A stretch of DNA of 64,000 bases from Gemmatimonadales bacterium. GTDB taxonomy: Bacteria; Gemmatimonadota; Gemmatimonadetes; Gemmatimonadales; GWC2-71-9. A program made the position numbers and the translations under genes. Shown here one piece after another: positions 1-64,000 of the stretch. The notes below the pieces were generated by a model that worked only from the letters and a program-made list of their open reading frames with translations, did not search any database and was not told the origin of the DNA. The stretch lies in assembly GCA_035280265.1 (NCBI GenBank), contig DATEGE010000147.1, positions 7,135-71,134 of the forward strand, given 5' to 3'. How positions within the stretch are numbered: position 1 is the first letter of the stretch; every line of letters begins with the position of its first letter.

Positions 1-316
1 GCTTGGGGTCGACCCGCGCCGGCTCGATCACCAAGGGGGAGCGCAGCGTCGTCTCCGGGATCTTTTTCTGGCCCGGCGTCCCGCTCATGCAATGCGGCGG
101 GAAGGTGGTCTTCCAGTCTGGATGATCCGAGATCTCGGCGTCGGTCGCCACGTGGTCGTCGGCGCTCGCCACGACCCGGATGCCGTGTCCGTGGGCGTAG
201 TCGGTGAGGCGCTTCAGGTTACCGATGACGCGCTCCGCCTCCGGGACATACAACTTGCCGTCGGCGCGCATGAAGTCGTACTGGGTATCGACATCCCAGA
301 AAATGACGCGGACCAT
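1..316 (-). CDS. pncA: nicotinamidase / isochorismatase-family hydrolase, N-terminal part (gene runs off the window start)
   Basis: My own translation of the minus strand from ATG at 316 gives MVRVIFWDVDTQYDFMRADGKLYVPEAERVIGNLKRLTDYAHGHGIRVVASADDH...TTFPPHCMSGTPGQ. The D-x-Q-x-DF and PPHC motifs are typical of PncA. It is absent from the ORF track because no stop falls inside the window. Confidence 0.7.
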   Translation of the reverse strand, partial: MVRVIFWDVDTQYDFMRADGKLYVPEAERVIGNLKRLTDYAHGHGIRVVASADDHVATDAEISDHPDWKTTFPPHCMSGTPGQKKIPETTLRSPLVIEPARVDPK

Positions 317-366
317 GGCGGGGAAATCTCACCACAGCGCGTCCGCGCGTCTAGTCTTGGCTGGAT

Positions 367-816
367 CTACAAATCGAGCGTCACCGCAATTTCGTCACAA
401 CAGTCGTTGCGAGGACACCGCACGCAATCCGCCCAAACCTTGATGGGGAAGTGCTCCCGCGCGGCGAGCGCGAAGCCGGCCTTCAGGAAGAACGCGGGCT
501 TGCGCGTGAGGGCGAGCACCTCGGCGAGGCCATGCGAGCGGGCTTCGCGCACCAGCGCGTCGAGCAGCGCCCGCCCCAGCCCCGCCCCCTGCCAATCACG
601 ATGCACCGCCAGTCCCGCGACCTCCGCCAGCTGGAGCGAGTAGATCTTGAGCGACCCGCACGCGACGATCTCGCCTTGCGGCGTCACCGCGACCATGTAC
701 TCCTTGACGTGCCGGCACAGGTCGTAGTTACTGCGCGGCAGCAAGTCGCCGCTCGCGATGTAGGGCGCCATGAGGCGCTCGAGTTGAGGGACGTCGGCGA
801 GCACGGCACCCCGCAC
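367..816 (-). CDS. GNAT N-acetyltransferase, possibly a short-form N-acetylglutamate synthase
   Basis: ORF track 367..936. The GNAT acetyl-CoA motif is HRDWQGAGLGRALLDALVREARSHG. I moved the start to the in-frame GTG at 816 because 827-915 is a hairpin repeat. It lies directly downstream of argC-argB-argD. Confidence 0.6.
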   Translation of the reverse strand: MRGAVLADVPQLERLMAPYIASGDLLPRSNYDLCRHVKEYMVAVTPQGEIVACGSLKIYSLQLAEVAGLAVHRDWQGAGLGRALLDALVREARSHGLAEVLALTRKPAFFLKAGFALAAREHFPIKVWADCVRCPRNDCCDEIAVTLDL

Positions 817-826
817 CGCCGCTTCA

Positions 827-915
827 GGGAGTGGGGAGTGGGGAGTGGTTCCCTCCGATGCGATGCGGAGCCCCTGCCGCTCGGGGAGGATACCGCTCCC
901 CACTCCCCGCTCCCC
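827..915. repeat. hairpin with arms made of tandem GGGGAGT heptamers
   Basis: GGGAGTGGGGAGTGGGGAGTGG (827-848) faces CCGCTCCCCACTCCCCGCTCCCC (893-915). The arms are complementary except for two T/G positions. It sits between the argD stop and the GNAT start. Confidence 0.7.
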
Positions 916-932
916 GTACATCGGTAACGCTT

Positions 933-2114
933 TCACGCCAGTACGTCCTCGAGAATCGCCACACCGCGCTCCAGCTCGGGCACGGTGATGACGAGCGGCG
1001 GAATCACGCGGATCACCTGCGCCCCGGCGGTGAGCACGAGCAGCCCCCGCTCACGCGCCGCCGCTACGATGGGGGCCGCCGGCTCGCGGAGCTCGAGACC
1101 CCAGAACAAACCGCGTCCTCGGACCTCACGCACGCGCGGATGTCCCGCGGCGAGCCGCTCGAGCCTGGTGCCGAGCCACTCTCCCTTGGCACGCACGTCT
1201 GCGAGGAACGCGGGGTCGGCAATGGCTCGCACCACGTCGAGCGCCACACTCGCCACGAGTGGCCCGCCGCCGAAGGTGGTTGCGTGGTCGCCCGGCTTGA
1301 GCGCCGCCGCCACGGGAGCGGTGACGAGCACCGCGCCCATCGGCAACCCCCCAGCGAGCGGCTTGGCGAGGGTGAGGATGTCCGGCACCACGCCGGTCTG
1401 CTCGTAGGCGAACAGCGTCCCCGTGCGCCCCAATCCGCACTGGACTTCGTCGAAGATCACGGCCACCCCGCGCGAGTCGCACAGCTCGCGCACGAACCCC
1501 AGCCACTCGGGGTCCAGCCGTCTGACGCCGCCCTCGCCCTGTACCGGCTCCACGATCACTGCCGCGGTGCGCGACGCCGAGATCGCGTGATCCACGGCGG
1601 CCCAATCCTCCCGCGGGACGATGCGAATGCCGGGGACGAGAGGCTCGAACGGCTTGCGATAGTCGGGCCGGTCGGTGGCGGCGAGCGTCGCGAACAAGCG
1701 GCCATGAAACGAGCCTGAGAACGCGACGATCTCGCTCTTGCCGGACCATTTGCGCGCGAACTTGAACGCCGCCTCGTTGGCTTCGGCGCCCGAGTTGCAG
1801 AAGAACACGCCGTCGGCGAACGAGCGTGCCACCAGCTCGGCCGCGAGTCGCTCCCCGGGCTCGGTGCGATACAGGTTGGAGACGTGCACGAGGCCGGCAC
1901 CGAGGGCCCGCTCGATCGCGGTGCGGATGACGGGATGGTTGTAACCGAGCGCGTTGACTCCGATGCCCGCGACGAAATCCAAGTAGCGGCTGCCGTCCTC
2001 GGCGACGAGCTCCACGCCTTCCCCCGCGACGAGCAGCGGGCCGACGCGGGCATAGACATCGAGCAGAGCGGGCTCGGCCGGTACGGCCGTGGCTCCGGTG
2101 GGAATCGCGGTCAC
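933..2114 (-). CDS. argD: acetylornithine aminotransferase (class-III PLP aminotransferase)
   Basis: ORF track 933..2210. Motifs are FCNSGAEANEAAFKFARK, FDEVQCGLGRTGTLFAYE and LTLAKPLAGGLP. A GTG start at 2114 overlaps the argB TGA (GTGA). It lies in an arg gene context. Confidence 0.85.
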   Translation of the reverse strand: MTAIPTGATAVPAEPALLDVYARVGPLLVAGEGVELVAEDGSRYLDFVAGIGVNALGYNHPVIRTAIERALGAGLVHVSNLYRTEPGERLAAELVARSFADGVFFCNSGAEANEAAFKFARKWSGKSEIVAFSGSFHGRLFATLAATDRPDYRKPFEPLVPGIRIVPREDWAAVDHAISASRTAAVIVEPVQGEGGVRRLDPEWLGFVRELCDSRGVAVIFDEVQCGLGRTGTLFAYEQTGVVPDILTLAKPLAGGLPMGAVLVTAPVAAALKPGDHATTFGGGPLVASVALDVVRAIADPAFLADVRAKGEWLGTRLERLAAGHPRVREVRGRGLFWGLELREPAAPIVAAARERGLLVLTAGAQVIRVIPPLVITVPELERGVAILEDVLA

Positions 2115-2878
2115 GCGGGTTGCGCGGCGACGGCGAGGATGCGCGTGCCCGAGTGGGCGTCGTCCAGCAGGCGCAGGTCGCCGATGCGGACGGCGCGGGC
2201 GCCGGCGCACAGCGCGGCGGTCGCGGCCCGGAGCTTGGCCGCCATGCCGTCGGCTGCCGCACCGAGCTCGATCAGCGTCTCGATCTCTCCCACTTCGAGG
2301 ACTGGCCGAACCACACCGTCCACCAGCACGCCAGGCACATCCGACACGAGGAGCAACTCCGCTGAACGGAGCGCTCCCGCCACCGCCGCCGCGGCGTCAT
2401 CGGCGTTGACATTGAGCGGCGGCGCGGTGGGCGCGGCCGCATCAGGCGCCATGGGAGCGATCACGGGGGTGAGGCCGGCCAGGAGGAGGCTCTCGAGCAG
2501 CCCGGCCCGCACTTCCACGATCTCGCCCACGTGTCCGAGACCATCCGCCGTCTGCCGGGCCGCGAGCAGCCCGCCGTCCACTCCCGAGAGGCCGATCGCA
2601 TCGAGCCCCGCGTCGCGCAGCGCCGCGACGACCTGGCGGTTGACCGGACCACCCAGGACCAGCTCCACGACGGCCGCGACTTCGGGGCTCGTGACCCGCA
2701 AGCCATCCCGTTTCTCGACCGGCAGACCGAGCCGACGCGACAGCGCGCTCACCGCCTGCCCCCCGCCGTGCACCACCACTACGGGGTCAAGCGGCACGAG
2801 CGCCCGAGCGCACGCCGCGAGCCATTCGGGGCGATCGATCTCCCTGCCTCCGAGCTTGACGACGCGTACGCTCAGCAT
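2111..2878 (-). CDS. argB: acetylglutamate kinase
   Basis: This is the C-terminal 255 aa of ORF 2111..3460: MLSVRVVKLGGREI...VVVHGGGQAV...NVNADDAAAAVA. The ATG at 2878 overlaps the argC stop (ATGCTGA). The upstream part of the long ORF is antisense-frame noise through argC. Confidence 0.85.
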   Translation of the reverse strand: MLSVRVVKLGGREIDRPEWLAACARALVPLDPVVVVHGGGQAVSALSRRLGLPVEKRDGLRVTSPEVAAVVELVLGGPVNRQVVAALRDAGLDAIGLSGVDGGLLAARQTADGLGHVGEIVEVRAGLLESLLLAGLTPVIAPMAPDAAAPTAPPLNVNADDAAAAVAGALRSAELLLVSDVPGVLVDGVVRPVLEVGEIETLIELGAAADGMAAKLRAATAALCAGARAVRIGDLRLLDDAHSGTRILAVAAQPA

Positions 2879-3831
2879 ATCAGCCCCGTCGTCTCCGGAA
2901 GGCCGAGCATGACGTTCATGTTCTGCACCGCCTGTCCGGCGGCTCCCTTCACCAGATTGTCGATCGCCGCGATCACCGTGAGGCGGGGCCGGCGCACGTT
3001 CGCGACCGGAGCCACGCCGATGGCCACGCGATTGCGATGCACCACATCCTTGAGCGACGGCACGGCGCCGCGCAGCACGGCGACGCACGGCTCGGCGGCG
3101 TACACCGCCTCGTAAATCCCCTCCGCGGTCGCTCGATCGAGCGGCCGGGTGAGCGGCACATGGATCGTCTCGAGAATCCCGCGCTTCACGGGGAGGAGAT
3201 GCGGTGTGAACACCAGATCGCCGGCAAACCCGCCCTCCCGTGCCAGCGTGGTCCGCAACTCGGGGAGATGGCGATGCTCGTTTCCCGTCGCGTAGGCGCG
3301 GAAGTCCTCGGCCACCTCGCCGAACAGCAGCTCCCGCGTGGCCGACCGACCCGCCCCCGTGACACCCGAGGCGGCGTCGATCACCACCTCGCGCGCCTCG
3401 TCGATCAAGCCGCGATGGGCGAGCGGCAGCAGCGCCAGCAGCGCGGCGGTGGGATAGCACCCGGGATTCGCCACCAGCTCGGCTGCCGCCAGCCGTGGGC
3501 GCGCCACCTCGGTCAGGCCGTACACCGCCTCGGGCGATAGTCGGAAGTCGGCCGACAAATCGACGGCGCGCTTGCCCGCCGCGCGCGCTTCCTGGACGTA
3601 GCGGGCGGAGACGCCGTGCGGCAGCGCCGACAACACGATTTCGGCGCGCGCCAGCGGTGCATCGGCGATGCGCGACAGCTCGATGCCCTCGCGCCGCTCG
3701 CCCGCCGCCGATTCGGCGGTGGCAAAAACGACCGAGGCCCCCGGATGCCGGGCGAGCAGCTGCAGCAGCTCCTCCCCGACATAGCCGGAGGCCCCCAACA
3801 CGCCCACCGGCACTTTTGCATTAATATTCAT
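2872..3831 (-). CDS. argC: N-acetyl-gamma-glutamyl-phosphate reductase
   Basis: ORF track. It has the N-terminal Rossmann motif VGVLGASGYVGEELLQLL and the active-site motif NPGCYPTA. Confidence 0.9.
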   Translation of the reverse strand: MNINAKVPVGVLGASGYVGEELLQLLARHPGASVVFATAESAAGERREGIELSRIADAPLARAEIVLSALPHGVSARYVQEARAAGKRAVDLSADFRLSPEAVYGLTEVARPRLAAAELVANPGCYPTAALLALLPLAHRGLIDEAREVVIDAASGVTGAGRSATRELLFGEVAEDFRAYATGNEHRHLPELRTTLAREGGFAGDLVFTPHLLPVKRGILETIHVPLTRPLDRATAEGIYEAVYAAEPCVAVLRGAVPSLKDVVHRNRVAIGVAPVANVRRPRLTVIAAIDNLVKGAAGQAVQNMNVMLGLPETTGLIC

Positions 3832-3850
3832 TGCAGCGGAAGAATATTCA
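3817..3850 (-). promoter_or_regulatory. putative ArgR operator (two ARG-box-like TGAATATT half-sites 20 bp apart) overlapping the argC start
   Basis: The minus strand reads gTGAATATTCTTCCGCtgcaaTGAATATTAATGCAaaag. The proximal box, TGAATATTAATGCA, differs at one core position from the E. coli consensus TGAAT-wwww-ATTCA. It is an AT-rich island in GC-rich DNA. Confidence 0.45.
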
Positions 3851-3942
3851 CTCCCGAAGGGAAGTGCAAGAGCCGCACGACGCTGGCGGGCCGGCGCGCC
3901 GCGCCGTAGGCTTTCCGCCTCGACCGATCCGGAGCGTCGCTC

Positions 3943-5961
3943 GTGCCCCGTCCCCTCCTGGCCGTACTGCTCGCGTGCACCGTTTCAACTCCGCTGGGCG
4001 CTCAGGCCACGAGCCACGCCGCAGCGCCTGCCGCTCCGCCCCGGGCGTTCTCCGTGGGCGACGTCCTGCGGGTGCGCGACGTCGCGGACCCGCAGCTCTC
4101 GCCGGACGGCAACTGGGTGGCGTACACGGTGTCGAGCGCCGACACGGCTCAGGACAAGAACGTCAGCGCGGTATGGATGACGAGCTGGGACGGGACGCGC
4201 ACGGTTCGCCTCACGACGTCGAAGCAAGGCGAGAGCACGCCCCGCTGGAGCCCGGACGGCCGCTGGCTCGCGTTCTTGTCGAGTCGTGACGACGAGCATA
4301 CCCAGCTATGGCTGCTCGACCGTCAGGGCGGCGAAGGTCGCAAAGTCACGACGCTGCCGAGCGACGTGGATGACTACGTTTGGGCGCCCGACGCCAAGCG
4401 GGTGGCGCTCGTGGTGCAAGATGCGGACACCGCCAAGCCCAAGACGGCGGGCCCGATCGTGATCGACCGGTTCCAGTTCAAGCAAGACGAAGGCGGCTAC
4501 CTCGGGAAGCAGCGACGCCACCTCTACTTGCTGGACGTCGAGTCAGGGAAGGCCACCATCCTCACGCCGGGGGACTACGACGAGCTCCTGCCTTCCTGGT
4601 CTCCCGATGGCAAATCCCTCGCGTTTGTCAGCAAGCGTCACCGCGACGCGGACCGCGACAACAACTGGGATGTGTTCGTGATGGACGCGGTGGCGGGTGC
4701 GGCTCCCCGGCAGCTCACCACCTTCGAAGGGCCGGATGGAGACCCCGACACCGAGAGCCGCCCCGCATGGAGCCCCGACGGCCGCTCGATCGCCTACCTC
4801 GAGGGAGGCCTCCCCAAGCAGATCTACTACGCGGTGCAAAAGCTCGCTGTCGTTCCGGCGGCGGGGGGCGCCCGGCGCCTGCTCACAGCGGGGCTCGACC
4901 GCAACGTCGGAAAGCCGACGTGGTCCGCCGACGGCTCGACGCTGTATTTCCTGCTCGAGGACGATCGGGCGGTTGCGGTGGCGCGGGTCACGGCGGCGGG
5001 GGGAGGGGGGGCGGTCGAGCGGGTGATCACGGGCCCGCGGGTCGTGGGCGCCTTCACCACGAGACCCGGTGGCAAGATCGCCGTGCTGGCGTCGACGCCC
5101 CTCCAGCCCGCTGAAGTATTCGCCGTGGACGGCGACAAGCTGCGACCGCTGTCGCGCCAAAACGATGACTGGCTCACCCAGGTGAAACTTGGCGACGTCG
5201 AGCCCGTCGGTTTTCGGAGCCGGGACGGCACACAGATCAACGGATTCCTCGTGAAGCCCGCCGACTTCACACCCGGGAAGCGGTATCCGACGGTCCTGCG
5301 GATCCACGGGGGCCCCGTGTCGCAGTTTCAGTACGAGTTCGACTTCCAGCTCCAGACGCTGGCCGGCCACGGCTACGCGGTAGTGACCGCGAACCCGCGA
5401 GGTAGCTCGGGACGGGGTGAGGGTTTCGCCACGGCGATTTACGCCGACTGGGGCAACAAGGACGCCCAAGACGTGCTCGCCGCCGTCGATTACGCGGTGG
5501 CGCAGGGCATCGCCGACCCGGCGCGGCTGGGCGTGGGCGGCTGGAGTTACGGCGGCATCCTCACCAACTACGTGATCGCGCAGGACAAGCGCTTCAAGGC
5601 CGCGGTGAGCGGCGCGGGCGCCTCCAACATTCTCGCGGGTTATGGGACGGATCAGTACGTGCGCGAGTACGAAGCGGAGCTGGGCACCCCATGGACGGGG
5701 ACCGCGACCTGGATCAAGCTGTCATTCCCGTTCCTGCACGCCGACCGCATCGTCACGCCGACGTTGTTTCTGTGCGGCGACAAGGACTTCAACGTGCCGC
5801 TGCTCAACTCGGAGCAGATGTACCAGGCGCTGCGGAGCCTCGGGGTCGAGACCGAGCTGGTGATCTATCCGGGCCAGCACCACGGCATCAACAAGCCGAG
5901 CTACCGCCGCGACCGGTTGGAACGATATCTCGCCTGGTACGACAAGCACCTGAAGCCGTAG
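3943..5961 (+). CDS. secreted S9 family serine peptidase (prolyl oligopeptidase / acylaminoacyl peptidase type) with an N-terminal TolB-like propeller
   Basis: It has the signal peptide MPRPLLAVLLACTVSTPLGAQA, repeated SPDG(N/R/K)W/S propeller motifs, the GGWSYGG nucleophile motif and a C-terminal ...GDKDFNVP...GQHHG. Confidence 0.85.
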   Translation: MPRPLLAVLLACTVSTPLGAQATSHAAAPAAPPRAFSVGDVLRVRDVADPQLSPDGNWVAYTVSSADTAQDKNVSAVWMTSWDGTRTVRLTTSKQGESTPRWSPDGRWLAFLSSRDDEHTQLWLLDRQGGEGRKVTTLPSDVDDYVWAPDAKRVALVVQDADTAKPKTAGPIVIDRFQFKQDEGGYLGKQRRHLYLLDVESGKATILTPGDYDELLPSWSPDGKSLAFVSKRHRDADRDNNWDVFVMDAVAGAAPRQLTTFEGPDGDPDTESRPAWSPDGRSIAYLEGGLPKQIYYAVQKLAVVPAAGGARRLLTAGLDRNVGKPTWSADGSTLYFLLEDDRAVAVARVTAAGGGGAVERVITGPRVVGAFTTRPGGKIAVLASTPLQPAEVFAVDGDKLRPLSRQNDDWLTQVKLGDVEPVGFRSRDGTQINGFLVKPADFTPGKRYPTVLRIHGGPVSQFQYEFDFQLQTLAGHGYAVVTANPRGSSGRGEGFATAIYADWGNKDAQDVLAAVDYAVAQGIADPARLGVGGWSYGGILTNYVIAQDKRFKAAVSGAGASNILAGYGTDQYVREYEAELGTPWTGTATWIKLSFPFLHADRIVTPTLFLCGDKDFNVPLLNSEQMYQALRSLGVETELVIYPGQHHGINKPSYRRDRLERYLAWYDKHLKP

Positions 5962-5984
5962 GGGCGCAGGATGCTGCGCCCCTA
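5959..5984. terminator. hairpin between convergent genes (S9 peptidase / pncB)
   Basis: TAGGGGCGCAG-gatg-CTGCGCCCCTA is a perfect 11-bp stem that starts at the S9 stop codon. There is no T-run. Confidence 0.55.
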
Positions 5985-6002
5985 CGGCTACTACGGCTAT
6001 AT

Positions 6003-7061
6003 CTATTCGACCCGTTCCAAGCGCTGGTTCGGCCGATACGACCGGCCCACCTTCGCCAGCGGCTTGCCCTCGACCCGGACCACGTCGGCCGTGAAATCGA
6101 ACCGCCCCTGGAAGAGGCTCGACCCGACGCCGTACATGTCGACCGGCACCGCTTGCTCTTCGAACTGCCGGATCTTCTCGACGGTGAAGCCGCCCGACAC
6201 GACGATCTTCACCTGCTTGAAGCCTTCCTGGTCGAGCGCCCGGCGCACGTTCTGCACGAGCTGTGGGTTCACACCCGTGGGCTTGAACGTTCCCATCTGG
6301 GGGACGACCGACTTGTCCACCAGTGTCTCGGCGGTGTCGATCCGCACGCCGTAGAGTCGGTCGCCGAGCGCGTGCGCGACCTTGAGCGCGGTGCCCACGC
6401 AGTCGTTGTCGAAGTCGACGAGGGTGATGAGCCGAACGCTGGGATCGGTCAAGTCGGCGAACTTGCGAGACGCGAGCACGGTGTCGCCGCCGTAGGCGGC
6501 GATGAGACCGTGAGGCACGGTGCCCACCCCCTCGGAGCCCCACCACGACGCCTGGGCGTCGGTCGAGACGCCGATCGCGCCCGCGATATGGGCCGCGTAG
6601 CCGTCGCCGGTTTGCACCAGCCAGTGATCATGCCGGGCGGGGAAGAACATCACCTGTTTCGGCTTCGCCGCATCGACGACGAGGCGCGTGTTGGTTCCGA
6701 CCTTGGTCCGTCGGGCAAGCACGCCCAGGTACAGCGTCTCGAGGTGCGCGAACGCGTCATACGGGCCCTCGATGAGCAGGACGGTCTCCCAGGGCTCGAT
6801 CTCGTCCCCGTCGTACAGGGCGTACGCCTGCAGCTCGTCCCACTGAACCGAGCAGAGCTTCAGGATGGCGATCGCCTCGTCGATGCCGCCGAGGAAGGCG
6901 TGTGCCTTGGCGAACACCTGCATCGTCACGCAGGGGCGATGGTGGTCTTTGAGAAGCAGCTCGCGCGTCCGCACGAAGTACTTATCGGAGTAATAGCCCT
7001 CCCGCATTTTTTCCACGGGCAAGTGAAAGATCGCCGGGTCGAGTCGCTGTCGCCGAGCCAT
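6003..7061 (-). CDS. pncB: nicotinate phosphoribosyltransferase (archaeal/short type)
   Basis: ORF 6003..7127. The likely start is the ATG at 7061 (MARRQRLDPAIFHLPVEKMREGYYSDKYFVRTRELL...). The C-terminal region is VSGGFTVEKIRQFE...DMYGVGSSLF. Confidence 0.7.
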   Translation of the reverse strand: MARRQRLDPAIFHLPVEKMREGYYSDKYFVRTRELLLKDHHRPCVTMQVFAKAHAFLGGIDEAIAILKLCSVQWDELQAYALYDGDEIEPWETVLLIEGPYDAFAHLETLYLGVLARRTKVGTNTRLVVDAAKPKQVMFFPARHDHWLVQTGDGYAAHIAGAIGVSTDAQASWWGSEGVGTVPHGLIAAYGGDTVLASRKFADLTDPSVRLITLVDFDNDCVGTALKVAHALGDRLYGVRIDTAETLVDKSVVPQMGTFKPTGVNPQLVQNVRRALDQEGFKQVKIVVSGGFTVEKIRQFEEQAVPVDMYGVGSSLFQGRFDFTADVVRVEGKPLAKVGRSYRPNQRLERVE

Positions 7062-7080
7062 CGGCTGGATATTATCGAGC

Positions 7081-7986
7081 TCAGCGCACGGCCGGCCAGG
7101 CGAACGTCGCAACGAGGGTGTCGCCACCCGTCAACGCGACGCGCCGCGCGATGTTGTCGAGCCGGCCGCAACGCACGCGGGCGCCCTCCGCGGCACCGGG
7201 TTGCGTGAGCCGCAGGCAGACCGCGTCCGCGCCCACGGCGAGCGCGCTGTCGCGTCCCGTCCGGGGTGGGTCGGGTCGCTCCAGCGTCACGTCGAAATCG
7301 AACGTCTCGCCGCTGAGGTTGAACCGGACACGCCGCCCCGGAGTCTCGGGCACGAGGTCCACCACGCGGGGACTCGACCCGGTGTCGCCTCGCACCAGAC
7401 TCATCCGCACGGTCACGCGCCGCGGGGGAATCACAGCCTGGGCCGCGAACGTGACGGCGCTGTCGAGGATCGTGACCTCCTCGCTCGCCCGGGTCTCTCC
7501 GGCGGCGAACTCGCGGCGCAGGGTGATCTCCACCCACACCGCGCGCCGCGCGCCCGCGCTGGTCGGTCCGAACGGATACAGTCGCGTGGTGCCGCCCCAG
7601 GGGACCCGCGTCCAGCGCCGGTAGGTGTCCTCCTCCCACAGCGGCAGCCCGCGGCGCGATCGACCGGCCTGGCGGCGCGTGAAGAAGATCGCCGCGAGAT
7701 TCACAGTGTCCGGCTCCGGAAGGGTGGCGAGCAACGCGTCGAGCTCAGTCCCTCGCCCGCGCAACGACAGCTGCAAATCGGTCTCTGGCGGCCCGGCGAC
7801 GATGGCCGTGGCAAGCAACTGGGTCGTGCTGCCGCTGCGCTGCACGGCGCGCAAGGCGTATGTCACGCGGTAATTCGGGGCCTGGGGTCGCGCGGGGCCG
7901 GCGTGGAGCGCGAGCGCCGCGAGGCCCAGGCTACTGCACCAGGAACGCCGCACGCGTGGCTTCGAGGGAAGCGCCGCCCGGCCCAC
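7081..7986 (-). CDS. hypothetical secreted protein
   Basis: ORF track. It has a signal-like N-terminus, SWCSSLGLAALALHAGPARPQA, and no domain I recognise. The start is uncertain because it overlaps the upstream ORF end by about 55 nt. Confidence 0.45.
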   Translation of the reverse strand: MGRAALPSKPRVRRSWCSSLGLAALALHAGPARPQAPNYRVTYALRAVQRSGSTTQLLATAIVAGPPETDLQLSLRGRGTELDALLATLPEPDTVNLAAIFFTRRQAGRSRRGLPLWEEDTYRRWTRVPWGGTTRLYPFGPTSAGARRAVWVEITLRREFAAGETRASEEVTILDSAVTFAAQAVIPPRRVTVRMSLVRGDTGSSPRVVDLVPETPGRRVRFNLSGETFDFDVTLERPDPPRTGRDSALAVGADAVCLRLTQPGAAEGARVRCGRLDNIARRVALTGGDTLVATFAWPAVR

Positions 7987-8266
7987 CCCAGCGCTCGTGC
8001 CCGAGCCAGCCCGCCGCGACCCCGGCGAGCAAGCTCAACGTCATCCACAGGGCCAGGGTCCGGCCCCGGATCCGCGGGCGGGGAACAGTGCGCGCGTGGG
8101 GCTCGCCGGCGGAGCGCGCAAAGGCGACCCGCATCTCGAGGTGGCTCACCCGCGCCTCCGCGCAATGACGGCACCCGGCGAGATGGCGCGCCAGCGCGGC
8201 GCGCTCGGCAAGGCTGAGCTCGCCGTCCAGCTCGAGGTCGATCTGCCGCACCCAATCGTCGTGCAT
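7931..8266 (-). CDS. zf-HC2 (anti-sigma-factor-like) membrane protein
   Basis: This is the C-terminal 111 aa of ORF 7931..8524: MHDDWVRQIDLELDGELSLAERAALARHLAGCRHCAEA (H-x3-C-x2-C), followed by one TM segment, LALWMTLSLLAGVAAGWL. Its ATG overlaps the GT2 stop (ATGA). Confidence 0.6.
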   Translation of the reverse strand: MHDDWVRQIDLELDGELSLAERAALARHLAGCRHCAEARVSHLEMRVAFARSAGEPHARTVPRPRIRGRTLALWMTLSLLAGVAAGWLGHERWGGPGGASLEATRAAFLVQ

Positions 8267-9012
8267 CAGGGCAGCTCCTCCCGCACGCGGTAGCGCAGCA
8301 CCCGGCGCTGCATCCAGCGTACCGCCAGCGCATCCGCCAGCGCGCGGAGCGCCCGGTTCCACATGCCGTACTTCGTGGTCCCGAAACGACGCGGCCGGTG
8401 CCGCACCGGCATCTCCGTCACACGTCCGCCCTGCATCCGCACCAGGGTCGGCAGAAACCGGTGCATGCCGGTGAACAGCGGCAGGGAGCGAAGTGCCTCG
8501 ACGCGGAACGCTTTGAGTGAGCAACCGGTGTCGCGGATGGTCTCGCGGTTCAGCCGGTTGCGAATGCCGTTGGCGATCCGGCTCTGGAACCGCTTCCAGC
8601 CCGTGTCCCGCCGGTCCACCCGATACCCGACGACGGCGGCGGCTCCACTCCGGTCGAGCTCGGCCACGAGACCGGGAATGTCGGCGGGGTCGTTCTGCAG
8701 ATCGGCGTCGAGGGTCACGACCACGCGACCCCGCGCGGCGGCGAACCCCGCCGCGAACGCGGCCGTCTGCCCCGCGTTCGCCGCGAACGCGACGATATGC
8801 AGCTCGGGGTGGCCACGCTTCAGCGCCTTGAGCACGTCGAGCGAGCCGTCGGTGGAGCCATCGTCCACGGCCACGATCTCGTAGCGCCCCCCGCCCCCGT
8901 CGAGGGCCCCGGCGATTTCCTCTACCAGCAGCGCCAGGCTCTCCCGCTCGTTGTACACCGGGATCACGAGTGAGAGATCAACGGAGCCGGACATACTGCA
9001 GCTCCGGCGCAT
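8266..9012 (-). CDS. family-2 glycosyltransferase (polyprenyl-phosphate sugar transferase, DPM1/ArnC-like)
   Basis: Motifs are LSLVIPVYNERESL, VAVDDGSTDGS and VVTLDADLQNDP. The start may instead be the ATG at 8994. Confidence 0.8.
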   Translation of the reverse strand: MRRSCSMSGSVDLSLVIPVYNERESLALLVEEIAGALDGGGGRYEIVAVDDGSTDGSLDVLKALKRGHPELHIVAFAANAGQTAAFAAGFAAARGRVVVTLDADLQNDPADIPGLVAELDRSGAAAVVGYRVDRRDTGWKRFQSRIANGIRNRLNRETIRDTGCSLKAFRVEALRSLPLFTGMHRFLPTLVRMQGGRVTEMPVRHRPRRFGTTKYGMWNRALRALADALAVRWMQRRVLRYRVREELP

Positions 9013-9439
9013 CGGGGTACCGCGTCACCAGACGGTCGATGAGCGCGTCCGCCTTGGCCGCGTCATGCTGATGCGTACGGTAGATCTCGGCCAAGCGGAT
9101 ACCCGCGAGCATGACGCGATGGGCGGAGGAGGCCGCGCCGTCCAGCACGCGCTCGAGCATCGCGGTCTCCTGCTCGATGGTGATACGAGTGTGGCCGGGC
9201 ATGGCGCCACCAGTCAACGCGTTGCCCAAGAATCGGCCGAGCGGCTCGACCACGGATCCGAGAATGAAGTCGAAGAAGCCCCAGGCGCTCCACAACGTGA
9301 GCAGCAACGCGACGAGCCGCCACTCGATCTGCCCGGAGCTGATGAGCACGATGACCAGCACCAGGCTCGCGAGCCCCAGCGCGCCTCCGAGGATGCCGCG
9401 CACCACGGCGCGCAGGCTCGGCGGATCGGCAAAGTCCAC
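8978..9439 (-). CDS. hypothetical membrane protein
   Basis: This is the C-terminal part of ORF 8978..9781, with two hydrophobic segments (ILGGALGLASLVLVIVLISS and LVALLLTLWSAWGFFDFILG). The start is uncertain (GTG 9439 or TTG 9475). Confidence 0.4.
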   Translation of the reverse strand: MDFADPPSLRAVVRGILGGALGLASLVLVIVLISSGQIEWRLVALLLTLWSAWGFFDFILGSVVEPLGRFLGNALTGGAMPGHTRITIEQETAMLERVLDGAASSAHRVMLAGIRLAEIYRTHQHDAAKADALIDRLVTRYPDAPELQYVRLR

Positions 9440-9536
9440 GTTCGGAACGTTAGGGGACCCACCCGGAGGGAGCAAGTTGACAGAGCTCAGTCGTGGACGT
9501 AAACCTACGCTCGCCCTTTCGGTTCGGAGTCCAGCG

Positions 9537-10604
9537 GTGATCGTTCCCCCGTCCCGTCGCGCCTTCATCGCCTCCACGCTGGTGGGAGTGGGGGTGGCCG
9601 CGACCCGCGCGCGCGAGATCCCATTCCCGATGCGACCACCGCGGCCGCTGCCGCCCGCCAGCCGCTGGGCGGCCAAGCCGGTCGCGATCTCGAGCGCCAA
9701 CGGCCTGCGAGCGGTGCAGAAGGCCTTCGACATGTTGATGCAGGGGGCGGACACGCTCGATGCCGTCATCGAGGGCGTCAAGATTCAGGAGCTCGACCCC
9801 AGCGATGACTCGGTGGGTTACGGCGGGCTTCCCAACGCCGAGGGTGTAGTGCAACTCGATGCCTCCTGTATGCACGGACCCACCAAACGCGCGGGAGCGG
9901 TGGGCGCCCTCGAAGGAATCAAGACGCCATCCGAAGTGGCGAAGCTGGTGCTCAAGTACACCAATCACATCTTCCTCGTGGGGGAAGGCGCCAAGCGGTT
10001 CGCGCTGCAGTACGGCTTCAAGGAGGAAGACCTGCTCACGGAGCATTCGCGCGAAGCCTGGTTACACTGGCGCGCCAATCTGAATCCCGACGATGACTAC
10101 CTCGACGTGCCTGAGGCCGAGCACTTGTCGAAGCGCCCGACGGGAACGATCAATTGCGACGCCGTCACGCCCCAAGGGGACATCTCATCCGTGACGACGA
10201 CCAGCGGGCTCGCCTTCAAAATCCCGGGACGCGTCGGCGACAGCCCGATCATCGGAGCCGGCCAGTACACGGACAACGACATCGGCGCGGCGGGGTCGAC
10301 GGGTCGCGGGGAATCGAATATCAAGGTGTGCGGTGGCTTCCTCACCGTGGAGTTCATGCACCGCGGGATGAAACCCACCGACGCGTGTCTGGAGACGCTC
10401 AAGCGCGTGGTGCAGACGACCGAGTCGCGGCTGCTTGGGCCCGATGGGAAGCCAAAGCTCGATCTCACCTTCTACGCCGTGAACAAGCGCGGTGAATTCG
10501 GCGCGGCGTCGTTGTATCCGGGCAGGTATGCCGCGCATGACGGAACCGAGGCGAAGCTGCGCGACACCGCTCATCTCTACGAGCGCTCCGCTGCGAGCCG
10601 GTAG
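9537..10604 (+). CDS. Ntn-hydrolase: glycosylasparaginase / isoaspartyl peptidase, Tat-signal type
   Basis: The in-frame GTG at 9537 gives VIVPPSRRAFIASTLVGVGVAATRA (twin-arginine-like). The core is GYGGLPNAEG...GTINCDAV...FKIPGRVGDSPIIGAGQYTDN...GAAGSTGRGE. Confidence 0.8.
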   Translation: MIVPPSRRAFIASTLVGVGVAATRAREIPFPMRPPRPLPPASRWAAKPVAISSANGLRAVQKAFDMLMQGADTLDAVIEGVKIQELDPSDDSVGYGGLPNAEGVVQLDASCMHGPTKRAGAVGALEGIKTPSEVAKLVLKYTNHIFLVGEGAKRFALQYGFKEEDLLTEHSREAWLHWRANLNPDDDYLDVPEAEHLSKRPTGTINCDAVTPQGDISSVTTTSGLAFKIPGRVGDSPIIGAGQYTDNDIGAAGSTGRGESNIKVCGGFLTVEFMHRGMKPTDACLETLKRVVQTTESRLLGPDGKPKLDLTFYAVNKRGEFGAASLYPGRYAAHDGTEAKLRDTAHLYERSAASR

Positions 10605-11736
10605 CGTCGCGCTGGCGCTGGCCGCCGCCGCCCCCGCCGCCACCGTCCCGCTCGCGGCCCAGACGTTCTGGCGCGGCAACTTCTACCCATACCTCAGCTA
10701 CAGCCCGTCCGTGGGCCTGGCGGTCGCCCTGCACTACGGCCGCTACAGCCCGCTCGGCTTCATCGAGCGGCCGGAGCGGAATCGGGCATCGCTCAGTCTG
10801 GACGCCGGCGCGAGCACCTCGGGCAGCTACCGGGTGGCGGCGGACGCGCAGGCGCCCGCCTGGTGGGACGGTTGGCGGGCCGGGCTCACACTCACCGCCG
10901 CGCGCGACAACCGACTCGGCTACTACGGTATCGGCAACGAAACTCAGTATTCTCGCGACAGCGTCACCAACCGGGGGGCTTACTACTATCGCGTGAGCCG
11001 CAGCCGCCTGGCGGCGCGCGCGACGCTGCAGCGGCGCGTGATCGGGCCGGTTCGCCTACTGCTAGGCGCGACCCTCGCCCGCATCGATTTCCGCGCCCTG
11101 CCGAGCGCCAGCGTCTACGCCGCCGACCTGAGCTCCGGCGTGGTGGACCCCGCGACGGTTCCGTTCACCGACCGGGTGATGCGCGCCGGGGTGGTGTTCG
11201 ACACCCGTGACAGCGAGCTCGATCCACATCGCGGCGCGTTCGTCGAGCTGCTGTTCGCGAGTGGACACGGGTACACCCGCACCACGGCCAACGCGCGGGT
11301 CCAGGTCCGGCCCGTCGCCCCGCTGGTGCTGGCGGCGCGGCTGGCGTCGGAGGGCATGGGCGGCAGCCCGCCGCTCGCGGCGCAGCAGGAGATGGAGTCG
11401 AGTGAGCAGCCGTTCGTGGCCGTGGGCGGGTACCGCTCGCTGCGGGGGTACTACGACGGCCGGTTCACGGGGCGTGGTAAGCTGCTGGGCGGATTCGAGG
11501 CGCGCTACGCGCTCAAGAGCGTCGGGGACGCGATGGAGCTCAAGCTGGTCGGGTTCTACGACGTGGGTCGCGTGTTCGGCCCCGGCGAGGCCGTGCGACT
11601 CACCACGGCGGGGTTGCACCGCAGCGGCGGCGCCGAGGTCGCTCTGCGCCTGCTGCGTAACTCGCTGGTCGTCCTAGGATACGCTCGCGGGAGCGAGGGT
11701 GGGCAGTTCGTGTTCGGGTCGAGCTGGAGCTACTGA
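10528..11736 (+). CDS. outer-membrane beta-barrel protein, Omp85/surface-antigen (D15)-like
   Basis: It has a signal-like AGSVALALAAAAPAATVPLAAQ, the motif GGYRSLRGYYDGRF and a C-terminal aromatic end ...FGSSWSY. The start is uncertain and overlaps the previous gene's end. Confidence 0.55.
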   Translation: MPRMTEPRRSCATPLISTSAPLRAGSVALALAAAAPAATVPLAAQTFWRGNFYPYLSYSPSVGLAVALHYGRYSPLGFIERPERNRASLSLDAGASTSGSYRVAADAQAPAWWDGWRAGLTLTAARDNRLGYYGIGNETQYSRDSVTNRGAYYYRVSRSRLAARATLQRRVIGPVRLLLGATLARIDFRALPSASVYAADLSSGVVDPATVPFTDRVMRAGVVFDTRDSELDPHRGAFVELLFASGHGYTRTTANARVQVRPVAPLVLAARLASEGMGGSPPLAAQQEMESSEQPFVAVGGYRSLRGYYDGRFTGRGKLLGGFEARYALKSVGDAMELKLVGFYDVGRVFGPGEAVRLTTAGLHRSGGAEVALRLLRNSLVVLGYARGSEGGQFVFGSSWSY

Positions 11737-11740
11737 TTCC

Positions 11741-11807
11741 GCGGACAGGGTGGGGCTCCCTACGCGACAAAAAGACGCAGTGGCTCCGGGAGCCCCACCC
11801 TGTCCGC
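11741..11807. terminator. long hairpin between convergent genes
   Basis: GCGGACAGGGTGGGGCTCCC (11741-60) is perfectly complementary to GGGAGCCCCACCCTGTCCGC (11788-807), with a 27-nt A-rich loop. It lies between the stops at 11736 and 11809. Confidence 0.65.
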
Positions 11808-11808
11808 G

Positions 11809-12942
11809 CTAGATCTCCCGGATCTCTATTCCTCGATTCGCCAGTTCGGCCACGTACTCGTTGAACGGCACTGCCGTGTCGGGGGTGTGCACCCCCTTGG
11901 CGGTGATGCGACCGTCGGCCTGCATGAGCCCGGTGATCGCCAGCGAGTACCCGGTGGTCCGCATCATGGCGCTGATACCGTGCGCCTCGTCGGCGTAGTC
12001 GAGCAGTCGCCACGCCGCCCGCGTGCCATTCCGTCCTCGCACTTCGACACGCAGCGCCACCAGGTCACGTCCCTCCGGTTTCGTGAGCTTGGGCGAAACG
12101 ATGGATATGAACGCGTCGCGGGGCACGACCTCCTTGCCCTTTACTCTTACCGGGGTGAGGTCGAGCAGGCCGAGCTCACGCATCGGTCGCATGAGCGCAA
12201 CGTGGCCGGGATAGCGCAAAGTCTTGTACTCCATGGTGCGGATGCGACCCTGGTACGCCCACGGCAGGGTGGAGATGCCGCCGCCGGTGTGGAACGCCTC
12301 GAGCTCTCCCACGGGGGGCGGGAACGCCACGTGCTCGAGCTCGGAGAGGGCATCGACTCGGGTCGGCTTGCCCTCGCGTAGCACCCACGAGGGCGTCGTG
12401 TAGTAGTCGAGCGCTCCCTCCAACGAATAAACGATCTGATAGTTGAGGGGAGGCTCGGGGTGTTGCGGCAGTCCACCCACATAGATCTTGACCGTGTCGG
12501 CGTCGCCCACGCGCCGAATTCCCTCCGCCGCAAGGATGTTCACCATGCCGGGGGCGAGGCCGCAATCGGGAATCACGGAGACGCCGCGACCCTGCGCGTT
12601 CGCGTCCAGCGACTGTTGCTTGAAAACGATCTCGGTGTTGCCGCCCAAATCGGCGCAGTGTACCCCCGAGTCGACGGCGGCGCGCGAGACTGCGAAGTTG
12701 AGATAGTAGGGGGCGGCGTTCTGCACCGCGGTGTGACCGGCCATCGCCGATCGCAGCGCCGTGCCGTCCTGCGCGTCCAGTCGAAGCAGCCTGAGGCGCT
12801 TCCCGACATACGGCTTGAGGAACGCGGGGATGCGCTCGGGCTTCAGGTCGGCGAGCGTCACCCGCTCGACGCCAGGCTGCTGCAGCAGGTCGTATGCGCA
12901 GGCTGACCCCTGCAAACCTGCTCCTAATACCAGCATCCGCAT
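11809..12942 (-). CDS. saccharopine dehydrogenase family oxidoreductase
   Basis: ORF 11809..13011. The likely start is MRMLVLGAGLQGSACAYDL (Rossmann). Length and pattern fit the saccharopine/homospermidine-type dehydrogenases. Confidence 0.7.
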   Translation of the reverse strand: MRMLVLGAGLQGSACAYDLLQQPGVERVTLADLKPERIPAFLKPYVGKRLRLLRLDAQDGTALRSAMAGHTAVQNAAPYYLNFAVSRAAVDSGVHCADLGGNTEIVFKQQSLDANAQGRGVSVIPDCGLAPGMVNILAAEGIRRVGDADTVKIYVGGLPQHPEPPLNYQIVYSLEGALDYYTTPSWVLREGKPTRVDALSELEHVAFPPPVGELEAFHTGGGISTLPWAYQGRIRTMEYKTLRYPGHVALMRPMRELGLLDLTPVRVKGKEVVPRDAFISIVSPKLTKPEGRDLVALRVEVRGRNGTRAAWRLLDYADEAHGISAMMRTTGYSLAITGLMQADGRITAKGVHTPDTAVPFNEYVAELANRGIEIREI

Positions 12943-13085
12943 CAGGCGACCATCCTCCAGATGGAATCGACGGATAATGAGCGGCGGAAAGCTAGCGGGA
13001 CGCCCTGACACCGCGGTACCCCAGAACTCGCCTGCTCGTCAATCACTCCCACGCGGGCCCGACCGGCGCATTAGATTCGCGGCCG

Positions 13086-13682
13086 ATGACCGTCGACCTC
13101 ACGCACCAGCGACTCGTCCGCGCCGCGCTCGAGCTGTTCACCGGGCAGGGGTATCACGAAACCACCACGCCGCAGATCGCCAAAAAGGCCGGGGTGGCGG
13201 AGGGAACGATCTACCGTCACTTCACCGGCAAGCAGCAGTTTCTCAACGAACTGTACCGCGCGGCCGCGCGGTGGGCCGGCAAGCTCGTGAAGGACGCGGA
13301 TGGGCTCAAGGTGGGACCGCGCGAGAAGCTCGCCGAGCTGGGCCGCGCCCTGGTGGCCGGCGCCGCCAGCGATCCGGCGGTCGCCCGGCTCTTCTTCGTT
13401 CAGCGCCACGACGATCTGCTGGACGATGAGAGTCGAAAGACCGCCCGCGACTTCCGGCTCGGCGTCGAAAGCCTGATGGCACAGGGAAAGGCCGATGGCT
13501 CGATCAAGCCGGGCGCCGCCGAGGTGTGGGCCGGCGTGTGGCTCGGCGTCGTGACGCTCGCCATCGAACGGGTGTCGGCAAAGGAGTGGCCGGAGACGCA
13601 CGCCGGGATCAAGTTGACACTGGACGGCGCCTGGGACGCGATCAGTGTCGGACCGTCGGACAGTCGGACCGTCGGACCGTAA
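13086..13682 (+). CDS. TetR family transcriptional regulator
   Basis: The N-terminal HTH is LELFTGQGYHETTTPQIAKKAGVAEGTIYRHF. The last ~12 aa are encoded by an octamer repeat. Confidence 0.85.
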   Translation: MTVDLTHQRLVRAALELFTGQGYHETTTPQIAKKAGVAEGTIYRHFTGKQQFLNELYRAAARWAGKLVKDADGLKVGPREKLAELGRALVAGAASDPAVARLFFVQRHDDLLDDESRKTARDFRLGVESLMAQGKADGSIKPGAAEVWAGVWLGVVTLAIERVSAKEWPETHAGIKLTLDGAWDAISVGPSDSRTVGP

Positions 13683-13723
13683 GCGCCTTACCGTCCGTCA
13701 GTCCGACAGTCCGACGGTCCGAC
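13647..13723. repeat. 77-nt near-palindrome built from GTCSGACN octamers
   Basis: The left arm is GTCGGACC GTCGGACA GTCGGACC GTCGGACC GTAAG. The centre is CGC. The right arm is the reverse complement with 4 mismatches in 37. It contains both convergent stop codons. Confidence 0.8.
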
Positions 13724-14969
13724 GCAGTTCGAAGAGCTCGATCTCCGGCGGCGCGAACACCCGAATCGGCACGCCCACCACGCCGATCCCGCGGCTCACA
13801 TACAACTGGCTGTTTCCCCGCTGGAAGTGCCCCATCACGTACTTGGTGATCAACCGCCCCGCCGACCACCCGATGAACGGCAAGTAGAACTGTCCACCGT
13901 GGATGTGCCCGGCGAGCGTGAGGGGGATGCCGCGCGGTGCGGCCGTGTCCCACGCGCCGGGCCGGTGCGCGAGCAGGACATGGAAGGCGTCGCGCGGGGC
14001 GGCGCGCAGAGCGGCGTCGACGTCGCTCTCTTGGGGGTCATCGACCGTCCAGTTGTGGGGGTCGTCCACGCCCAAGAGCGCCAGCGTGGCGCCGCGCTGC
14101 TCCACCACGTGACACCCGTTCTGGACGAACACCTGGCCCGCGTCCTGGCAGCCGCGGATGACCTCGCGCTCGCCGGTGTAGCGGTCGTGATTGCCCAGCA
14201 CCGTCACGATGCCCAGCGGTGCGGAGAGCTCACGGAAGGCGCGCACGTAGGGGGGGATGTACGCGCGTGAGATGTCGATCATGTCCCCCGTCTGGACGAT
14301 CACGTCGGGGCGCAAGGCATTGGCGCGCGCCACGATCTCTTGCATCCGGTCCTCGCCCAGGTGGACGCCGGCGTGCAGATCCGAGATGTGCAGGATCTTC
14401 AGCCCGTCGAGGCCGGCTGGGAGATCGGGGAACACGAGGGAGCGACGCGTGACCTCGGGGAGGCGATACGCGTTCCAGATGCCCGAGCCCGAAAGGGCGG
14501 CTCCAGCGCCCGCGTAGACGTAGGTGGCGCGGGCCAGGAAGCGGCGGCGTGAAAGAACAGGTGCGTGGTGCGTGGTGCGTAGCTGCTCGAGGTGCGGATC
14601 GGGCGCCCGCCCCGCGGCGGCTGTAACCACGTACCACGCACCACGCACCTGTTGGGCCAGCCACCAGATCCCTTTCCCAAGCAGGTAGACCGCGATCAGC
14701 GCGCAATAGATCCAGCCCAACAGCTGCCACGCGATCCAGGGCCCCGTGAATGGGATCCGCCCCACACCCCACATGCTCCCGCCGAACAGCACACGCCAAG
14801 CGACCAACAGCCACGGCAGATTGAACGCGACGAACACAGCTGCCAACACGCGCCGCGCGAGCTCGGCGCGGCGGGGGTCGCCCGGATCGGGCAGCCGCTC
14901 CCGCAAATACGCGTAGATCAACGGCTGCGGCGCGGCAAACAGGAGAAGGTAGATTAGGCGCGTGACCAC
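13698..14969 (-). CDS. membrane-anchored metallophosphoesterase (COG1408/YkuE-like)
   Basis: Motifs are ILHISDLHAG, VQTGDMID, LGNHD and LAGHIHGGQ. The N-terminal region has several TM helices. The start is uncertain; GTG 14969 overlaps the divergent S41 start. Confidence 0.75.
   Translation of the reverse strand: MVTRLIYLLLFAAPQPLIYAYLRERLPDPGDPRRAELARRVLAAVFVAFNLPWLLVAWRVLFGGSMWGVGRIPFTGPWIAWQLLGWIYCALIAVYLLGKGIWWLAQQVRGAWYVVTAAAGRAPDPHLEQLRTTHHAPVLSRRRFLARATYVYAGAGAALSGSGIWNAYRLPEVTRRSLVFPDLPAGLDGLKILHISDLHAGVHLGEDRMQEIVARANALRPDVIVQTGDMIDISRAYIPPYVRAFRELSAPLGIVTVLGNHDRYTGEREVIRGCQDAGQVFVQNGCHVVEQRGATLALLGVDDPHNWTVDDPQESDVDAALRAAPRDAFHVLLAHRPGAWDTAAPRGIPLTLAGHIHGGQFYLPFIGWSAGRLITKYVMGHFQRGNSQLYVSRGIGVVGVPIRVFAPPEIELFELRRTVGLSD
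14556..14653. repeat. hairpin with GTGCGTG heptamer arms located inside the phosphoesterase ORF
   Basis: AACAGGTGCGTGGTGCGTGGTGCGTA (14556-81) faces CACGTACCACGCACCACGCACCTGTT (14628-53), with a 46-nt loop. It is translated in frame as QQVRGAWYVV...RTTHHAPV. Confidence 0.75.
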
Positions 14970-16287
14970 GGGCTCGAAACTCCTGACGTCTCTCGTGACG
15001 CTATCGCTGGCGGCGCTCGCGCCGGCGCCCGCCCGGCTCGCGGCCCAACAGCTCACGGCCACGGAGCGCGCGGTGGCGGTGGCCGCGGTGTGGGCGGAAG
15101 CGCGGTACAACTTCGCCTACTGGGACCGCGTCCGGGCGGACTGGGACTCCGCACTGGCGGCCAACCTGAGGCTCGCCGCCGAGCCGCAGTCGGACCTGCG
15201 CTTCTACCATCGGCTGCGGCGCCTGGTCGCATTGCTCGGCGACGGCCAGGCGGCGGTCATCGCGCCTCCCTACCTGCGCTCGCGCATCGCCCGCCCGCCA
15301 CTGCGGCTGACCAGCGCCGAGCGCCGCCCCTTCATCCTCGATTACGCCGAGAATGACGAGATGCGGGTGGCGCGGCCGGAGCGATTCGCCGAGATCCTCG
15401 CGGTCCAGGGCATCCCGGCCGAGCTGTGGATCCGTGACTCGGTGCTTCCCACGATCGCCGCTGCCACGTTGGCGGACCGCTGGCAGCGCGCCGTGAGCTG
15501 GATGCTCGAGGGCGAGAAGGGCACATCGCTTCATCTGTTGGTCCGCGTGCCCGGCTCGGAGCAGCGCGGGCTGAGTGTCACCCGCAGCGCGTCGCTCAAC
15601 GATCGCTGGCCGCTCGATCCGTCGGCGTTCGCGACGGAGTCGCTGCCCGGCGCCATCGCCGTCGTGCGGATCGCGTCCCTCGCCGACGAAGACGTGGTGC
15701 GCCAGTTCGATAGAGCCTTTCCGGATTTCGCTCGGGTGCAAGGACTCGTGCTCGACCTACGCAGCGCCGCCACGGGCAAGACCGAATTCGCCTACCAGAT
15801 CCTCGCGCGGCTGAGCGACCGGCCGCTCGCTGCCGTGCGCTGGAGAACACCCCAATATCGCGCGGTGTTCCGGGCCTGGAACCTCGCCGACTCTGCCATC
15901 ACCTGGTACGAGCCGGACGGGGGAACCGTTGCGCCGCGCATCGACCGCCCATCCTACGGGGGACCTATCGCGGTGCTTACGTCCAGCGCAACATCCGGCG
16001 CCGCAGAGGACCTGGTGGCGGCGTTCCATGCCGCGGGTCGGGGCCCGGTGATTGGCGAGCCCACGGCGGGGAGTGCCGGCGACGTCGCGACGTTCACCCT
16101 GCCGAAGAGCTGGAGTGTACAGTTCTCCGTCACGCGTCACCGCTCGCCCGACGGCACGGAGTTCGCGGGGGCGGGCGTGAAGCCGGACGTCCTCGTCAGT
16201 CCGACGGTGAACGACCTGCTGGCGGGGAAGGAGCCGGCGCTTGAGAAGGCTCGGGAATACCTCACCGGCGGCAAAGAGCGGCAATAG
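14962..16287 (+). CDS. S41 family peptidase (tail-specific protease-like), secreted
   Basis: It has a signal peptide, LLTSLVTLSLAALAPAPARLAAQ, and the S41 serine motif VLTSSATSGAAEDLV. Confidence 0.7.
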   Translation: MTTGSKLLTSLVTLSLAALAPAPARLAAQQLTATERAVAVAAVWAEARYNFAYWDRVRADWDSALAANLRLAAEPQSDLRFYHRLRRLVALLGDGQAAVIAPPYLRSRIARPPLRLTSAERRPFILDYAENDEMRVARPERFAEILAVQGIPAELWIRDSVLPTIAAATLADRWQRAVSWMLEGEKGTSLHLLVRVPGSEQRGLSVTRSASLNDRWPLDPSAFATESLPGAIAVVRIASLADEDVVRQFDRAFPDFARVQGLVLDLRSAATGKTEFAYQILARLSDRPLAAVRWRTPQYRAVFRAWNLADSAITWYEPDGGTVAPRIDRPSYGGPIAVLTSSATSGAAEDLVAAFHAAGRGPVIGEPTAGSAGDVATFTLPKSWSVQFSVTRHRSPDGTEFAGAGVKPDVLVSPTVNDLLAGKEPALEKAREYLTGGKERQ

Positions 16288-16321
16288 GGGGCTCTGCCGC
16301 CCCAACCGCCCCCCACGGCCC

Positions 16322-17074
16322 TCAGCGCTCCAATCTCTCCCTGAAGAATCGAATCACGTTCCCCCACGCGCTGTCGGCCACCGCCGGCTTTTCGCGCGTC
16401 CGCAGGAAGGCATGGCCCACGCCCGGATACACCGCGTAGCGGTACTCCTTGTGATAGGTCCGCACCGCCGCGTCCACGTCGTGGAGTCCTGCGTCGATGC
16501 GGGCGTCGTCCTCGGCGTAGACGCCCAAGCCCGCCGCCCGAATGCGCGCGATGGCGGTGGCATCCGGGCCCGGCCCGTAGCACACCACGAACGCCCGCAG
16601 CGACGGGTTGTTCGTCGCATACCGGAAGCTCTGACCGCCACCCCAGCAGAACCCGATCACGCCGACGCGGTCGGGGCGTACCGCCGCGAGCCGCTTCACG
16701 TACGCCGCCGTCGCGTCGAGATCCTGCGTGATCGTGTCGGGCGCGAGTCCCGCGATCAGCTTGCGGGCATCGTCCGGCGACTGCGGCGTCCCCCCGCGGC
16801 GGGACAGTAGATCGGGAGCGATCGCGACGAAGCCGTCCTTGGCGAGCTGCTCCGTCGTTTGGCGGATGAAGTCCGAGATCCCGAAGATTTCGTGGATTAC
16901 CACCACCGCGGGCGCGGCATCCTTGCGCTCGGGGTAGGCGAGGTAGGCCGTGACGGTGTCGCGGCCGGACAGGTACTTCACGTACTCCGCGTGGATGTCG
17001 GCGGACGGACGGGCGGACAGTGACACGCCCGCCAGAGCCGCCACGACGGCACCGAGCCCAGCGAAAGCCCTCAT
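16322..17074 (-). CDS. dienelactone hydrolase family protein, secreted
   Basis: The start MRAFAGLGAVVAALAGVSLSA (ATG 17074) overlaps the upstream stop (ATGA). Motifs are VVVIHEIFGI and GVIGFCWGG (nucleophile elbow). Confidence 0.8.
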   Translation of the reverse strand: MRAFAGLGAVVAALAGVSLSARPSADIHAEYVKYLSGRDTVTAYLAYPERKDAAPAVVVIHEIFGISDFIRQTTEQLAKDGFVAIAPDLLSRRGGTPQSPDDARKLIAGLAPDTITQDLDATAAYVKRLAAVRPDRVGVIGFCWGGGQSFRYATNNPSLRAFVVCYGPGPDATAIARIRAAGLGVYAEDDARIDAGLHDVDAAVRTYHKEYRYAVYPGVGHAFLRTREKPAVADSAWGNVIRFFRERLER

Positions 17075-18108
17075 GTTGATCTCCTTCCGTTCGCGTACAC
17101 GCCATCGAGCGCTGACGCCCCGGCGGGCATCTGGTCGCGGCTGCGCTCCGCCTCCGCCGCAGCGCGCTCGACTTCCGCCGTCATCCGAGCCTCGGTCTCT
17201 TCCAGCTGGCGCACGTCGACGCCCTCGGCCTTGAGATGCTCCTCGTACAGCCCAATCGGATCCCGCTTGCCCCATAGCTGGAACAATTCTGCTGGGAACG
17301 TGGCGCGCGCTTCGCGCTCATCGTGCGTCGCGTGGCCACCCATCCGGAACGTCTCCGCGACGAGCAAGGCCGGGCCCTCGCCGCGACGGCAGCGATCGGC
17401 GGCCAATTTCGTCGCCGCATACGCGTCGAGCACGTTGTTGCCGTCGAACGTCCCGCCCACGATGCCGTAGCTCGCCGCCCAGTCAGGAAAGGCGTGCGCG
17501 AGGTGGTGCTGCTCGAGCCGCGTGCCGAGGGCGACCTGATTGTTCTGGACGATGAAAATCGCGGGGAGCCGCTGCACGGCGGCGAAGTTGGTGCCCTCGT
17601 GGGCCGCGGCGGTCTTGGTGGAGCCGTCGCCCACCCAGGTCAGGGCCACGCGCGACTCGCGCTTCAGCTTGAAGGTCAATGCGATCCCGGCGATCACCGG
17701 CACCATGTCCCCCACGTGGGATATCGGCTGCAGCACGCCGTGCGCCCACGCCCCGACGTGGAGGTCGCGCCCGCCCGACGGAGCGTCGGCGCTACCCAGA
17801 TAGGCACGCAACATGTCGGCAACGGGCAGCCCCAGCTCGCAACAGGCCGCGGCGTTCCGGATCATGGGCGCCACGACGTCGCGGCCGCGCTCGAGCGCCT
17901 GCACCGGCCCTACCGTGACGGCCTCTTCGCCCGTGCCGAGCCACGCCTTCGAGATCACGCCGGTGCGCACCCAGCGCTTGAGCTGCATGTCGTGCAATCG
18001 CGCGCGCAGCAGCCCGGCGTAGAGGGTCAATTTGGCTTCGGTCGAGAGACGGGCCACGACCGCCGCGCGCTCGGGGTGCCGCTCGACCGTGTCACGGAAC
18101 CCGCGCAC
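17071..18108 (-). CDS. TPP-dependent 2-oxoacid dehydrogenase E1 component, alpha subunit
   Basis: It carries the TPP motif WVGDGSTKTAAAHEGTNFAAVQRLPAIFIVQNN, and then RMGGHATHD. No beta subunit gene is adjacent. Confidence 0.8.
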   Translation of the reverse strand: MRGFRDTVERHPERAAVVARLSTEAKLTLYAGLLRARLHDMQLKRWVRTGVISKAWLGTGEEAVTVGPVQALERGRDVVAPMIRNAAACCELGLPVADMLRAYLGSADAPSGGRDLHVGAWAHGVLQPISHVGDMVPVIAGIALTFKLKRESRVALTWVGDGSTKTAAAHEGTNFAAVQRLPAIFIVQNNQVALGTRLEQHHLAHAFPDWAASYGIVGGTFDGNNVLDAYAATKLAADRCRRGEGPALLVAETFRMGGHATHDEREARATFPAELFQLWGKRDPIGLYEEHLKAEGVDVRQLEETEARMTAEVERAAAEAERSRDQMPAGASALDGVYANGRRST

Positions 18109-18167
18109 CAGCGCCTGGTCCGGCTTCCAGTCGACGTACTCGGGTGGATCGAAGGCGGGGACGCGCC

Positions 18168-19208
18168 TTATGTCCGTTTCCCCTTGAGCAGCGCGCTCGC
18201 GAATTCGAGGGCGGTGTTGTAGCGCGCGTCAGGACTGGAGTCCATGGCGCGCGCCAGGGCTTTCTCGAGCGCCTCAGAGGCGTCGGCCCGAAGCTGGCGC
18301 AGCTTCAGCGGCTGGCCGCGCAGCCGCGCGATCATCATCTCTTGCGCGTTCCGGCCGTGGAACGGCAGCTTCCCGGTGAACATCTCGAAGGCGACGATCC
18401 CCAGGGCGTAGATGTCGGAGCGGGCATCGAGCTGCTTGCCCCGGATCTGCTCGGGACTCATGAACTCGGGTGTGCCGAGGATGATTCCCGTGGCGGTGAG
18501 CTTGGCGAGCTGCCCCTCGGCGCGGCGCTCCTTCGCCAGTCCGAAATCCATCACCACCGCGCGCGCGCCGCCGCCGTCCTCGTCGACCAGCATGATGTTT
18601 TCGGGCTTGAGATCGCGGTGCACGATCTGCAGCTCGTGGGCGTGGTGCAGCCCCGCGCATACCTGTCGCAGGATCTCGATGCCCGGGGCGAGGTCCATGG
18701 GCCCGCCCTTCACCTCGCGATCGGAGAGCAGCTCGCCCTTCAAAAAGGGCATCACGAGGTAGATGAGTCCGTCTTCCGACTCGCCGAGCCGCAGGATCCG
18801 GCAGACATTGGGATGGTCGAGGCGCATGGCGAGTCCGGCTTCGCGGCGCAGCCGCTCCACCGAGCTCCGGTCGGTCGCGAGCTTGGGGGACAGCACTTTG
18901 ATCGCCACCGAGTGCCCCGAATCCACCTCGCGCGCCAGGTAGACGTAGGACATCCCGCCCTCACCGAGCTTTTTCTGTACCTGGTAGCGCGCATCGAGGA
19001 CCTGGCCGGACAGCGAGGCGGCGCGGTCGAGCCCCGGCTTGGAGGCGGGGGGCGTGCGGACGGCGGTGCTACCGCCGCCGGGGGGCGGTTTCGCCGCGGG
19101 GCGCGGCGCCTTCGTTTGCAGCTCCATGAGCATGCTGCCGTCGCGGGGACAGAAGCGGGCGGTGTCGGTGTACACCGAGCCGCACTTAGGACAGCGGCGC
19201 TCACTCAT
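18168..19208 (-). CDS. Ser/Thr protein kinase with an N-terminal zinc ribbon
   Basis: The zinc ribbon is CPKCGSVYTDTARFCPRDG. Kinase motifs are LGEGGMSYVY, VAIKVL, HRDLKPENIM, DFGLAK and GTPEFMSPEQ. Confidence 0.9.
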   Translation of the reverse strand: MSERRCPKCGSVYTDTARFCPRDGSMLMELQTKAPRPAAKPPPGGGSTAVRTPPASKPGLDRAASLSGQVLDARYQVQKKLGEGGMSYVYLAREVDSGHSVAIKVLSPKLATDRSSVERLRREAGLAMRLDHPNVCRILRLGESEDGLIYLVMPFLKGELLSDREVKGGPMDLAPGIEILRQVCAGLHHAHELQIVHRDLKPENIMLVDEDGGGARAVVMDFGLAKERRAEGQLAKLTATGIILGTPEFMSPEQIRGKQLDARSDIYALGIVAFEMFTGKLPFHGRNAQEMMIARLRGQPLKLRQLRADASEALEKALARAMDSSPDARYNTALEFASALLKGKRT

Positions 19209-20641
19209 TGTCGGACCAAGTTGCGTCCTTCGTTCTTGGCCCGGTAGAGGGCCTGGTCGGCCAGCGCCACAAAGCTGTCGGCGCTCGTGACGCGGTCGTC
19301 GGGGAACGAGGCCAGGCCGATGGAGATGGTGAGGTTGAGCGCGTCGTCTCCCGGATCGGCGAAGTCGTGGCGCATTACGCGCCGCCGCAGCCGCTCGGCG
19401 AAGATGGCCGAGCCGTGCAGCGCCGTCTCGGGCATCACGACCACGAACTCCTCGCCGCCGTAGCGTGCGACCAGATCCACCGACCGCGCCTCGCGCCGCA
19501 GGATCTCGCCCACCTGGCGCAACACGGAATCGCCCGCGATATGGCCCCGCGTGTCGTTCACCAGCTTGAAGCGATCGATGTCCGCGAGCAGGATGGTGAG
19601 CGCGAGGTTGTAGCGCCGGGCGCGGTCGAGCTCCGCCTCGAGCTCCTCCGACAGGGCGCGCCGGTTCAGGCAGCCGGTGAGCGCGTCCGTGGCGGCGAGC
19701 TTTTCGAGCCGCTTCTTGTCCGAGACCGCGGTCTCGAAATCGTACGCCTTCTCGATCGCCGCCACCGCCGTGCGAATCACGGTTTCGGCAAACTGGGCGT
19801 CGGCGCGGGTCAGCGGCGGGTCCTCACCGGTGGTCCGCAGGAAAAAGACGCCGAGCTGCTGGTCTTTCATGGAGAAAGGGAGCGCCACCGCAGAGCGGGT
19901 GGGCACGGTGACCTGCTCGCGCTGCCAGCGCGCGCGCTCCTCGTGGTACAGGGGATCCGTCGCCACGTCCTCGACCAGCACGGGGCGGCTGCTGGTCAGC
20001 GCGCGCTGGATCTCCGGGTAGCGGCCGAGCTCGATCTGAAGGTTGCGCAGCATGGGGTTTTCGTACGCCGCCACCACCACGCCCAGCTGGTCGCCCGGCT
20101 TGGCGAGCACCATCGAGCACTTGGAGATCTGCAGCACGCGCGCCACCCGCCGCACCAGGATGTGGTAGATCTCGTCCGGCTTGAGCGAGTCCGTGACTTC
20201 GTGCAGGATGTCGACGATGGCGGCGCGGCTCTGCGCCTCGTCGCGCGTGCGCGCCAGCTCCTGCGCCGAGCGGATATGCGCCTTCACGCGCGCCAGCAGC
20301 TCACGCACGCGGAACGGCTTGGAGATGAAATCCGCCGCTCCCAGGCCGAGCGACTTGACCGTCGCCTCTTCGGGCGGCATCGACGAGATCATCAGCACCG
20401 GCACATCCCGGAAGCGATCGTCCCCCTTCATCTTCGCCAACAGCTGCAGGCCGTCGACCTTCGGCATCATGATGTCGAGCAACAGCAGGTTGGGCCGCTC
20501 CTCCTCGAGCTTGCCGATCAGGCCCTCGCCGCCGGGCGCGATGACGACCTCGTACCCGTTCTCCTTGAGGATCCAGGTGAGGGTGCGCACCAACGACTGG
20601 TCGTCGTCGGCAACCAGGATCTTCGCGGCGGGCTCGCTCAT
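19205..20641 (-). CDS. response regulator receiver-GAF-GGDEF diguanylate cyclase
   Basis: The REC domain has ILVADDD...LLLLDIMMPKVDG. A GAF-like middle region follows. The GGDEF domain has RYGGEEFVVVM with RSVD (an RxxD I-site) five residues upstream. Its stop overlaps the kinase ATG (ATGA). Confidence 0.9.
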   Translation of the reverse strand: MSEPAAKILVADDDQSLVRTLTWILKENGYEVVIAPGGEGLIGKLEEERPNLLLLDIMMPKVDGLQLLAKMKGDDRFRDVPVLMISSMPPEEATVKSLGLGAADFISKPFRVRELLARVKAHIRSAQELARTRDEAQSRAAIVDILHEVTDSLKPDEIYHILVRRVARVLQISKCSMVLAKPGDQLGVVVAAYENPMLRNLQIELGRYPEIQRALTSSRPVLVEDVATDPLYHEERARWQREQVTVPTRSAVALPFSMKDQQLGVFFLRTTGEDPPLTRADAQFAETVIRTAVAAIEKAYDFETAVSDKKRLEKLAATDALTGCLNRRALSEELEAELDRARRYNLALTILLADIDRFKLVNDTRGHIAGDSVLRQVGEILRREARSVDLVARYGGEEFVVVMPETALHGSAIFAERLRRRVMRHDFADPGDDALNLTISIGLASFPDDRVTSADSFVALADQALYRAKNEGRNLVRQ

Positions 20642-20648
20642 GCGCGCT

Positions 20649-21578
20649 TCAGTCCTCCAGCAGCGAGGGATCGACGTTGCCGCCGCTCACCACGAGCACG
20701 GTCGGCGGGATGGGGTGAACAGCGCCGGACCGTACCGCGGCCGTCGTCGCTGCGCCCGACGGCTCCACCGCCAAACGACATTCGCGCCACAGGAAATGCA
20801 CTGCGTCGCGCAGTGCATCATCGTCCACGAGCGCTACCCCCGCCACGCGGTCGCGGTGCGCCACGAGCTGGGCGAACGGTATCGCGCCCACGGTGAGTGT
20901 GATCAGCCCGTCGGCGATGCTCGCGGTACGATCGAGCCGCACGGGCCGACCCACCGCGAGCGAGCGCTGGAGCTTGGGCGCGCCGGCGGGCTCAACGCCC
21001 CACACGTGGGCCGCGCTTCCTCCCGCGGCCAGTCCCGTCACCACTCCCGCGATCAGACCCCCTCCGCCGACCGGCACCACGACCGTTCGCGCGTCCGGGA
21101 GCTCCTCGGCAATCTCGAGGCCGAGGGTCGCCTGTCCCGCGACGATGTCGGGATGGTCGAACGGCGGCACGATCGCGAGGCCGTCCTGCCGCGCGATCTC
21201 CTCCGCCTGCCGCTGGCGGTCCTCCGACGTGCGACCCGCGAAGACCACTTCTCCGCCCCACTTCCTCACACCCGCGACCTTCACCGCCGGCGCCGTCTCG
21301 GGCATCACGACCAGCGCCCGTACGCCCACGCGCTGCGCCGCGTACGCGACTGCCTGCCCGTGATTCCCGCTGGAGTAGGTGATGACTCCATTGCGCCTTG
21401 CGATCTGCGGCAGCCGACTGACGGCGATATACGCCCCCCGGAGCTTGAACGCACCGACCGGTTGTAGGCTCTCGAGCTTCAGGTAGGCGTTGAGCGGCTC
21501 CACAAAGCGCAGCGGCGTCCGCACCGCCACGCCCGCGAGTCCCTCAGCCGCGTCCCGCACGTCCCCGGCTGTCACCAC
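20649..21578 (-). CDS. PLP-dependent threonine/serine dehydratase (no regulatory domain)
   Basis: Motifs are ESLQPVGAFKLRGA (PLP Lys), SSGNHGQAVAYAA and VPVGGGGLIAG. A GTG start at 21578/21575 lies immediately after the gyrA stop. Confidence 0.8.
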   Translation of the reverse strand: MVTAGDVRDAAEGLAGVAVRTPLRFVEPLNAYLKLESLQPVGAFKLRGAYIAVSRLPQIARRNGVITYSSGNHGQAVAYAAQRVGVRALVVMPETAPAVKVAGVRKWGGEVVFAGRTSEDRQRQAEEIARQDGLAIVPPFDHPDIVAGQATLGLEIAEELPDARTVVVPVGGGGLIAGVVTGLAAGGSAAHVWGVEPAGAPKLQRSLAVGRPVRLDRTASIADGLITLTVGAIPFAQLVAHRDRVAGVALVDDDALRDAVHFLWRECRLAVEPSGAATTAAVRSGAVHPIPPTVLVVSGGNVDPSLLED

Positions 21579-21579
21579 G

Positions 21580-24153
21580 CTACTTCTTCCTTTTCTTCTT
21601 GCCGCCCGACTTGGCTTTCTCCGCGGCCTTCCGAGGTGCTCGGGGTTTGCCGGGCGTCGCAGCCTTGCCGGCCGGCTTGGGTGCGTCATCGTCTCCGCCG
21701 TCCTCTTCGCCGTCGTCAGCTTCGTCTTCTTTCACCACTCGGGCCACGTCCACCACGAGATCACCGGGCGTGAGATTCATGATCTTCACCCCCTGGGTGT
21801 TGCGGCCGGAGACGCGGATGCCTTCGACCGGCACCCGGATCATGATCCCCTTCTTGGTGATCATCATCAGCTCGTCTTCGGGGAGGACCTCCTTGAGCGC
21901 CACGATGTCGCCGGTCTTGTCGGAGCGCTTCAACGTGATGATGCCGCGGCCGCCGCGATGCTGCACCCGGTACTCGTCGAGCTCGGAGCGCTTCCCCATG
22001 CCCCTCTCCGTCACGGTGAGCAGGGTGGACTTACGGCGCACGACCACCATGTCGATCACCTGGTCCTTCTTGTCGAGCTCGATGCCCTTCACGCCGGTGG
22101 CGGTACGCCCCATGTCGCGCACGTCCTTCTCGTGGAATCGGATGCTCATACCGTGGCGGGTGGCCAGGACGATATCATTGCGGCCGTCGGTCACCTGCAC
22201 GTCGATCAGCTCGTCGCCCTTCTCGACGTTGATGGCGCGGATCCCCACCGATCGAGGATTGCCGAACTCCGACAGCCGGGTCTTCTTGACCACGCCGTCC
22301 TTGGTCGCGAACAACAGGTACTGATCCTCGGAGAACTCGCGCACCGGCACGAGCGAGGCGAGGCGCTCGTCGGGCTTCATCGCGATGCAGGAGATGATCG
22401 GCTTGCCGCGCGCCGCCCGCGCTGCCTGCGGGATCTCGTGCACCTTGAGCCAGTAGCACTGCCCCTGACGCGTGAAGAACATCACGTAGTCGTGGGTCGA
22501 GGCGATGAACAGGTGCTCGACCCAGTCGTCTTCTTTGGTGTGCGCGGAGATCACGCCCTTGCCGCCGCGCCGCTGGCGGCGGTAGGCCGAGACCGGCAGC
22601 CGCTTGATGTACCCGGCGTGGGACACGGTGATCACCATGTCCTCTTCCGCAATCAGGTCCTCGATCGAGAACTCGCCCTGATCGGCTACGATCTCGGTGC
22701 GGCGCTCGTCACCGAAGCCGTGCCCCAGCTCCGACAGCTCCTCCTTGAGGATCTTCAGCCGGCGCGGCTTCGAGGCGAGGATCTCCTTGCACTCCTTGAT
22801 GAACTTGCGGACCTCCTTGAGCTCCTCCTCGAGCTTGGTGATCTCGAGGGCGGTAAGCCGGGCGAGCCGCATGTTGAGGATCTCCGCCGACTGCTTCTCC
22901 GACAGCTTGAACCGCTTGCGCAGCGCCGCGTCCGCCGTGGGCGCGTCCTTCGACTTGCGGATGATCTTCACCACTTCGTCGATGTTGTCGACGGCGATCT
23001 TCAGGCCTTCGAGGATGTGCTCGCGGTCCTGGGCGCGCTGCAGCTCGAATTCCGTGCGGCGGGTGATGACGGTGTGGCGGTGCTCGATGAAGTGCTCGAG
23101 CAGCTCCTTCAGGTTCATCTCCCGTGGCGCGCCATCCACCAGGGCGAGCATGATCGCCCCGAAGGTCACCTGCATCTGGGTGTGCGTGTAGAGCTGGTTC
23201 AGGACGACCATCGGCACCGCGTCTCGCTTCAGCTCGATCACCACGCGGATGCCTTCCTTGTCGGACTCGTTCCGCAGGTCGGCGATCCCCTCGAGCTTCT
23301 TCGCGACCACCAGGTCGCGGATTTGCTCGATGACACGGTCGGGGGAGACCTGGTACGGGAATTCGGTCACGACGATCTGCTGGCGTCCCGTCGACTCCTT
23401 CTCTTCGGCGGTGGCGCGGGCGCGGATCACGATGCGGCCGCGGCCTTTCTCGTAGCACTCCTTGATGCCCTCCCGGCCGTAGATGATCGCGCCGGTCGGA
23501 AAATCTGGACCCTTGATGAACTTGCGGAGATCCTTGACCGTGGCGTCGGGGTGGTCGACGAGGTGATTGATCGCCTCGACCGTCTCACCGAGGTTGTGCG
23601 ATGGAATGTTGGTCGCCATCCCGACCGCGATGCCCGCCGTCCCGTTGACGATGAGATTCGGGAGCCGCGCGGGGAGAACCGTTGGCTCCTGCAGGCGGTC
23701 GTCGAAATTCGGGACGAAATCGACGGTGCGCTTGTCGATGTCCTCGAGCATCGTCAGCGCGATCCGCGTGAGGCGCGCTTCGGTGTAGCGGTAGGCGGCG
23801 GCGGGATCGCCGTCCACCGAGCCGAAGTTTCCCTGCCCGTCGACCAGCGGGTAGCGCAGGGAGAAGTCCTGCACCATGCGCACCAGGGAGTCGTACAGCG
23901 CGACGTCGCCGTGGGGATGGTATTTGCCGAGCACGTCGCCCACGACGGTGGCGCTTTTCTTGTAAGGACGGCCGGGCACGAGACCCAGCTCGTTCATCGC
24001 GTACAGGATCCGGCGGTGCACGGGCTTCAGCCCGTCGCGCACGTCCGGGAGGGCGCGCGCGACGATCACGCTCATCGAATAGTCGAGAAAGGACTCCTTC
24101 AGCTCGTCTTCGATGAGCCGGGGCAGGATGCGTTCGCGGGTCGGTGCGGTCAT
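21580..24153 (-). CDS. gyrA: DNA gyrase subunit A
   Basis: 857 aa. Motifs are [21 protein letters not shown] and GKYHPHGD...AYRYTE (active-site Tyr region), followed by the C-terminal beta-pinwheel repeats. The tail is acidic and then Lys-rich. Confidence 0.97.
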
Positions 24154-24162
24154 TAAGCGTGA

Positions 24163-24194
24163 CTAGGGGCTAGGGACCAGGTTAGGGACCTAAG
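24163..24194. repeat. TAGGGRC / GTCCCTA heptamer array in the gyrA 5' leader
   Basis: The plus strand reads CTAGGGG CTAGGGA CCAGG TTAGGGA CCTAAG. On the gyrA coding strand this is GGTCCCTAACCTGGTCCCTAGCCCCTAG, ending 9 nt before the ATG. Confidence 0.6.
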
Positions 24195-24201
24195 TTCCCC
24201 A

Positions 24202-24230
24202 AAAATAAACACTTAGCATGGGAAAGGCAA
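24202..24230 (-). promoter_or_regulatory. putative sigma-70-type promoter of gyrA
   Basis: The minus strand reads TTGCCT-17 nt-TATTTT in an AT-rich island, about 50 nt upstream of the gyrA ATG. Confidence 0.5.
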
Positions 24231-24324
24231 CGGAAACACGACCGCTAAACGGCCCTCAGGATGGCACTTACGAGGCCGGCGTCGAAAGGGTTGACGTTCG
24301 GTTGATGGGTCGCGGGTACGATAT

Positions 24325-24439
24325 CCTGAGGCTGAAGCCTGGGCTCGGCCCGCACGGTGCTGGAGCACAGTGAGCGAAGCGGCGTCGTGAGCGGCGTTCT
24401 TCGGGCTGTGTCCGCCGAGTACCCAGGCTGAAGCCTCGG
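24325..24439. other. about 115-nt highly structured intergenic element (candidate sRNA, REP-like pair or mRNA 3' structure)
   Basis: Two copies of CCYRAGGCTGAAGCCTSGG (24325-43 and 24422-39) can each fold or pair with one another. They enclose the nested stems CTCGGC/GCCGAG, GTGC-tgga-GCAC, CACAG/CTGTG and CGAAG/CTTCG. Confidence 0.5.
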
Positions 24440-24472
24440 TCCTAGCCCACAATAGCATTTCCGCCCAACCAC

Positions 24473-25519
24473 TCACGGCGCGACGGACACGGCGATTTTC
24501 CCGAGTTGCTCGCCTCGCTCCAGACGCTCGAACGCCCCTCGTGCCTCGGTGAACTGAAACACCCGATCAATAATCGGACGCAGCTCGCCAGTGCTCAGCA
24601 CGTGCACGACCTCTCGATACTCAGCCTCGTTGCCCATGGTGGAGCCCATCAGGGTCCACTGATACCAGAACAGCCGGCGCAGATCGACCGTGACCTTGGG
24701 GCCGGTGGTCGCGCCGCACGTGACGAGCCGCCCGCCGCGACCGAGCGAGCGCAGCGACTCGTCCCAAGTCGCTTCACCCACGTTTTCGACGACGACGTCG
24801 GCGCCGCGCTTCTGGGTGAGCGTGCGGACCGCCTGAGAGACCTTCTCGCTGCGGTGGTTGAGGGCCACGTCCGCGCCGAGGCGGCGTGCGTGCTCAAGCT
24901 TCGCGTCATCCGACGACGTGACGATCACGCGCGCCCCCTTGAGCTTCGCGATCCGCATAGCCGTGAGCGACACGCCGCCGCCGATCCCCCAAACGAGCAC
25001 CGTTTCCCCCGGCTGCACCTTGGCACGCGTTACCACCATGCGCCACGCCGTGAGCGTCACCAGGGAAAACGCCGCCGCTTCCGCCCATGTGATGGGCGGA
25101 ACGAATGTCGGGATGATGGCGACATTCTGCTCTGGCACGACGACGTACTGCGCCATCGTGCCGGGTAGGTGCTCGCCCAGGATGCGATAGTTCACGCACA
25201 GCGAGTGCTCTCCGGCGCGGCAGTACTCGCAGCTGTAGTCGGCGATCCCCGGATTGATCATCACGCGGTCGCCCGGCTTGACCGAGCGGACGCCCGCGCC
25301 GACCGCATCGACGATGCCCGCGGCGTCAGCCCCGACGACGTGGGGAAACTGGTACTCGTGCGACAGTCCCCGCACGACGAAGAGATCGAGGTGGTTGAGG
25401 GCCGCGGCGCGCACGGCGATCCGGACGGCGCCCGGCGCCGGTGGATCGGGCGGGTCGGGGACGTCGGAGAGTTGCAGCTGATCGAGGCCGCCGGTGCCGC
25501 GGATCACCCAGGCGCGCAT
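24473..25519 (-). CDS. zinc-type alcohol dehydrogenase / quinone oxidoreductase (MDR superfamily)
   Basis: 348 aa. It shows the MDR pattern: GADAAGIVDAVG, CEYCRAGEHSLC, and the GIGGGVS Rossmann motif. Confidence 0.8.
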   Translation of the reverse strand: MRAWVIRGTGGLDQLQLSDVPDPPDPPAPGAVRIAVRAAALNHLDLFVVRGLSHEYQFPHVVGADAAGIVDAVGAGVRSVKPGDRVMINPGIADYSCEYCRAGEHSLCVNYRILGEHLPGTMAQYVVVPEQNVAIIPTFVPPITWAEAAAFSLVTLTAWRMVVTRAKVQPGETVLVWGIGGGVSLTAMRIAKLKGARVIVTSSDDAKLEHARRLGADVALNHRSEKVSQAVRTLTQKRGADVVVENVGEATWDESLRSLGRGGRLVTCGATTGPKVTVDLRRLFWYQWTLMGSTMGNEAEYREVVHVLSTGELRPIIDRVFQFTEARGAFERLERGEQLGKIAVSVAP

Positions 25520-25539
25520 CGGAGGGGCGGGGGGCGCCG

Positions 25540-27864
25540 CTACGGCATGAAGGCGGGAGACACCATCTGTTCGGCGCCGGTCGTGGGAATCGGTACGGGC
25601 GCGCCTCCGCCGCCCGTCCCCACCGGCTGGACGTACACTCTGAAGGTGTTCTTCTGCACCGCCACGACGAGGCCGAGCAGATCGCCTCCGAGTGAGACCG
25701 CGAAGTCCGACACGACGAGGTCTGTCGTCGTCAGCGGCGTCACCTTACCGGTCGTGAGGTCGGCCTTCACGACCTGAGTGACGTTGCGGCCCGATTCCTT
25801 CTGCTCGATCAGATACGCGAGTGAGCCGTCGCGCAAGAAATGCGGCGCACTCTCCTTGGTTTGCTGGCCGCGGGTCACGGCCCGCTGGTTGGTGCCGTCC
25901 TTGGCCATGAGCCAGATGTGCGGGTTCCCCTCCCGGGTCGAGACGAAGGCAATCGTCTCGCCGTCGGGCGACATCGTGGGTTGGAAGTTGTCGGCGGGCT
26001 CCTGCGTCAACTGGGCCGCGTCGGAGCTGGTGATCGGTTGCACGAAAATCTGACGATGACCCGTGCGTTGCGAGTGGTACACGACTGCCTGGCCGTCGGC
26101 CGTGAAGGACGCGTCCCCGTCGGCTGCCGGAGAGTTCGTGAGACGCGACACATCCGTGCCGTCGGCGTCCATGAGGTAGATCTCGGATTGCGCGTCCCGG
26201 GTCGATGTGAAGACGATGCGCGAGCCGTCAGGAGAGAACGCCGGCTCGCTGGCCACCGCGGGGTCGTCCATCACCTTGCGGAGCTGCGCCAGGTTCGACC
26301 GTTCCGCTGCATACAGCTGGAACCGGCCGCTGCGCGAGCTGGCGAGGACGAGCTCGCCCTGGACAAAGATCTCGGTGGTAACGCGGCGCCCACTTGGACC
26401 GCTCGCGGTGATCCGAGCGTGGCCGTACGCCATCGCGGACACGGTGCCGTCGTCCGCCACGCTCGCCACCTGCGGGTTGTCGGACGCCCATGTCACGCCC
26501 GTGGCCGGCTCGATGACGGCACCCGCCTCATCGGCGAAGCTCGCTTTGAGCGGCAGACGCCGCCCCAGCGGAAGCCCCGCCCGCGCCGCGGACAGCTTCA
26601 GCCCCGCAGCGATGACACGCACTTGCCAAGTGACGACGAGCCCCGCCCCAGGGCCTTTCACGGCCAACGTCGTCCGGCCCGCCTTCTTCCCGGTCAGCAG
26701 GCCGCTCGCGGCATCGAAGCTGGCGAGCGACGTGTCCCCTACCGTCCAGCGCAGTGGCGCCTCCGCCACCGCACTCTTGTCCGCGGCGAGCGCCTGGACC
26801 TGGAATCGTGCCGTCCCTTGAATCGGCAACGGGATCTCGCTCTTGGAGGTGGGCAACACCGCGAGCGCCTCTACGGTCTTGTGCACCACCACCTCGACCG
26901 TCTTGGTCTGCAGCAGGCCGCTGACGGTGACCGATGTCCGTCCGGGAGCGACGGCTGTGACGATACCTGTGAGGGTCACGCGCGCGATACCCGGATCTGC
27001 GGCGGACCACTGCAACGCGAGCGGGCTCACCAATCGCCCACCTTGCCCCGGCACGACCACGTGCATGGTGTCGATGTCACCGGGCGAAAGGATCACGGGC
27101 ACCTGCTCTTCGATGGCGAGGTCACTGGGCTGCACGACCACGGGAGCGGTTGCGGTGAGTCCGTTGGCGCTCGTGACCTGCACCGTGCCTTGCCCGGGCG
27201 TCAAGGCGACCACGACGCCGTTCTGGTCCACGCTCGCAATGTCGGGACGCAGCGACTTCCAAGTCACCACGACCGGCGCCGCGGGCGAACCGTCATCCTT
27301 GAGCGCGCGGGGCGATACACGCGTGTTCTCCGAGGGGAGGAGATAGATCGTTGGTGGCTCGATCCGCAGAACCGCGGCCGGCCCGGTGCCCGGCGGCTGG
27401 CCGGCCAACCCGTCGGGAGTGGTGGGAGCTCCCGGTGGCGCCGACTCCCCCGTCGGTCGCGCGGTAGGGCTCGCACCCGGCTGCCCGGCGCCCCCACCCG
27501 CGGGTGGAGCGCCGAGGACCTGCACGGCGGCTTGCCCCTTGCGCGCGCCGACGCGAGCCTCGACGATCGCCACCCCGCCGGCGATCCCCGTCACCGTGCC
27601 CTGGTTGTCGACCTTCGCGACCGCGACATTGTTGGACGACCAGATGACGCGCACCGTGGGGATCACGTTGCCGACGCGGTCGAACGCGGTGGCGAGCAAA
27701 CCGCTGCGCTCCCCGATCTTGATCGTGACGGACGGTGGGGCGACCTGCACCTCGGCGACGTTTTGGGCGAGGGTGGCGCCGGGGTAGAGGATCGCCCCTA
27801 CAAGAAGGCCGCTCCGGAGCGTCATAGGCGCGCGAACGTAAATCCTCGTAAGTGCCGTTGTCAA
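25540..27864 (-). CDS. secreted protein with several Big_2-like Ig domains and a C-terminal TolB-like (PD40) propeller
   Basis: It has repeated ~90-aa units (V..V.V.P......G....L.A...D..G) and C-terminal motifs FSPDGSRIVFTS, FTADGQAVVYHS and MSPDGETIAFVS. The start may be the ATG at 27825 (MTLRSGLLVGAILYPGATLAQ). Confidence 0.75.
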   Translation of the reverse strand: MTTALTRIYVRAPMTLRSGLLVGAILYPGATLAQNVAEVQVAPPSVTIKIGERSGLLATAFDRVGNVIPTVRVIWSSNNVAVAKVDNQGTVTGIAGGVAIVEARVGARKGQAAVQVLGAPPAGGGAGQPGASPTARPTGESAPPGAPTTPDGLAGQPPGTGPAAVLRIEPPTIYLLPSENTRVSPRALKDDGSPAAPVVVTWKSLRPDIASVDQNGVVVALTPGQGTVQVTSANGLTATAPVVVQPSDLAIEEQVPVILSPGDIDTMHVVVPGQGGRLVSPLALQWSAADPGIARVTLTGIVTAVAPGRTSVTVSGLLQTKTVEVVVHKTVEALAVLPTSKSEIPLPIQGTARFQVQALAADKSAVAEAPLRWTVGDTSLASFDAASGLLTGKKAGRTTLAVKGPGAGLVVTWQVRVIAAGLKLSAARAGLPLGRRLPLKASFADEAGAVIEPATGVTWASDNPQVASVADDGTVSAMAYGHARITASGPSGRRVTTEIFVQGELVLASSRSGRFQLYAAERSNLAQLRKVMDDPAVASEPAFSPDGSRIVFTSTRDAQSEIYLMDADGTDVSRLTNSPAADGDASFTADGQAVVYHSQRTGHRQIFVQPITSSDAAQLTQEPADNFQPTMSPDGETIAFVSTREGNPHIWLMAKDGTNQRAVTRGQQTKESAPHFLRDGSLAYLIEQKESGRNVTQVVKADLTTGKVTPLTTTDLVVSDFAVSLGGDLLGLVVAVQKNTFRVYVQPVGTGGGGAPVPIPTTGAEQMVSPAFMP

Positions 27865-27996
27865 GCTAACTTGTCACCGAAGTTCCGGTCTTGCGGGGCG
27901 CTCGCTGCAGGTGCGTCCGGTCCACTTGCGTGACAGCATTCCCAAGGTAAGCTATAGGCCACGCCCACCGACAACCAGCAGAGGAGAGATCGTCCG

Positions 27997-28254
27997 ATGC
28001 TCGAGCCAACCGATTTTTCGGAGAGCAGCTGGCCTGGTTCCGGGATGATGGAGCCGATGTACCCGCCGGCCCCCCCGACGCCGCCCACGCCCTCGCCGAT
28101 GATGCGCGAGCCGATGGCGCCAAAGCCGAAGCCGGCAAAGAAGCGCAAACCGTCGCGCCCGAAAGCGAAAAAGAAGGCCGCGAAGCGGCGGCCCAAGGCC
28201 AAGGCGAAGCGGGGCGGAAAGCGGAAGAAGGCGGCGAAGAAGCGCCGCCGGTAG
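27997..28254 (+). CDS. small Pro-rich/Lys-Arg-rich basic protein (histone H1-like tail)
   Basis: 85 aa ending KPKPAKKRKPSRPKAKKKAAKRRPKAKAKRGGKRKKAAKKRRR. AGAGGAGAG lies 8-10 nt before the ATG, and a strong hairpin follows 19 nt after the stop. Confidence 0.6.
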   Translation: MLEPTDFSESSWPGSGMMEPMYPPAPPTPPTPSPMMREPMAPKPKPAKKRKPSRPKAKKKAAKRRPKAKAKRGGKRKKAAKKRRR

Positions 28255-28272
28255 GTCGATCTCGACGTGACA

Positions 28273-28326
28273 CCGCGGGAGCGCCGATCGGATGGCTCGA
28301 GCCATCTCCCCCAGGCGCTCCCGCGG
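28273..28326 (+). terminator. nested hairpin after the basic-protein gene
   Basis: CCGCGGGAGCGC (28273-84) is perfectly complementary to GCGCTCCCGCGG (28315-26). It encloses the palindrome GATGGCTCGAGCCATC. Confidence 0.6.
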
Positions 28327-28370
28327 TACGTTTGTGACCATCCCCCAATCCCCGAGCGAGAGGCGTTGCG

Positions 28371-28820
28371 ATGACGGTTGCACGGTGGGCGTTGCGCGCG
28401 TCGCTGGTGCTCGTGGTTGCCGGTTGCGCCAGCGGCGGCGACCCGGCGGCCGAGATCGCCGCGATGCTGCGGCGCAGCGCGACCGACTGGAATCGCGGCG
28501 ATCTCGCGGGCTTCATGGGCGATTACGCGCGCGATTCGCTCACCAGCTACGTCAACGCGGGGCACGTCCAGTACGGCTGGCAGAAGCTGTACGATCGCTA
28601 CCAGGCCGTGTACTTCGCCCCCGGCAAGGCGCGCGACTCGCTCGCCTTCGAGGAAGTGCAGGTGCGGCCGCTCGGCCCTGACCTGGCGCTCTGCACGGCT
28701 CGCTTCAAGCTGCGGCGTCGCGACGCGGTGACGGCGAGCGGACCATTCACGTTGCTGCTGCAGAAGCGGAACGGGCGCTGGCAGATCCTGCACGACCACA
28801 CCTCGAGCGACCCGAAGTGA
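28371..28820 (+). CDS. SnoaL-like/DUF4440 (NTF2 fold) lipoprotein
   Basis: It has the lipobox LVVAGC. The pattern WNRGDLAGFMGDY...GRWQILHDHTS is typical of DUF4440. Confidence 0.6.
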   Translation: MTVARWALRASLVLVVAGCASGGDPAAEIAAMLRRSATDWNRGDLAGFMGDYARDSLTSYVNAGHVQYGWQKLYDRYQAVYFAPGKARDSLAFEEVQVRPLGPDLALCTARFKLRRRDAVTASGPFTLLLQKRNGRWQILHDHTSSDPK

Positions 28821-30187
28821 AGTCAGTCGGCTGTCCGCTGATGTTCTTGACCGCCGCCGTTGTCTTGATGGCGGTCTCGTGCGGTTCATCGGGTGATGGA
28901 GTCATCGCCCTCGAGGGAGCCACATTGATCGACGGCACGGGGGGCGAGCCCGTGAAGGACGCCCTCGTGCTGATCCAGAACGGACACATCGAGGCCGTGG
29001 CCCGTGTCAACGACGTGCCGGTGCCTCGGGGCGCGCAGGTCGTGAACCTGATCGGGAAGACGATCATCCCGGGGCTGATCGACGCGCACGCGCATGTCGA
29101 GCGGTGGGCCGCGGAACGCTACCTCGCGTGGGGCGTCACGACGGTTCGCGACCTCGGGGCCGCGAGCACGGACTCGTTGATCGCGTTGAAGAACGCGTTC
29201 GACCTCGGCTCGGTGCGGGGGCCGCGCATGTTCACCTCGGGGGCGATGATCGACGGCGCGCCACCCACCTACCCCACGGCCACGGCGGTGCGGACGGCCG
29301 TCGAGGTCCGCAAGGCGGTGGACCAGCGCGCGGTGGCGGGGGCAGACTACATCAAGATCTACACCAAGTTCACTCCCGACCTCCTCAAGCCCCTGCTGGA
29401 CGAGGCGACGACGCTGCGATTTCCCATCGCGGCGCACCTCGGCAAGATGGATGCGCTTACCGCCGCGCGCGGGGGGGTCGCCTCACTCGAGCACATGGCG
29501 GGCGTCGTGCAGACGGCCAGCCGTAATCCCGCGTACGCGAGCGGCCACGACCAATTCCTGCGTGGCTGGACCGCCGAAGAGAAGGGCTGGGCCACGCTCG
29601 ATTCCGCCGCGGTCGCGCAGACGGCGCGGGCGCTGGCGGCCACGCGAGTCGCGATCGTACCCACCCTGGTCCTCCACGAGATGCTGTCCCGGCTCGACAA
29701 CCCCACGCTCATGACGCGCCCCGGCATGGAGGACGTGCCGGCGAGCGCGGCGAGCGTGCGCGACGTCCCTGGGCTGCTGCGCCGCACCGGGTGGCGCGGC
29801 GCCGATCTCCAGGCGTTCCGACGGTCACGCGCGCGCCAGGATCAATTCGTGCGCGAGTTCAAGCGCGCCGGCGGGCTGATCGCCGCCGGCTCGGACGCCG
29901 CCAACCAGCTGCTCGTGCCGGGCCTGTCACTGCACGAGGAGCTGAGCCTGCTCGTCGCCGCCGGGCTCACGCCGATCGAGGCGGTGACCACCGCGACCCG
30001 CAAAGCGGCCCAGCTGTTGCGCGCCGACTCGCTCGGCCGCGTGGTGAAGGGCGCCGTCGCCGACCTGGTCGTCCTCGACGCCAACCCGGCGCGGGACATC
30101 GGCGCCACACGGCGTATCAGGTGGGTGATGATCCGTGGACAGATCATCCATCCCGATTCGTTGAGGAGAACATGGGCAAACAGATGA
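28817..30187 (+). CDS. amidohydrolase family protein (lipoprotein)
   Basis: It has a signal/lipobox LMAVSCG, the metal motif GLIDAHAHV, and a C-terminal GSDA...HEEL region. Its start overlaps the previous stop. Confidence 0.75.
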   Translation: MKSVGCPLMFLTAAVVLMAVSCGSSGDGVIALEGATLIDGTGGEPVKDALVLIQNGHIEAVARVNDVPVPRGAQVVNLIGKTIIPGLIDAHAHVERWAAERYLAWGVTTVRDLGAASTDSLIALKNAFDLGSVRGPRMFTSGAMIDGAPPTYPTATAVRTAVEVRKAVDQRAVAGADYIKIYTKFTPDLLKPLLDEATTLRFPIAAHLGKMDALTAARGGVASLEHMAGVVQTASRNPAYASGHDQFLRGWTAEEKGWATLDSAAVAQTARALAATRVAIVPTLVLHEMLSRLDNPTLMTRPGMEDVPASAASVRDVPGLLRRTGWRGADLQAFRRSRARQDQFVREFKRAGGLIAAGSDAANQLLVPGLSLHEELSLLVAAGLTPIEAVTTATRKAAQLLRADSLGRVVKGAVADLVVLDANPARDIGATRRIRWVMIRGQIIHPDSLRRTWANR

Positions 30188-31884
30188 GAGCGGCGTTGCT
30201 CGCCGTGCTCGCGGCGGTGGGGTGCGGCGAACGTGAGGCCGGCCGCTCCGGCCCCCACGACGTGGTCCTCAGGAACGGCTGGATCGTGGATGGCAGCGGC
30301 AATCCGCGCTACCGCGGCGACGTCGCCATCCGCGACGACAAGATCGCCGCCGTGGGCTTCTTGAACGGCGGCGCGGCCCGTGAGACCGTCGACGTGAGCG
30401 GCCTGATCGTGGCCCCCGGGTTCATCGACATGATGGGCCAGTCCGAGATCAACGTGCTGATCGACAACCGCGTGCTCTCGAAGATCACCCAGGGCGTCAC
30501 CACCGAGGTCACCGGGGAGGGAGGCTCCGTCGCGCCGCTCACCGACCAGCTGGCCCGCGACGATTCGGACGCCATGAAGAAGTGGCACTATCGTGAGGAC
30601 TGGCGCGACCTGGACGGCTATTTCGCGCAGCTCGAGAAGCAGCGGTCCGCCCTCAACATCGCGACGTTCGTGGGAGCGACACAGGTGCGACTCGCGGTGA
30701 TCGGGAAGGACGACCGCCAGCCGACGGCCGCGGAGCTCACGCACATGACGGCGATCGTGGACTCCCTCATGGAGCAGGGGGCACTGGGGGTGTGGACCGC
30801 GCTCGAATATGCCCCCGCCAGCTATTCCAAGACCGAAGAGATCATCGCGCTCGCCAAAGCGGCGCGACGCCACGGCGGCATCTACGCGTCCCACATGCGG
30901 AACGAGGGAGCGCGCATCGACGACGCCCTGGACGAGGTATTCCGTATCGCGCGCGAGGCCGACATCCCCGCGGAGATCTCGCACCTGAAAGTCTCGGGCC
31001 GGCAGAGCTGGGGACGCATGTCCCGAGTGTTGACGCGCATCGACTCCGCGCGGGCCGCGGGGCTGGACGTGACGGCGGACCAGTACCCGTACGTCCGCGC
31101 CGCGACGGCCCTCGATGCCTCGATCCCCACCTGGGCGGAGAACGGCGGTTGGGACTCGCTGCTCGCCCGGCTCCGCAATCCCGCGACCCGCGCGCGGCTG
31201 CGCGAAGAGATGCTGCGTCCCCAGGGACCGGAGAGCTTCTATTATGAGGCGGGCGGCGGCGCCGGCGTGCTGATCACGGGCACGTTCCAGGATTCGCTGC
31301 GCTCCCTCCAGGGCAAAACCATCGCGCAGATCGCCGCGGCACGGCACAAGGACGAGGTCGAGACGCTGTTCGACGTCGTGCTGGCGGAAGGTGGACACCG
31401 CACCGACGCCGTGTATGCCGTGATGGACGAGTCCGACGTGCAGGCCGCGATGAAGACGTGGTGGGTGGCCGTGAACACCGACTTCGGGGGAGTGGCGCCG
31501 GATGGGCCGTTCGGCACTCAGTCCGCGCACCCGCGCGCCTACGGGACCTTTGCGAAAATCCTCGGTCACTACGCGCGCGACTCGAAGTTATTCCCGCTCG
31601 AGTTCGCGGTGCGCAAGATGACTGGGCTCGCCGCGCAGCGGGTGGGGCTGCACGACCGCGGGCTGCTGAAGCCGGGAATGGCGGCGGACATCACCGTGTT
31701 CGACGCCGCGACGGTGGCGGACAAGGCGACCTTCGAACAGCCGCATCAACCCTCCGTCGGGTTCGCGTACGTGTTCGTGAACGGGCAGAAGGTGCTGGAC
31801 CACGGCACGCTGACGGCGGCGCGCCCGGGCCGGGGACTGCGCGGAGCGGGGTACGTACCGCGGGGGGCGCGCGCCAGGCGGTGA
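30184..31884 (+). CDS. N-acyl-D-amino-acid deacylase (D-aminoacylase) family amidohydrolase, lipoprotein
   Basis: This is part of ORF 29791..31884. The start is ATG 30184 (ATGA overlap) or 30172. The signal is ALLAVLAAVGCG. Motifs are VVLRNGWIVDGSG, PGFID, IYASHMRNEG and ISHLKVSG. Confidence 0.75.
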   Translation: MRAALLAVLAAVGCGEREAGRSGPHDVVLRNGWIVDGSGNPRYRGDVAIRDDKIAAVGFLNGGAARETVDVSGLIVAPGFIDMMGQSEINVLIDNRVLSKITQGVTTEVTGEGGSVAPLTDQLARDDSDAMKKWHYREDWRDLDGYFAQLEKQRSALNIATFVGATQVRLAVIGKDDRQPTAAELTHMTAIVDSLMEQGALGVWTALEYAPASYSKTEEIIALAKAARRHGGIYASHMRNEGARIDDALDEVFRIAREADIPAEISHLKVSGRQSWGRMSRVLTRIDSARAAGLDVTADQYPYVRAATALDASIPTWAENGGWDSLLARLRNPATRARLREEMLRPQGPESFYYEAGGGAGVLITGTFQDSLRSLQGKTIAQIAAARHKDEVETLFDVVLAEGGHRTDAVYAVMDESDVQAAMKTWWVAVNTDFGGVAPDGPFGTQSAHPRAYGTFAKILGHYARDSKLFPLEFAVRKMTGLAAQRVGLHDRGLLKPGMAADITVFDAATVADKATFEQPHQPSVGFAYVFVNGQKVLDHGTLTAARPGRGLRGAGYVPRGARARR

Positions 31885-32264
31885 CCCTGACGCGGCTCGT
31901 GCTCGCGTGGTTGCCGGTCGCCGCGTGGTTCGTGATCGCGACCTACGGGACGGCGGTGCTCATCGCGCAGGTGTCGCGGCCGACCGATCAGCCCGGCGAT
32001 ATGACGAGCTTCCTGCTCGTACTGCTCAAGTGGCGGATCGTCGAGGCTGCTCTCCTCACGCTGTTCGCGTCGCTGTGGTTCGACTCGCTGGGCAGCCGCG
32101 GCTGGTGGCTGCTGTTCCTGCTGGTCGGCGCGCTGGTGACGATTCCGACCTGGCTACAGCCGGGGCCAGCGGTCCGTCCGCGACGTGTCGCCCTGTCCGG
32201 CGCCGCTGCCGACCTCGCGCGCTACGTCCTCGCCGGCGCCATTCTCGCCTGGAGACTCGGATAG
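31881..32264 (+). CDS. small hypothetical membrane protein (about 4 TM)
   Basis: A GTG start overlaps the upstream TGA (GTGA). Hydrophobic segments include LVLAWLPVAAWFVIATYGTAVLI and WWLLFLLVGALVTIPTWL. Confidence 0.5.
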   Translation: MTLTRLVLAWLPVAAWFVIATYGTAVLIAQVSRPTDQPGDMTSFLLVLLKWRIVEAALLTLFASLWFDSLGSRGWWLLFLLVGALVTIPTWLQPGPAVRPRRVALSGAAADLARYVLAGAILAWRLG

Positions 32265-32283
32265 GGTATCTTCGGTAGACCGT

Positions 32284-33339
32284 ATGTCTACCACCTCTGT
32301 GGCCGCGATCCGGCTGACCCGCTATTCGCACGGCGCGGGCTGAGCCTGCAAACTCGGGAGCTCCGAGTTGGCGCAGGTCTTGCGCCACGTGCCAGTCGCG
32401 ACGGATCCTCGGATCCTCGTCGACGCCTCGAGCCGCGATGACGCCGCCGTTTTCCAGGTGGCTCCCGATCGCGCGATCGTGGCGACCGTGGATTTTTTCA
32501 CGCCCATCGTGGACGATCCGTACGACTTTGGGCGCATCGCCGCGACCAACGCCTTCTCGGACGTCTACGCGATGGGTGCGACGCCACTGCTGGCCCTGAA
32601 CCTCGTCGGCTGGCCGCGCGACACGCTGCCGTTCGAGCTCTTGGGCGAGGTGATTCGCGGCGGGGCCGACGTGGCCCGTGACGCGCGCGCCTTCGTGTTG
32701 GGCGGCCACTCCGTGGACGATCCCGAGCCGAAGTACGGGATGGTGGTGATCGGCGAGACTCACCCCGAGCGCATCGTGAAAAACGCCGGCGCGCGCCCGG
32801 GCGACGCCCTGGTCCTCACCAAGCCGCTGGGCACCGGGGTGCTCACCACCGCCCTGAAGCGCGACCTCGTCACGGAGTCCGATCTGGCGGAAGCGGTGAG
32901 GGCCATGACGACCCTCAACGCCGGGGCGGCGCGCGCGATGCTCGCGGTGGGCGTCCATGCGGCCACCGACGTCACCGGGTTCGGCTTGCTGGGCCACTTG
33001 CGCACCATGCTCGAAGCGAGCGGGGCGGCGGCGGAGGTTCGCGCGGCGGCGGTGCCCTTGTTACCCCACGCCCGGGAGCTGGCCGAGCGGGGCGCGGTCC
33101 CCGGCGGCACCGAGCGAAACGCCGAGAGCGTCGCCGACACGACCACGTTCGGCACCGCCGTGGACCTCACCACGCGCCTGCTGCTCGCCGACGCCCAGAC
33201 ATCGGGCGGCCTGCTGATCTCGGTCGAGTCGCAGCGGGCGCCGGCACTGGTGGCGGCGCTCGAGCGCGAGGCGACGCCCGCCCGAGCCGTGATCGGTCGG
33301 GTGGTCGAGGGACCGGCCGGTCGGATCAGGGTGGCGTGA
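32284..33339 (+). CDS. selD: selenide, water dikinase (selenophosphate synthetase) with in-frame UGA = selenocysteine at codon 20
   Basis: ATG 32284 gives MSTTSVAAIRLTRYSHGAG-TGA-ACKLGSSELAQVL..., continuous with ORF 32368..33339. It aligns with E. coli SelD IRLTQYSHGAGCGCK, where Cys17 is catalytic. Confidence 0.85.
32348..32372 (+). promoter_or_regulatory. putative SECIS-like hairpin downstream of the selD UGA
   Basis: AACTCGG-gagct-CCGAGTT (32351-69) has a possible lower extension (GC...GC). It begins 5-8 nt after UGA 32341-43. Confidence 0.5.
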
Positions 33340-33352
33340 TGGGGAAGGGCCG

Positions 33353-33589
33353 ATGACCGCGATCCCCGAGTTCTCGAGCCTCACCCCCGCCGCGCTCGAC
33401 GCGTTGGAGCGGGCGGTGCGGGAACGGCGGCGCGTGGCGCTGCGCCGACGCGGCACGGAGTACGTCGTGGTGGCGGAGCGTCTCTCGACGGCCACGCGCA
33501 ACGAAGCACTAGAAGGACGGTTGCCGATGACGGGCGAGCTGCTGGCGTTCCCGTTGCGTGAGCTCGAGTCGTTCGCGGTGCTGCCCTAA
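33353..33589 (+). CDS. hypothetical small protein
   Basis: ORF track, 78 aa. It is tightly packed between selD and usp. I recognise no motif. Confidence 0.4.
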   Translation: MTAIPEFSSLTPAALDALERAVRERRRVALRRRGTEYVVVAERLSTATRNEALEGRLPMTGELLAFPLRELESFAVLP

Positions 33590-33592
33590 GTC

Positions 33593-34345
33593 ATGTTCAC
33601 CCGCCTGCTGGTGGGATTGGACGGCAGCCCGCAGGCCGATGCCGCCTTCGAGCAAGCGGTGCTGTTGGGAAAGCGGTTCGGCAGCTCGCTCATCGTGGCG
33701 TACGTGCGCGAGCCCCACGCGGAGCAGGTCGACGGCGCCGCGATGCTCGATCGGGCGCGGGACCGGGTGGTGGCCGCGGGTCTACAGATCGAGACGGCGG
33801 CCTTGACGGGTCACCCGGACGTCGAGCTCGCCGAGCTCGCGAAAACCGCGGACGCGGTGTTGGTGGGCCGCCGCGGGGTCGCGACCAAGCGGGACACGCT
33901 CGGCCCCACCGTCGTTTCGCTGATCCGTATCGCAGAGCGGTGCGTGATCGTCTGCGGTGGCGTGCCGTCGCCGATGCACTCGATCGCGGTCGCGTTCGAC
34001 GGACGCGACACCAGTCGCCGCGCGCTGGAGCTCGCGATGCAGTTCGCGAGCGTCGCAGAGAGCACCGTCCACATTATCCACGCCAACGAGGACCGTGAGG
34101 ACGGCCTCAAGGTGGTGGGGGTGGCCGAGGCGACGCTCTCGCTCCAACGCGTCGCGTTCGTCACGCATGTCGAGCGCGGCAAGCCGGGGGAGGTCGTGGC
34201 CCGTGTCATCCAGCGCACGCACTGCGACGCGTTGTTCGCCGGCGCGCACATGAGCCATGCCAACGGGCGCCCCAGCGCCGTGGTGGTGTCCCACGCGGAG
34301 GAGATCCTGCGTCACACCGACATTCCGGTCGTGATCCAGCCCTGA
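33593..34345 (+). CDS. universal stress protein (tandem Usp domains)
   Basis: It has two ~120-aa halves, each starting (L/I)LVG(L/F)DGS-like (RLLVGLDGSPQADAA and IAVAFDGRDTSRRAL). Confidence 0.65.
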   Translation: MFTRLLVGLDGSPQADAAFEQAVLLGKRFGSSLIVAYVREPHAEQVDGAAMLDRARDRVVAAGLQIETAALTGHPDVELAELAKTADAVLVGRRGVATKRDTLGPTVVSLIRIAERCVIVCGGVPSPMHSIAVAFDGRDTSRRALELAMQFASVAESTVHIIHANEDREDGLKVVGVAEATLSLQRVAFVTHVERGKPGEVVARVIQRTHCDALFAGAHMSHANGRPSAVVVSHAEEILRHTDIPVVIQP

Positions 34346-34346
34346 G

Positions 34347-34940
34347 ATGGCAGGCACGCCCCCCCCCACGGCGCGCGTCCTGGTCCACGCCGACGAGAGC
34401 TGCCTCGGCAACGACGGCTCGAAGCCCTGTCCCGGTGGCAACGCGGCGCTGATCGAAGCGCCGGCCGGGGACAGCGTGGCACGGTGGGATTTCTACGAGT
34501 CGTCGCCCCGGACCACGAACAACAAGATGGCCCTCGCCGGCGCGATCGCTACCTTGGAATGGATCCGCCGGCAGTGGAAGCACGCCCGCGTGGTGTACGT
34601 CTCCGATTCCCAATACCTGGTGAAAGGCATGAACGAGTGGGTGGCGGGCTGGGCGGCGCGCGGCTGGAAGCGCAAGGGCGGGGCGCTCGAGAACCTCGAG
34701 CTTTGGCAGAAGCTCGTGCAGGCCACGGCCGCGCATCAGGTCGTATGGCGCTGGGTGGAAGGCCACGCGGGCCAGGCGAAGAACGAATACGCCGACTTCC
34801 TGGCAACACGGGCCGCCGACCGTCAGGACCGGTCCAACGGCTTGGTGCCCTCGGGCTTCGACACGTGGCTTGGTGAACAGCGTGCCCGCGGGCAGTACAT
34901 CGCGTATGACCCCGATCGGGAGATCCATGAGCGTCTTTAA
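34347..34940 (+). CDS. RNase HI homologue with a C-terminal extension; catalytic Glu position is Ala
   Basis: ADESCLGN...TTNNKMALAGAI...VSDSQY...EGHAGQAKNEYADFLA aligns with E. coli TDGSCLGN...TTNNRMELMAAI...STDSQY...KGHAGHPENERCDELA. Confidence 0.7.
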   Translation: MAGTPPPTARVLVHADESCLGNDGSKPCPGGNAALIEAPAGDSVARWDFYESSPRTTNNKMALAGAIATLEWIRRQWKHARVVYVSDSQYLVKGMNEWVAGWAARGWKRKGGALENLELWQKLVQATAAHQVVWRWVEGHAGQAKNEYADFLATRAADRQDRSNGLVPSGFDTWLGEQRARGQYIAYDPDREIHERL

Positions 34941-35430
34941 AGACGGCGTCACCGCCAACACTCATTCCCTGAACATGCTGGCCGATGGCGCGTCCCCGCC
35001 CCCGGTGGATCGGATCCCGCTGTACGAGGTGTACATGCGCATGGCCGAGGAACTGGCCAAACGGTCTACCTGCGCCCGGCTCCAGGTCGGAACCGTCGTG
35101 ACCGACCAGCGGCTCGAGAACGTGCTCGCGATCGGCTACAACGGTAACGCGCGCGGCCTCCCGAACAAGTGTGATTCCACGGTGCCCGGGAATTGCGGCT
35201 GCATTCACTCCGAGATGAACGCGCTCGTGAAGGCGCCGGGGAGCGCGCGCGACAAGGTCGTGTTCATCAGCGCGTCGCCGTGCGTGATGTGCGCCAAGCT
35301 GATCATAAACTCCGGCGTGACGCACGTGTTCTATCGCAAAGCGTATCGTGACCCGTCTGGCATCGAAGTCTTGGCGCAGGGCGGCGTTACGCCAGTGCTG
35401 TACGACAAGTGGACAGGAGAGTGGAGATGA
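34927..35430 (+). CDS. dCMP deaminase / ComEB-type cytidine-deoxycytidylate deaminase
   Basis: Start is MSVFKDG at 34927. The zinc motifs are CIHSEMNAL and SPCVMCAKLIINSG. Confidence 0.8.
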   Translation: MSVFKDGVTANTHSLNMLADGASPPPVDRIPLYEVYMRMAEELAKRSTCARLQVGTVVTDQRLENVLAIGYNGNARGLPNKCDSTVPGNCGCIHSEMNALVKAPGSARDKVVFISASPCVMCAKLIINSGVTHVFYRKAYRDPSGIEVLAQGGVTPVLYDKWTGEWR

Positions 35431-36491
35431 GGGCAACGCTTTCGTTCCTCCTCGTGGGTATGGCGGGTCCCCTGTCGGGCCAATCGTTGCTGTACCGCCC
35501 GCCCAATCTCGGCGGCACGTGGGTGCCCGATGCGGGCGTGGTACAGTTCAACTTCGTGCATCGGTTCTATGTGAGTCCGGGACCATCGCACGCGGTGGTG
35601 AACTTTCCGAACTTCACCATCGCAGCGGGTTTTCCAGGGCGAGTCGCCCTCGGCGCACATTTCGCGACGCGATCGTTACTCGTTGGGACGGGCAACGGTG
35701 CCCAGTCGAGTAATGAGACCGAGCTGTTCGGCCGCTGGCGCGTCTACGGCGCCGAAGGTCGACCAGGCTTCGGCGTCGCTGTGACCCCAGCGTACAACCT
35801 GCTGGCAAAGAGCTTCGATGGCGAAGTCGGACTTGACTGGACGCGGGGCGCGCTTACGCTGCACGGGGCTGGGCGGGCCGTGTCACGACGGTTAGGTCAG
35901 TCCGGAAAGTCGGCCGCCGCTTTTGCCGGCGGCTTCAATGCTCGCCTGAATCAATACGTCGCCGTCAGCGCCGACGCCGGCTCGTTCGTCAGCCCGACGG
36001 TCCGTGCGGCCTGGAGCGCGGCACTCAACTTGTTGATACCGGGTTCCCCGCACACGTTCTCACTGCAGGCGAGCAACGCCACCAGCGCGTCGATTCAAGG
36101 CACGTCCGAGGGCATTTCGTCCCCGAAGAACATCCTCTACGGCTTCGAGTTCACGATCCCGCTCCATCTGAAGCGCTTCAGCCCCTGGTTTCACAAGTCG
36201 CCCAAGGCGGTCACGCTCGGCGCGCCCCCCGGAACGGCCGTGGCCGCCGAGGTCCGGATGAGCGCGCTCAAGTTCGCGGGCGAGACCGTACCGATCTCCG
36301 CGGGACAGGCGGTACGCTGGACCAACGCCGATCCGGTGGAGCACACGGTCACGTTCGACGGCGGTACCGAAGCCGGGTCCCCGGTGATCCCGCCCAACGC
36401 GTCGTACATCCACCGCTTCGACCGGCCGGGCACGTATCCCTATCACTGCACCCCGCACCCGTTCATGAAGGGCGTGATCGTCGTACGGTGA
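35427..36491 (+). CDS. secreted protein: unknown ~250-aa N-terminal domain fused to a C-terminal type-1 copper (cupredoxin) domain
   Basis: The ATG overlaps the upstream TGA. The signal is MRATLSFLLVGMAGPLSGQ. The C-terminus has VEHTVTFD...YPYHCTPHPFMKGVIVV (His, Cys, His and Met ligands). Confidence 0.7.
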   Translation: MRATLSFLLVGMAGPLSGQSLLYRPPNLGGTWVPDAGVVQFNFVHRFYVSPGPSHAVVNFPNFTIAAGFPGRVALGAHFATRSLLVGTGNGAQSSNETELFGRWRVYGAEGRPGFGVAVTPAYNLLAKSFDGEVGLDWTRGALTLHGAGRAVSRRLGQSGKSAAAFAGGFNARLNQYVAVSADAGSFVSPTVRAAWSAALNLLIPGSPHTFSLQASNATSASIQGTSEGISSPKNILYGFEFTIPLHLKRFSPWFHKSPKAVTLGAPPGTAVAAEVRMSALKFAGETVPISAGQAVRWTNADPVEHTVTFDGGTEAGSPVIPPNASYIHRFDRPGTYPYHCTPHPFMKGVIVVR

Positions 36492-36494
36492 TCG

Positions 36495-37157
36495 ATGCCT
36501 GACGATCTGGACCGCCTGTTCGAGCGCCTGGTGAGCGTGCTCGCCGACGACGCCCCGGGCCGACTCGCCGTTCCGTTCCCCGCGGCGGAAGTGTACGAGC
36601 GGCTCGTCCCGTACCGCTCCAATCGCTCGATGCTGAAGGTCGCGACCCATCAGGACTACGAGATGGCGGTGCTTCGGTTGCTCGCGGGCGAGCGTGGATA
36701 CGCGACGCTCGAGCCGGCCGAAGTCCGGGACGCGCTGCTGCGTGAGACGGGAGAGTCGAACCCTGACACCGGCCTGTTCCGACAGTTTCCCGATGCGATC
36801 CTGAGCCTCAACCGGCTGGCGGCCGAGCGATTCCTGCGGGGAGACCGCGCCTACGCGCCGCCACCCCCGCCGCCGCTTTCGACGGTCCCCGAGGCAGCCG
36901 ACGCCGCCGAGCCCGAGGAGGAGGAGCCGGACAAGGCTCCGCTCGCGGGCGCGGCCTTCGAGCTCGCTGAGCAGAGCGAGTCCCCGCGCCAATGCCCGTA
37001 TTGCGGCGAGACGCTCCCCGGGAGCCGCAAGGTGAACTTCTGCCCGCAGTGCGGGCAGCCGCCCTCCGGGGAGCTCCGCTGCCCGGCGTGCGGCGGGGAA
37101 GTAGATGTCGGGTGGCGCTACTGCGTGAGCTGCGGTCGGGCGACGGGCTTCGAGTGA
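36495..37157 (+). CDS. hypothetical protein with a C-terminal double zinc ribbon
   Basis: The zinc ribbons are CPYCGETLPGSRKVNFCPQCG and CPACGGEVDVGWRYCVSCG. A proline/acidic linker precedes them. Confidence 0.6.
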   Translation: MPDDLDRLFERLVSVLADDAPGRLAVPFPAAEVYERLVPYRSNRSMLKVATHQDYEMAVLRLLAGERGYATLEPAEVRDALLRETGESNPDTGLFRQFPDAILSLNRLAAERFLRGDRAYAPPPPPPLSTVPEAADAAEPEEEEPDKAPLAGAAFELAEQSESPRQCPYCGETLPGSRKVNFCPQCGQPPSGELRCPACGGEVDVGWRYCVSCGRATGFE

Positions 37158-38212
37158 AGCACGAGCACAAGATCGCCGTGATCGCTGGTGACGGGATCGG
37201 GCCGGAAGTGATCGAGGCGGCGATCCCCGTCCTCGAGCGCGCGGCATCGAAGCACGGCTTCGTGCTCGACTTCGAACGCCTCCCGTACGGCGCCGATCAT
37301 TACCTCTCCACGCAGGAGACGCTACCCGACGCCGCGTTCCGCCACCTCCGCGACGACGTGGACGCCATCCTGCTCGGCGCCATCGGCGACCCCAGACTCC
37401 CTGGCAACGAGCACGCGCGCGAGATCCTGCTCGGCCTGCGCTTCAAGCTCGATCTGTACATCAATTTTCGTCCCATTCGCCTCCTGCATCCCGATCTCAC
37501 CCCCCTCCGCCTTGACCGTCCGACCGTCCGACCGTCCGACCGTCCGACCATTGACTTCGCGATCTTCCGGGAGAACACCGAGGGCGTCTACCTCGGCCGC
37601 GGCCGGATCACGGGAAACGAGTACGTGGCGGAAGAGGTGAACACGGCAAGCGGCGTGGAGCGCATCATCCGGGCGGCGTTCCAGTGGGCCAAGCTGCACG
37701 GCAAGACCCGGGTGACGATGAGCGATAAAGCGAACGCCGTGCCCGCGCACCGAGTGTGGCAGGACACCTTCAAGCGCGTCGCCGCCGATTTCGCCGGCAT
37801 CGAGGCCGAGCATCGCTACGTCGACGCGCTCGCCATGGAGATGGTGCGCGAGCCCGAGCGCTTCCAGGTGATCGTCACGAACAATCTGTATGGCGACATC
37901 CTCTCGGACCTGGGCGCGGGCTTGGTCGGCGGGCTGGGGCTCGCCGCCAGCGCCAACCTGCATCCGGGGCGGGCGGGGTTGTTCGAGCCGGTGCACGGCT
38001 CGGCTCCACCCCTCGCGGGCAAGGGCACCGCCAACCCGATGGCAGCGGTGCTGACGGGCGCGCTGATGTGCGAGCAGTTGGGGCATCCGGAGGCGGCGCG
38101 CGACCTGGAAGGGGCGGCGCAGCGAACGATCGCGGCGGGCGTCCGGACGCCGGATATCGGCGGCCAGGCGACGACCGCACACGTGGCCAAGGCGATTGTC
38201 CGCGAGCTCTAA
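37154..38212 (+). CDS. isocitrate/isopropylmalate dehydrogenase family enzyme (tartrate/D-malate or 3-isopropylmalate dehydrogenase-like)
   Basis: The GTG start overlaps the upstream TGA. Motifs are KIAVIAGDGIGPEV, FRENTEGVY and NLYGDILSDLGAGLVGGLGLAASANL. It contains a repeat-encoded insert. Confidence 0.8.
   Translation: MKHEHKIAVIAGDGIGPEVIEAAIPVLERAASKHGFVLDFERLPYGADHYLSTQETLPDAAFRHLRDDVDAILLGAIGDPRLPGNEHAREILLGLRFKLDLYINFRPIRLLHPDLTPLRLDRPTVRPSDRPTIDFAIFRENTEGVYLGRGRITGNEYVAEEVNTASGVERIIRAAFQWAKLHGKTRVTMSDKANAVPAHRVWQDTFKRVAADFAGIEAEHRYVDALAMEMVREPERFQVIVTNNLYGDILSDLGAGLVGGLGLAASANLHPGRAGLFEPVHGSAPPLAGKGTANPMAAVLTGALMCEQLGHPEAARDLEGAAQRTIAAGVRTPDIGGQATTAHVAKAIVREL
37514..37549. repeat. 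GACCGTCC octamer x4.5 inside the dehydrogenase ORF
   Basis: GACCGTCC GACCGTCC GACCGTCC GACCGTCC GACC is translated in frame as DRPTVRPSDRPT. It is flanked by TTGAC on both sides (37512-16 and 37551-55). Confidence 0.85.
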
Positions 38213-38948
38213 CGCGACGGTTCCCTTGGTAGGAGTACTGGCGCTGGCGGCGGTGACGATCGCGGCGCAGTCACCACGGGCGGCCAACCCCGAGCGCCCC
38301 ACCTTCGCCACCCACGCCTACGCGGTCGCACCCGGGTACGTCGAGCTCGAGCAGGGGCTTGCGGCGCGCGGCGTCGCGTCGCTGCGCGAAGAAACGCGCT
38401 GGGACGTCAACCTGAAGGTTGGCGTCTCGCACCACGCGCAGGCAGCGCTCTTCGGGCCGCTGTACGGCCGCATCGCCGGCGGCACGGGGATCGGGGACTT
38501 TGGCGCAGCGCTCAAGCTGCGGACCGAGCTGTCGCCTCAAACATCTGGGGCGATCGTCACCACTGTCACCGCCCCGACCGGCAACGCGGCGCGGGGGTTG
38601 GGCGCGGGACGCGCCCTCGCCGGTCTCATCGCGGTCGTGAGCGTCGATCTGCCCGCCGGCGTTCACCTCGATGCCAACGCTGGGCCTCAAGGCATCGGGG
38701 CGGGCGCGCCCCAATGGTTCCTGTCGCTCGGCGGTGCCCGGGCTCTGGGCCGGGCGGGCGTCACGGTCGAGGTCTTCCACTTCACGGACGGCGGCGTGGG
38801 CTCACGCCTCGCCGGAGTGTTGGGCGCGATGACGCTGCGAGTGGTTGAATGGGTGGTGGTGGACGCCGGCGGGGTGGTACGCACGACCAGCGGCACGCCG
38901 GACCAAGTCTTCGTGGGATGCACGACAAACCTGGGACGGCTGTTTTGA
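38196..38948 (+). CDS. hypothetical secreted / outer-membrane protein
   Basis: ORF track. The signal is LVGVLALAAVTIAAQ, with a Gly/Ala-rich beta-strand-like pattern and a C-terminal ...NLGRLF. The start is uncertain. Confidence 0.45.
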   Translation: MSASSNATVPLVGVLALAAVTIAAQSPRAANPERPTFATHAYAVAPGYVELEQGLAARGVASLREETRWDVNLKVGVSHHAQAALFGPLYGRIAGGTGIGDFGAALKLRTELSPQTSGAIVTTVTAPTGNAARGLGAGRALAGLIAVVSVDLPAGVHLDANAGPQGIGAGAPQWFLSLGGARALGRAGVTVEVFHFTDGGVGSRLAGVLGAMTLRVVEWVVVDAGGVVRTTSGTPDQVFVGCTTNLGRLF

Positions 38949-40273
38949 CACGCGATCTCGCCCGCGTCCTTACGCTTCGCGACCTCGTCCTCATCGTCGT
39001 CGGCACCACCATCGGCTCGGGCATTTTCACGGTGCCCGGGGCGGTGCTGCGCCAGTCGGGCGGGGACATCGGCGTGGCGTCGGTGGTGTGGGTGGTGGGG
39101 AGCGTGCTCGCGCTGCTCGGCGCTCTCACCTTCGGCGAGCTGGGCGCCATGCTGCCGGACGCCGGGGGCAGTTACGTGTACGTGCGCGAGGCGTTCGGCC
39201 GAACCCCCGCGTTCCTGCTGGGGTGGACGCTGTTCCTCGCGATCAATACCGGCTCCACCGCGACGCTGGCCGTGGCGTTCGCCAACTACCTGGGTGAGCT
39301 GTGGCCGCTCACGCCGGTCAGCCACAAGCTCGCCGGCGTCTTGATGATCGCCGCCGTGAGCGCGGTGAACATCCGCGGCGTGCGGCAGGCCGCGTCGCTC
39401 CAGAACTGGAGCACGGCGCTCAAAGTGGGTGCGATCCTCGCGCTCGCCGTCGCCGGCCTCGCCGTGGGCGACGGGTTTCGCCGCCCCGACACCCGCGCGT
39501 TCGCCACGCCAGTCTCGCTCGCCTCGCTGTCCGCAGCCGGCGTCGGGTTGCTGGGCGTCCTGTGGGCCTACGAAGGCTGGCAGAACGTGACCAACTCGGC
39601 GGGCGAAGCGGCGGACCCCCAGCGCACCTTCGCGCGGGGGATTGGCCTCGGGACTGTCGTGCTGGTGACGATTTACCTCGCGGCGAACGTCGGATACGTG
39701 GCGGCGGTGGGTGCGTCAGGGGTCGCCGCGTCTGACCGTATCGCTGCGGACAGCGTGCGCGCGCTGCTGGGACCGGCGGCGGCGAACATCGTGACGTTGG
39801 TGATCCTCGTGTCGATCTTCAGCGCGGCCAACGGGCTCGCCCTCACTGGGCCGCGGATGTACTTCGCCATGGCGAGAGACGGCGTCTTTTTTGAGTCCCT
39901 CGCGGAGGTGCATCCTCGATTCGGCACCCCCGCCCGAGCCGTGGCCACGAGCGCGGTGTGGGCGGCGTTGCTCGCGCTGAGCGGCACCTTCGAGCAGCTC
40001 CTCACCTACGTCGTGTTCGCGAGCTGGATCTTCGCGGCGCTTGCCGCGGCGAGCGTATTCGTGCTGCGCCGTCGCCGGCCCGATGCGCCGCGCCCGTTCC
40101 GCGTGCCGGGGTACCCAGTCACCCCAGCGCTGTTCATCGCGGCCGCGCTGGCGATCGTAGTGAACACCGTTACCGCGCGGCCGGTGCAGGCGCTGATCGG
40201 GCTGGGGATTATGGCGACGGGGGTGCCGGCGTACTTCGCGTGGAGACGGCGGCGCGCCATATTCCTGCCATGA
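38918..40273 (+). CDS. amino acid permease (APC superfamily)
   Basis: It has about 12 hydrophobic segments and the N-terminal motif LTLRDLVLIVVGTTIGSGIF. The start is ATG 38918 or TTG 38945. Confidence 0.8.
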   Translation: MHDKPGTAVLTRDLARVLTLRDLVLIVVGTTIGSGIFTVPGAVLRQSGGDIGVASVVWVVGSVLALLGALTFGELGAMLPDAGGSYVYVREAFGRTPAFLLGWTLFLAINTGSTATLAVAFANYLGELWPLTPVSHKLAGVLMIAAVSAVNIRGVRQAASLQNWSTALKVGAILALAVAGLAVGDGFRRPDTRAFATPVSLASLSAAGVGLLGVLWAYEGWQNVTNSAGEAADPQRTFARGIGLGTVVLVTIYLAANVGYVAAVGASGVAASDRIAADSVRALLGPAAANIVTLVILVSIFSAANGLALTGPRMYFAMARDGVFFESLAEVHPRFGTPARAVATSAVWAALLALSGTFEQLLTYVVFASWIFAALAAASVFVLRRRRPDAPRPFRVPGYPVTPALFIAAALAIVVNTVTARPVQALIGLGIMATGVPAYFAWRRRRAIFLP

Positions 40274-41952
40274 AGCGTCGCGCGTCGGGGCTGGCCGTCA
40301 GCGCTCTTGTGTGCGTCGGCGCCCTTGCCACCGGACAGGAATCTCGCTCCCGTCCCACCACCATGGCCCATCGCTCCACGGTGTACGCGCCGCACGGGAC
40401 CATCGCTACGAGCCAGCCGCTCGCCACCGCCGCCGGGATCGCGGTGTTGGAGCACGGGGGCAACGCCATCGATGCCGCGGTCACGGCAGCCGCCGTGCTG
40501 AACGTCGTCGAGCCGATGATGACCGGGATCGGCGGCGACATGTTCGCCATCGTGTGGTCGGCCAAGGACCACAGACTCTACGGCCTGAATTCCAGCGGCC
40601 GCGCCGGCCGACTCATGACCCGTGAAGCGCTGCTGGCGCGCGGGCATCGATCGATGCCCGAGCTCAGCGTCGAGGACGTGACCGTGCCGGGAGCACTCGC
40701 CGGCTGGGATGCGCTGCTCCAGCGCTTCGGCACTATCACGCTGGCGCAGGCGCTGGCACCTGCCATCGGGTACGCGGAGTCCGGGTTCCCGGTCACGCCG
40801 ATCATCGCGCGCGACTGGGCGAGCGAGGCGTCGCGGCTCGCCCGCGACGCGGGCGCACGGCAGACGTTCCTCGTCGACGGCACGCGCGCCCCACACGCTG
40901 GCGAGTGGTTCACCAACCCCGACCTCGCCCGCTCCTTTCGGCTGATCGCGGCTCAGGGGCCCTCGGCCTTGTACGGCGGCGAGCTGGGACAGCGGATCGT
41001 CGCGGGCCTCGAGCGGCTGGGCGGCTACCTCACACTCGACGATCTGCGCGACCATCGGCCCGAGTGGGTGGAGCCGATTTCCGCACCCTTCAAGGGATAT
41101 CGCGTGTGGGAGCTGCCGCCCAACGGCCAGGGCGTCGCGGCACTCGAAATGCTCCGGATGCTCGAGCCATACGACCTGCGCGGCCTGGGGCACAACTCCG
41201 CACCTTACCTGCACCTCCTCATCGAAGCGAAGAAGCTCGCGTTCGCGGACGCGGCGCGGTACGTCGGCGAGCCTGCGGCGATGCAGGTGTCTGCCGCCGC
41301 GCTGCTCGACGACGGTTTCGTCGCCGCGCGACGCGCGCTGATCGACCCAAAGCGCGCAGCCGATCGACCCGAAGCGGGTACAGCAAGCGCGAGCGAGACC
41401 ATCTACCTCACCGTCGCCGACAGTGCGGGCAACATGGTCTCGTTCATCAATTCGCTGTTCGATGCATTTGGCTCAGGCGTGGCCGTACCGGGAACGGGGT
41501 TCGCGCTCCAGGATCGCGGCGCGGGGTTCACGCTGGATCCCGGTCTGCCCAATACGATCGCGCCCGGAAAGCGCCCGTTTCACACGCTCATCCCAGCGTT
41601 CGTCACCAAGCCCGACGGGAACGGCGTCGAGCAGCCGTGGATGAGCTTCGGCGTGATGGGCGGCTCGATGCAACCGCAGGGTCACGTGCAGGTGCTGCTC
41701 AACCTGTTGGTGTTCGACATGGACCTACAGGACGCGATCGACGCGCCACGGTTCCGGCATCTCGCGGGCCGGAGGGTAGCGCTGGAGGCGCCGATCGGCG
41801 ACGCGGCGAGGCGCACCCTGACCGCTCTGGGCCACGAGATTGCGGACGAGCGCGCGGTGGCGTTCGGAGGCGCGCAGGCCATCATCCGTCTGCCGCATGG
41901 CTATGCCGCGGGCTCGGACCCGCGGAAGGACGGAATGGCCGCGGGATATTAG
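40270..41952 (+). CDS. ggt: gamma-glutamyltransferase
   Basis: The ATG overlaps the upstream TGA. The signal is MKRRASGLAVSALVCVGALA. Motifs are GGNAIDAAV, EPMMTGIGGD, GKRPFHTLIPAF (nucleophile Thr) and GVMGGSMQPQG. Confidence 0.85.
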   Translation: MKRRASGLAVSALVCVGALATGQESRSRPTTMAHRSTVYAPHGTIATSQPLATAAGIAVLEHGGNAIDAAVTAAAVLNVVEPMMTGIGGDMFAIVWSAKDHRLYGLNSSGRAGRLMTREALLARGHRSMPELSVEDVTVPGALAGWDALLQRFGTITLAQALAPAIGYAESGFPVTPIIARDWASEASRLARDAGARQTFLVDGTRAPHAGEWFTNPDLARSFRLIAAQGPSALYGGELGQRIVAGLERLGGYLTLDDLRDHRPEWVEPISAPFKGYRVWELPPNGQGVAALEMLRMLEPYDLRGLGHNSAPYLHLLIEAKKLAFADAARYVGEPAAMQVSAAALLDDGFVAARRALIDPKRAADRPEAGTASASETIYLTVADSAGNMVSFINSLFDAFGSGVAVPGTGFALQDRGAGFTLDPGLPNTIAPGKRPFHTLIPAFVTKPDGNGVEQPWMSFGVMGGSMQPQGHVQVLLNLLVFDMDLQDAIDAPRFRHLAGRRVALEAPIGDAARRTLTALGHEIADERAVAFGGAQAIIRLPHGYAAGSDPRKDGMAAGY

Positions 41953-42575
41953 GGCCCCCTCTTCATTTCTTGTAGCTCGCGCGCGGCCCCCACCCCGAGG
42001 GACGTGCCCTGCTGCCGTTCCGCCAGTCGCGCAAGCTCGACCATCAGTCGCTCACGGCGACCGAGCTTGCGATACAGGTCGATCAGACCGTTCGTCACTG
42101 GGATCTCGAGCCGGGGATCGTCGCTCAGCCGACGCACGGCGAGATACTGCTCCTCCGCGCCCGCGAGGTCCCGCAGGTGCCGCTCCAGCAGGTCGGCCAG
42201 GCGTAGCCTCGCGTCGACGTCCTCCGGTGCGATGCGAATGTGATCGCGGAAGTAATCCGCCGCTTCGGCGTACTTCCCTTGGCCGATGAGGAGATCCTGG
42301 TGTGGATAGCTGGGCGGTGGAGTGATGTTCCCCGCCGCGGTCGCCATGTGCGCCACGCCCACCGATGTAGTCCGCACGACGAGAAAAATCACGCCGACCC
42401 CGACGACAGTGATCGGAATGTTCGCCGCGAGGAGCAGCAGGTACGTCGCCCCGGAGATGTCGCCTTTGACGAACAGGAACGTCCACGCGGCCGATAGGAT
42501 GAAGATGCAGGCCGGCCCGAACAGCACGCCGATCCGGGCCAGATCCATCGCGTCGTGCGTCTCGAACGCCTTCAT
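41949..42575 (-). CDS. membrane protein with a C-terminal TPR-like helical region
   Basis: The start is MKAFETHD at 42575. It has two or three TM segments, then GQGKYAEAADYFRDHIRIAPEDVDARLRLADLL. Confidence 0.5.
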   Translation of the reverse strand: MKAFETHDAMDLARIGVLFGPACIFILSAAWTFLFVKGDISGATYLLLLAANIPITVVGVGVIFLVVRTTSVGVAHMATAAGNITPPPSYPHQDLLIGQGKYAEAADYFRDHIRIAPEDVDARLRLADLLERHLRDLAGAEEQYLAVRRLSDDPRLEIPVTNGLIDLYRKLGRRERLMVELARLAERQQGTSLGVGAARELQEMKRGP

Positions 42576-42699
42576 CGTGTCGAATTTATGGCCGACGCCG
42601 GTCCACGCCGCCCCCAGCCCCGCTGCCCCGCCGCCCCGCCGCCCTACCGCCCCCCCACTAACCCCCCGATATTCCCCTCGTCTCACGTGGAGCTTCCCC

Positions 42700-43908
42700 A
42701 TGAAGACCCAAGGATCCAATACAGATGTCGTCTTTGTGTCCGGCGTGCGCACCGGGTTCGGCACCTTCGGCGGCACGCTCAAGGACCTGTCGGCCATAGA
42801 GCTCGGCGCGGTCGCGGCGAAACATGCACTCGAGCGCTCGGGGGTACCGGCGGCGGACGTCGGCCACTCGGTGTTCGGGAATGCCCTCCAGACCTCGTCC
42901 GATGCCATCTACTGCGCTCGTCACATCGGGCTCAAGGCGGGACTCCCGATCGAGGTCCCCGCCGTCACGGTGAACCGCCTGTGCGGCTCCGGATTCGAAG
43001 CGATCACCCAGGGTGCCCAGCTCATCATCCTGGGCGAGGCGCAAGCGGTGCTCGCCGGCGGCACCGAGTCGATGAGCCAGGCCCCGCACGTGGTGCGCGG
43101 TGCGCGCTGGGGCCTGCGGCTCGGTCCCGCGGCTCCGCTCGAGGACCTGCTGTGGGAAGCGCTCAAGGACCCGCAGTGCGGACTGTCGATGGCGGAGACG
43201 GCCGAGGGCCTCGCCGAGCAGTACCAGCTCGCGCGCAAGGAAGTGGACGAGGTGGCGCTCGCCTCGCAGCAGCGCGCCAAGCAAGCATGGGACGCCTGCG
43301 TCTTCCAGGACGAAGTGGTGCCCGTTCCGGTCAAGGGCAAGAAGGGCGAGACGGTGGAGTATCGCGCGGACGAGCACATGCGACCCAACACGACGCTCGA
43401 CGTCCTGCTCTCGCTCAAGCCCTACTTCAAGAAGGATGGTCTCGTGACCGCTGGCAACGCCTCCGGGATCGTGGACGGCGCGGCAGCGACAGTGATCGCG
43501 GGCGCCGACTACGCCAAAGCGCACGCGCTCAAGCCGCTGGGCCGGCTGGTGGCGTGGGGGGTAGCGGGCGTCGAGCCCAAGTACATGGGCATCGGTCCCG
43601 CCCCCGCTGCGCGCAAGGTGCTGCAGAAGGCGGGCATGAAGCTCGAGCAGATGGACCTCGTCGAGGTGAACGAGGCGTTCGCGCCTCAGTACCTCGCGGT
43701 CGAGAAGGAGCTCGGACTCGACCGCGCCAGGACGAACGTTCACGGCGGCGCGATCGCGATTGGCCATCCCCTCGCCGCCACCGGCACGCGCATCACGATT
43801 CATCTGCTGCATGCCTTGCGGCGCGCGAAGCAGCGCTTTGGGCTCGGCTCCGCTTGCATCGGCGGCGGCCAGGGCGCGGCCGTGATCGTGGAAGCGTTCC
43901 CAGCCTGA
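42700..43908 (+). CDS. acetyl-CoA C-acetyltransferase (thiolase II)
   Basis: GGAG lies 8 nt before ATG 42700. Motifs are [12 protein letters not shown] (active Cys), [17 protein letters not shown] and [10 protein letters not shown]. Confidence 0.9.
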
Positions 43909-43918
43909 GGAGGCCTCT

Positions 43919-44749
43919 ATGGACGTAGTGGTGACCGCCGTCCTCGGCGTGCTGGCGTTGTATCTCTTCGGCGGCCTCAAGGTGCTGCGCGAGTATGAGC
44001 GCGCCGTGTATTTCTTCCTGGGTCGCTCCTGGGGCGCCAAAGGCCCCGGCCTGATCTATGTGCCGCCGCTGTTCGCCAAGACCCAGACCGTGTCGCTCCG
44101 GGTCGTGGCGATGGACATCCCACCGCAGGACGTCATCACCCGCGACAACATCTCGATCAAGGTGAACGCGGTCCTCTACATGCTGGTGAAGGATCCGGTG
44201 AAGGCCGTCATCGGCGTCGAGAACTACTTGTATGCCACCAGCCAGCTCGCGCAGACGACGCTGCGGTCCGTGCTCGGGGAGACGGAGCTCGACGAGCTGC
44301 TCATGAACCGGGAGAAGATCAACAACATCCTGAAGAACATCATCGACAAGCGCACGGAGAACTGGGGCATCGAGGTCGCCGCCGTCGAAGTAAAGGACGT
44401 GGATTTGCCGCCCGAGATGAAGCGCGCGATGGCACGGCAGGCGGAAGCGGAGCGCGAGCGCCGCGCCAAGGTGATCAACGCGGAGGGTGAGCTGCAAGCA
44501 TCGGAGAAGCTCGCCCAGGCCGCGCGCATCATCGGCGCCGAGCCGGCAGCGATCCAGCTGCGCTACCTCCAGACGGTGACGGAGATCTCCTCGGAGAACA
44601 ACTCCACCACGTTCTTCCCGATTCCGATCGACCTGTTCAAGGGGTTCCTCGAGACCGTGACCAAGAAGAACCCGGCGCCGGCGTTGCCCGAGAAGGCCTC
44701 CGGGGAGACGCTTCCGGCGGAGCCGAGTAAGGCGAAGGCCGGGGGCTAG
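43919..44749 (+). CDS. SPFH/band-7 (stomatin-like) membrane protein
   Basis: An N-terminal TM is followed by [20 protein letters not shown] and the coiled region [22 protein letters not shown]. Confidence 0.85.
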
Positions 44750-44751
44750 GG

Positions 44752-45570
44752 ATGGCGGGCGAGCTCATCGGGCGCGAGGCGCTCGAGCGCATCATCCAGC
44801 GGGCGGCGGAGCTGCAGGCCGGAGAGCGCGACATCGGCGAGGGACTGAGCGAGGCCGAGCTCCTCGCCCTCGGCCAGGACGTGGGCATCCCGGCACGCTA
44901 CCTCCGGCAGGCGCTGCTGGAAGAGCGCACCCGTCCCCCCATCGTGGAGCGGGGCGGCCTGTTGGGATGGCTGGTAGGTCCCGGTCGGCTCGCCGCCCAA
45001 CGCGTCGTGGCGGGCGAGCCCGCCGCCGTGCAGCGGGCGCTCGACGCCTGGATGCAGCAAGACGAGCTGCTGCAAGTGAAGCGCCGCCATGCGGATCACA
45101 CGACGTGGGAGCCGAAGGTCGGGGCGATGGCGTCGATCCAACGCGCGTTGGGATCGGGTGGCCGCCGGTTCGCGCTCGCGCGTGCCGCGGAAGTGGCCGG
45201 CCGGGTCACGCCGCTCGAGAGCGGCTTCTGCCACGTGCAGCTGTCCGCCGACGTGCGGAACATCCGCACGCAGCGGGTCGCCGGCGCCGCCACCCTGGTC
45301 GGCGTCGGCGCCGTCGCGACCGTCTTGCTACTCACGCTGGGCGTGCTCACGCCGATCCCGTACGTGCCCCTGCTGGCTCTCGGAGCCGCGGCCGTGCCGG
45401 TGCTCCGTAGTCACCACGCCCAACACGAGCAGATCCGCGTCGGGCTGGAGCAGGTGCTGGACCGGCTGGAGCGCGGCGAGATCAAGCCGGAGCACGCCCT
45501 ACCCGGGCTCAAGGCGAGCCCGCTGGTGCGCATCGCGGACGAGATCCGCAAGGCGTTCGAGACCATTTGA
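44752..45570 (+). CDS. hypothetical membrane protein
   Basis: ORF track, 272 aa. It has two adjacent TM segments near residues 185-225. It is packed between the SPFH and hbd genes. Confidence 0.5.
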   Translation: MAGELIGREALERIIQRAAELQAGERDIGEGLSEAELLALGQDVGIPARYLRQALLEERTRPPIVERGGLLGWLVGPGRLAAQRVVAGEPAAVQRALDAWMQQDELLQVKRRHADHTTWEPKVGAMASIQRALGSGGRRFALARAAEVAGRVTPLESGFCHVQLSADVRNIRTQRVAGAATLVGVGAVATVLLLTLGVLTPIPYVPLLALGAAAVPVLRSHHAQHEQIRVGLEQVLDRLERGEIKPEHALPGLKASPLVRIADEIRKAFETI

Positions 45571-45577
45571 TCGAGAC

Positions 45578-46465
45578 ATGACCGACATCAAACGCGTTGG
45601 CGTGTTGGGCGCGGGCCTCATGGGCAGTGGGATCGCGCAGGTGGCGGCGACCGCGGGGTACGAGACGATCGTGCGTGACGTGTCGCAGCAGGTGTGGGAC
45701 ACGGCGCGCCCCGCGATCGAGAAGTCGCTCGCCAAGTTCGTGGACAAGGGCAAGCTTCCCGCCGCCGACCGCGAGGCCACGCTCAAGCGGCTGCGCTTCA
45801 CGACCGCGACGGCCGACCTGAAGGCGTGCGACATCGTGGTCGAGGCGGTCACCGAAGACCTGGAGCGGAAGAACGGGCTGTGGAAGGAACTCGACGGCCT
45901 GTGCGGCCCAGCGACCATCTTCGCGTCGAACACGTCCAGCCTCACGATCGCCGCTATGGCCGCGGTCACCCGGCGCGCCGATCGCTTCGTCGGCTTGCAT
46001 TTTTTCAACCCGGTGCCTCTGATGCCCCTCGTCGAAGTGGTCCGGACCGTGACGACCTCGGACGAGACGTTCGCGCGCGCCTTCGCGTTCGCGCGGTCGC
46101 TCGGCAAGGAGGCCGTGGCGGCGAAGGACACCTCCGGCTTCATCGTCAACCTGCTGCTCGTGCCCTATCTGCTCGACGCCATTCGCGCCGTGGAGCGCGG
46201 CGTGGGTAGCGTCCCCGATATCGACAAAGCGATGCAGCTCGGCTGCGGCTACCCGATGGGTCCGCTCACCCTGCTCGACTTCGTGGGACTCGACACCACC
46301 TACAGGATCGCCGAGATCATGTTCACCGAGTATCGCGAGCAGCGCTACGCGCCGCCACCGCTCTTGAAGCGCATGGTGCTGGCCGGAATGAACGGGCGGA
46401 AGAGCGGCAAGGGATTCTACGACTACTCCGTCGATCCGCCCAAAGTCGTCGCGTTGGGCGTCTGA
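45578..46465 (+). CDS. hbd: 3-hydroxybutyryl-CoA dehydrogenase
   Basis: The start is MTDIKRVGVLGAGLMGSGIAQVAA (Rossmann). Further motifs are FFNPVPLMPLVEV and GFIVNRLL-like (GFIVNLLL). Confidence 0.9.
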   Translation: MTDIKRVGVLGAGLMGSGIAQVAATAGYETIVRDVSQQVWDTARPAIEKSLAKFVDKGKLPAADREATLKRLRFTTATADLKACDIVVEAVTEDLERKNGLWKELDGLCGPATIFASNTSSLTIAAMAAVTRRADRFVGLHFFNPVPLMPLVEVVRTVTTSDETFARAFAFARSLGKEAVAAKDTSGFIVNLLLVPYLLDAIRAVERGVGSVPDIDKAMQLGCGYPMGPLTLLDFVGLDTTYRIAEIMFTEYREQRYAPPPLLKRMVLAGMNGRKSGKGFYDYSVDPPKVVALGV

Positions 46466-46468
46466 CAC

Positions 46469-46519
46469 GTCCCTGGTCCCAGTCCCTAATCCCGAGTCCC
46501 TAATCCCGAGTCCCCAATC
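46469..46519. repeat. tandem TCCCNRR heptamers (including a 14-mer x2.8) filling the hbd-DUF2231 spacer
   Basis: The sequence is GTCCCTG GTCCCAG TCCCTAA TCCCGAG TCCCTAA TCCCGAG TCCCCAA TC, followed directly by ATG 46520. Confidence 0.8.
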
Positions 46520-47107
46520 ATGTTCGGCTATGACTGGCCCCGATTTCACGCGGCGGTAAACGACCTCCCTGCCGCGCTGCTCTTCGTGACCGTGTTGTTC
46601 GACCTCGGCGCCTGGCTCACCAAGCGCGAGTCGCTCAAGGCGGCCGCCCTGTGGACGCTGTGGGCCGGCGTGGTGGGGGGCTGGGTGGCGGTGATCGCCG
46701 GCCTGCAGGCCGAAGACGTCATCGAGCACGGCGAGGCGATTCATGAGCTGATGGAGACGCACGAGACGCTGGCCCTCACCACCATGGGGCTCTTCACCGT
46801 TGTGCTGGGGTGGAAGCTCGTCCGTCGCGCCAAGCTCTCAGGTCTCGAGGAAGCGGCCCTGCGGGTCCTGAGCCTCGCGGGATTCGTGACCGTCCTGTGG
46901 ACCGGGGTCGTAGGAGGGAAGATGGTCTTCGAGCACGCGGCCGGCAGCTCCACGGCGACCTTGTGGGCGGAGCTCAAGGACCGCCAGGCGGCGCACCATC
47001 ATCACCCCGGCGAGGCGGAGGGAGCGGAAGAAGAGCACGAGCATGCGGACTCCACGAAAACCGCCGGACACACGCATCCCCCAGGCACGCCGCCGCATAA
47101 ACACTAA
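46520..47107 (+). CDS. DUF2231-like membrane protein with a His-rich C-terminus
   Basis: It has 4 TM segments and the N-terminal HAAVNDLPAALLFVTVLFDL. The tail is AAHHHHPGEAEGAEEEHEHADSTKTAGHTHPPGTPPHKH. Confidence 0.55.
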   Translation: MFGYDWPRFHAAVNDLPAALLFVTVLFDLGAWLTKRESLKAAALWTLWAGVVGGWVAVIAGLQAEDVIEHGEAIHELMETHETLALTTMGLFTVVLGWKLVRRAKLSGLEEAALRVLSLAGFVTVLWTGVVGGKMVFEHAAGSSTATLWAELKDRQAAHHHHPGEAEGAEEEHEHADSTKTAGHTHPPGTPPHKH

Positions 47108-47204
47108 TGCGGAACGCGGAATGCGGAACGCGGAACAGAAGTACGCACGTCGCTGCGCGTGAACCTGACTTGCTGTTCCGCGTTCCCCACTCCGCGTTCC
47201 GCGT
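47107..47204. repeat. hairpin with GCGGAAC heptamer arms
   Basis: ATGCGGAACGCGGAATGCGGAACGCGGAACAG (47107-38) faces CTGTTCCGCGTTCCCCACTCCGCGTTCCGCGT (47173-204). 29 of 32 positions are complementary, with a 34-nt loop. Confidence 0.8.
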
Positions 47205-47664
47205 TTGTCTTCTGCTCGCCGCCTGCACTCCCATTACCACTCGCCCCGACTTTCGCCCCGATCCCCGCGCGCTGGTCGTGATCCTGAACGCGCGGCCCGA
47301 GCGGGTCACTCTCGGGATCGACAGCCTGGTGCCCGCCGAGAGTCTCGAGGTGGAGCGGTTCAACGTGCGCGACGGCTACGTGGAGACGGTATGGTACGAT
47401 CAGCAGGCCCGTCGCGCGCGACATCACGAGCGCGACATCGTGGACTTGAGCGCCACCATGAAGATCCGCTTCTGGGCGGACCCCTGGGTACCGGGGCAGA
47501 CCCGTCTCACCGTCGAGCCGGTGTATCGCCCGCGCATAGATCCGTCGCGTGGCGAGCGGGACTTAGAGGTGATCCTGTCGAAGGACGATGAGGGTTACAA
47601 GATCGCGCAGAAGCTGGTCGACAAGCTGAAACAGCGCTTCGGCGTCCCCAAGGCAGCTCAGTAG
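47170..47664 (+). CDS. hypothetical lipoprotein
   Basis: This is part of ORF 47107..47664. The only in-frame start before the lipobox LLLAAC (Cys codon 47224-26) is TTG 47170. I recognise no domain. Confidence 0.5.
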   Translation: MLFRVPHSAFRVCLLLAACTPITTRPDFRPDPRALVVILNARPERVTLGIDSLVPAESLEVERFNVRDGYVETVWYDQQARRARHHERDIVDLSATMKIRFWADPWVPGQTRLTVEPVYRPRIDPSRGERDLEVILSKDDEGYKIAQKLVDKLKQRFGVPKAAQ

Positions 47665-48503
47665 GCGGCGCCCCCAGCGCCCCCCGCGCACCCGCTCACC
47701 CAACCCTTGACCCAGCGCTCCATCAGGTCCAGGTCGAGCATCGCATCCCGGCACGGTCCGTTGGGGAGCCGCATCGTGAGGCCGAGGACGGGCAGCCGCC
47801 CCGCGACATCGCGCAGGCCGGTCATCATGTCCCGTTCACACGCCACCGCGACCACAGCGCGCGGCCGGCGCTCGCGAATAACCCGGCGCGCGAGCTGTCC
47901 GCGCGTGGCGACGAATACCGGCACCTCGTAGCGACCGGCGATGGCCAGCACGCCGTCCAGTGCTTGCTTCGACAGGCAGCGTGGGATGAGCACCAGCAGC
48001 TCGCCCTTGCCTACCTGGCGGTCGCGCCGCTCCGCGAGCCGGTTGTAGACGTCGATGGCCGCATGCTCCACCCAGTCCCGCCGGCCGAACACGCGAGAGA
48101 CATGAGAGGTCAAGCTCATCAGCCGGAGATAGGGCCCCCGCTCGAGCCACCCTTCCGGGAGCAACAGGACGCCTCCGTAAAAGGAAAGCAACAAGACGGC
48201 GAACCACACCCAGCTCGCCATCGCCGCCGCTCCGAGCGTCAACCACACCAGACGTGGCAGCCCCGACCATACCGTGTTGATCCGCGGCGCCAGCAGGAAG
48301 ATGAGCGCCGCGACCGCCGCCATCGCGAGACCGAGAGTCAGTGCGGCGAATCGGAAAAACAGCCCCGCGGGCGCCGAGAAGTCGCCGTTCGCCGGCAGCG
48401 GCCGACCGTCCCACTCGTCCCATTCATGCCCGAGCCGGCGGTCGGTTTCGATGTGGATGAGCTGAGCGCGCGGAGCCGCGTCGGTGGCCATAGACCGAGT
48501 CAA
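47658..48503 (-). CDS. DUF116 family membrane protein
   Basis: N-terminal TM helices are followed by LLVLIPRCLSK...AVVAVACERDMMTGL...NGPCRD, a pattern typical of DUF116. Confidence 0.6.
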   Translation of the reverse strand: MTRSMATDAAPRAQLIHIETDRRLGHEWDEWDGRPLPANGDFSAPAGLFFRFAALTLGLAMAAVAALIFLLAPRINTVWSGLPRLVWLTLGAAAMASWVWFAVLLLSFYGGVLLLPEGWLERGPYLRLMSLTSHVSRVFGRRDWVEHAAIDVYNRLAERRDRQVGKGELLVLIPRCLSKQALDGVLAIAGRYEVPVFVATRGQLARRVIRERRPRAVVAVACERDMMTGLRDVAGRLPVLGLTMRLPNGPCRDAMLDLDLMERWVKGWVSGCAGGAGGAAY

Positions 48504-48548
48504 GCATCACTTGCGCCCCTGACCGTGTCAAGCGCAAAAGGGTGCGAA

Positions 48549-50207
48549 ATGCGCAGTGTGCCGTACGCGGTAGCTTTCAGATGCCACCGCGCACCGCGTA
48601 CGCTCTTGAAACCGACCCCCGATCTGTTGACCGACCTGCGCACCCGCGCCGCCTACTCGGAGGGCGCGGGCATTTATCGCATCGTGCCGGCCGCAGTCGC
48701 GCAGCCCCGAGATGTGGAGGAGCTGCAACGCCTCGTCCGCTGGGCGAGTGAGACCGGCACATCGCTGGTCCCGCGCGGCGCCGGCAGCGGGATGGTGGGC
48801 GGGAACGTCGGCCGCGGCGTCGTCGTCGACCTCAGCGCGGGCTTCCATGGCAGTACACCCGACTGGGCCAACCGGAAGCTCTGGGCCGGCGCGTCGGTGA
48901 CGTGGGGCGAGGTGACGAGTGCGGCGCACGCGGTCGGCTTGCGCGTGGCTCCCGATCCGTCATCGGGCGCGTTCGCGACATCGGGTGGAATGACGGCCAC
49001 GAACGCGGCCGGTCCCCGCTCGGTGCGGCACGGCAGCGTGCGGCGCTCGATCGCGGCGGTCGACGTCGTCGGCGCGGACGGAGAAGCCCGCCGAGTCACC
49101 CGGGGAGGGGGAGGGGGAAGCATGGGGCGGTTCGTCCTGTCCGCCGACCACCGCCGGCTCATCGAGGCCCGCTTCCCGAAGACGCACAAGAACTCGGCGG
49201 GCTACGCGCTCGACCGCTTCGCCGAGTCGGGCGACGAGCTCGACCTGCTGATCGGATCCGAGGGCACGCTGGCGTTCGTCACGGCGGTCGAGTGGCGGCT
49301 CGAACCCATTCCGACCGACATCGCCGGGGCCGCGCTGGGGTTCACATCCCTGGACGAGCTCGCCGATTGCATTCCTTACCTCGTCGGCTTGAGCCCGTCC
49401 GCCGTGGAGCTGCTCGACCGTACCCTGCTCGAGATCGTGCGCGACTCCGAGGCGGGCGCCACCATCGGCCTCCCCGACGGCCTCGAAGGCTTGTTGCTCG
49501 TCGAGTTCGAGCGCGAAACTGCTGCGGCCGCGCGCGGCGCAGTCGGCGACGCGGTGCGCGGTGTCCGCTCCAGCGCCGCGCACGTGGCAACCGCTGTCGA
49601 CCGTGCGGGGCTGGAAATTCTGTGGGCGATCCGCCGCCTGGCGAGCCCCGCCTTGGCCAGGCTCTCGGAGAGCCGCCGTTCGCTGCAGGTCATCGAGGAT
49701 GGGTGCGTGCCCCTCGAACGTCTGTCGCAGTACGTCGCGGGGATCCGGGCAGCGGCCGCGAGACGTGGGATCGGGGTGGCGATCTTCGGGCACGCGGGGG
49801 ACGGCCACGTGCACGTGAACGCGCTCCCGGACGTGACCGCCGCAGGCTGGCGGGACGCGCTCGGGGCGCTGTACGACGACGCTGTGGAGCTGCTGCTCCG
49901 ACTGCAGGGAACACCCAGCGGAGAGCACGGGGTAGGGCGGCTGCGAGCGGGCGTGCTGGAGCGGTTCTACGGATCGGCGGTGATGGCGCTGTTCCGCGAC
50001 CTGAAGCGGGCGTACGATCCGCGCGGCATCCTCAATCCCGGTGTTATAATCCCGTCGGCCGATTGGGCGCCGCTCGCCGACCTCAAGGTCGGCCCGGACG
50101 CGGCGCCCATTCCCGGCGACGTCGCGCGCCGCCTGCGGGAGGTCGAGCGAACCGCCGGCTGGGCGACACCAAAGGTCGACCTCACTACCCCAGCCCCTAG
50201 GCCCTAG
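48549..50207 (+). CDS. FAD-linked oxidase (GlcD / D-lactate dehydrogenase family)
   Basis: This is part of ORF 47964..50207, starting at ATG 48549. The FAD-binding motif is LVPRGAGSGMVGGNV, and the C-terminal region is GEHGVGRLR...KRAYDPRGILNPGV. Confidence 0.8.
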   Translation: MRSVPYAVAFRCHRAPRTLLKPTPDLLTDLRTRAAYSEGAGIYRIVPAAVAQPRDVEELQRLVRWASETGTSLVPRGAGSGMVGGNVGRGVVVDLSAGFHGSTPDWANRKLWAGASVTWGEVTSAAHAVGLRVAPDPSSGAFATSGGMTATNAAGPRSVRHGSVRRSIAAVDVVGADGEARRVTRGGGGGSMGRFVLSADHRRLIEARFPKTHKNSAGYALDRFAESGDELDLLIGSEGTLAFVTAVEWRLEPIPTDIAGAALGFTSLDELADCIPYLVGLSPSAVELLDRTLLEIVRDSEAGATIGLPDGLEGLLLVEFERETAAAARGAVGDAVRGVRSSAAHVATAVDRAGLEILWAIRRLASPALARLSESRRSLQVIEDGCVPLERLSQYVAGIRAAAARRGIGVAIFGHAGDGHVHVNALPDVTAAGWRDALGALYDDAVELLLRLQGTPSGEHGVGRLRAGVLERFYGSAVMALFRDLKRAYDPRGILNPGVIIPSADWAPLADLKVGPDAAPIPGDVARRLREVERTAGWATPKVDLTTPAPRP

Positions 50208-50213
50208 CCCCTA
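50188..50213. repeat. CCCYAGS heptamer x4 spanning the oxidase stop and the thyX start
   Basis: The sequence is CCCCAGC CCCTAGG CCCTAGC CCCTATG. It contains the TAG stop (50205-07) and runs into ATG 50213. Confidence 0.55.
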
Positions 50214-50965
50214 TGGAAGTCTTCCGTGGTCCGCGCGTCACCCTCATCGCCCGGCCCGAGTTCCTCGAGCCCGAGCACCTGCGGGTCGAGTGGCAGGGCA
50301 CCGCCTCGGCCGGAGAGCGGCTCGCCGAGTTCGCGGGCCGGATCTGTTACATGAGTCAGCACAACCCGGCGAGCCGTACCACGGTCGACTACCTCGAGAA
50401 CATCAAGAAGCAGGGCCACGGGTCGGTGCTGGAGCACGCCGTGTACGTGCTGTTGATCGAAGGGATCTCGCGTTCCTGCTCCCACGAGCTGGTGCGGCAT
50501 CGGGCAGGCTTCGGGTACTCGCAGCTGTCGCAGCGGTACGTCGACGAATCGCACGCCGCCTTCGTCGTGCCACCGGCGATCCTCGGCGATGCAACGCTCG
50601 AAGCCGATTGGGAGAAGGAGATGGCCGACGCGCAGGCCGCGTACGTGCGCGCCGTTGAGGCGTTGATGCAACGCTACCAGTGGATCACCGACAAGGTGCA
50701 CCGCCGCAAGATGTCGCGCGAAGCGGCACGCAGCGTTCTGCCCAACGCCACCGAAGTGAAGATCGTCGTCTCGGCCAACGCGCGTGCCTGGCGCACCATG
50801 CTCGAGCTGCGCTGTGGCGAAGGCGCTGAGCTCGAGATCCGTCGCATGGCAATCGCGTGTCTGCGCGTGCTGCAGCGCGAGGCGTCAGCGCTCTTCTCCG
50901 ATTTCACGATCTACGTCGCCGACGACAAACAAGAGGCCGCGCGCGTCGCGTACCACAAAGTCTGA
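50213..50965 (+). CDS. thyX: flavin-dependent thymidylate synthase
   Basis: It carries the ThyX motif ELVRHRAGFGYSQLSQRY. Confidence 0.9.
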   Translation: MEVFRGPRVTLIARPEFLEPEHLRVEWQGTASAGERLAEFAGRICYMSQHNPASRTTVDYLENIKKQGHGSVLEHAVYVLLIEGISRSCSHELVRHRAGFGYSQLSQRYVDESHAAFVVPPAILGDATLEADWEKEMADAQAAYVRAVEALMQRYQWITDKVHRRKMSREAARSVLPNATEVKIVVSANARAWRTMLELRCGEGAELEIRRMAIACLRVLQREASALFSDFTIYVADDKQEAARVAYHKV

Positions 50966-50978
50966 CGTCGTGCATTCG

Positions 50979-51029
50979 AAAAAAAATCCGCGTTTCCCTA
51001 TTGCGCATCGCTGCGGCGTTCCTTATTCT
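50979..51029 (+). promoter_or_regulatory. putative sigma-70-type promoter with an upstream A-tract for the ATP-grasp/GNAT/kamA operon
   Basis: It comprises an A8 tract (50979-86), TTGCGC (51001-06), a 17-nt spacer and TATTCT (51024-29). It is one of the few AT-rich islands in the window. Confidence 0.5.
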
Positions 51030-51056
51030 CTACTCCACACCTCGTTTCGATTCACA

Positions 51057-51079
51057 GACCGCACGAGCGGCCTTTTTTT
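51057..51079 (+). terminator. short hairpin plus T7 run in the operon leader (attenuator-like, or the thyX terminator)
   Basis: GACCGC-acga-GCGGCC is followed by TTTTTTT (51073-79). A T7 run is rare in this GC-rich sequence. Confidence 0.4.
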
Positions 51080-51100
51080 GTGGAGGTCACCCGAGACCAA

Positions 51101-52171
51101 ATGCGAATCGGTCTCGCATACAACGAAAAACCCGATCCCGCGTCCCACCGAGCAGCCGACACCACCAACGACGCGTTTGCCGAGTGGGACGACCCATCGA
51201 CCATCGCCGCGGTGGAGCAGGCTCTCGGTCTCTTCGGCACCGTCATCCGGCTCGAAGCCGACCAGTCGCTCCCACAAAAGCTCTCGCACACTCGTCCCGA
51301 TCTCGTCTTCAACATGGCGGAGGGCTTTCGCGGCCAGAGCCGTGAGGCGCTCGTCCCCGCGATCTGCGAGTACCTCAACGTCCCCTACACCGGCTCCGAC
51401 CCGCTGACCTTGGCGCTGTCGCTCCACAAGGGGCGCACCAAGGAGACCCTGGCGTTCCGCGGCGTGCCCACGGCGCCGTTCGCCTGCGCCGAAACGGTCG
51501 AGGACCTGGAGCGCGTGGCACTGCCGTTCCCGGTGTTCGTGAAGCCGGTGGCCGAAGGCTCCGGCAAGGGCGTGTTCACGAGCAATCTCTGCACCACGCC
51601 GCAGTCGCTGCGGGAGCGAGTCCGGTTCCTGCTGGGGCGGTACGCCGAGCCCGTGCTGATCGAGACCTACCTGCCGGGACAGGAGTTCACCGTCGCGATC
51701 CTCGGCAACGGGGCCGAGGCGTACGCCCTACCCGTGATCGGGTTCGATTTCTCGACGCTGCCCCCTGGAGCCCCGCCGGTCTACGGGTACGAGGCCAAGT
51801 GGGTGTGGGACCGCCCAGACGCGCCACTCGCCATCTTCCAGTGCCCGGCCCGCGTACCGACCGCGCTGTACCGCGAGGTCGAGCGCACCGCGTTGGACGC
51901 GTATCTCGCGCTCGGCTGCCGGGACTGGTGCCGCGTCGACCTGCGCGTGGATCGGTTCGGCGTCCCCAATATCCTCGAGCTGAACCCACTGCCCGGGATC
52001 ATCCCCGACCCGGCGATGAACTCGTGCTTCCCCAAGGCGGCTCGGGCCGCGGGCTTCAGCTACGACGAGCTGATTCAGGAAGTGGTGCGGATTGCGTGGC
52101 GGCGCCTCACGGGGCGGGATCTTTCCGTCGAAGCCGCCTCGCCAGTGCAGTTGGCGGCAACACGCGCGTGA
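51101..52171 (+). CDS. ATP-grasp ligase, D-alanine--D-alanine ligase-like (paralogue 1)
   Basis: ORF 51080..52171, likely starting at MRIGLAYNEK. Motifs are DLVFNMAEGF, GSDPLTLALSLHKGRTKE, FPVFVKPVAEGSGKGV, VLIETYLPGQEFTV and RVDLRVD...ILELNPLPG. Confidence 0.8.
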   Translation: MRIGLAYNEKPDPASHRAADTTNDAFAEWDDPSTIAAVEQALGLFGTVIRLEADQSLPQKLSHTRPDLVFNMAEGFRGQSREALVPAICEYLNVPYTGSDPLTLALSLHKGRTKETLAFRGVPTAPFACAETVEDLERVALPFPVFVKPVAEGSGKGVFTSNLCTTPQSLRERVRFLLGRYAEPVLIETYLPGQEFTVAILGNGAEAYALPVIGFDFSTLPPGAPPVYGYEAKWVWDRPDAPLAIFQCPARVPTALYREVERTALDAYLALGCRDWCRVDLRVDRFGVPNILELNPLPGIIPDPAMNSCFPKAARAAGFSYDELIQEVVRIAWRRLTGRDLSVEAASPVQLAATRA

Positions 52172-53187
52172 AAGTCGTCGTCCTGTACGACCCCGGAGCC
52201 GAGGACTGGACGCCCGAAGATATCCGCGGCGTCATGAAGGCCGTCGACGAGATCGCCGCCATCTTCGCCGCCATGGGCCACGAGGTCCGCCGGGTCCCCG
52301 TCCGCCACGACATGCGCTGGTTCCAGACCGCGCGCCGCGCCGATCTCGTGTTCAACCTGTGCGAAGGCGTGCACGGCAGGAGTGAGTGGGAGGAGCACGT
52401 CGTGGGAACGCTCGAGTTCGCAGGCATTCCCGTCACGGGAGCGAGCCTCTGGACGCTGGCGGCGTGCCGTCGCAAGCCGATCGCCAACGCGCTGCTGCAG
52501 CAGGCCGGGCTGCCCATCCCGCGCTGGACCCTGGCGCAGGGAAGGATCGAGGACGACTTCCCGTTACCCGCCATCGTCAAGCCGGCCGCCGAGGACGCGA
52601 GCGCGGGCCTCGACCGCGGCTCCGTCGTGAGCGACCGCAAGGCGCTGCGCGCCCGCGTCGCGGCGATGACGGAGCAGTTCGACGAGGTCCTCGTCCAGGA
52701 GTACGTGGGCGGCCGCGAGTTCAACGTCGGCTTCGTGGGCGGCCGCGCGCTCCCCGTGGCGGAGATCGACTTCAGTCGCATGCCCGAGGGCGCGTGGCCG
52801 ATCCTGACGTACGCGGGCAAGTGGGAGATCGGCTCGCCCGACGACCTGGGCTCCGTGCCCCAATGCCCCGCCGCCATCCCGCAGAAGGTCGCCGACCGGC
52901 TCATCCGCCTCGCCGAGCTCGCGTGGCGGGTGATGCAGGGGAAGGGATACGCGCGCGTCGACCTGCGGGTGGACGACCAGGGCCGGCCGTGGATCCTCGA
53001 GGTCAACCCCAACCCCGACCTGAACGACGACGCCGGCTTGTCCCGCATGGCTCGAGCCGCGGGGTGGGACTACGCCGAGCTGGTGCGGCGGATCGCCGAG
53101 GTGGCGCTCCGCGAAGCGCAGGGCGCCAAGGCGGCGCGTGAGCTGCTCGCTCCGTCCCGTCGGCCGCGCGCAACGCGCACGGCTTGA
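52168..53187 (+). CDS. ATP-grasp ligase, D-alanine--D-alanine ligase-like (paralogue 2)
   Basis: The GTG start overlaps the upstream TGA (GTGA). The sequence begins VKVVVLYDPG. Motifs are DLVFNLCEGV, LPAIVKPAAEDASAGL, VLVQEYVGGREFNV and RVDLRVDDQGRPWILEVNPNPD. Confidence 0.8.
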   Translation: MKVVVLYDPGAEDWTPEDIRGVMKAVDEIAAIFAAMGHEVRRVPVRHDMRWFQTARRADLVFNLCEGVHGRSEWEEHVVGTLEFAGIPVTGASLWTLAACRRKPIANALLQQAGLPIPRWTLAQGRIEDDFPLPAIVKPAAEDASAGLDRGSVVSDRKALRARVAAMTEQFDEVLVQEYVGGREFNVGFVGGRALPVAEIDFSRMPEGAWPILTYAGKWEIGSPDDLGSVPQCPAAIPQKVADRLIRLAELAWRVMQGKGYARVDLRVDDQGRPWILEVNPNPDLNDDAGLSRMARAAGWDYAELVRRIAEVALREAQGAKAARELLAPSRRPRATRTA

Positions 53188-53638
53188 GCGGCTCACGGCC
53201 GCCACCGACCTGTTCCGGTCGGAAGAGGTCGCGATCGCCGTGGAGCTGCTCGACGACGCCCTCGCCGGCGACGACGACTATCGGTTCCTCGGCGCGTTCC
53301 TGGGCGACGAGCTCGTGGGCTACGCCTGCTGGGGCCCCACGCCGGGCACGGTCGGGACCTTCGACCTCTACTGGATCGTCGTCGACCCGGCGCGCCAAGG
53401 CACGGGCGTGGGCACGCAGCTCCTCAAGGCGGTCGAGGATCAACTGACGACGGACGACGGACGATTGATTGTCGTCGAGACGTCATCCCGCGCACCGTAC
53501 GCGCCGACGCGCGCCTTCTACGAGCGACGCGGCTACGTCGAAGCCGCCCGGCTTCCCGGGTACTACGCCCCCGGCGACGACTTGGTGATCTACCTCAAGG
53601 ACCTGAAGCATGACGTACTGGCAAGAGCTACTGCGTAA
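53138..53638 (+). CDS. GNAT N-acetyltransferase
   Basis: GTG 53138 lies 50 nt inside the preceding ORF. Motifs are WIVVDPARQGTGVGTQLLKAVE (acetyl-CoA site) and FYERRGY. Confidence 0.8.
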   Translation: MSCSLRPVGRAQRARLERLTAATDLFRSEEVAIAVELLDDALAGDDDYRFLGAFLGDELVGYACWGPTPGTVGTFDLYWIVVDPARQGTGVGTQLLKAVEDQLTTDDGRLIVVETSSRAPYAPTRAFYERRGYVEAARLPGYYAPGDDLVIYLKDLKHDVLARATA

Positions 53639-54689
53639 GAAGAGCATCGCCTCGCTCGACGCGCTGGCCGCGAGGTTCGGACCGGAGCATTTCCCGGACC
53701 TGGACCGGCTGCGTCAGGCAGCGGAGAACTTCGAGTTCCGCATCTCCCCCGCCATGGTGGACCTCATCCAGGCGCCGGGCGACCCCATCTGGCGGCAGTA
53801 CGTGCCCGACCTCCAGGAGCTCGAGGTGCACGACGGCCTGGTGGACTCGCTCGCGGAAGACGCCAACTCCCCGGTGCCGAACATCACCCATCGCTACCCC
53901 GATCGGGCGCTCTTCCTCGTGTCGCCGGTCTGCGCTGCCTACTGCCGCTTCTGCACGCGCCGGCGCAAGGTGGCCGATCCCGAGAAAATTTCCCTGGCGG
54001 AGCTCGAGTCGGCGTTCCGCTACCTCGAGGAACACGTCGAGATCCGCGACGTCATCATGTCCGGGGGCGATCCGCTGCTCCTCTCCGACCGCCGGATCGA
54101 CGAGATCTGCCGGCGGCTGCGCGCCATCCCGCATATCGAGATCATCCGGATCGGGAGCCGCGTGCCCTGCCACCTGCCGGAGCGGATCACACCCGCGCTA
54201 TGCGCGATCCTCAAGCGCTACCATCCGATCTACATCAATACGCACTTCAACCACTCCCTCGAGCTCACCCCCGCCGCGGTGAAAGCCCTCGGCATGCTGG
54301 CCGACGCCGGCATTCCCCTCGGCTGCCAGACCGTGTTGTTGAAGGGTGTGAACGACGATCCCGAAGTCATGAAGCAGCTGATGCAGCGTCTGCTCGCGGC
54401 ACGCGTCCGGCCGTACTACATCTATATGTGTGATCAGGTGGCAGGCGCGGAGCATTTCCGCACGACCGTCGAGAAGGGCCTGGAGATCATTAGGGCGCTG
54501 CGCGGGTGGACCTCCGGGCTGGCCGTTCCCCATTTCGTGATCGACGCACCCGGGGGCGGAGGCAAGATTCCGCTCCTACCGGAGTACGTTGAGTCGATTA
54601 CCGACGACGCCGTCGTGCTCAAGAACTACGCGGGCAAACGCTATGTGTATCGACAGCCAGCCGCACACCGAGGAGTGCTCGTGGGCTGA
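53610..54689 (+). CDS. kamA: lysine 2,3-aminomutase family radical-SAM enzyme, short form (359 aa)
   Basis: Motifs are SPVPNITHRYPDRALFLVSPVCAAYCRFCTRR (CxxxCxxC), SGGDPL, YYIYMCDQVAGAEHFR and HFVIDAPGGGGKIPL. It ends about 40 aa after the GGGGK motif. Confidence 0.85.
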   Translation: MTYWQELLRKKSIASLDALAARFGPEHFPDLDRLRQAAENFEFRISPAMVDLIQAPGDPIWRQYVPDLQELEVHDGLVDSLAEDANSPVPNITHRYPDRALFLVSPVCAAYCRFCTRRRKVADPEKISLAELESAFRYLEEHVEIRDVIMSGGDPLLLSDRRIDEICRRLRAIPHIEIIRIGSRVPCHLPERITPALCAILKRYHPIYINTHFNHSLELTPAAVKALGMLADAGIPLGCQTVLLKGVNDDPEVMKQLMQRLLAARVRPYYIYMCDQVAGAEHFRTTVEKGLEIIRALRGWTSGLAVPHFVIDAPGGGGKIPLLPEYVESITDDAVVLKNYAGKRYVYRQPAAHRGVLVG

Positions 54690-54794
54690 TTGGCGGCCTC
54701 GCTGTGGCGTGGACGCAACGATTCCGTTGGCAGTGTCGCATTTTCACCCTGTGATGTCGCAAACGCACCCTGACCGGCCGCTGGCCCGCGGGAC

Positions 54795-57272
54795 ATGTTT
54801 CAGATGCCCCCAGCTTGCCAGGGTTCCATGGTTCACGGCTCGTGCTGCTCCTCGCGTATCGTCGCGTTTCTCCTTTCGACAACAACGCCAGTCGCCGCCG
54901 GGCAGCGATCGGACACGACCAACGCGGCCGCCGCGGCGCAGCTCGGGCGCGTCGCTGCCGAGCACTATGAGCCCGTCTTCGATGAGCTGCGCAAGATGGC
55001 GCTCAGTGGCGACTCCATCGCGCCCGTACACAACCTGACGCTACGACGCGACGCCATCGAATTCCACCTCGAAGACGGCAACCTATTCGTCGGGACTCCC
55101 GTCGCGGGGCGCACTATCGCGGCCGTTTTTGTGGGCCAGGGCTCCGTCTCGTTCGCGGCCCCGCTCGCCATTGAGCGAAAGGAGCTGCGGCGCCTGCTGG
55201 GCGACTCGACCGTCAACGCGCGGATCTCGGCCGTCGCCTTCGTGTTCACCGATTCCACGCTCAGCGAGCTCCGGCGGCAGCTGACCTTCGGGCCACGTCC
55301 CTCTGGAGCGGCAAGCCCGGGCCTCCTGGGCAACGCCATCGACCGATTCGTGGTCAACAATCGTTGGGTGTCGGAGCCGACCCTCATGGCGGCGCTGCTG
55401 AACGGCGAGACCAACGGATACTTCTACGCCCGCGTGAAGCGGGAGCACGGGGAGGATCTGACGCTGATCGTCGATCCGGTGGAGGCCGAGGCGATCGAGC
55501 TGCTGCGCGACGGTCGTGAGGGTGAGAAAGTGCAGCTCGTCTCCGAGTTCGGCAGCGCGCAGGACCTGGCGGATAGTACGGCTCGGGCCCGCGATCGGGC
55601 GCCGTTCGAGCTGGGCTCCTACCAGATCGACGCGACGATCGCCAAGGGTCTGGACTTCTCCGCGACTGCTGCCGTACGGCTCACCGCGCGGCGCGACGGC
55701 GTGCGCTGGATCCGCCTCGTCTTGCTTTCCGATCTGCGAGTCGACTCGTTGCGCGACGAGGGCTCAGCGGCGACGACGTTCTTCCGGGGCAACAAGAACC
55801 CGGAGTTGTGGGTCCGGTTCGACCCGGCGCTGCGACGTGGGGAGACACGCGCCGTTCGAGTCGTCTACCACGGCGACCTGATCGGGTACACCTCGGTCAC
55901 CGACGAGATGAGCCGCTGGCTCCCCATCATGGAGCGGTCGAAGCTCCCAGGGGCGCATGACAAATGGCTGTACGTCAAGTCGTCGTACGCGTGGTTTCCC
56001 CGCTACGGCGACCAGGCCGCGAACGTCGATCTGACCTTCCACGCCCCCAAGCGCTATCGCGTCGCGAGTATCGGGCAGCTCGTCGAGTCGCATCTCGATG
56101 GCGACGTCATGACGACCCGGTGGACCACCGTGCGACCCGCTAATCAGGTATGCTTCAGCCTGGGCGAGTTGGAAGAGTTCAAGATCAACGATCCACGCAT
56201 CCCGCCGGTGACCCTGCACACCAACAGCGACGCTCATCGTCAGCTGAACACGTTCTTCCTGGGCATGCAGTCACTCCTATCAGAGTACGGCTTTAACGAC
56301 CTTTCCTTCACGAAGCTGTTGTCGTCACGCGCGCCGGAGCAGGAGGTGGGCGCCGATGTCGCGAACAGCCTGGCGTTCTTCACGCGGGTCTACGGCCCAC
56401 CGTTGTTCGACCGCTACTATGCCGCCGAGATCCCGTTCTCGTATGGGCAGGCGTTCCCGGGGCTGATCTATCTGCCCGTGTGGACGTTTCAGACCCCCGC
56501 CGACAGTGGCTACGACGAGATCCTCCGGGCTCATGAGATGGCCCACCAGTGGTGGGGCATCGGTGTCGAGCCCGCCGGGTACCGGGATCACTGGCTGTCA
56601 GAAGGCTTCGCCGAGTTCTCGGGCTGGTGGTACATGCAGATCATCCTCCGGGACAACAAGAAGTTTTTCAAGCATCTCGACCACTGGCGCCGCGAGATCC
56701 GTTCCCGCCGCCGCGACGCGCCGCCGATCGGCATCGGCACGCGCGCCGCAGACCTGAACGAGCGCGATTATCGACTCATGACCTACTTCAAGGGGGCGTG
56801 GATCCTTCAGATGCTCCGGAATCTGATGCTCGATTTCCGCACCATGAATGAGGACGTGTTCGCGGCCATGATGGCGGACTTCTATCAGCAGTACCGGGGG
56901 AAGCACGCGACCACGCGGGACTTCCAGCGCGTCGTGGAGCGTCACCTCGACGCGCCGATGGACTGGTTCTTCGAACAGTGGGTCAACGGCACCGCGATAC
57001 CGACCTACATCTACTCCTGGCACGCCGACTCCACCGCGGACCACAAATTCGTGGTCCGCCTCCGGGTCCGCCAGGAAGACGTGCCCGACGACTTCATGAT
57101 GCTCGTTCCGGTACGCTTCGAACTCGCGGGCGGCGGACACGCCTTCGTGAGGGTGAGTGTGCACGGGCCACGCGCAGAGTTCCAATTCCGTCTCCCGGCG
57201 GAGCCGACGGAGGTGGAGCTCAATCCCCTCCAGTCGGTATTGGCAGAGGTAAAGACAGAAGATTGGGAGTGA
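54795..57272 (+). CDS. secreted M1 family metallopeptidase (aminopeptidase N-like)
   Basis: It carries HEMAHQWWG plus WLSEGFAEF (HExxH-x18-E). The signal-like region is MVHGSCCSSRIVAFLLSTTTPVAA, so the start is possibly ATG 54828. Confidence 0.85.
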   Translation: MFQMPPACQGSMVHGSCCSSRIVAFLLSTTTPVAAGQRSDTTNAAAAAQLGRVAAEHYEPVFDELRKMALSGDSIAPVHNLTLRRDAIEFHLEDGNLFVGTPVAGRTIAAVFVGQGSVSFAAPLAIERKELRRLLGDSTVNARISAVAFVFTDSTLSELRRQLTFGPRPSGAASPGLLGNAIDRFVVNNRWVSEPTLMAALLNGETNGYFYARVKREHGEDLTLIVDPVEAEAIELLRDGREGEKVQLVSEFGSAQDLADSTARARDRAPFELGSYQIDATIAKGLDFSATAAVRLTARRDGVRWIRLVLLSDLRVDSLRDEGSAATTFFRGNKNPELWVRFDPALRRGETRAVRVVYHGDLIGYTSVTDEMSRWLPIMERSKLPGAHDKWLYVKSSYAWFPRYGDQAANVDLTFHAPKRYRVASIGQLVESHLDGDVMTTRWTTVRPANQVCFSLGELEEFKINDPRIPPVTLHTNSDAHRQLNTFFLGMQSLLSEYGFNDLSFTKLLSSRAPEQEVGADVANSLAFFTRVYGPPLFDRYYAAEIPFSYGQAFPGLIYLPVWTFQTPADSGYDEILRAHEMAHQWWGIGVEPAGYRDHWLSEGFAEFSGWWYMQIILRDNKKFFKHLDHWRREIRSRRRDAPPIGIGTRAADLNERDYRLMTYFKGAWILQMLRNLMLDFRTMNEDVFAAMMADFYQQYRGKHATTRDFQRVVERHLDAPMDWFFEQWVNGTAIPTYIYSWHADSTADHKFVVRLRVRQEDVPDDFMMLVPVRFELAGGGHAFVRVSVHGPRAEFQFRLPAEPTEVELNPLQSVLAEVKTEDWE

Positions 57273-57282
57273 GCCCCAGCGC

Positions 57283-57969
57283 CTACGGCTCGGCGAGGAG
57301 CCCCGTCCGTAACGCGAACCGCACCAACTCCGGTCTGCCCGTGAAGCCCAGCCTTTCCTTTAACCGCACACGGTAGGCATCGACCGTCTTCGGACTGACG
57401 TCTAGCTCCCGGGCGATTTCTTTCGAAGTGTGCCCCAGCGCGAGCAGCGCCAACATCTGGCGCTCGCGCCCGCTCAACTGATCGGCCACGGCCTTCTCGT
57501 CCTCCGTCTGCCCCGACTTGCGGTACCGCTGCAGCACGACGACCCGCGCTGCGTCCTCGTCGAGGAACAATCGATCGTTCGCCACGGTCCGGATGGCGCG
57601 CGTCAGCTCCTCCACCGGAGCCGTCTTGCGCACGAAGCCACTCGCCCCGGCCTCGAGCGAGTCGCACACCTGCTGCTCCTCCGGTAGCGCGGTGAGCACG
57701 AGCACGCGGATGCCGAGGCCCAACGCGACGATGCTTTGCGTCGCCACGAGCCCGCCGTTTCCGGGCATGGCGAGATCCATCAGTACGACGCGCGGCCCCG
57801 GCGTCCGCGCCAGCGAGACGGCGTCCCTCCCCGTCCCCGCCTCACCCACGACAACGAGATCCCGCTCCTTTTCCAGCAGGGCGCGCAGGCCGGAGCGCAG
57901 CACGACATGATCGTCGACCAAGAGGAGGCGAATCGGTTGCGGATCGGGAACGGAGCTGACGGTGGCCAT
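57283..57969 (-). CDS. NarL/FixJ-type response regulator (REC + LuxR HTH)
   Basis: The start is MATVSSVPDPQPIRLLLVDDH. Further motifs are VLMDLAMPG and LSGRERQMLALLALGHTSKEIARELDVSPKTVDAYR. Confidence 0.9.
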   Translation of the reverse strand: MATVSSVPDPQPIRLLLVDDHVVLRSGLRALLEKERDLVVVGEAGTGRDAVSLARTPGPRVVLMDLAMPGNGGLVATQSIVALGLGIRVLVLTALPEEQQVCDSLEAGASGFVRKTAPVEELTRAIRTVANDRLFLDEDAARVVVLQRYRKSGQTEDEKAVADQLSGRERQMLALLALGHTSKEIARELDVSPKTVDAYRVRLKERLGFTGRPELVRFALRTGLLAEP

Positions 57970-58072
57970 CGAGACCTTTGACTGCCACACGCTGCAACGA
58001 TGATACCAGGAAGCCACCCTGCGCGAGGCGTTGCGCGGGCGCTACGGAAAGAGGACGCAGGTACGTTTAGCC

Positions 58073-59056
58073 ATGCGCGCGATGCTGCTTGACGCTCCCC
58101 GCCGACCCCTGCGTCGCGCCGCGGTCCCTCCGCCCGAGCCTGGGGCCGGGCAAGTGCTGCTAGCCGTGCGCGCGTGCGGCGTGTGCCGCACCGATCTGCA
58201 CGTCGCCGATGGAGAGCTGCCCGACGCCAAGCTGCCGCTGGTGCTCGGCCACGAGATCGTGGGTACCATCGCCGCAACGGGAGCACGAGTCGATCGCTTC
58301 ACCGCGGGCGACCGGGTCGGCGTCCCGTGGCTGGGCTGGACCTGTGGTGAGTGCCGCTACTGCCGTAGCGGTCGCGAGAATCTGTGCGATCGGGCGCGCT
58401 TCACCGGCTATCAGATCGACGGTGGTTACGCCGAGTATGCCGTCGCGGACGCGCGATTCTGCCTTCCCATCCCCGCTGGCTACAGCGATCGGGAAGCGGC
58501 CCCGCTGTTGTGCGCCGGGCTAATCGGGTACCGCTCACTGGTGGCCGCGGGGGACGCGGAGCGGCTCGGCCTGTACGGATTCGGCGCGGCGGCCCATATC
58601 GTCGCACAGCTGGCGCGCCATCAGGGACGGCGCGTCTTCGCGTTCACGCGCGCGCAGGACACCGCGGCACAAACATTCGCCCGTGAGCTCGGCGCCGTAT
58701 GGGCGGGGGCGTCGGACGCCCCGCCGCCGGAGCCCCTCGATGCGGCGATCGTCTTCGCGCCCGTCGGCTCACTCGTGCCGACGGCGCTGTCCGCCGTCAC
58801 CAAAGGCGGCACCGTCGTGTGCGCCGGGATCCATATGAGCGACGTCCCGTCCTTTCCCTACTCCAGCCTCTGGGGCGAGCGCGTGATCCGATCGGTGGCG
58901 AACCTGACGCGACGGGACGGCGAGGAATTCCTCGCCCTCGCGCCCAGGGTCCCCGTGCGGACGGAGGTTCAGCCGTACCCGCTGGAGCGCGCCGACGCGG
59001 CGCTGGAGGACCTGAGGGCGGGACGTGTCAGGGGAGCAGCGGTGCTGTACCTCTAA
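58073..59056 (+). CDS. zinc-dependent alcohol dehydrogenase
   Basis: The start is MRAMLLD. Motifs are CGVCRTDLH, GHEIVG and CGECRYCRSGRENLC (structural Zn). Confidence 0.85.
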   Translation: MRAMLLDAPRRPLRRAAVPPPEPGAGQVLLAVRACGVCRTDLHVADGELPDAKLPLVLGHEIVGTIAATGARVDRFTAGDRVGVPWLGWTCGECRYCRSGRENLCDRARFTGYQIDGGYAEYAVADARFCLPIPAGYSDREAAPLLCAGLIGYRSLVAAGDAERLGLYGFGAAAHIVAQLARHQGRRVFAFTRAQDTAAQTFARELGAVWAGASDAPPPEPLDAAIVFAPVGSLVPTALSAVTKGGTVVCAGIHMSDVPSFPYSSLWGERVIRSVANLTRRDGEEFLALAPRVPVRTEVQPYPLERADAALEDLRAGRVRGAAVLYL

Positions 59057-59065
59057 CACGCGTAA

Positions 59066-59137
59066 CGCGGAACAGATGGAACAAGCGTCGAACGCAGAGG
59101 GAACCATCGCCTCTCGACCTTGGCCGCCTGTTCCGCG
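59066..59137. repeat. second GCGGAAC-family hairpin (convergent gene ends)
   Basis: CGCGGAACAG (59066-75) faces CTGTTCCGCG (59128-37). These are identical to the loop-proximal 10 bp of the element at 47107-47204. Extra GGAAC / GTTCC copies lie in the flanks (59050-59160). Confidence 0.65.
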
Positions 59138-59163
59138 CTCCACGTTCCGGGTTCCGCGTTGTC

Positions 59164-60174
59164 TTACGGCAGCTGCCACACCTCCACGCGGTTGCCCGTC
59201 AGGATCGGGACAAGCACCCGCTTTCGCTTCGCGTCGTAACCGATGTCGGCGGGACTCGGCACGCCGCTGATGAGTTTCACTTCCTGACCCGTCTCGTAAG
59301 CGGAGACCGTGGAGTCGTTCCAGCTCGACACCAGAATCCGACTCCCGACCACCTCGACGCCGTCGAACGCGCCCGCGCCCTTGGCGATGACCGTCGGCGC
59401 CTTGTCGCCCGGCTTCCACGCGAGCACGGAGCGACCTCCGAACGACACCACGATGAACCGCTTGCCGGCGACGTCCACCGCGATGCCGTTGGGCCGGCCC
59501 AGCGTGTCGCCTCGTACGGCGACCGTCACCTGACGGTCCGGTCCGATACGAAAGATGCGGTCGGGGCCGGGGTGCAGCACGTTGCCCACGTCATCGAACC
59601 GAATGCCGGTGTCGGTGATATAGAGCGCTCCCGTCGGCGCCACCACGAGGTCGTTCAAGAACACCGCCCCCAGCTTGGCCAGGCTCACGCTGTCGATCGG
59701 CACGCCGGTCCGCGCGTTGAAGGCGCGCACCACGTCGATGTCCGCGACCCACAGCGTGTCGCCCGCCAGCGCAAGTCCCTTCGGCCCGTTGAGCGTCACG
59801 CCGTTATGACCGCCCTCGATGAACTTGAGGTTCTCGACGGCGCCATCCGGCTTGACCCGGCTGATGAACCCGTTGTTGTCCTTCGCCGTCGGGCTGCCGT
59901 TGATATTCGACACGAAGTAGATGTCCTGCGCCGAGTCGTGCAACACGGACTCGGGCGACAGGAATCCCTCGACGGTCAGGAGCTTCGTTGCAGTCGGAGC
60001 AGGGGTTGGTGGCGCGGTGGCGGGGGCCGGCGCGGGAGCTGTCGGTGAGACGGACGCCTGCGAGTCGGTGCGCGCCGCGGTCGCGGTCGTGTCCGAGCCG
60101 CCTGCCGTTTTGGGCACGCGCTGGCAGGCCGCGCTCAGTGCCGCCGCGGCGACGCACAGCGATCGCAGGTTCAT
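59164..60174 (-). CDS. lipoprotein with a beta-propeller (SMP-30/NHL-like) domain
   Basis: It has the lipobox AALSAAC and a Thr/Ala/Pro-rich linker. Repeated ...G.L(Y/W)(I/V)(T/A)D... blades follow (LWVADID, LYITDTG, ILVSSWN). Confidence 0.55.
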   Translation of the reverse strand: MNLRSLCVAAAALSAACQRVPKTAGGSDTTATAARTDSQASVSPTAPAPAPATAPPTPAPTATKLLTVEGFLSPESVLHDSAQDIYFVSNINGSPTAKDNNGFISRVKPDGAVENLKFIEGGHNGVTLNGPKGLALAGDTLWVADIDVVRAFNARTGVPIDSVSLAKLGAVFLNDLVVAPTGALYITDTGIRFDDVGNVLHPGPDRIFRIGPDRQVTVAVRGDTLGRPNGIAVDVAGKRFIVVSFGGRSVLAWKPGDKAPTVIAKGAGAFDGVEVVGSRILVSSWNDSTVSAYETGQEVKLISGVPSPADIGYDAKRKRVLVPILTGNRVEVWQLP

Positions 60175-60177
60175 AGG

Positions 60178-62274
60178 CTAAGCCTTCGCCTCCGCAAGTT
60201 CCTTCTTTCGCACGTCGGCGACCTTCTGGGCCGCGTCGGGCGGCACCTCCTGATACACGTGAAACCGCGAACGGTACGTCCCGCGCCCGTGCGTGAGCGA
60301 GTGCAGCGTCGTGGCGTAGCGGTCCAGCTCCGCCTCCGGGACCAGCGCCTTGATCTTGACCTGCCGCGCGTCGGGCTCCGTGCCGAGGATGTGCCCGCGG
60401 CGCGACGACAGATCCCCCATGACCGCGCCCTGGTACTCGTCCGGCGTCCACACCTCGAGCTCGAGAATCGGCTCGAGCAGCACCGGACGGCAGTTGGGAC
60501 TCACGTTCCGGAACGCCAGGATGCCCGCCATCTTGAACGACATCTCGTTCGAGTCGACATCGTGGTAGGAGCCGTCGTACAGCTCCACCTTGAAATCGAC
60601 GACCGGATACCCCGCGACCGGACCGCGCGCCGCGGCTTCCTGGATGCCGCGCTCCACGGCGGGGATGTATTGCCGGGGAATCACCCCGCCCACGATTTCG
60701 TCGACGAACTGGAATCCCGAGCCGCGCTGCAGCGGCGAGATGCGGATCCAGCAGTCGCCGTACTGACCGCGGCCTCCCGTCTGCTTCTTGTGCTTCCCCT
60801 GCCCCTCCGCCCGGCCCTTGAACGTCTCCCGGTAGGCGATCTTCGGCTTGCCGATCACGGCGTGCACGCCGAACTTGCGCGCCAGCCGGCCCACGATGAT
60901 CTCGAGGTGCCGTTCCCCCAGGCCGCGGATCAGCGTCTGCCCGAGCTCGCCGCTGTACTCGTGCTGGAACGTAGGATCCTCGTCGTGCAGCTTGTGCAGT
61001 CCGTTCGAGAGCTTCTCTTCCTCGCCACGTTGCTTGACTTCGATCGCCTCGGTGATCACCGGCTCCGGGAACGGAATCTTGGGGAGCACGATCGCGTGAT
61101 CCTTGGTCGAGAGCGTGTCGTTGGTGTGGGTGTCACGCAGCTTGGCCACCACGCCGATGTCTCCCGCGTGCAGCTCGGGAATCTCGAACCGATCCTTTCC
61201 CACCGTGACGCACAGGTGGTTGAGCTTCTCGACGGCCTCGCGTGGGGCGTTGTACACGTCCTGCCCGTTCTTCACCACCCCCGAGTACGTGCGGAAGTAG
61301 GTCACGTCGCCCACGTGCGGCTCGGAGATCGTCTTGAACACTTGCGCCACGAACGGCCCGGCATCGTCCACCTTCAGCGTCACGCGCTCGGCGCTGCCCC
61401 ACCGCTGCGCCGCGACGGGAGGCCGCTCGTGCGGCGCCGGGACGAGCTCCACCAGCTTGGAGAGCAGCGCCCGCATCCCGTAGGTCAGCTCGGCGGCGCC
61501 GCAGAACAGCGGAAACAGCTCACCCTTCGCCATGCCGGCCTTCATCGCGGCGATCGCTTCGTCGCGCGTGATCTCCTCGCCCCCCAGGTAACGCTCCAGC
61601 AGCGTGTCGTCCGTTTCGGCGATGCGCTCGATCAATTCCTTCGAATACCGCTCGAACCGCTCCCGATACTCATCCGGCACGTCGACTTCGTCGTATTCCC
61701 CCGCCTTCGTCCCCTTCTTGTACATATGGCATTTCTTCGAGAACAGATTGATGATCCCGTGGAACTCGGGTCCCTCCCCCACGGGGATCTCCACCGGGAT
61801 CACCTTCGGCGTAAGCCGCTCTTTGATCTGGCCGTACACCTTTTCGAAGTTCGCGTGCTCCTTGTCCATCAGCGACACGAAGAACAACCGCGCTATCCCC
61901 CGCTCGCCGGCGTAGTCCCACACCTTCTCCGTCCCGACCTCCACGCCGCCCGTCGCCGAGACCACGATCACCGCGCCGTCCACCGCGTACACGCCCGCCA
62001 GCGCCTCACCGGTGAAGTCGAGGTAGCCGGGCGTGTCGATCAGGTTGACCTTCGTGTCCATCCACTCGGCGACCGCGAGGGCGAGGTTGATCGAATACTT
62101 CCGTTCGATTTCGTCGGGGGTGTAGTCGGTGAGGGCGGTGCCGTCCTTCACGGACCCATGGCGCTTGCTGGTGCCGGCCACGAACGCGAGGGCGTCGACG
62201 AGAGACGTCTTACCACTCGCGCCGTGGCCGACGACCGCCACGTTGCGGATCTCCGGTGTCTTGTACACGCGCAT
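60178..62274 (-). CDS. elongation factor G paralogue (EF-G2-like)
   Basis: 698 aa. The G1 motif is VVGHGASGKTSL (Thermus EF-G-2 has GHAGSGKTTL; canonical EF-G has AHIDAGKT). Other motifs are DTPGYLDF and NLMDK-like SLMDKE. It is not in a str operon context. Confidence 0.8.
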   Translation of the reverse strand: MRVYKTPEIRNVAVVGHGASGKTSLVDALAFVAGTSKRHGSVKDGTALTDYTPDEIERKYSINLALAVAEWMDTKVNLIDTPGYLDFTGEALAGVYAVDGAVIVVSATGGVEVGTEKVWDYAGERGIARLFFVSLMDKEHANFEKVYGQIKERLTPKVIPVEIPVGEGPEFHGIINLFSKKCHMYKKGTKAGEYDEVDVPDEYRERFERYSKELIERIAETDDTLLERYLGGEEITRDEAIAAMKAGMAKGELFPLFCGAAELTYGMRALLSKLVELVPAPHERPPVAAQRWGSAERVTLKVDDAGPFVAQVFKTISEPHVGDVTYFRTYSGVVKNGQDVYNAPREAVEKLNHLCVTVGKDRFEIPELHAGDIGVVAKLRDTHTNDTLSTKDHAIVLPKIPFPEPVITEAIEVKQRGEEEKLSNGLHKLHDEDPTFQHEYSGELGQTLIRGLGERHLEIIVGRLARKFGVHAVIGKPKIAYRETFKGRAEGQGKHKKQTGGRGQYGDCWIRISPLQRGSGFQFVDEIVGGVIPRQYIPAVERGIQEAAARGPVAGYPVVDFKVELYDGSYHDVDSNEMSFKMAGILAFRNVSPNCRPVLLEPILELEVWTPDEYQGAVMGDLSSRRGHILGTEPDARQVKIKALVPEAELDRYATTLHSLTHGRGTYRSRFHVYQEVPPDAAQKVADVRKKELAEAKA

Positions 62275-62462
62275 AGGCGCAGCGAACTCCGGCAGGGGTC
62301 ATGGGAATATGGACCGGGAAAAAGCGCGGCGCGAGCGGCGGCGATGCAGGCGTTGCGCCCAAGTGCCGGCAGCGTCGCCACCTGACGGTGTGAGCCGGAT
62401 CACGCTGTTAACGTCCGGGCCGGTCGTAGGGTCTTATCCGCGAACCTCAACCGGGACCACAT

Positions 62463-62855
62463 ATGCGACGTCACTTCGCGCTTGTCACTTTGCTCACCCT
62501 CGCCGCGGCCGCCCCCGCGCTGCTCTCGGCCCAGGATTCGGGCGCCGTGAAGCAGGATCGTAAGGAAGTGCGTCACGACCGGCGCGAGCTGCGTGGCGAC
62601 CGGCGGGACATCCGTCACGACACCAAAGACATTCGCTCGGACCGGCGCGACATCCGGCAGGACCGGCAGGACATCCGGCAGGATGTGAAACAGGGCGACC
62701 TCAAGGACGCCCGTCACGACCGCCGCGACCTGCGCAGTGATCGACGCGACCTCCGGCAGGATAGGCGCGATCGTCGTCACGACGTCCGCGACGCCCGGCA
62801 GGACCGGAAGGACCTGCACCAGGATAAACAAGAAGCAAAAGACAGCACGAAGTAG
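62463..62855 (+). CDS. secreted highly charged heptad-repeat protein (DRRDIRx)n
   Basis: The signal peptide is MRRHFALVTLLTLAAAAPALLSAQ. About 12 heptads follow: DRKEVRH DRRELRG DRRDIRH DTKDIRS DRRDIRQ DRQDIRQ ... DRRDLRS DRRDLRQ DRRDRRH DVRDARQ DRKDLHQ. The DNA shows 21-nt periodicity. Confidence 0.65.
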   Translation: MRRHFALVTLLTLAAAAPALLSAQDSGAVKQDRKEVRHDRRELRGDRRDIRHDTKDIRSDRRDIRQDRQDIRQDVKQGDLKDARHDRRDLRSDRRDLRQDRRDRRHDVRDARQDRKDLHQDKQEAKDSTK

Positions 62856-62866
62856 GACAAACACTT

Positions 62867-62915
62867 CTAGACGCACAGACGCGCAGCGCTTTCCGCTGTG
62901 CGTCAGTGCGTCTAG
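62867..62915. terminator. long hairpin between convergent genes, with arms containing an AGACGCRC tandem
   Basis: The structure is CTAGACGCAC-A-GACGCGCAGCG-ctttc-CGCTGTGCGTC-A-GTGCGTCTAG. It overlaps the MFS stop codon (62912-14). Confidence 0.7.
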
Positions 62916-64000
62916 TCCGGTATCGCGTCGAGGTGCGGATCGTTGCGCCGCGCGATCCAGTACAACGGAATCCCCAGCAGCAGCGTCACTCCACTCCACG
63001 CCCACGCCGTACCGATCGAGCGGGTCCGCGCCACCCACCCCCACACCGACTGGCCAATCACGCCGCCGCTGCTCGCGAACATCGAATCGAGGGAGATGAT
63101 CGTCGCTCGTTGGGCCGACGGGATGTGCGCGTTGAGATACGCCTGCTTGACCGGCATCAGCAGCCCGATCGCCACCCCGTAGAGCAGGTACAGCGTGACG
63201 ACCACATAGAAGTTCGTGAGCAGCCCGCAGGCGACCGCCAGCACCGCCTGGGCGGCGACCGACAACATCAGCAGCCCGGTCCGCGTCCGCACCACCCGGG
63301 CCAGCGGGCCCACGAGCCCGTTGCCCGCGATGAGACTCAGTCCCACGAGCGAGCTGATCACCCCGTCCACCCAGACGGCGTCGCGTCCCAGCAGATCGAG
63401 GAAGTAGCGCTGCCAGCTGTAGAAGCCGAAAATCATGAAGCTCATCCCCACGAGCGACGCGAACATCACCGGCCGCACGACGGGGTTGTGCCACCCGTAC
63501 CGCAGCCCCTCCACGAACACGCGCCGCATCTCGGTCGGGACGCGCCGCAGCTCGAGCGCGCGCGGCGTAAAGCCGAGCTCTGGCATCCGAAACCATGCCA
63601 GCAGAAACAGCGGGATGACCAGGGCCGCGCGCGCCAGGTAGGGAATGTCGAGACGAATCTGACCGAGCAGCCCACCGCCGATCGTTCCAACCAGCATGCC
63701 GGCGCCGAAGAACATCTGGCCGCGGGCGAACACGCCCTCGAGCGGCTCGGCGTACCCCGTCGTCTTGAGAGCGTCGACCAGCCAGGCATCCACGGCGCCC
63801 GTGTAGAACGTGTAGCCCAGCCCGAGCAGCACCGAAACGCCCGCGAACGCCCAGAATCCCCAACCGCGCCACGCGGTGATGACGTAGAGGAGCGTGGTGA
63901 CGAACAACGTGACGAGGCACAACAGCAACGACACCCGGCGTCCCACCGTGTCGGCGATCACTCCCGTCGGGATCTCGAACACCATCGAGCCGACCGTGAA
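62912..64000 (-). CDS. MFS transporter (N-terminus beyond the window end)
   Basis: ORF 62912..63985 continues open to 64000. MFS motif A is GVIADTVGRRVSLL. It has multiple TM segments. Confidence 0.7.
   Translation of the reverse strand, partial: FTVGSMVFEIPTGVIADTVGRRVSLLLCLVTLFVTTLLYVITAWRGWGFWAFAGVSVLLGLGYTFYTGAVDAWLVDALKTTGYAEPLEGVFARGQMFFGAGMLVGTIGGGLLGQIRLDIPYLARAALVIPLFLLAWFRMPELGFTPRALELRRVPTEMRRVFVEGLRYGWHNPVVRPVMFASLVGMSFMIFGFYSWQRYFLDLLGRDAVWVDGVISSLVGLSLIAGNGLVGPLARVVRTRTGLLMLSVAAQAVLAVACGLLTNFYVVVTLYLLYGVAIGLLMPVKQAYLNAHIPSAQRATIISLDSMFASSGGVIGQSVWGWVARTRSIGTAWAWSGVTLLLGIPLYWIARRNDPHLDAIPD

Follow-up and report, generated by a model that had tools for sequence, protein, structure and literature searches.

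Introduction

In Escherichia coli fdhF the SECIS is a minihelix lying 11 nt 3' of the UGA, in which U17 is bulged and the apical loop reads G22 G23 U24 C25. Among the selenide,water dikinases (SelD), the closest described systems are the selenocysteine (Sec)-containing enzymes of Haemophilus influenzae and Aquifex aeolicus. They belong to the TIGR00476 family and carry Sec where the E. coli enzyme has Cys17, within the N-terminal Gly-rich loop, followed by x-C/A-K; their UGA lies within the first ~20 codons and the SECIS sits in the coding sequence directly 3' of it. The structure of the A. aeolicus enzyme (PDB 2yye and 2zod) was reportedly solved as a Sec-to-Cys variant. FdhA and SelD are the two most widespread bacterial selenoproteins (PMC1794560), and SelD, which ranks second in distribution among the selenoprotein families of prokaryotes, is a common case of misannotation (PMC1794560, PMC13188914, PMC13326102). 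The authors of BSepDB likewise state that Sec-containing SelD is frequently misannotated in GenBank and RefSeq (PMC13326102). For the prediction of bacterial SECIS elements, the bSECISearch model places the loop 16-37 nt from the UGA, with an energy of <= -7.5 kcal/mol and a loop of the form N1-G-[G/U]-N-N2 (PMC13188914, Fig. 2 legend).

The Gemmatimonadota, an abundant soil phylum, are barely mentioned in the selenoprotein literature searched, in which no paper on their selenoproteins was found; this is a gap in coverage and not a sign of a new mechanism. The window considered here, a stretch of 64,000 nucleotides from an uncultured soil lineage of this phylum, very probably encodes at 32284-33339 a full-length SelD with a UGA-encoded Sec in its catalytic loop, for which the SelB-binding hairpin is most likely the one at 32371-32385. 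Like the enzymes of H. influenzae and A. aeolicus, it is a TIGR00476 member with the UGA early in the gene, and there is no difference in kind between them. It is, in short, a missed annotation of a known kind of selenoprotein, and not a discovery.

Identity and reading frame of selD

The features of the gene are as follows:

32284-33339, plus strand: selD coding sequence, 351 codons and the terminal TGA, with the TGA at 32341 predicted to be read as selenocysteine
32341-32343, plus strand: in-frame UGA, the predicted Sec codon, residue 20 (equivalent of E. coli Cys17), placed by alignment and conservation
32368-32370, plus strand: TTG start used in the mechanical ORF list, not the true start, 28 codons inside the conserved SelD N-terminus

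The mechanical list of open reading frames gives the gene as a 323-aa entry at 32368-33339, with TTG 32368 as its start. An initial annotation of this DNA had pointed to an ATG at 32284 in the same frame, correctly on both counts. Translation of the window from this ATG gives a frame of 351 codons with one internal TGA, at 32341-32343, which reads MSTTSVAAIRLTRYSHGAG-TGA-ACKLGSSELAQVL and runs through to the terminal TGA at 33337-33339.

With C substituted for U for the HMM searches, the protein matches NCBIfam TIGR00476 (selD) with 403 bits (cut-off 125) and NF002098 with 391.5 bits (cut-off 299). It also contains the AIR-synthase-related, PurM-like fold domains AIRS (PF00586, 89.7 bits) and AIRS_C (PF02769, 81 bits) of Pfam. 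In a phmmer search against the PDB, E. coli SelD (3u0o) matches residues 7-349 at E = 1e-83, and in this alignment U20 falls on Cys17, C22 on Cys19 and K23 on Lys20; the UGA therefore stands exactly at the catalytic Cys17, as had been proposed, and both Cys19 and Lys20 are kept. The product is predicted to catalyze the ATP-dependent synthesis of selenophosphate.

The 323-aa entry obtained by mechanical ORF calling speaks for a different reading, in which the UGA is a true stop (of a pseudogene, through a sequencing error, or upstream of a shorter protein made from TTG 32368) and no Sec is inserted. A product from this TTG, however, would be devoid of the catalytic Sec/Cys-x-Cys-Lys loop. Moreover, a six-frame search finds selD in a single copy in this genome, with no second gene to supply selenophosphate.

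Conservation of the UGA codon

A six-frame search of 41 genomes (40 relatives and the own genome) found SelD in 39. Within the genus, each full-length orthologue (22 genomes) contains one in-frame TGA and no more, and the position of the ATG start is kept in the congeners. TGA-type selD is also present in all of the sister family (f3) and in part of another family of the order (f2). The TGA codon occupies the identical position in 29/29 loci of relatives, within ...SHGAG-U-ACKLG..., so that the orthologues of close relatives keep both the UGA and the GAGU-x-CK segment. Across 71 SelD loci, this one codon is TGA in 45 and TGC or TGT in 26, the Sec/Cys pairing typical of a selenoprotein gene. 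A phylum-wide sample of 151 genomes, 120 of them with SelD, gave an in-frame TGA in 85/120 and no in-frame stop in 35/120; the no-stop selD genes that were fetched have TGC or TGT at the Sec codon in 20/20 cases. Five further no-stop matches in this sample are probably fusion proteins of ~800 residues, and one match is partial. Frames of ~780-810 aa that match SelD residues 18-345 with 39-41% identity and without a stop were seen in five genomes of the same class (G152, G090, G168, G107 and G170, family f7); they are probably members of the oxidoreductase/SelD-related fusion family TIGR04369 ('fusion_not_SelD') and not SelD.

Since the TGA is kept at the same codon across dozens of independently assembled genomes, a sequencing error for UGC or UGU, which the initial annotation had raised, is ruled out, and a pseudogene is excluded as well. 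The sequence on both sides of the codon is also informative. In the ten codons 5' of the TGA the amino acids are kept and the synonymous sites vary, which indicates that this stretch is translated, and the 19 codons 5' of the UGA are under protein-level purifying selection, against the reading of the UGA as a true stop. Over the 14 codons 3' of the TGA, on the other hand, synonymous positions are frozen among 31 genes of the genus and sister family, the freeze spanning +1 to +45 and pointing to constraint on the RNA. No synonymous change is found there in 8 of 12 (67%) amino-acid-conserved degenerate codons versus 1% of 163 elsewhere in the gene (p = 9e-5).

Selenocysteine machinery and other likely selenoprotein genes

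The assembly (3.0 Mb, 238 contigs, 94.6% complete) encodes the full Sec machinery that had been anticipated from selD: selA (520 bits, the gene being cut by a contig end), selB (301 bits, or 328 bits summed with a C-terminal stretch) and a tRNA-Sec of 94 nt with anticodon UCA and a long variable arm (80 bits against RF01852; ARAGORN predicts it too). All three are above the curated or gathering thresholds. The selD gene does not form an operon with selA or selB. A search for other UGA-containing genes, suggested by the initial annotation, brought up five further likely selenoprotein genes, among which the peroxiredoxin (Prx)-like and AhpD-like assignments stand at the level of motif and TGA only:

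Contig C79, TGA at L139:772: formate dehydrogenase alpha subunit (FdhA) with Tat signal, ..AIENQARI-U-HSSSVPG..; SECIS GUCCCC-GGUCU-GGGGAC, whose loop (+22-26) is in register with that of E. coli fdhF
Contig C65, minus strand: SelW/Rdx-like CxxU gene, IEYCVV-U-NYEPRAAGL; hairpin GCUGCC-GGUCU-GGCGGC with the loop at +25-29
Contig C31, minus strand: AhpD-like CxxU gene, with the loop GGUC at +21-24
Contig C143, 16668-16252, minus strand: Prx/BCP-like gene, TGA at the peroxidatic Cys; the hairpin is clear and its loop is of the CGUG type
Contig C189, 12297-12668, plus strand: Prx/BCP-like gene, TGA at the peroxidatic Cys; weaker CGUG-containing hairpin candidate

This selenoproteome is incomplete. 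The regex scan for CxxU, UxxC and Prx motifs with a GC3 filter was too noisy in a high-GC genome, so only matches with recognisable family motifs were retained. A scan for a TGA followed by a GGUNY-loop hairpin gave 45 matches, mostly in implausible frames, of which FdhA, SelD and the SelW-like gene alone look real. Two of these matches fall in the window, at 52667 and 61097 (C147:59801 and C147:68231), in implausible frames rich in arginine and serine, and are probably due to chance. The 2-selenouridine synthase gene selU/ybbB (TIGR03167) was not found in the 94.6%-complete assembly, and selenophosphate in this genome appears to serve Sec synthesis only.

The machinery, together with the other selenoprotein genes, also bears on the reading of the UGA as a true stop, which can be regarded as effectively refuted. 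With this, all the outcomes that the initial annotation had named as decisive (the presence of selA, selB and the tRNA in the genome, the UGA and its segment in close relatives, the soundness of the codon itself) fell in favor of a Sec-containing SelD. It could still be argued that read-through alone leaves the inserted amino acid unnamed, and that the UGA is reassigned throughout the genome, for example to Trp or Gly. Nothing specific favors this idea, and its probability is minute: selD itself terminates at a UGA (33337-33339), the ORFs of the window close normally under table 11, the internal UGA aligns with Cys in homologues and has Cys-codon sister genes, and the genome holds a dedicated tRNA-Sec together with SelA and SelB.

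Hairpins downstream of the UGA

In what follows, nucleotides are numbered with the U of the UGA as 1. Two adjacent hairpins can be drawn in the selD mRNA:

32351-32369, plus strand (11-29 in UGA numbering): proximal hairpin AACUCGG-GAGCU-CCGAGUU, the one described in the initial annotation; likely an accessory element or spacer
32371-32385, plus strand (31-45, loop 32376-32380 or +36-40): distal hairpin GCGCA-GGUCU-UGCGC, stem extendable to 32369-32387 (29-47); most likely the core of the SelB-binding SECIS

The TTG at 32368 lies at the junction between the two. When the 60 nt after the UGA are folded as a single sequence, the result (z = -0.71) is not distinguishable from shuffles; only the comparative data are decisive. 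Such data support both hairpins. Three sets were compared: the 31 genes of the genus and sister family, a multi-phylum set with 46 selD genes of Sec type (Gemmatimonadota, Chloroflexota, Actinomycetota, Marinimicrobia, Myxococcota and others) and 26 Cys-type genes, and, as the closest control, 20 Sec-type and 20 Cys-type genes of the own family.

The proximal hairpin starts 7 nt after the TGA, has its loop 14-15 nt from the UGA and folds alone at -8.6 kcal/mol. Its stem covaries in the genus and sister family, where 3/8 pairs have changed on both sides; pair 18/22 occurs in five types (C-G, G-U, A-U, G-C and U-G) and pair 16/24 as G-C, G-U and A-U. It is also enriched in Sec-type genes: the mean minimum free energy (MFE) of the segment is -8.2 in the 46 Sec-type versus -4.0 in the 26 Cys-type genes of the multi-phylum set (p = 3e-5), and -10.6 versus -6.5 in 20 Sec-type and 20 Cys-type genes of the own family (p = 8e-4). 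The proximal hairpin is a second structure under selection in the lineage. The codons of KLG..AEL are partly self-complementary, which may account for some of its pairing. The loop is not conserved; congeners have UCA, CCC, CCG or CAA..., and the G is often absent.

The distal hairpin follows the state of the codon more closely. In the 46 Sec-type genes its stem is 95.7% paired, with 3/5 pairs changed on both sides, while in the 26 Cys-type genes it is only 42% paired, which does not exceed shuffles. The stem variants include GCUCA/UGAGC, GCCCA/UGGGU and ACGCA/UGCGU, and some of the changes recode the amino acid (R to S or G). For the distal segment, Sec-type genes of the multi-phylum set average an MFE of -10.0 and Cys-type genes one of -3.1 (p = 2e-10); the means are -11.4 versus -3.8 in the 20 Sec-type and 20 Cys-type genes of the own family (p = 8e-8). 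Within this family, Cys-type genes that still encode LAQVLR have the distal stem broken by synonymous changes, and several of them have the proximal hairpin intact. As this comparison shows, the LAQVLR segment of the protein is kept in place by the RNA hairpin. In the Sec-type genes, G36 and G37 of the loop are >= 90% conserved and U38 is invariant. The GGUCU loop is also that of the fdhA SECIS of the same genome, and GGUC(U) loops recur in its fdhA, SelW-like and AhpD-like genes. Since the distal stem is invariant in the genus and sister family, its covariation support comes from the more distant phyla only.

Compared with the bSECISearch model, the distal hairpin (32369-32387, -11.0 kcal/mol) agrees on 4/4 criteria. 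The loop has 5 nt (3 nt if G36-U40 pair) and the stem 5-7 bp, the loop G-G-U-N-C/U fits, and the spacing of 32 nt is near the upper limit. The proximal hairpin, in contrast, fails on spacing (14-15 nt against a minimum of 16 nt) and lacks a conserved G in the loop. With the fdhF SECIS of E. coli the distal hairpin shares the GGUC(U) loop, an A-U closing pair and a G+C-rich stem, but it is without the bulged U, and its stem begins at a distance of 26 nt from the UGA, with a distinct 19-nt hairpin in between. Relative to the fdhA of its own genome (12-nt spacing, loop at +22-26), the selD loop at +36-40 is 14 nt farther from the UGA. Taken as a whole, these comparisons argue that the distal hairpin is probably the SelB-binding element.

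The initial annotation had placed the SECIS in the proximal hairpin. This hairpin is real, covaries and starts 7 nt after the TGA as described, but it is probably not the SelB-binding SECIS, given its spacing, the loop G that is not kept, and the distal hairpin that tracks Sec; applying the bacterial SECIS model, which had been recommended at the same time, favors the distal hairpin over it. That the proximal hairpin is the one bound by SelB, the distal one being accessory or conserved for another reason, is accordingly unlikely, though it has arguments on its side. The covariation and the enrichment in Sec-type genes are among them, and its stem, 7 nt after the UGA, comes nearer to the 11-15 nt of other genes. 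A Sec-type selD of family f2 also has a hairpin at the proximal register, with the loop CGGGU, as its sole candidate SECIS. Besides the short distance to the loop and the self-complementary codons, two observations weigh against it: several Sec-type lineages that retain the distal hairpin have a weak proximal one or none, and in several Cys-type relatives the proximal hairpin stands at full strength.

Family f2 (L050-L056, same order) deserves a separate description. Its Sec-type selD lacks the AQVLR hairpin and has only a proximal one, AUGGGUC-CGGGU-GACCUGU, which makes a proximal SECIS possible in this gene family. Its sister genera have TGC at the Sec codon, and the Cys-type gene L056 retains a remnant of the hairpin sequence.

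A third arrangement is one long bipartite stem-loop, in which an outer stem GCCUGC/GCAGGU (32344-32349 with 32373-32378; 4-9 with 33-38 in UGA numbering) encloses the proximal hairpin. Folding of 60-nt and 101-nt segments yields it as the structure of minimum energy (z = -3.2 for 101 nt), its energy of -19.5 kcal/mol differs little from the -20.6 of the tandem-hairpin fold, and 6/6 pairs of the outer stem are intact in the genus and sister family. The outer stem is, however, invariant in these close relatives, as is the distal stem, and this set cannot choose between the two. Across the 46 Sec-type genes of the multi-phylum set, pairing of the outer stem reaches only 82%; 22/46 genes are unpaired at 6/36 and 11/46 at 9/33. 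The frozen synonymous sites from +39 to +45 are unexplained by the long stem and accounted for by the distal hairpin, and the GGU motif would be buried in the stem. Because the outer stem does not hold up across these Sec-type genes, the long bipartite model was rejected as the SECIS; the chance that it is correct appears very slim.

With the distal hairpin as the probable SelB-binding element, the role of the proximal one can be considered. The distal stem lies a linear 26 nt from the UGA, whereas the distance elsewhere in the genome is 12-15 nt, on which basis the proximal hairpin may serve as a folded spacer or as a pause element. A broader proposal, offered tentatively and with less than even confidence, is that a two-hairpin SECIS device exists in selD, both in this lineage and in numerous other phyla; the GGU-loop hairpin bound by SelB would lie unusually far off, at 32 nt, and the proximal hairpin, selected separately, would as spacer or pause restore the effective distance. 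The SECIS would then have moved between adjacent hairpins in evolution, some lineages having only the proximal one with the loop CGGGU, most the distal one, and some both.

Genomic neighbourhood

The genes around selD are the following:

28817-30187 and 29791-31884: two amidohydrolase-family ORFs upstream of selD, overlapping as listed
31458-32264, plus strand: 268-aa ORF that ends 20 nt before the selD start, kept upstream of selD in the genus with 50-76% identity
33353-33589, plus strand: 78-aa ORF that starts 14 nt after the selD stop
Further downstream, after the 78-aa ORF: universal stress protein, RNase H, cupredoxin-domain protein, isocitrate/isopropylmalate dehydrogenase

The C-terminal part of the 268-aa ORF reads as hydrophobic. 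Searches with Pfam and NCBIfam returned no family for this ORF or for the 78-aa one. The latter directly follows selD in every congener and in the nearest public MAGs (L057 and L058), where its identity is 79-98%, in L062 (76%), and in more distant Gemmatimonadales (50-56%), including genomes with a Cys-type selD (L059 and L061); a link to selenium metabolism is possible. A scan of the whole window with Rfam at the gathering thresholds gave no matches and no tRNA, a result that is silent either way on the SECIS.

Proposed selenium-dependent synthesis of SelD

The standard bacterial pathway suggests how the gene would be expressed. SelA would convert Ser-tRNA-Sec into Sec-tRNA-Sec using selenophosphate. 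SelB, with GTP and Sec-tRNA-Sec, would then bind the SECIS hairpin just 3' in the selD mRNA, most likely the one at 32371-32385, with 32 nt between the UGA and its loop, and deliver Sec to the UGA at 32341 in the ribosomal A site. In the finished enzyme, Sec20 and Lys23, placed in a flexible N-terminal loop, would take part in the formation of selenophosphate. Given a single selD and no Cys-type copy, active SelD would need selenophosphate for its own synthesis; the enzyme would thus depend on its own product, in a positive feedback on selenium supply. The autoregulation by selenium put forward in the initial annotation is, with selD as the sole copy, a plausible expectation. It has been discussed before (PMC1794560).

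Significance

The existing knowledge of how selenoproteins work is unchanged by these findings; the conserved two-hairpin layout with its long UGA-to-loop distance is a mildly new point. For this gene, the correct annotation is a 351-residue selenoprotein and not a 323-residue fragment without the catalytic loop, and the genome should count as a Sec-decoding one that has six or more likely selenoprotein genes. LAQVLR provides a small, clean case of RNA structure constraining protein sequence. At the level of the phylum, most SelD-bearing genomes of the Gemmatimonadota sample (85/120) have the Sec-containing form, and the repeated switches from Sec to Cys inside one family make a handy natural series for SECIS decay.

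Follow-up and report, generated by a model that had tools for sequence, protein, structure and literature searches.

The four overlapping genes studied here encode two D-Ala-D-Ala-ligase-like (Ddl-like) ATP-grasp ligases (AG1 and AG2), a GNAT acyltransferase and a short KamA-family aminomutase. They are kept together in many phyla and probably constitute one biosynthetic module that makes beta-lysine and then consumes it, most likely building a beta-lysine compound that is still unidentified. This interpretation rests on the compact overlapping operon, the residue invariance among 67 homologues and the cross-phylum synteny, on Ddl catalytic residues combined with a changed pocket and sub-cut-off scores, on Rosetta-stone fusions (KamA::AG1 and AG1::AG2), and on the alternative KamA-family gene and the deacetylase fusions found in or near some clusters. 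A previous inspection without database searches (the sequence-only reading) had suggested that KamA, a GNAT and two paralogous ligases ligate beta-lysine. Our analysis supports that suggestion, although its chemical steps are all inferred and no biochemical or metabolite evidence exists. That reading knew of no characterised product for this four-gene set, and full-text literature searches did not retrieve one, nor any publication on the set.

Organization of the Gene Cluster and Its Leader

The analyzed DNA (the window) is a stretch of 64,000 nt from a Gemmatimonadales bacterium, located at positions 7,135-71,134 of the forward strand of DATEGE010000147.1 (GCA_035280265.1). The four co-directional genes occupy 51101-54689 (Table 1), and gene calling carried out independently on the same contig in the public record gave the same genes; the translational coupling that had been read from the letters was confirmed. 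Specifically, the GTG start of AG2 overlaps the AG1 stop TGA at 52169-71 (GTGA; sequence GCGCGTGAAAG), the GTG start of the GNAT lies 50 nt within AG2 and the ATG start of KamA lies 29 nt within the GNAT gene. GC3 is 86-92% across all four, which is a strong coding signal. For AG1, the start chosen by the gene caller is ATG 51101 and not GTG 51080; a GGAGG at 51082-86, with a 14-nt spacer to this ATG, is invariant in five relatives. The M1 aminopeptidase gene that follows had been placed 105 nt downstream (start 54795), but the gene caller gives 54828, which is 138 nt downstream. It is outside the conserved unit, being present there only in the two closest relatives.

Table 1. Features of the module and its leader (positions in the window).
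Feature	Position	Strand	Basis
Leader/intergenic region between thyX and AG1, conserved, AT-richer	50966..51100	+	Sequence, conservation in relatives
AG1, Ddl-like ATP-grasp ligase, 356 aa	51101..52171	+	Pfam, NCBIfam, residues, fold
AG2, second Ddl-like ATP-grasp ligase, 339 aa, AG1 paralogue	52168..53187	+	Pfam, NCBIfam, motif
GNAT acyl-CoA N-acyltransferase, 166 aa	53138..53638	+	Pfam, PDB 2R7H match
Short KamA-family radical-SAM/PLP aminomutase, 359 aa	53610..54689	+	Pfam, NCBIfam, 2A5H alignment

The leader of AG1 has a GC content of 52.6%, compared with 68.3% for the window. Each element previously pointed out in this AT-rich island was found: an A8 tract at 50979-86, TTGCGC at 51001-06 within a block (CTATTGCGCAT) at 50999-51009, TATTCT at 51024-29 after a 17-nt spacer, and a hairpin (GACCGC-loop-GCGGC) followed by T7 at 51057-79. 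A consensus promoter or terminator, however, was not detected by a consensus scan of the leader, the two hexamers matching 7/12 sigma-70 consensus positions. Additionally, an Rfam search of the leader returned no family and its fold is unexceptional (z = -1.3). The hexamer blocks, the hairpin stem with its T-run and the Shine-Dalgarno block are kept in five relatives (L002-L006), while the hairpin loop varies. Judging from this conservation the blocks are probably functional; a role as promoter or attenuator is an inference and remains unproven.

A Short Aminomutase of the Lysine Type

KamA harbors the Pfam domains Radical_SAM and LAM_C, and the only NCBIfam model it passes is that of the KamA subfamily (TIGR00238). 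It remains under the cut-offs of AblA (436 bits, cut-off 525), Glu-2,3-aminomutase (383 bits, cut-off 650) and EpmB (229 bits, cut-off 369). A HMMER alignment with the clostridial lysine 2,3-aminomutase (PDB 2A5H, E-value = 2e-105) places CAAYCRFC on Cys125/129/132 with Arg134 kept, YMCDQ on Asp293, and VIDAPGGGGK on Asp330 and Lys337. Both the cluster motif and the lysine-type Asp pair that had been recognized by inspection agree with this alignment. The radical-SAM cysteines, the PLP lysine, Arg134 and Asp293/Asp330 are invariant in 67/67 cluster-linked homologues. The C-terminal domain of the clostridial, Bacillus and AblA enzymes is absent, as had been noticed; the alignment stops at about residue 377 of the 416 of the 2A5H chain, and Cys268 is replaced. 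By its substrate residues the enzyme is predicted to be lysine-type, arginine or ornithine not being strictly excluded.

The Ddl-Like Ligases and the GNAT

AG1 and AG2 are 34% identical to each other. Both match the Dala_Dala_lig_C domain (E-value = 4e-30 and 4e-26, respectively), whereas no Dala_Dala_lig_N domain was recognized in either by the Pfam search. Against the NCBIfam Ddl subfamily they reach 165 and 135 bits (cut-off 243, the Ddl cut-offs being at least 243). Their likeness to Ddl/VanA ligases lies in the fold and in the catalytic and ATP-binding residues. The best 50 PDB fold matches of the AG1 model (AF2, pLDDT 89) are Ddl/VanA throughout; AG1 keeps the DdlB residues K97, K144, S150, E180, K215, R255, D257, E270, N272 and S281, and the catalytic motif R, D, E, N is present in AG2. 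Because fold and residues are identical in kind, the acyl-phosphate mechanism is presumably that of Ddl. AG1 also retains Ser308 and Arg278, whose Ddl equivalents bind the incoming amino acid by its carboxylate. Unlike Ddl, the AG ligases show pocket changes (DdlB Y216 to Trp and L282 to Cys, W234 and C309 in AG1), an omega-loop insertion and an insertion ahead of Ser281, and their genes share an operon with KamA and the GNAT instead of mur/fts genes. No cell-wall (mur/dcw) gene context was found around them. These scores, the missing N-domain and the absent cell-wall context speak against the pair being the canonical ddl/murein genes; on sequence grounds AG1 and AG2 are not canonical Ddl, though the Ddl fold and catalytic residues are kept.

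The GNAT matches Pfam Acetyltransf_1/7/10. RimI, its top NCBIfam match, reaches 43 bits (cut-off 86), and there is no AblB-type model among its NCBIfam matches; as classified by sequence, it is not of the AblB type. It matches PDB 2R7H (E-value = 1e-33), an orthologue with a solved structure and no assigned function, whose own gene neighbourhood is a KamA-AG1-AG2-GNAT cluster.

Synteny, Fusions and Variants of the Cluster

Synteny study showed that 65/80 related genome loci are colinear in the order AG1-AG2-GNAT-KamA. The colinear loci come from at least six phyla (Gemmatimonadota, Ignavibacteriota, Kryptonia, Acidobacteriota, Desulfuromonadales and KSB1), and Desulfovibrionales carry the same four genes in a permuted order behind a sigma-54 activator, so that the unit is indeed conserved across phyla. 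AG2 is established directly after AG1 in about 75 loci. The flanks vary by lineage, with thyX in Gemmatimonadota and recG/gpsA/plsY in Ignavibacteria, and the module has no exporter, carrier protein or target protein as a conserved neighbour. Natural fusions join KamA to AG1 (P0148, P0207, P0239 and P0219) and AG1 to AG2 (many proteins of 600-730 aa). Two Gemmatimonadota loci without the cluster-type KamA (L010, L007) have a different KamA-family gene in or near the cluster, while a fusion of a GNAT with a histone-deacetylase-family protein adjoins it in Desulfovibrio, Desulfuromonas, Woeseia and one other genome.

Two variants count against the beta-lysine module. Gemmatimonadaceae L015 and L025 have no GNAT between AG2 and KamA, and therefore acetylation could be unnecessary or depend on a gene at another site. 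In a Thermodesulfobacteriota clade, AG1-AG2-GNAT occur without any KamA within 8-10 kb. This leaves two options: the ligase pair does not strictly require beta-lysine, or these genomes encode KamA at another site. In seven loci of this type AG1-AG2-GNAT are located directly after PvlArgDC, in most cases together with SpeB and SpeY, a homologue of deoxyhypusine synthase, with intergenic gaps of 17-35 nt. PvlArgDC, SpeB and SpeY make up the agmatine-dependent homospermidine pathway (PMC13625781).

This neighbourhood, without KamA nearby, is an argument for a different product, which we consider unlikely: a polyamine-like conjugate, formed by AG1 and AG2 acylating a 1,4-diamine on its amino groups. 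In KamA clusters this diamine would be beta-lysine, and in the KamA-less clade it would be agmatine, putrescine or homospermidine, while the GNAT and the deacetylase would have the roles that such enzymes have in the acetylation and deacetylation of polyamines. In chemical terms beta-lysine is a 1,4-diamine, namely putrescine plus a carboxymethyl group, and glutathionylspermidine synthetase is an ATP-grasp precedent. The accessory gene found elsewhere belongs to the histone-deacetylase/acetylpolyamine-amidohydrolase family, and systematic differences between the AG1 proteins of the two cluster types are limited to three conserved positions, one of them being D100 to S/A/N/G. Glutathionylspermidine/trypanothione synthetase together with SpeG/APAH offers a parallel, with an ATP-grasp amide on a diamine or polyamine nitrogen and acetylation controlled by a GNAT and an HDAC-family enzyme, matching the deacetylase accessory genes and the homospermidine-linked variant. 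However, no sequence relationship with these synthetases was shown past the superfamily level, and the polyamine link is the gene neighbourhood of one clade (PvlArgDC 73-88% identical), conserved no better than the obviously unrelated thyX, recG and pyrKD adjacencies. Moreover, the conserved residues of AG1, AG2 and the GNAT are nearly all alike in both cluster types, which fits one substrate with KamA elsewhere, and the carboxylate-holding pair of AG1 also speaks against such a conjugate.

Proposed Pathway and Comparison with Known Systems

In the proposed beta-lysine pathway, KamA would convert L-lysine to beta-lysine (3,6-diaminohexanoate) through radical-SAM/PLP chemistry and AG1 would act directly with it. 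AG1 and AG2 would form one amide bond apiece via an acyl-phosphate, in the manner of D-Ala-D-Ala ligase, coupling beta-lysine to one or two carboxylate/amine partners, most likely amino acids. The GNAT would N-acylate a free amino group, whether on the substrate, on an intermediate or on the final product; in clusters that have the GNAT-deacetylase fusion, the acetyl may serve for protection or regulation and be taken off again. We would expect the product to be a small (pseudo)peptide of beta-lysine, cytoplasmic, amide-linked and probably N-acetylated. While gene content, catalytic residues, the lysine-type pocket, synteny and fusions are observed directly, the order of the steps, the identity of the partners and the very occurrence of acetylation are inferred.

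A precedent exists in pyrrolysine biosynthesis (PylB/PylC/PylD), where a radical-SAM mutase (PylB) isomerises lysine and a Ddl-like ligase (PylC) links the isomer to an amine. PylB, however, is not a KamA-type PLP aminomutase, AG1 gave no specific PylC match against PDB chains (its nearest relatives being Ddl/VanA), and the module lacks a PylD-like dehydrogenase while having two ligases and a GNAT. Similarly, a GNAT and an ATP-grasp enzyme yield small N-acetylated peptides, acting as solutes or signals, in Ngg (N-acetylglutaminylglutamine amide synthesis) and with the NAAG synthetases RIMKLA/B, but those ligases are RimK-type instead of Ddl-type and neither a beta-amino acid nor a radical-SAM enzyme is used.

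The EpmA/EpmB/EpmC system of EF-P also employs a C-terminally short KamA-family enzyme to make beta-lysine and afterwards attaches this to an amine through an amide bond. It is improbable that the module likewise serves post-translational beta-lysylation of EF-P or another protein, with KamA as EpmB and an ATP-grasp ligase replacing the lysyl-tRNA-synthetase paralogue EpmA. The truncated KamA, the weak resemblance of the GNAT to protein N-terminal acetyltransferases (RimI, Naa30, archaeal Nat) and the high conservation of the module proteins (KamA 85-92% identical within Gemmatimonadales) would suit it, and ATP-grasp enzymes such as RimK do modify proteins. Nevertheless, the module has no EpmA-type ligase, no efp gene was found within the window or any of 81 loci, the EpmB score is under its cut-off with AblA nearer, no candidate target gene is conserved alongside, and the known relatives of Ddl-type ligases join small molecules.

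Finally, the N-epsilon-acetyl-beta-lysine pathway (AblA/AblB in methanogens, KamA/YodP in Bacillus) places a KamA-family lysine 2,3-aminomutase beside a GNAT, and its lysine-binding Asp pair, PLP lysine and radical-SAM cluster are kept in the module. The module differs in an aminomutase that is under the AblA equivalog cut-off and C-terminally short, in a GNAT that is not AblB-like, and in two ATP-grasp ligases as obligatory partners, one of them found fused to KamA. That the ligases are cell-wall D-Ala-D-X enzymes merely neighbouring KamA and the GNAT is very improbable: such a pair follows the ablAB or kamA-yodP pattern (PMC2821294; PMC3543383) and AblA is the top NCBIfam match of KamA, but the missed AblA cut-off, a GNAT matched by no AblB-type model, ligases far under the Ddl cut-offs and outside a mur/dcw context, both kinds of fusion, the four-gene synteny across phyla, and hosts that by their record titles are soil, groundwater and freshwater lineages, not halophiles, all contradict it.

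Operon Organization and Upstream Region

Gene prediction led to four co-directional ORFs, encoding two paralogous Ddl-like ATP-grasp ligases (AG1 and AG2), a GNAT acetyltransferase and a C-terminally short protein of the lysine 2,3-aminomutase family (KamA), and a separate gene call on the public record agrees with the listing of ORFs. The overlaps reported by the sequence-only reading are present as described, namely GTGA between AG1 and AG2, 50 nt between AG2 and GNAT and 29 nt between GNAT and KamA. Its start for AG1 (GTG 51080) is less convincing; ATG 51101 is likelier, as it lies 14 nt after an invariant GGAGG. GC3 is 86-92% across the four genes. The neighbors of the operon in the window are thyX and an M1 peptidase, and none of them is a mur or fts gene.

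The island upstream of AG1 has a GC content of 52.6%, against 68.3% for the window. It carries the A8 tract, the TTGCGC-17-TATTCT element and the small hairpin followed by T7 that had been noticed by eye. A consensus scan of this leader, which is the thyX-AG1 intergenic region, called neither a sigma-70 promoter nor an intrinsic terminator, and its fold was not significant (z = -1.3). Rfam matched no riboswitch and no other RNA family in the whole window, so a known lysine riboswitch can be ruled out for the leader. In five Gemmatimonadales relatives (L002-L006, AG1 73-89% identical) it is conserved as a series of blocks, with a variable hairpin loop. The blocks comprise CTATTGCGCAT, TATT(C/G)TCT, a hairpin of the form GACCGC-loop-GCGGC with T6-8 after it, and GGAGGTCACCCGAGACCACATG. 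They are probable regulatory elements of unassigned role, and the leader might act as a terminator of thyX, as an attenuator or as the binding site of a regulator.

Coordinates of the module and of related features in the window and in compared loci (L numbers)
Feature	Sequence	Position	Strand	Length	Remark
Conserved leader	window	50999-51086			
AG1	window	51101-52171	+	356 aa	ORF listing, public gene call
AG2	window	52168-53187	+	339 aa	ORF listing, public gene call
GNAT	window	53138-53638	+	166 aa	ORF listing, public gene call
KamA	window	53610-54689	+	359 aa	ORF listing, public gene call
M1-family peptidase	window	54828-57272			Peptidase_M1 (Pfam) only at residues 579-729 of an 825-aa ORF, C-terminal third
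Split KamA	L030	12820-13864			Two adjacent tblastn segments
Split KamA	L033	12522-13546			Two adjacent tblastn segments
Divergent KamA-family protein	L010	12700-14088		462 aa	In KamA position, 29% identical to window KamA
Partial divergent KamA-family copy	L007	16825-17040			Contig end, ~8 kb downstream of GNAT
Sigma-54-dependent activator	L090	2874-4310			
Sigma-54-dependent activator	L082	2857-4293			
GNAT-HDAC fusion	L082	8629-10386			
GNAT-HDAC fusion	L084	6268-8004			
GNAT-HDAC fusion	L083	6505-8001			
GNAT-HDAC fusion	L072	7963-9690	-		
SpeY/SpeB/PvlArgDC	L061	7395-9984			Upstream of AG1; also L077, L048, L069, L085-L087
Extra ORF	L087	7057-7983		308 aa	Between PvlArgDC and AG1
Homologue of L087 ORF	L081	1452-2357			46% identical, KSB1 MAG, 8 kb upstream of cluster

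ATP-Grasp Ligases

Profile classification shows that these ligases are not canonical Ddl enzymes. Both AG1 (165 and 126 bits) and AG2 (135 and 118 bits) fall below the Ddl cut-offs of NCBIfam NF002378 (243 bits) and TIGR01205 (246 bits). Pfam detects only the C-terminal Dala_Dala_lig_C in either protein and not Dala_Dala_lig_N, which is half of the two-part Ddl architecture. AG1 and AG2 are 34% identical to each other. Aligned with E. coli DdlB, AG1 keeps K97, K144, S150, E180, K215, R255, D257, E270, N272, G276 and S281, but Tyr216 and Leu282 of the D-Ala site are replaced by W234 and C309, and there are insertions. The AG2 alignment shows the catalytic R, D, E and N residues. The top 50 PDB matches of the AG1 AlphaFold model (pLDDT 89) are all Ddl/VanA (TM 0.65-0.84); the fold superposes overall on Ddl despite the undetected N-terminal domain. 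As the Ddl residues and fold are retained and the pocket residues are changed, both proteins are, judging from alignment and model and without biochemical data, catalytically competent Ddl-type ligases with an altered substrate pocket. AG1 also keeps R278 and S308, the Ddl positions that bind the carboxylate of the incoming amino acid, which suggests that the nucleophile of the putative ligase is still an amino acid.

The role of a canonical D-alanine-D-alanine ligase was rejected for AG1 and AG2 on the sub-cut-off scores, the lack of the N domain, the changed Tyr216 and Leu282 and the absence of mur/dcw context. No further Ddl-like gene was found elsewhere in the 64 kb window. Among longer AG1 homologues, Pfam finds in the N-terminal extensions only more or degenerate ATP-grasp signal and no informative extra domain. 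Public sources label these ligases 'D-alanine-D-alanine ligase', and their homologues are at present mis-annotated as Ddl in genomes.

Aminomutase and Acetyltransferase

KamA aligns with clostridial lysine 2,3-aminomutase (PDB 2A5H, E = 2e-105) and keeps the three cluster cysteines (CxxxCxxC), Arg134, Asp293, Asp330 and the PLP-binding Lys337, all of which are invariant in 67 of 67 cluster-linked KamA sequences. Asp293 and Asp330 bind the epsilon-ammonium group of lysine and are substituted in glutamate 2,3-aminomutase; the lysine-type pair that had been proposed by eye thus holds in the alignment with 2A5H. The proposed loss of the C-terminal domain, in which Zn-site cysteines are expected, holds as well and includes the CxCxxC region, and Cys268 is also replaced. 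KamA passes only the broad KamA subfamily model (285 bits, cut-off 199), scoring 436 bits against the 525 required for the AblA equivalog, with the match ending at model position 365 of 417, and 322 against 600 for the arginine aminomutase model. The cluster KamAs of Desulfovibrio, Desulfuromonas, Ignavibacterium album and locus L084 are likewise below the AblA threshold, with matches ending at about position 365. The window KamA has an identical counterpart on an ENA metagenome contig, and Gemmatimonadales MAG proteins are 85-92% identical to it, which marks the high-GC window as part of a Gemmatimonadales genome. Assignment as glutamate 2,3-aminomutase was rejected (383 bits against 650, with the Asp pair retained).

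Some loci depart from this pattern. KamA is split in L030 and L033, indicating a frameshift (pseudogene or assembly error). In two Gemmatimonadota loci, L010 and L007, the usual KamA is missing and a divergent KamA-family gene lies nearby. The L010 protein bears the motifs CPQYCGHC and ...CDVPFVGK, corresponding to CxxxCxxC and the PLP-lysine motif; oddly, a Pfam scan of this ORF finds no family, and the motifs were trusted over the empty scan.

Concerning the GNAT, no AblB-type model matched, and assignment as an AblB/YodP beta-lysine N-acetyltransferase was rejected on that ground. Its NCBIfam hits are only RimI (the top match), PRK03624 and ArsN2, all below cut-off, and public sources call it 'RimI-like'. 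None of the four proteins has a specific NCBIfam model. The closest solved protein to the GNAT is its orthologue 2R7H (E = 1e-33), a structural-genomics entry titled 'putative D-alanine N-acetyltransferase' with no assigned function. Homologues of 2R7H lie in KamA-AG1-AG2-GNAT clusters of Desulfovibrio mangrovi and of a G20-type Oleidesulfovibrio contig, the GNAT of the latter being 99% identical to 2R7H. In two Gemmatimonadaceae MAGs (L015 and L025), KamA starts ~120-185 nt after AG2 with no GNAT match in the gap. Certain lineages may do without the GNAT or carry its gene at another place in the genome.

Conservation, Boundaries and Gene Fusions

One genome per species was scanned with a 12-sequence AG1 alignment from a representative-protein search. 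The four genes had been proposed as a self-contained operon, and the survey recovered AG1-AG2-GNAT-KamA colinear in 65 of the 80 best loci, a further five being cut by contig ends. According to record titles, colinear loci belong to Gemmatimonadota, Ignavibacteriota (including I. album, Melioribacter and the isolate Stygiobacter electus), Bacteroidota-labelled MAGs, Candidatus Kryptonia, Acidobacteriota, Desulfuromonadales and KSB1, while in an Auribacterota locus (L044), which also has the four genes, AG2 is separated from the others. When all flanking ORFs were clustered, no other gene beside the module proved to be shared across phyla. The thyX gene precedes it only in Gemmatimonadota, recG-gpsA-plsY only in Ignavibacteria, and the M1 peptidase follows it only in the two closest relatives. 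The M1 aminopeptidase, thyX and an FAD oxidase were rejected as members of the module, their synteny being lineage-specific only. The M1 peptidase of the window scores far under the aminopeptidase N and LTA4-hydrolase cut-offs. Locus L017, labelled Bacillota, has the Gemmatimonadota-type thyX-AG1-AG2-GNAT-KamA order (ThyX 76% and KamA 80% identical to those of the window), and L060, labelled Syntrophomonadaceae, has the recG-linked Ignavibacteria layout; both labels may reflect mis-binning.

Fused forms also occur. AG1::AG2 fusions of 600-730 aa are numerous among the 50%-identity representatives, and four proteins join KamA and AG1, three as KamA-AG1 (P0148, verified by Pfam, P0207 and P0239) and one as AG1-KamA (P0219). 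A ~580-aa fusion of a GNAT-like N-terminus with a histone-deacetylase/acetylpolyamine-amidohydrolase-family domain (GNAT-HDAC), for which NCBIfam has no matching model, adjoins the cluster in D. mangrovi, a Woeseia MAG, L084 and a Desulfuromonas MAG, in the last of which it is divergently oriented.

Proposed Pathway and Alternatives

We hold it rather probable that the module is a small-molecule beta-lysine pathway, although its chemistry is inferred and no biochemical evidence exists. Beta-lysine would be produced by KamA, presumably from L-lysine; AG1, the fusion partner of KamA, and AG2 would then each catalyze the formation of a single amide bond by way of an acyl-phosphate, and the GNAT would N-acylate an amino group; in some phyla the deacetylase fusion might remove the acetyl group. 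The closest functional precedents are PylB/PylC, Ngg and NAAG synthetase. In PylB/PylC a radical-SAM lysine mutase is followed by a Ddl-like ligase, in parallel with KamA and AG1/AG2. AG1 was rejected as a PylC-type pyrrolysine ligase; in the best 60 of 72 PDB matches of its profile (up to E = 1) PylC does not appear, and the strong matches are all Ddl/VanA.

A polyamine or diamine conjugate as the product is unlikely but survives best among the alternatives. In seven Thermodesulfobacteriota-type loci the gene order is SpeY(DS)-SpeB-PvlArgDC-AG1-AG2-GNAT-methyltransferase-GNAT2-pyrKD, and KamA is lacking within 8-10 kb. SpeY belongs to the deoxyhypusine-synthase family and PvlArgDC is a pyruvoyl arginine decarboxylase; the SpeY-SpeB-PvlArgDC trio is an agmatine-dependent homospermidine pathway (PMC13625781), so that the ligases and GNAT directly follow homospermidine genes. 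However, this adjacency is confined to one clade and lies beside the clearly unrelated pyrKD, and we therefore rank the polyamine link as a lead and not a finding. Three conserved AG1 positions (D100, C273 and Y321) differ systematically between KamA-linked and KamA-less forms, too few for substrate assignment, which was rejected. The extra ORF in L087 has an ATP-grasp-like glycine-rich motif, FIIKPAHGGGGVGV, and no Pfam family on record; a homologue was found in L081.

By our own inference, beta-lysine shares the 1,4-diamine spacing of putrescine, so a common 'diamine acylation' logic is conceivable. We tentatively put forward, as a possibility only, that the dedicated four-enzyme module makes an unrecognized beta-lysine metabolite, namely a beta-lysyl pseudopeptide, N-acetylated and serving as a stand-in for polyamines, as a solute or as the precursor of a cofactor, in Gemmatimonadota, Ignavibacteriota, Kryptonia, Acidobacteriota, Desulfobacterota, KSB1 and some Gammaproteobacteria, and that the ligase-GNAT core is re-used in a sister clade on 1,4-diamines of agmatine, putrescine or homospermidine type.

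Beta-lysylation of a protein or of EF-P is more doubtful still: the ligases are Ddl-type, KamA scores low against EpmB (229 bits, cut-off 369), and tblastn with E. coli EF-P matched no efp in either the window or the 81 loci searched. Assignment of KamA as EpmB was rejected on the same score and absence. That KamA and the GNAT form a plain AblAB-like osmolyte pair, with the ligases unrelated, is hardly credible, since both the fusions and the synteny contradict it.

Novelty and Significance

The sequence-only reading knew of no characterized product for this gene set, and full-text searches of a literature collection without most subscription-journal papers turned up nothing on it. The enzymes are of known kinds (beta-lysine pathways and Ddl-type ligases), and there is a real chance of a new metabolite. 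In bacteria beta-lysine serves as osmolyte precursor, fermentation intermediate, antibiotic building block and EF-P modifier; to our knowledge, its uses are few. If correct, the beta-lysine pathway proposed here would amount to a fourth or fifth use, by Ddl-like ligases, and would bring one more primary or stress metabolite to light; it would also set apart a new functional clade among 'D-Ala-D-Ala ligase' homologues and provide a function for the orphan structure 2R7H. Should the 1,4-diamine extension also be true, Ddl-like ligases that conjugate diamines would constitute a new family. The module is conserved in phyla that have been little studied, although they are abundant in the environment. 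Organisms that are in culture and accessible to genetics (Oleidesulfovibrio alaskensis G20-type strains, D. mangrovi, I. album and S. electus) carry the same cluster, so the question is directly testable. In Desulfovibrionales a gene for a sigma-54-dependent activator lies immediately upstream of KamA-AG1-AG2-GNAT (L090 and L082), which suggests that the cluster is under enhancer-dependent regulation there.
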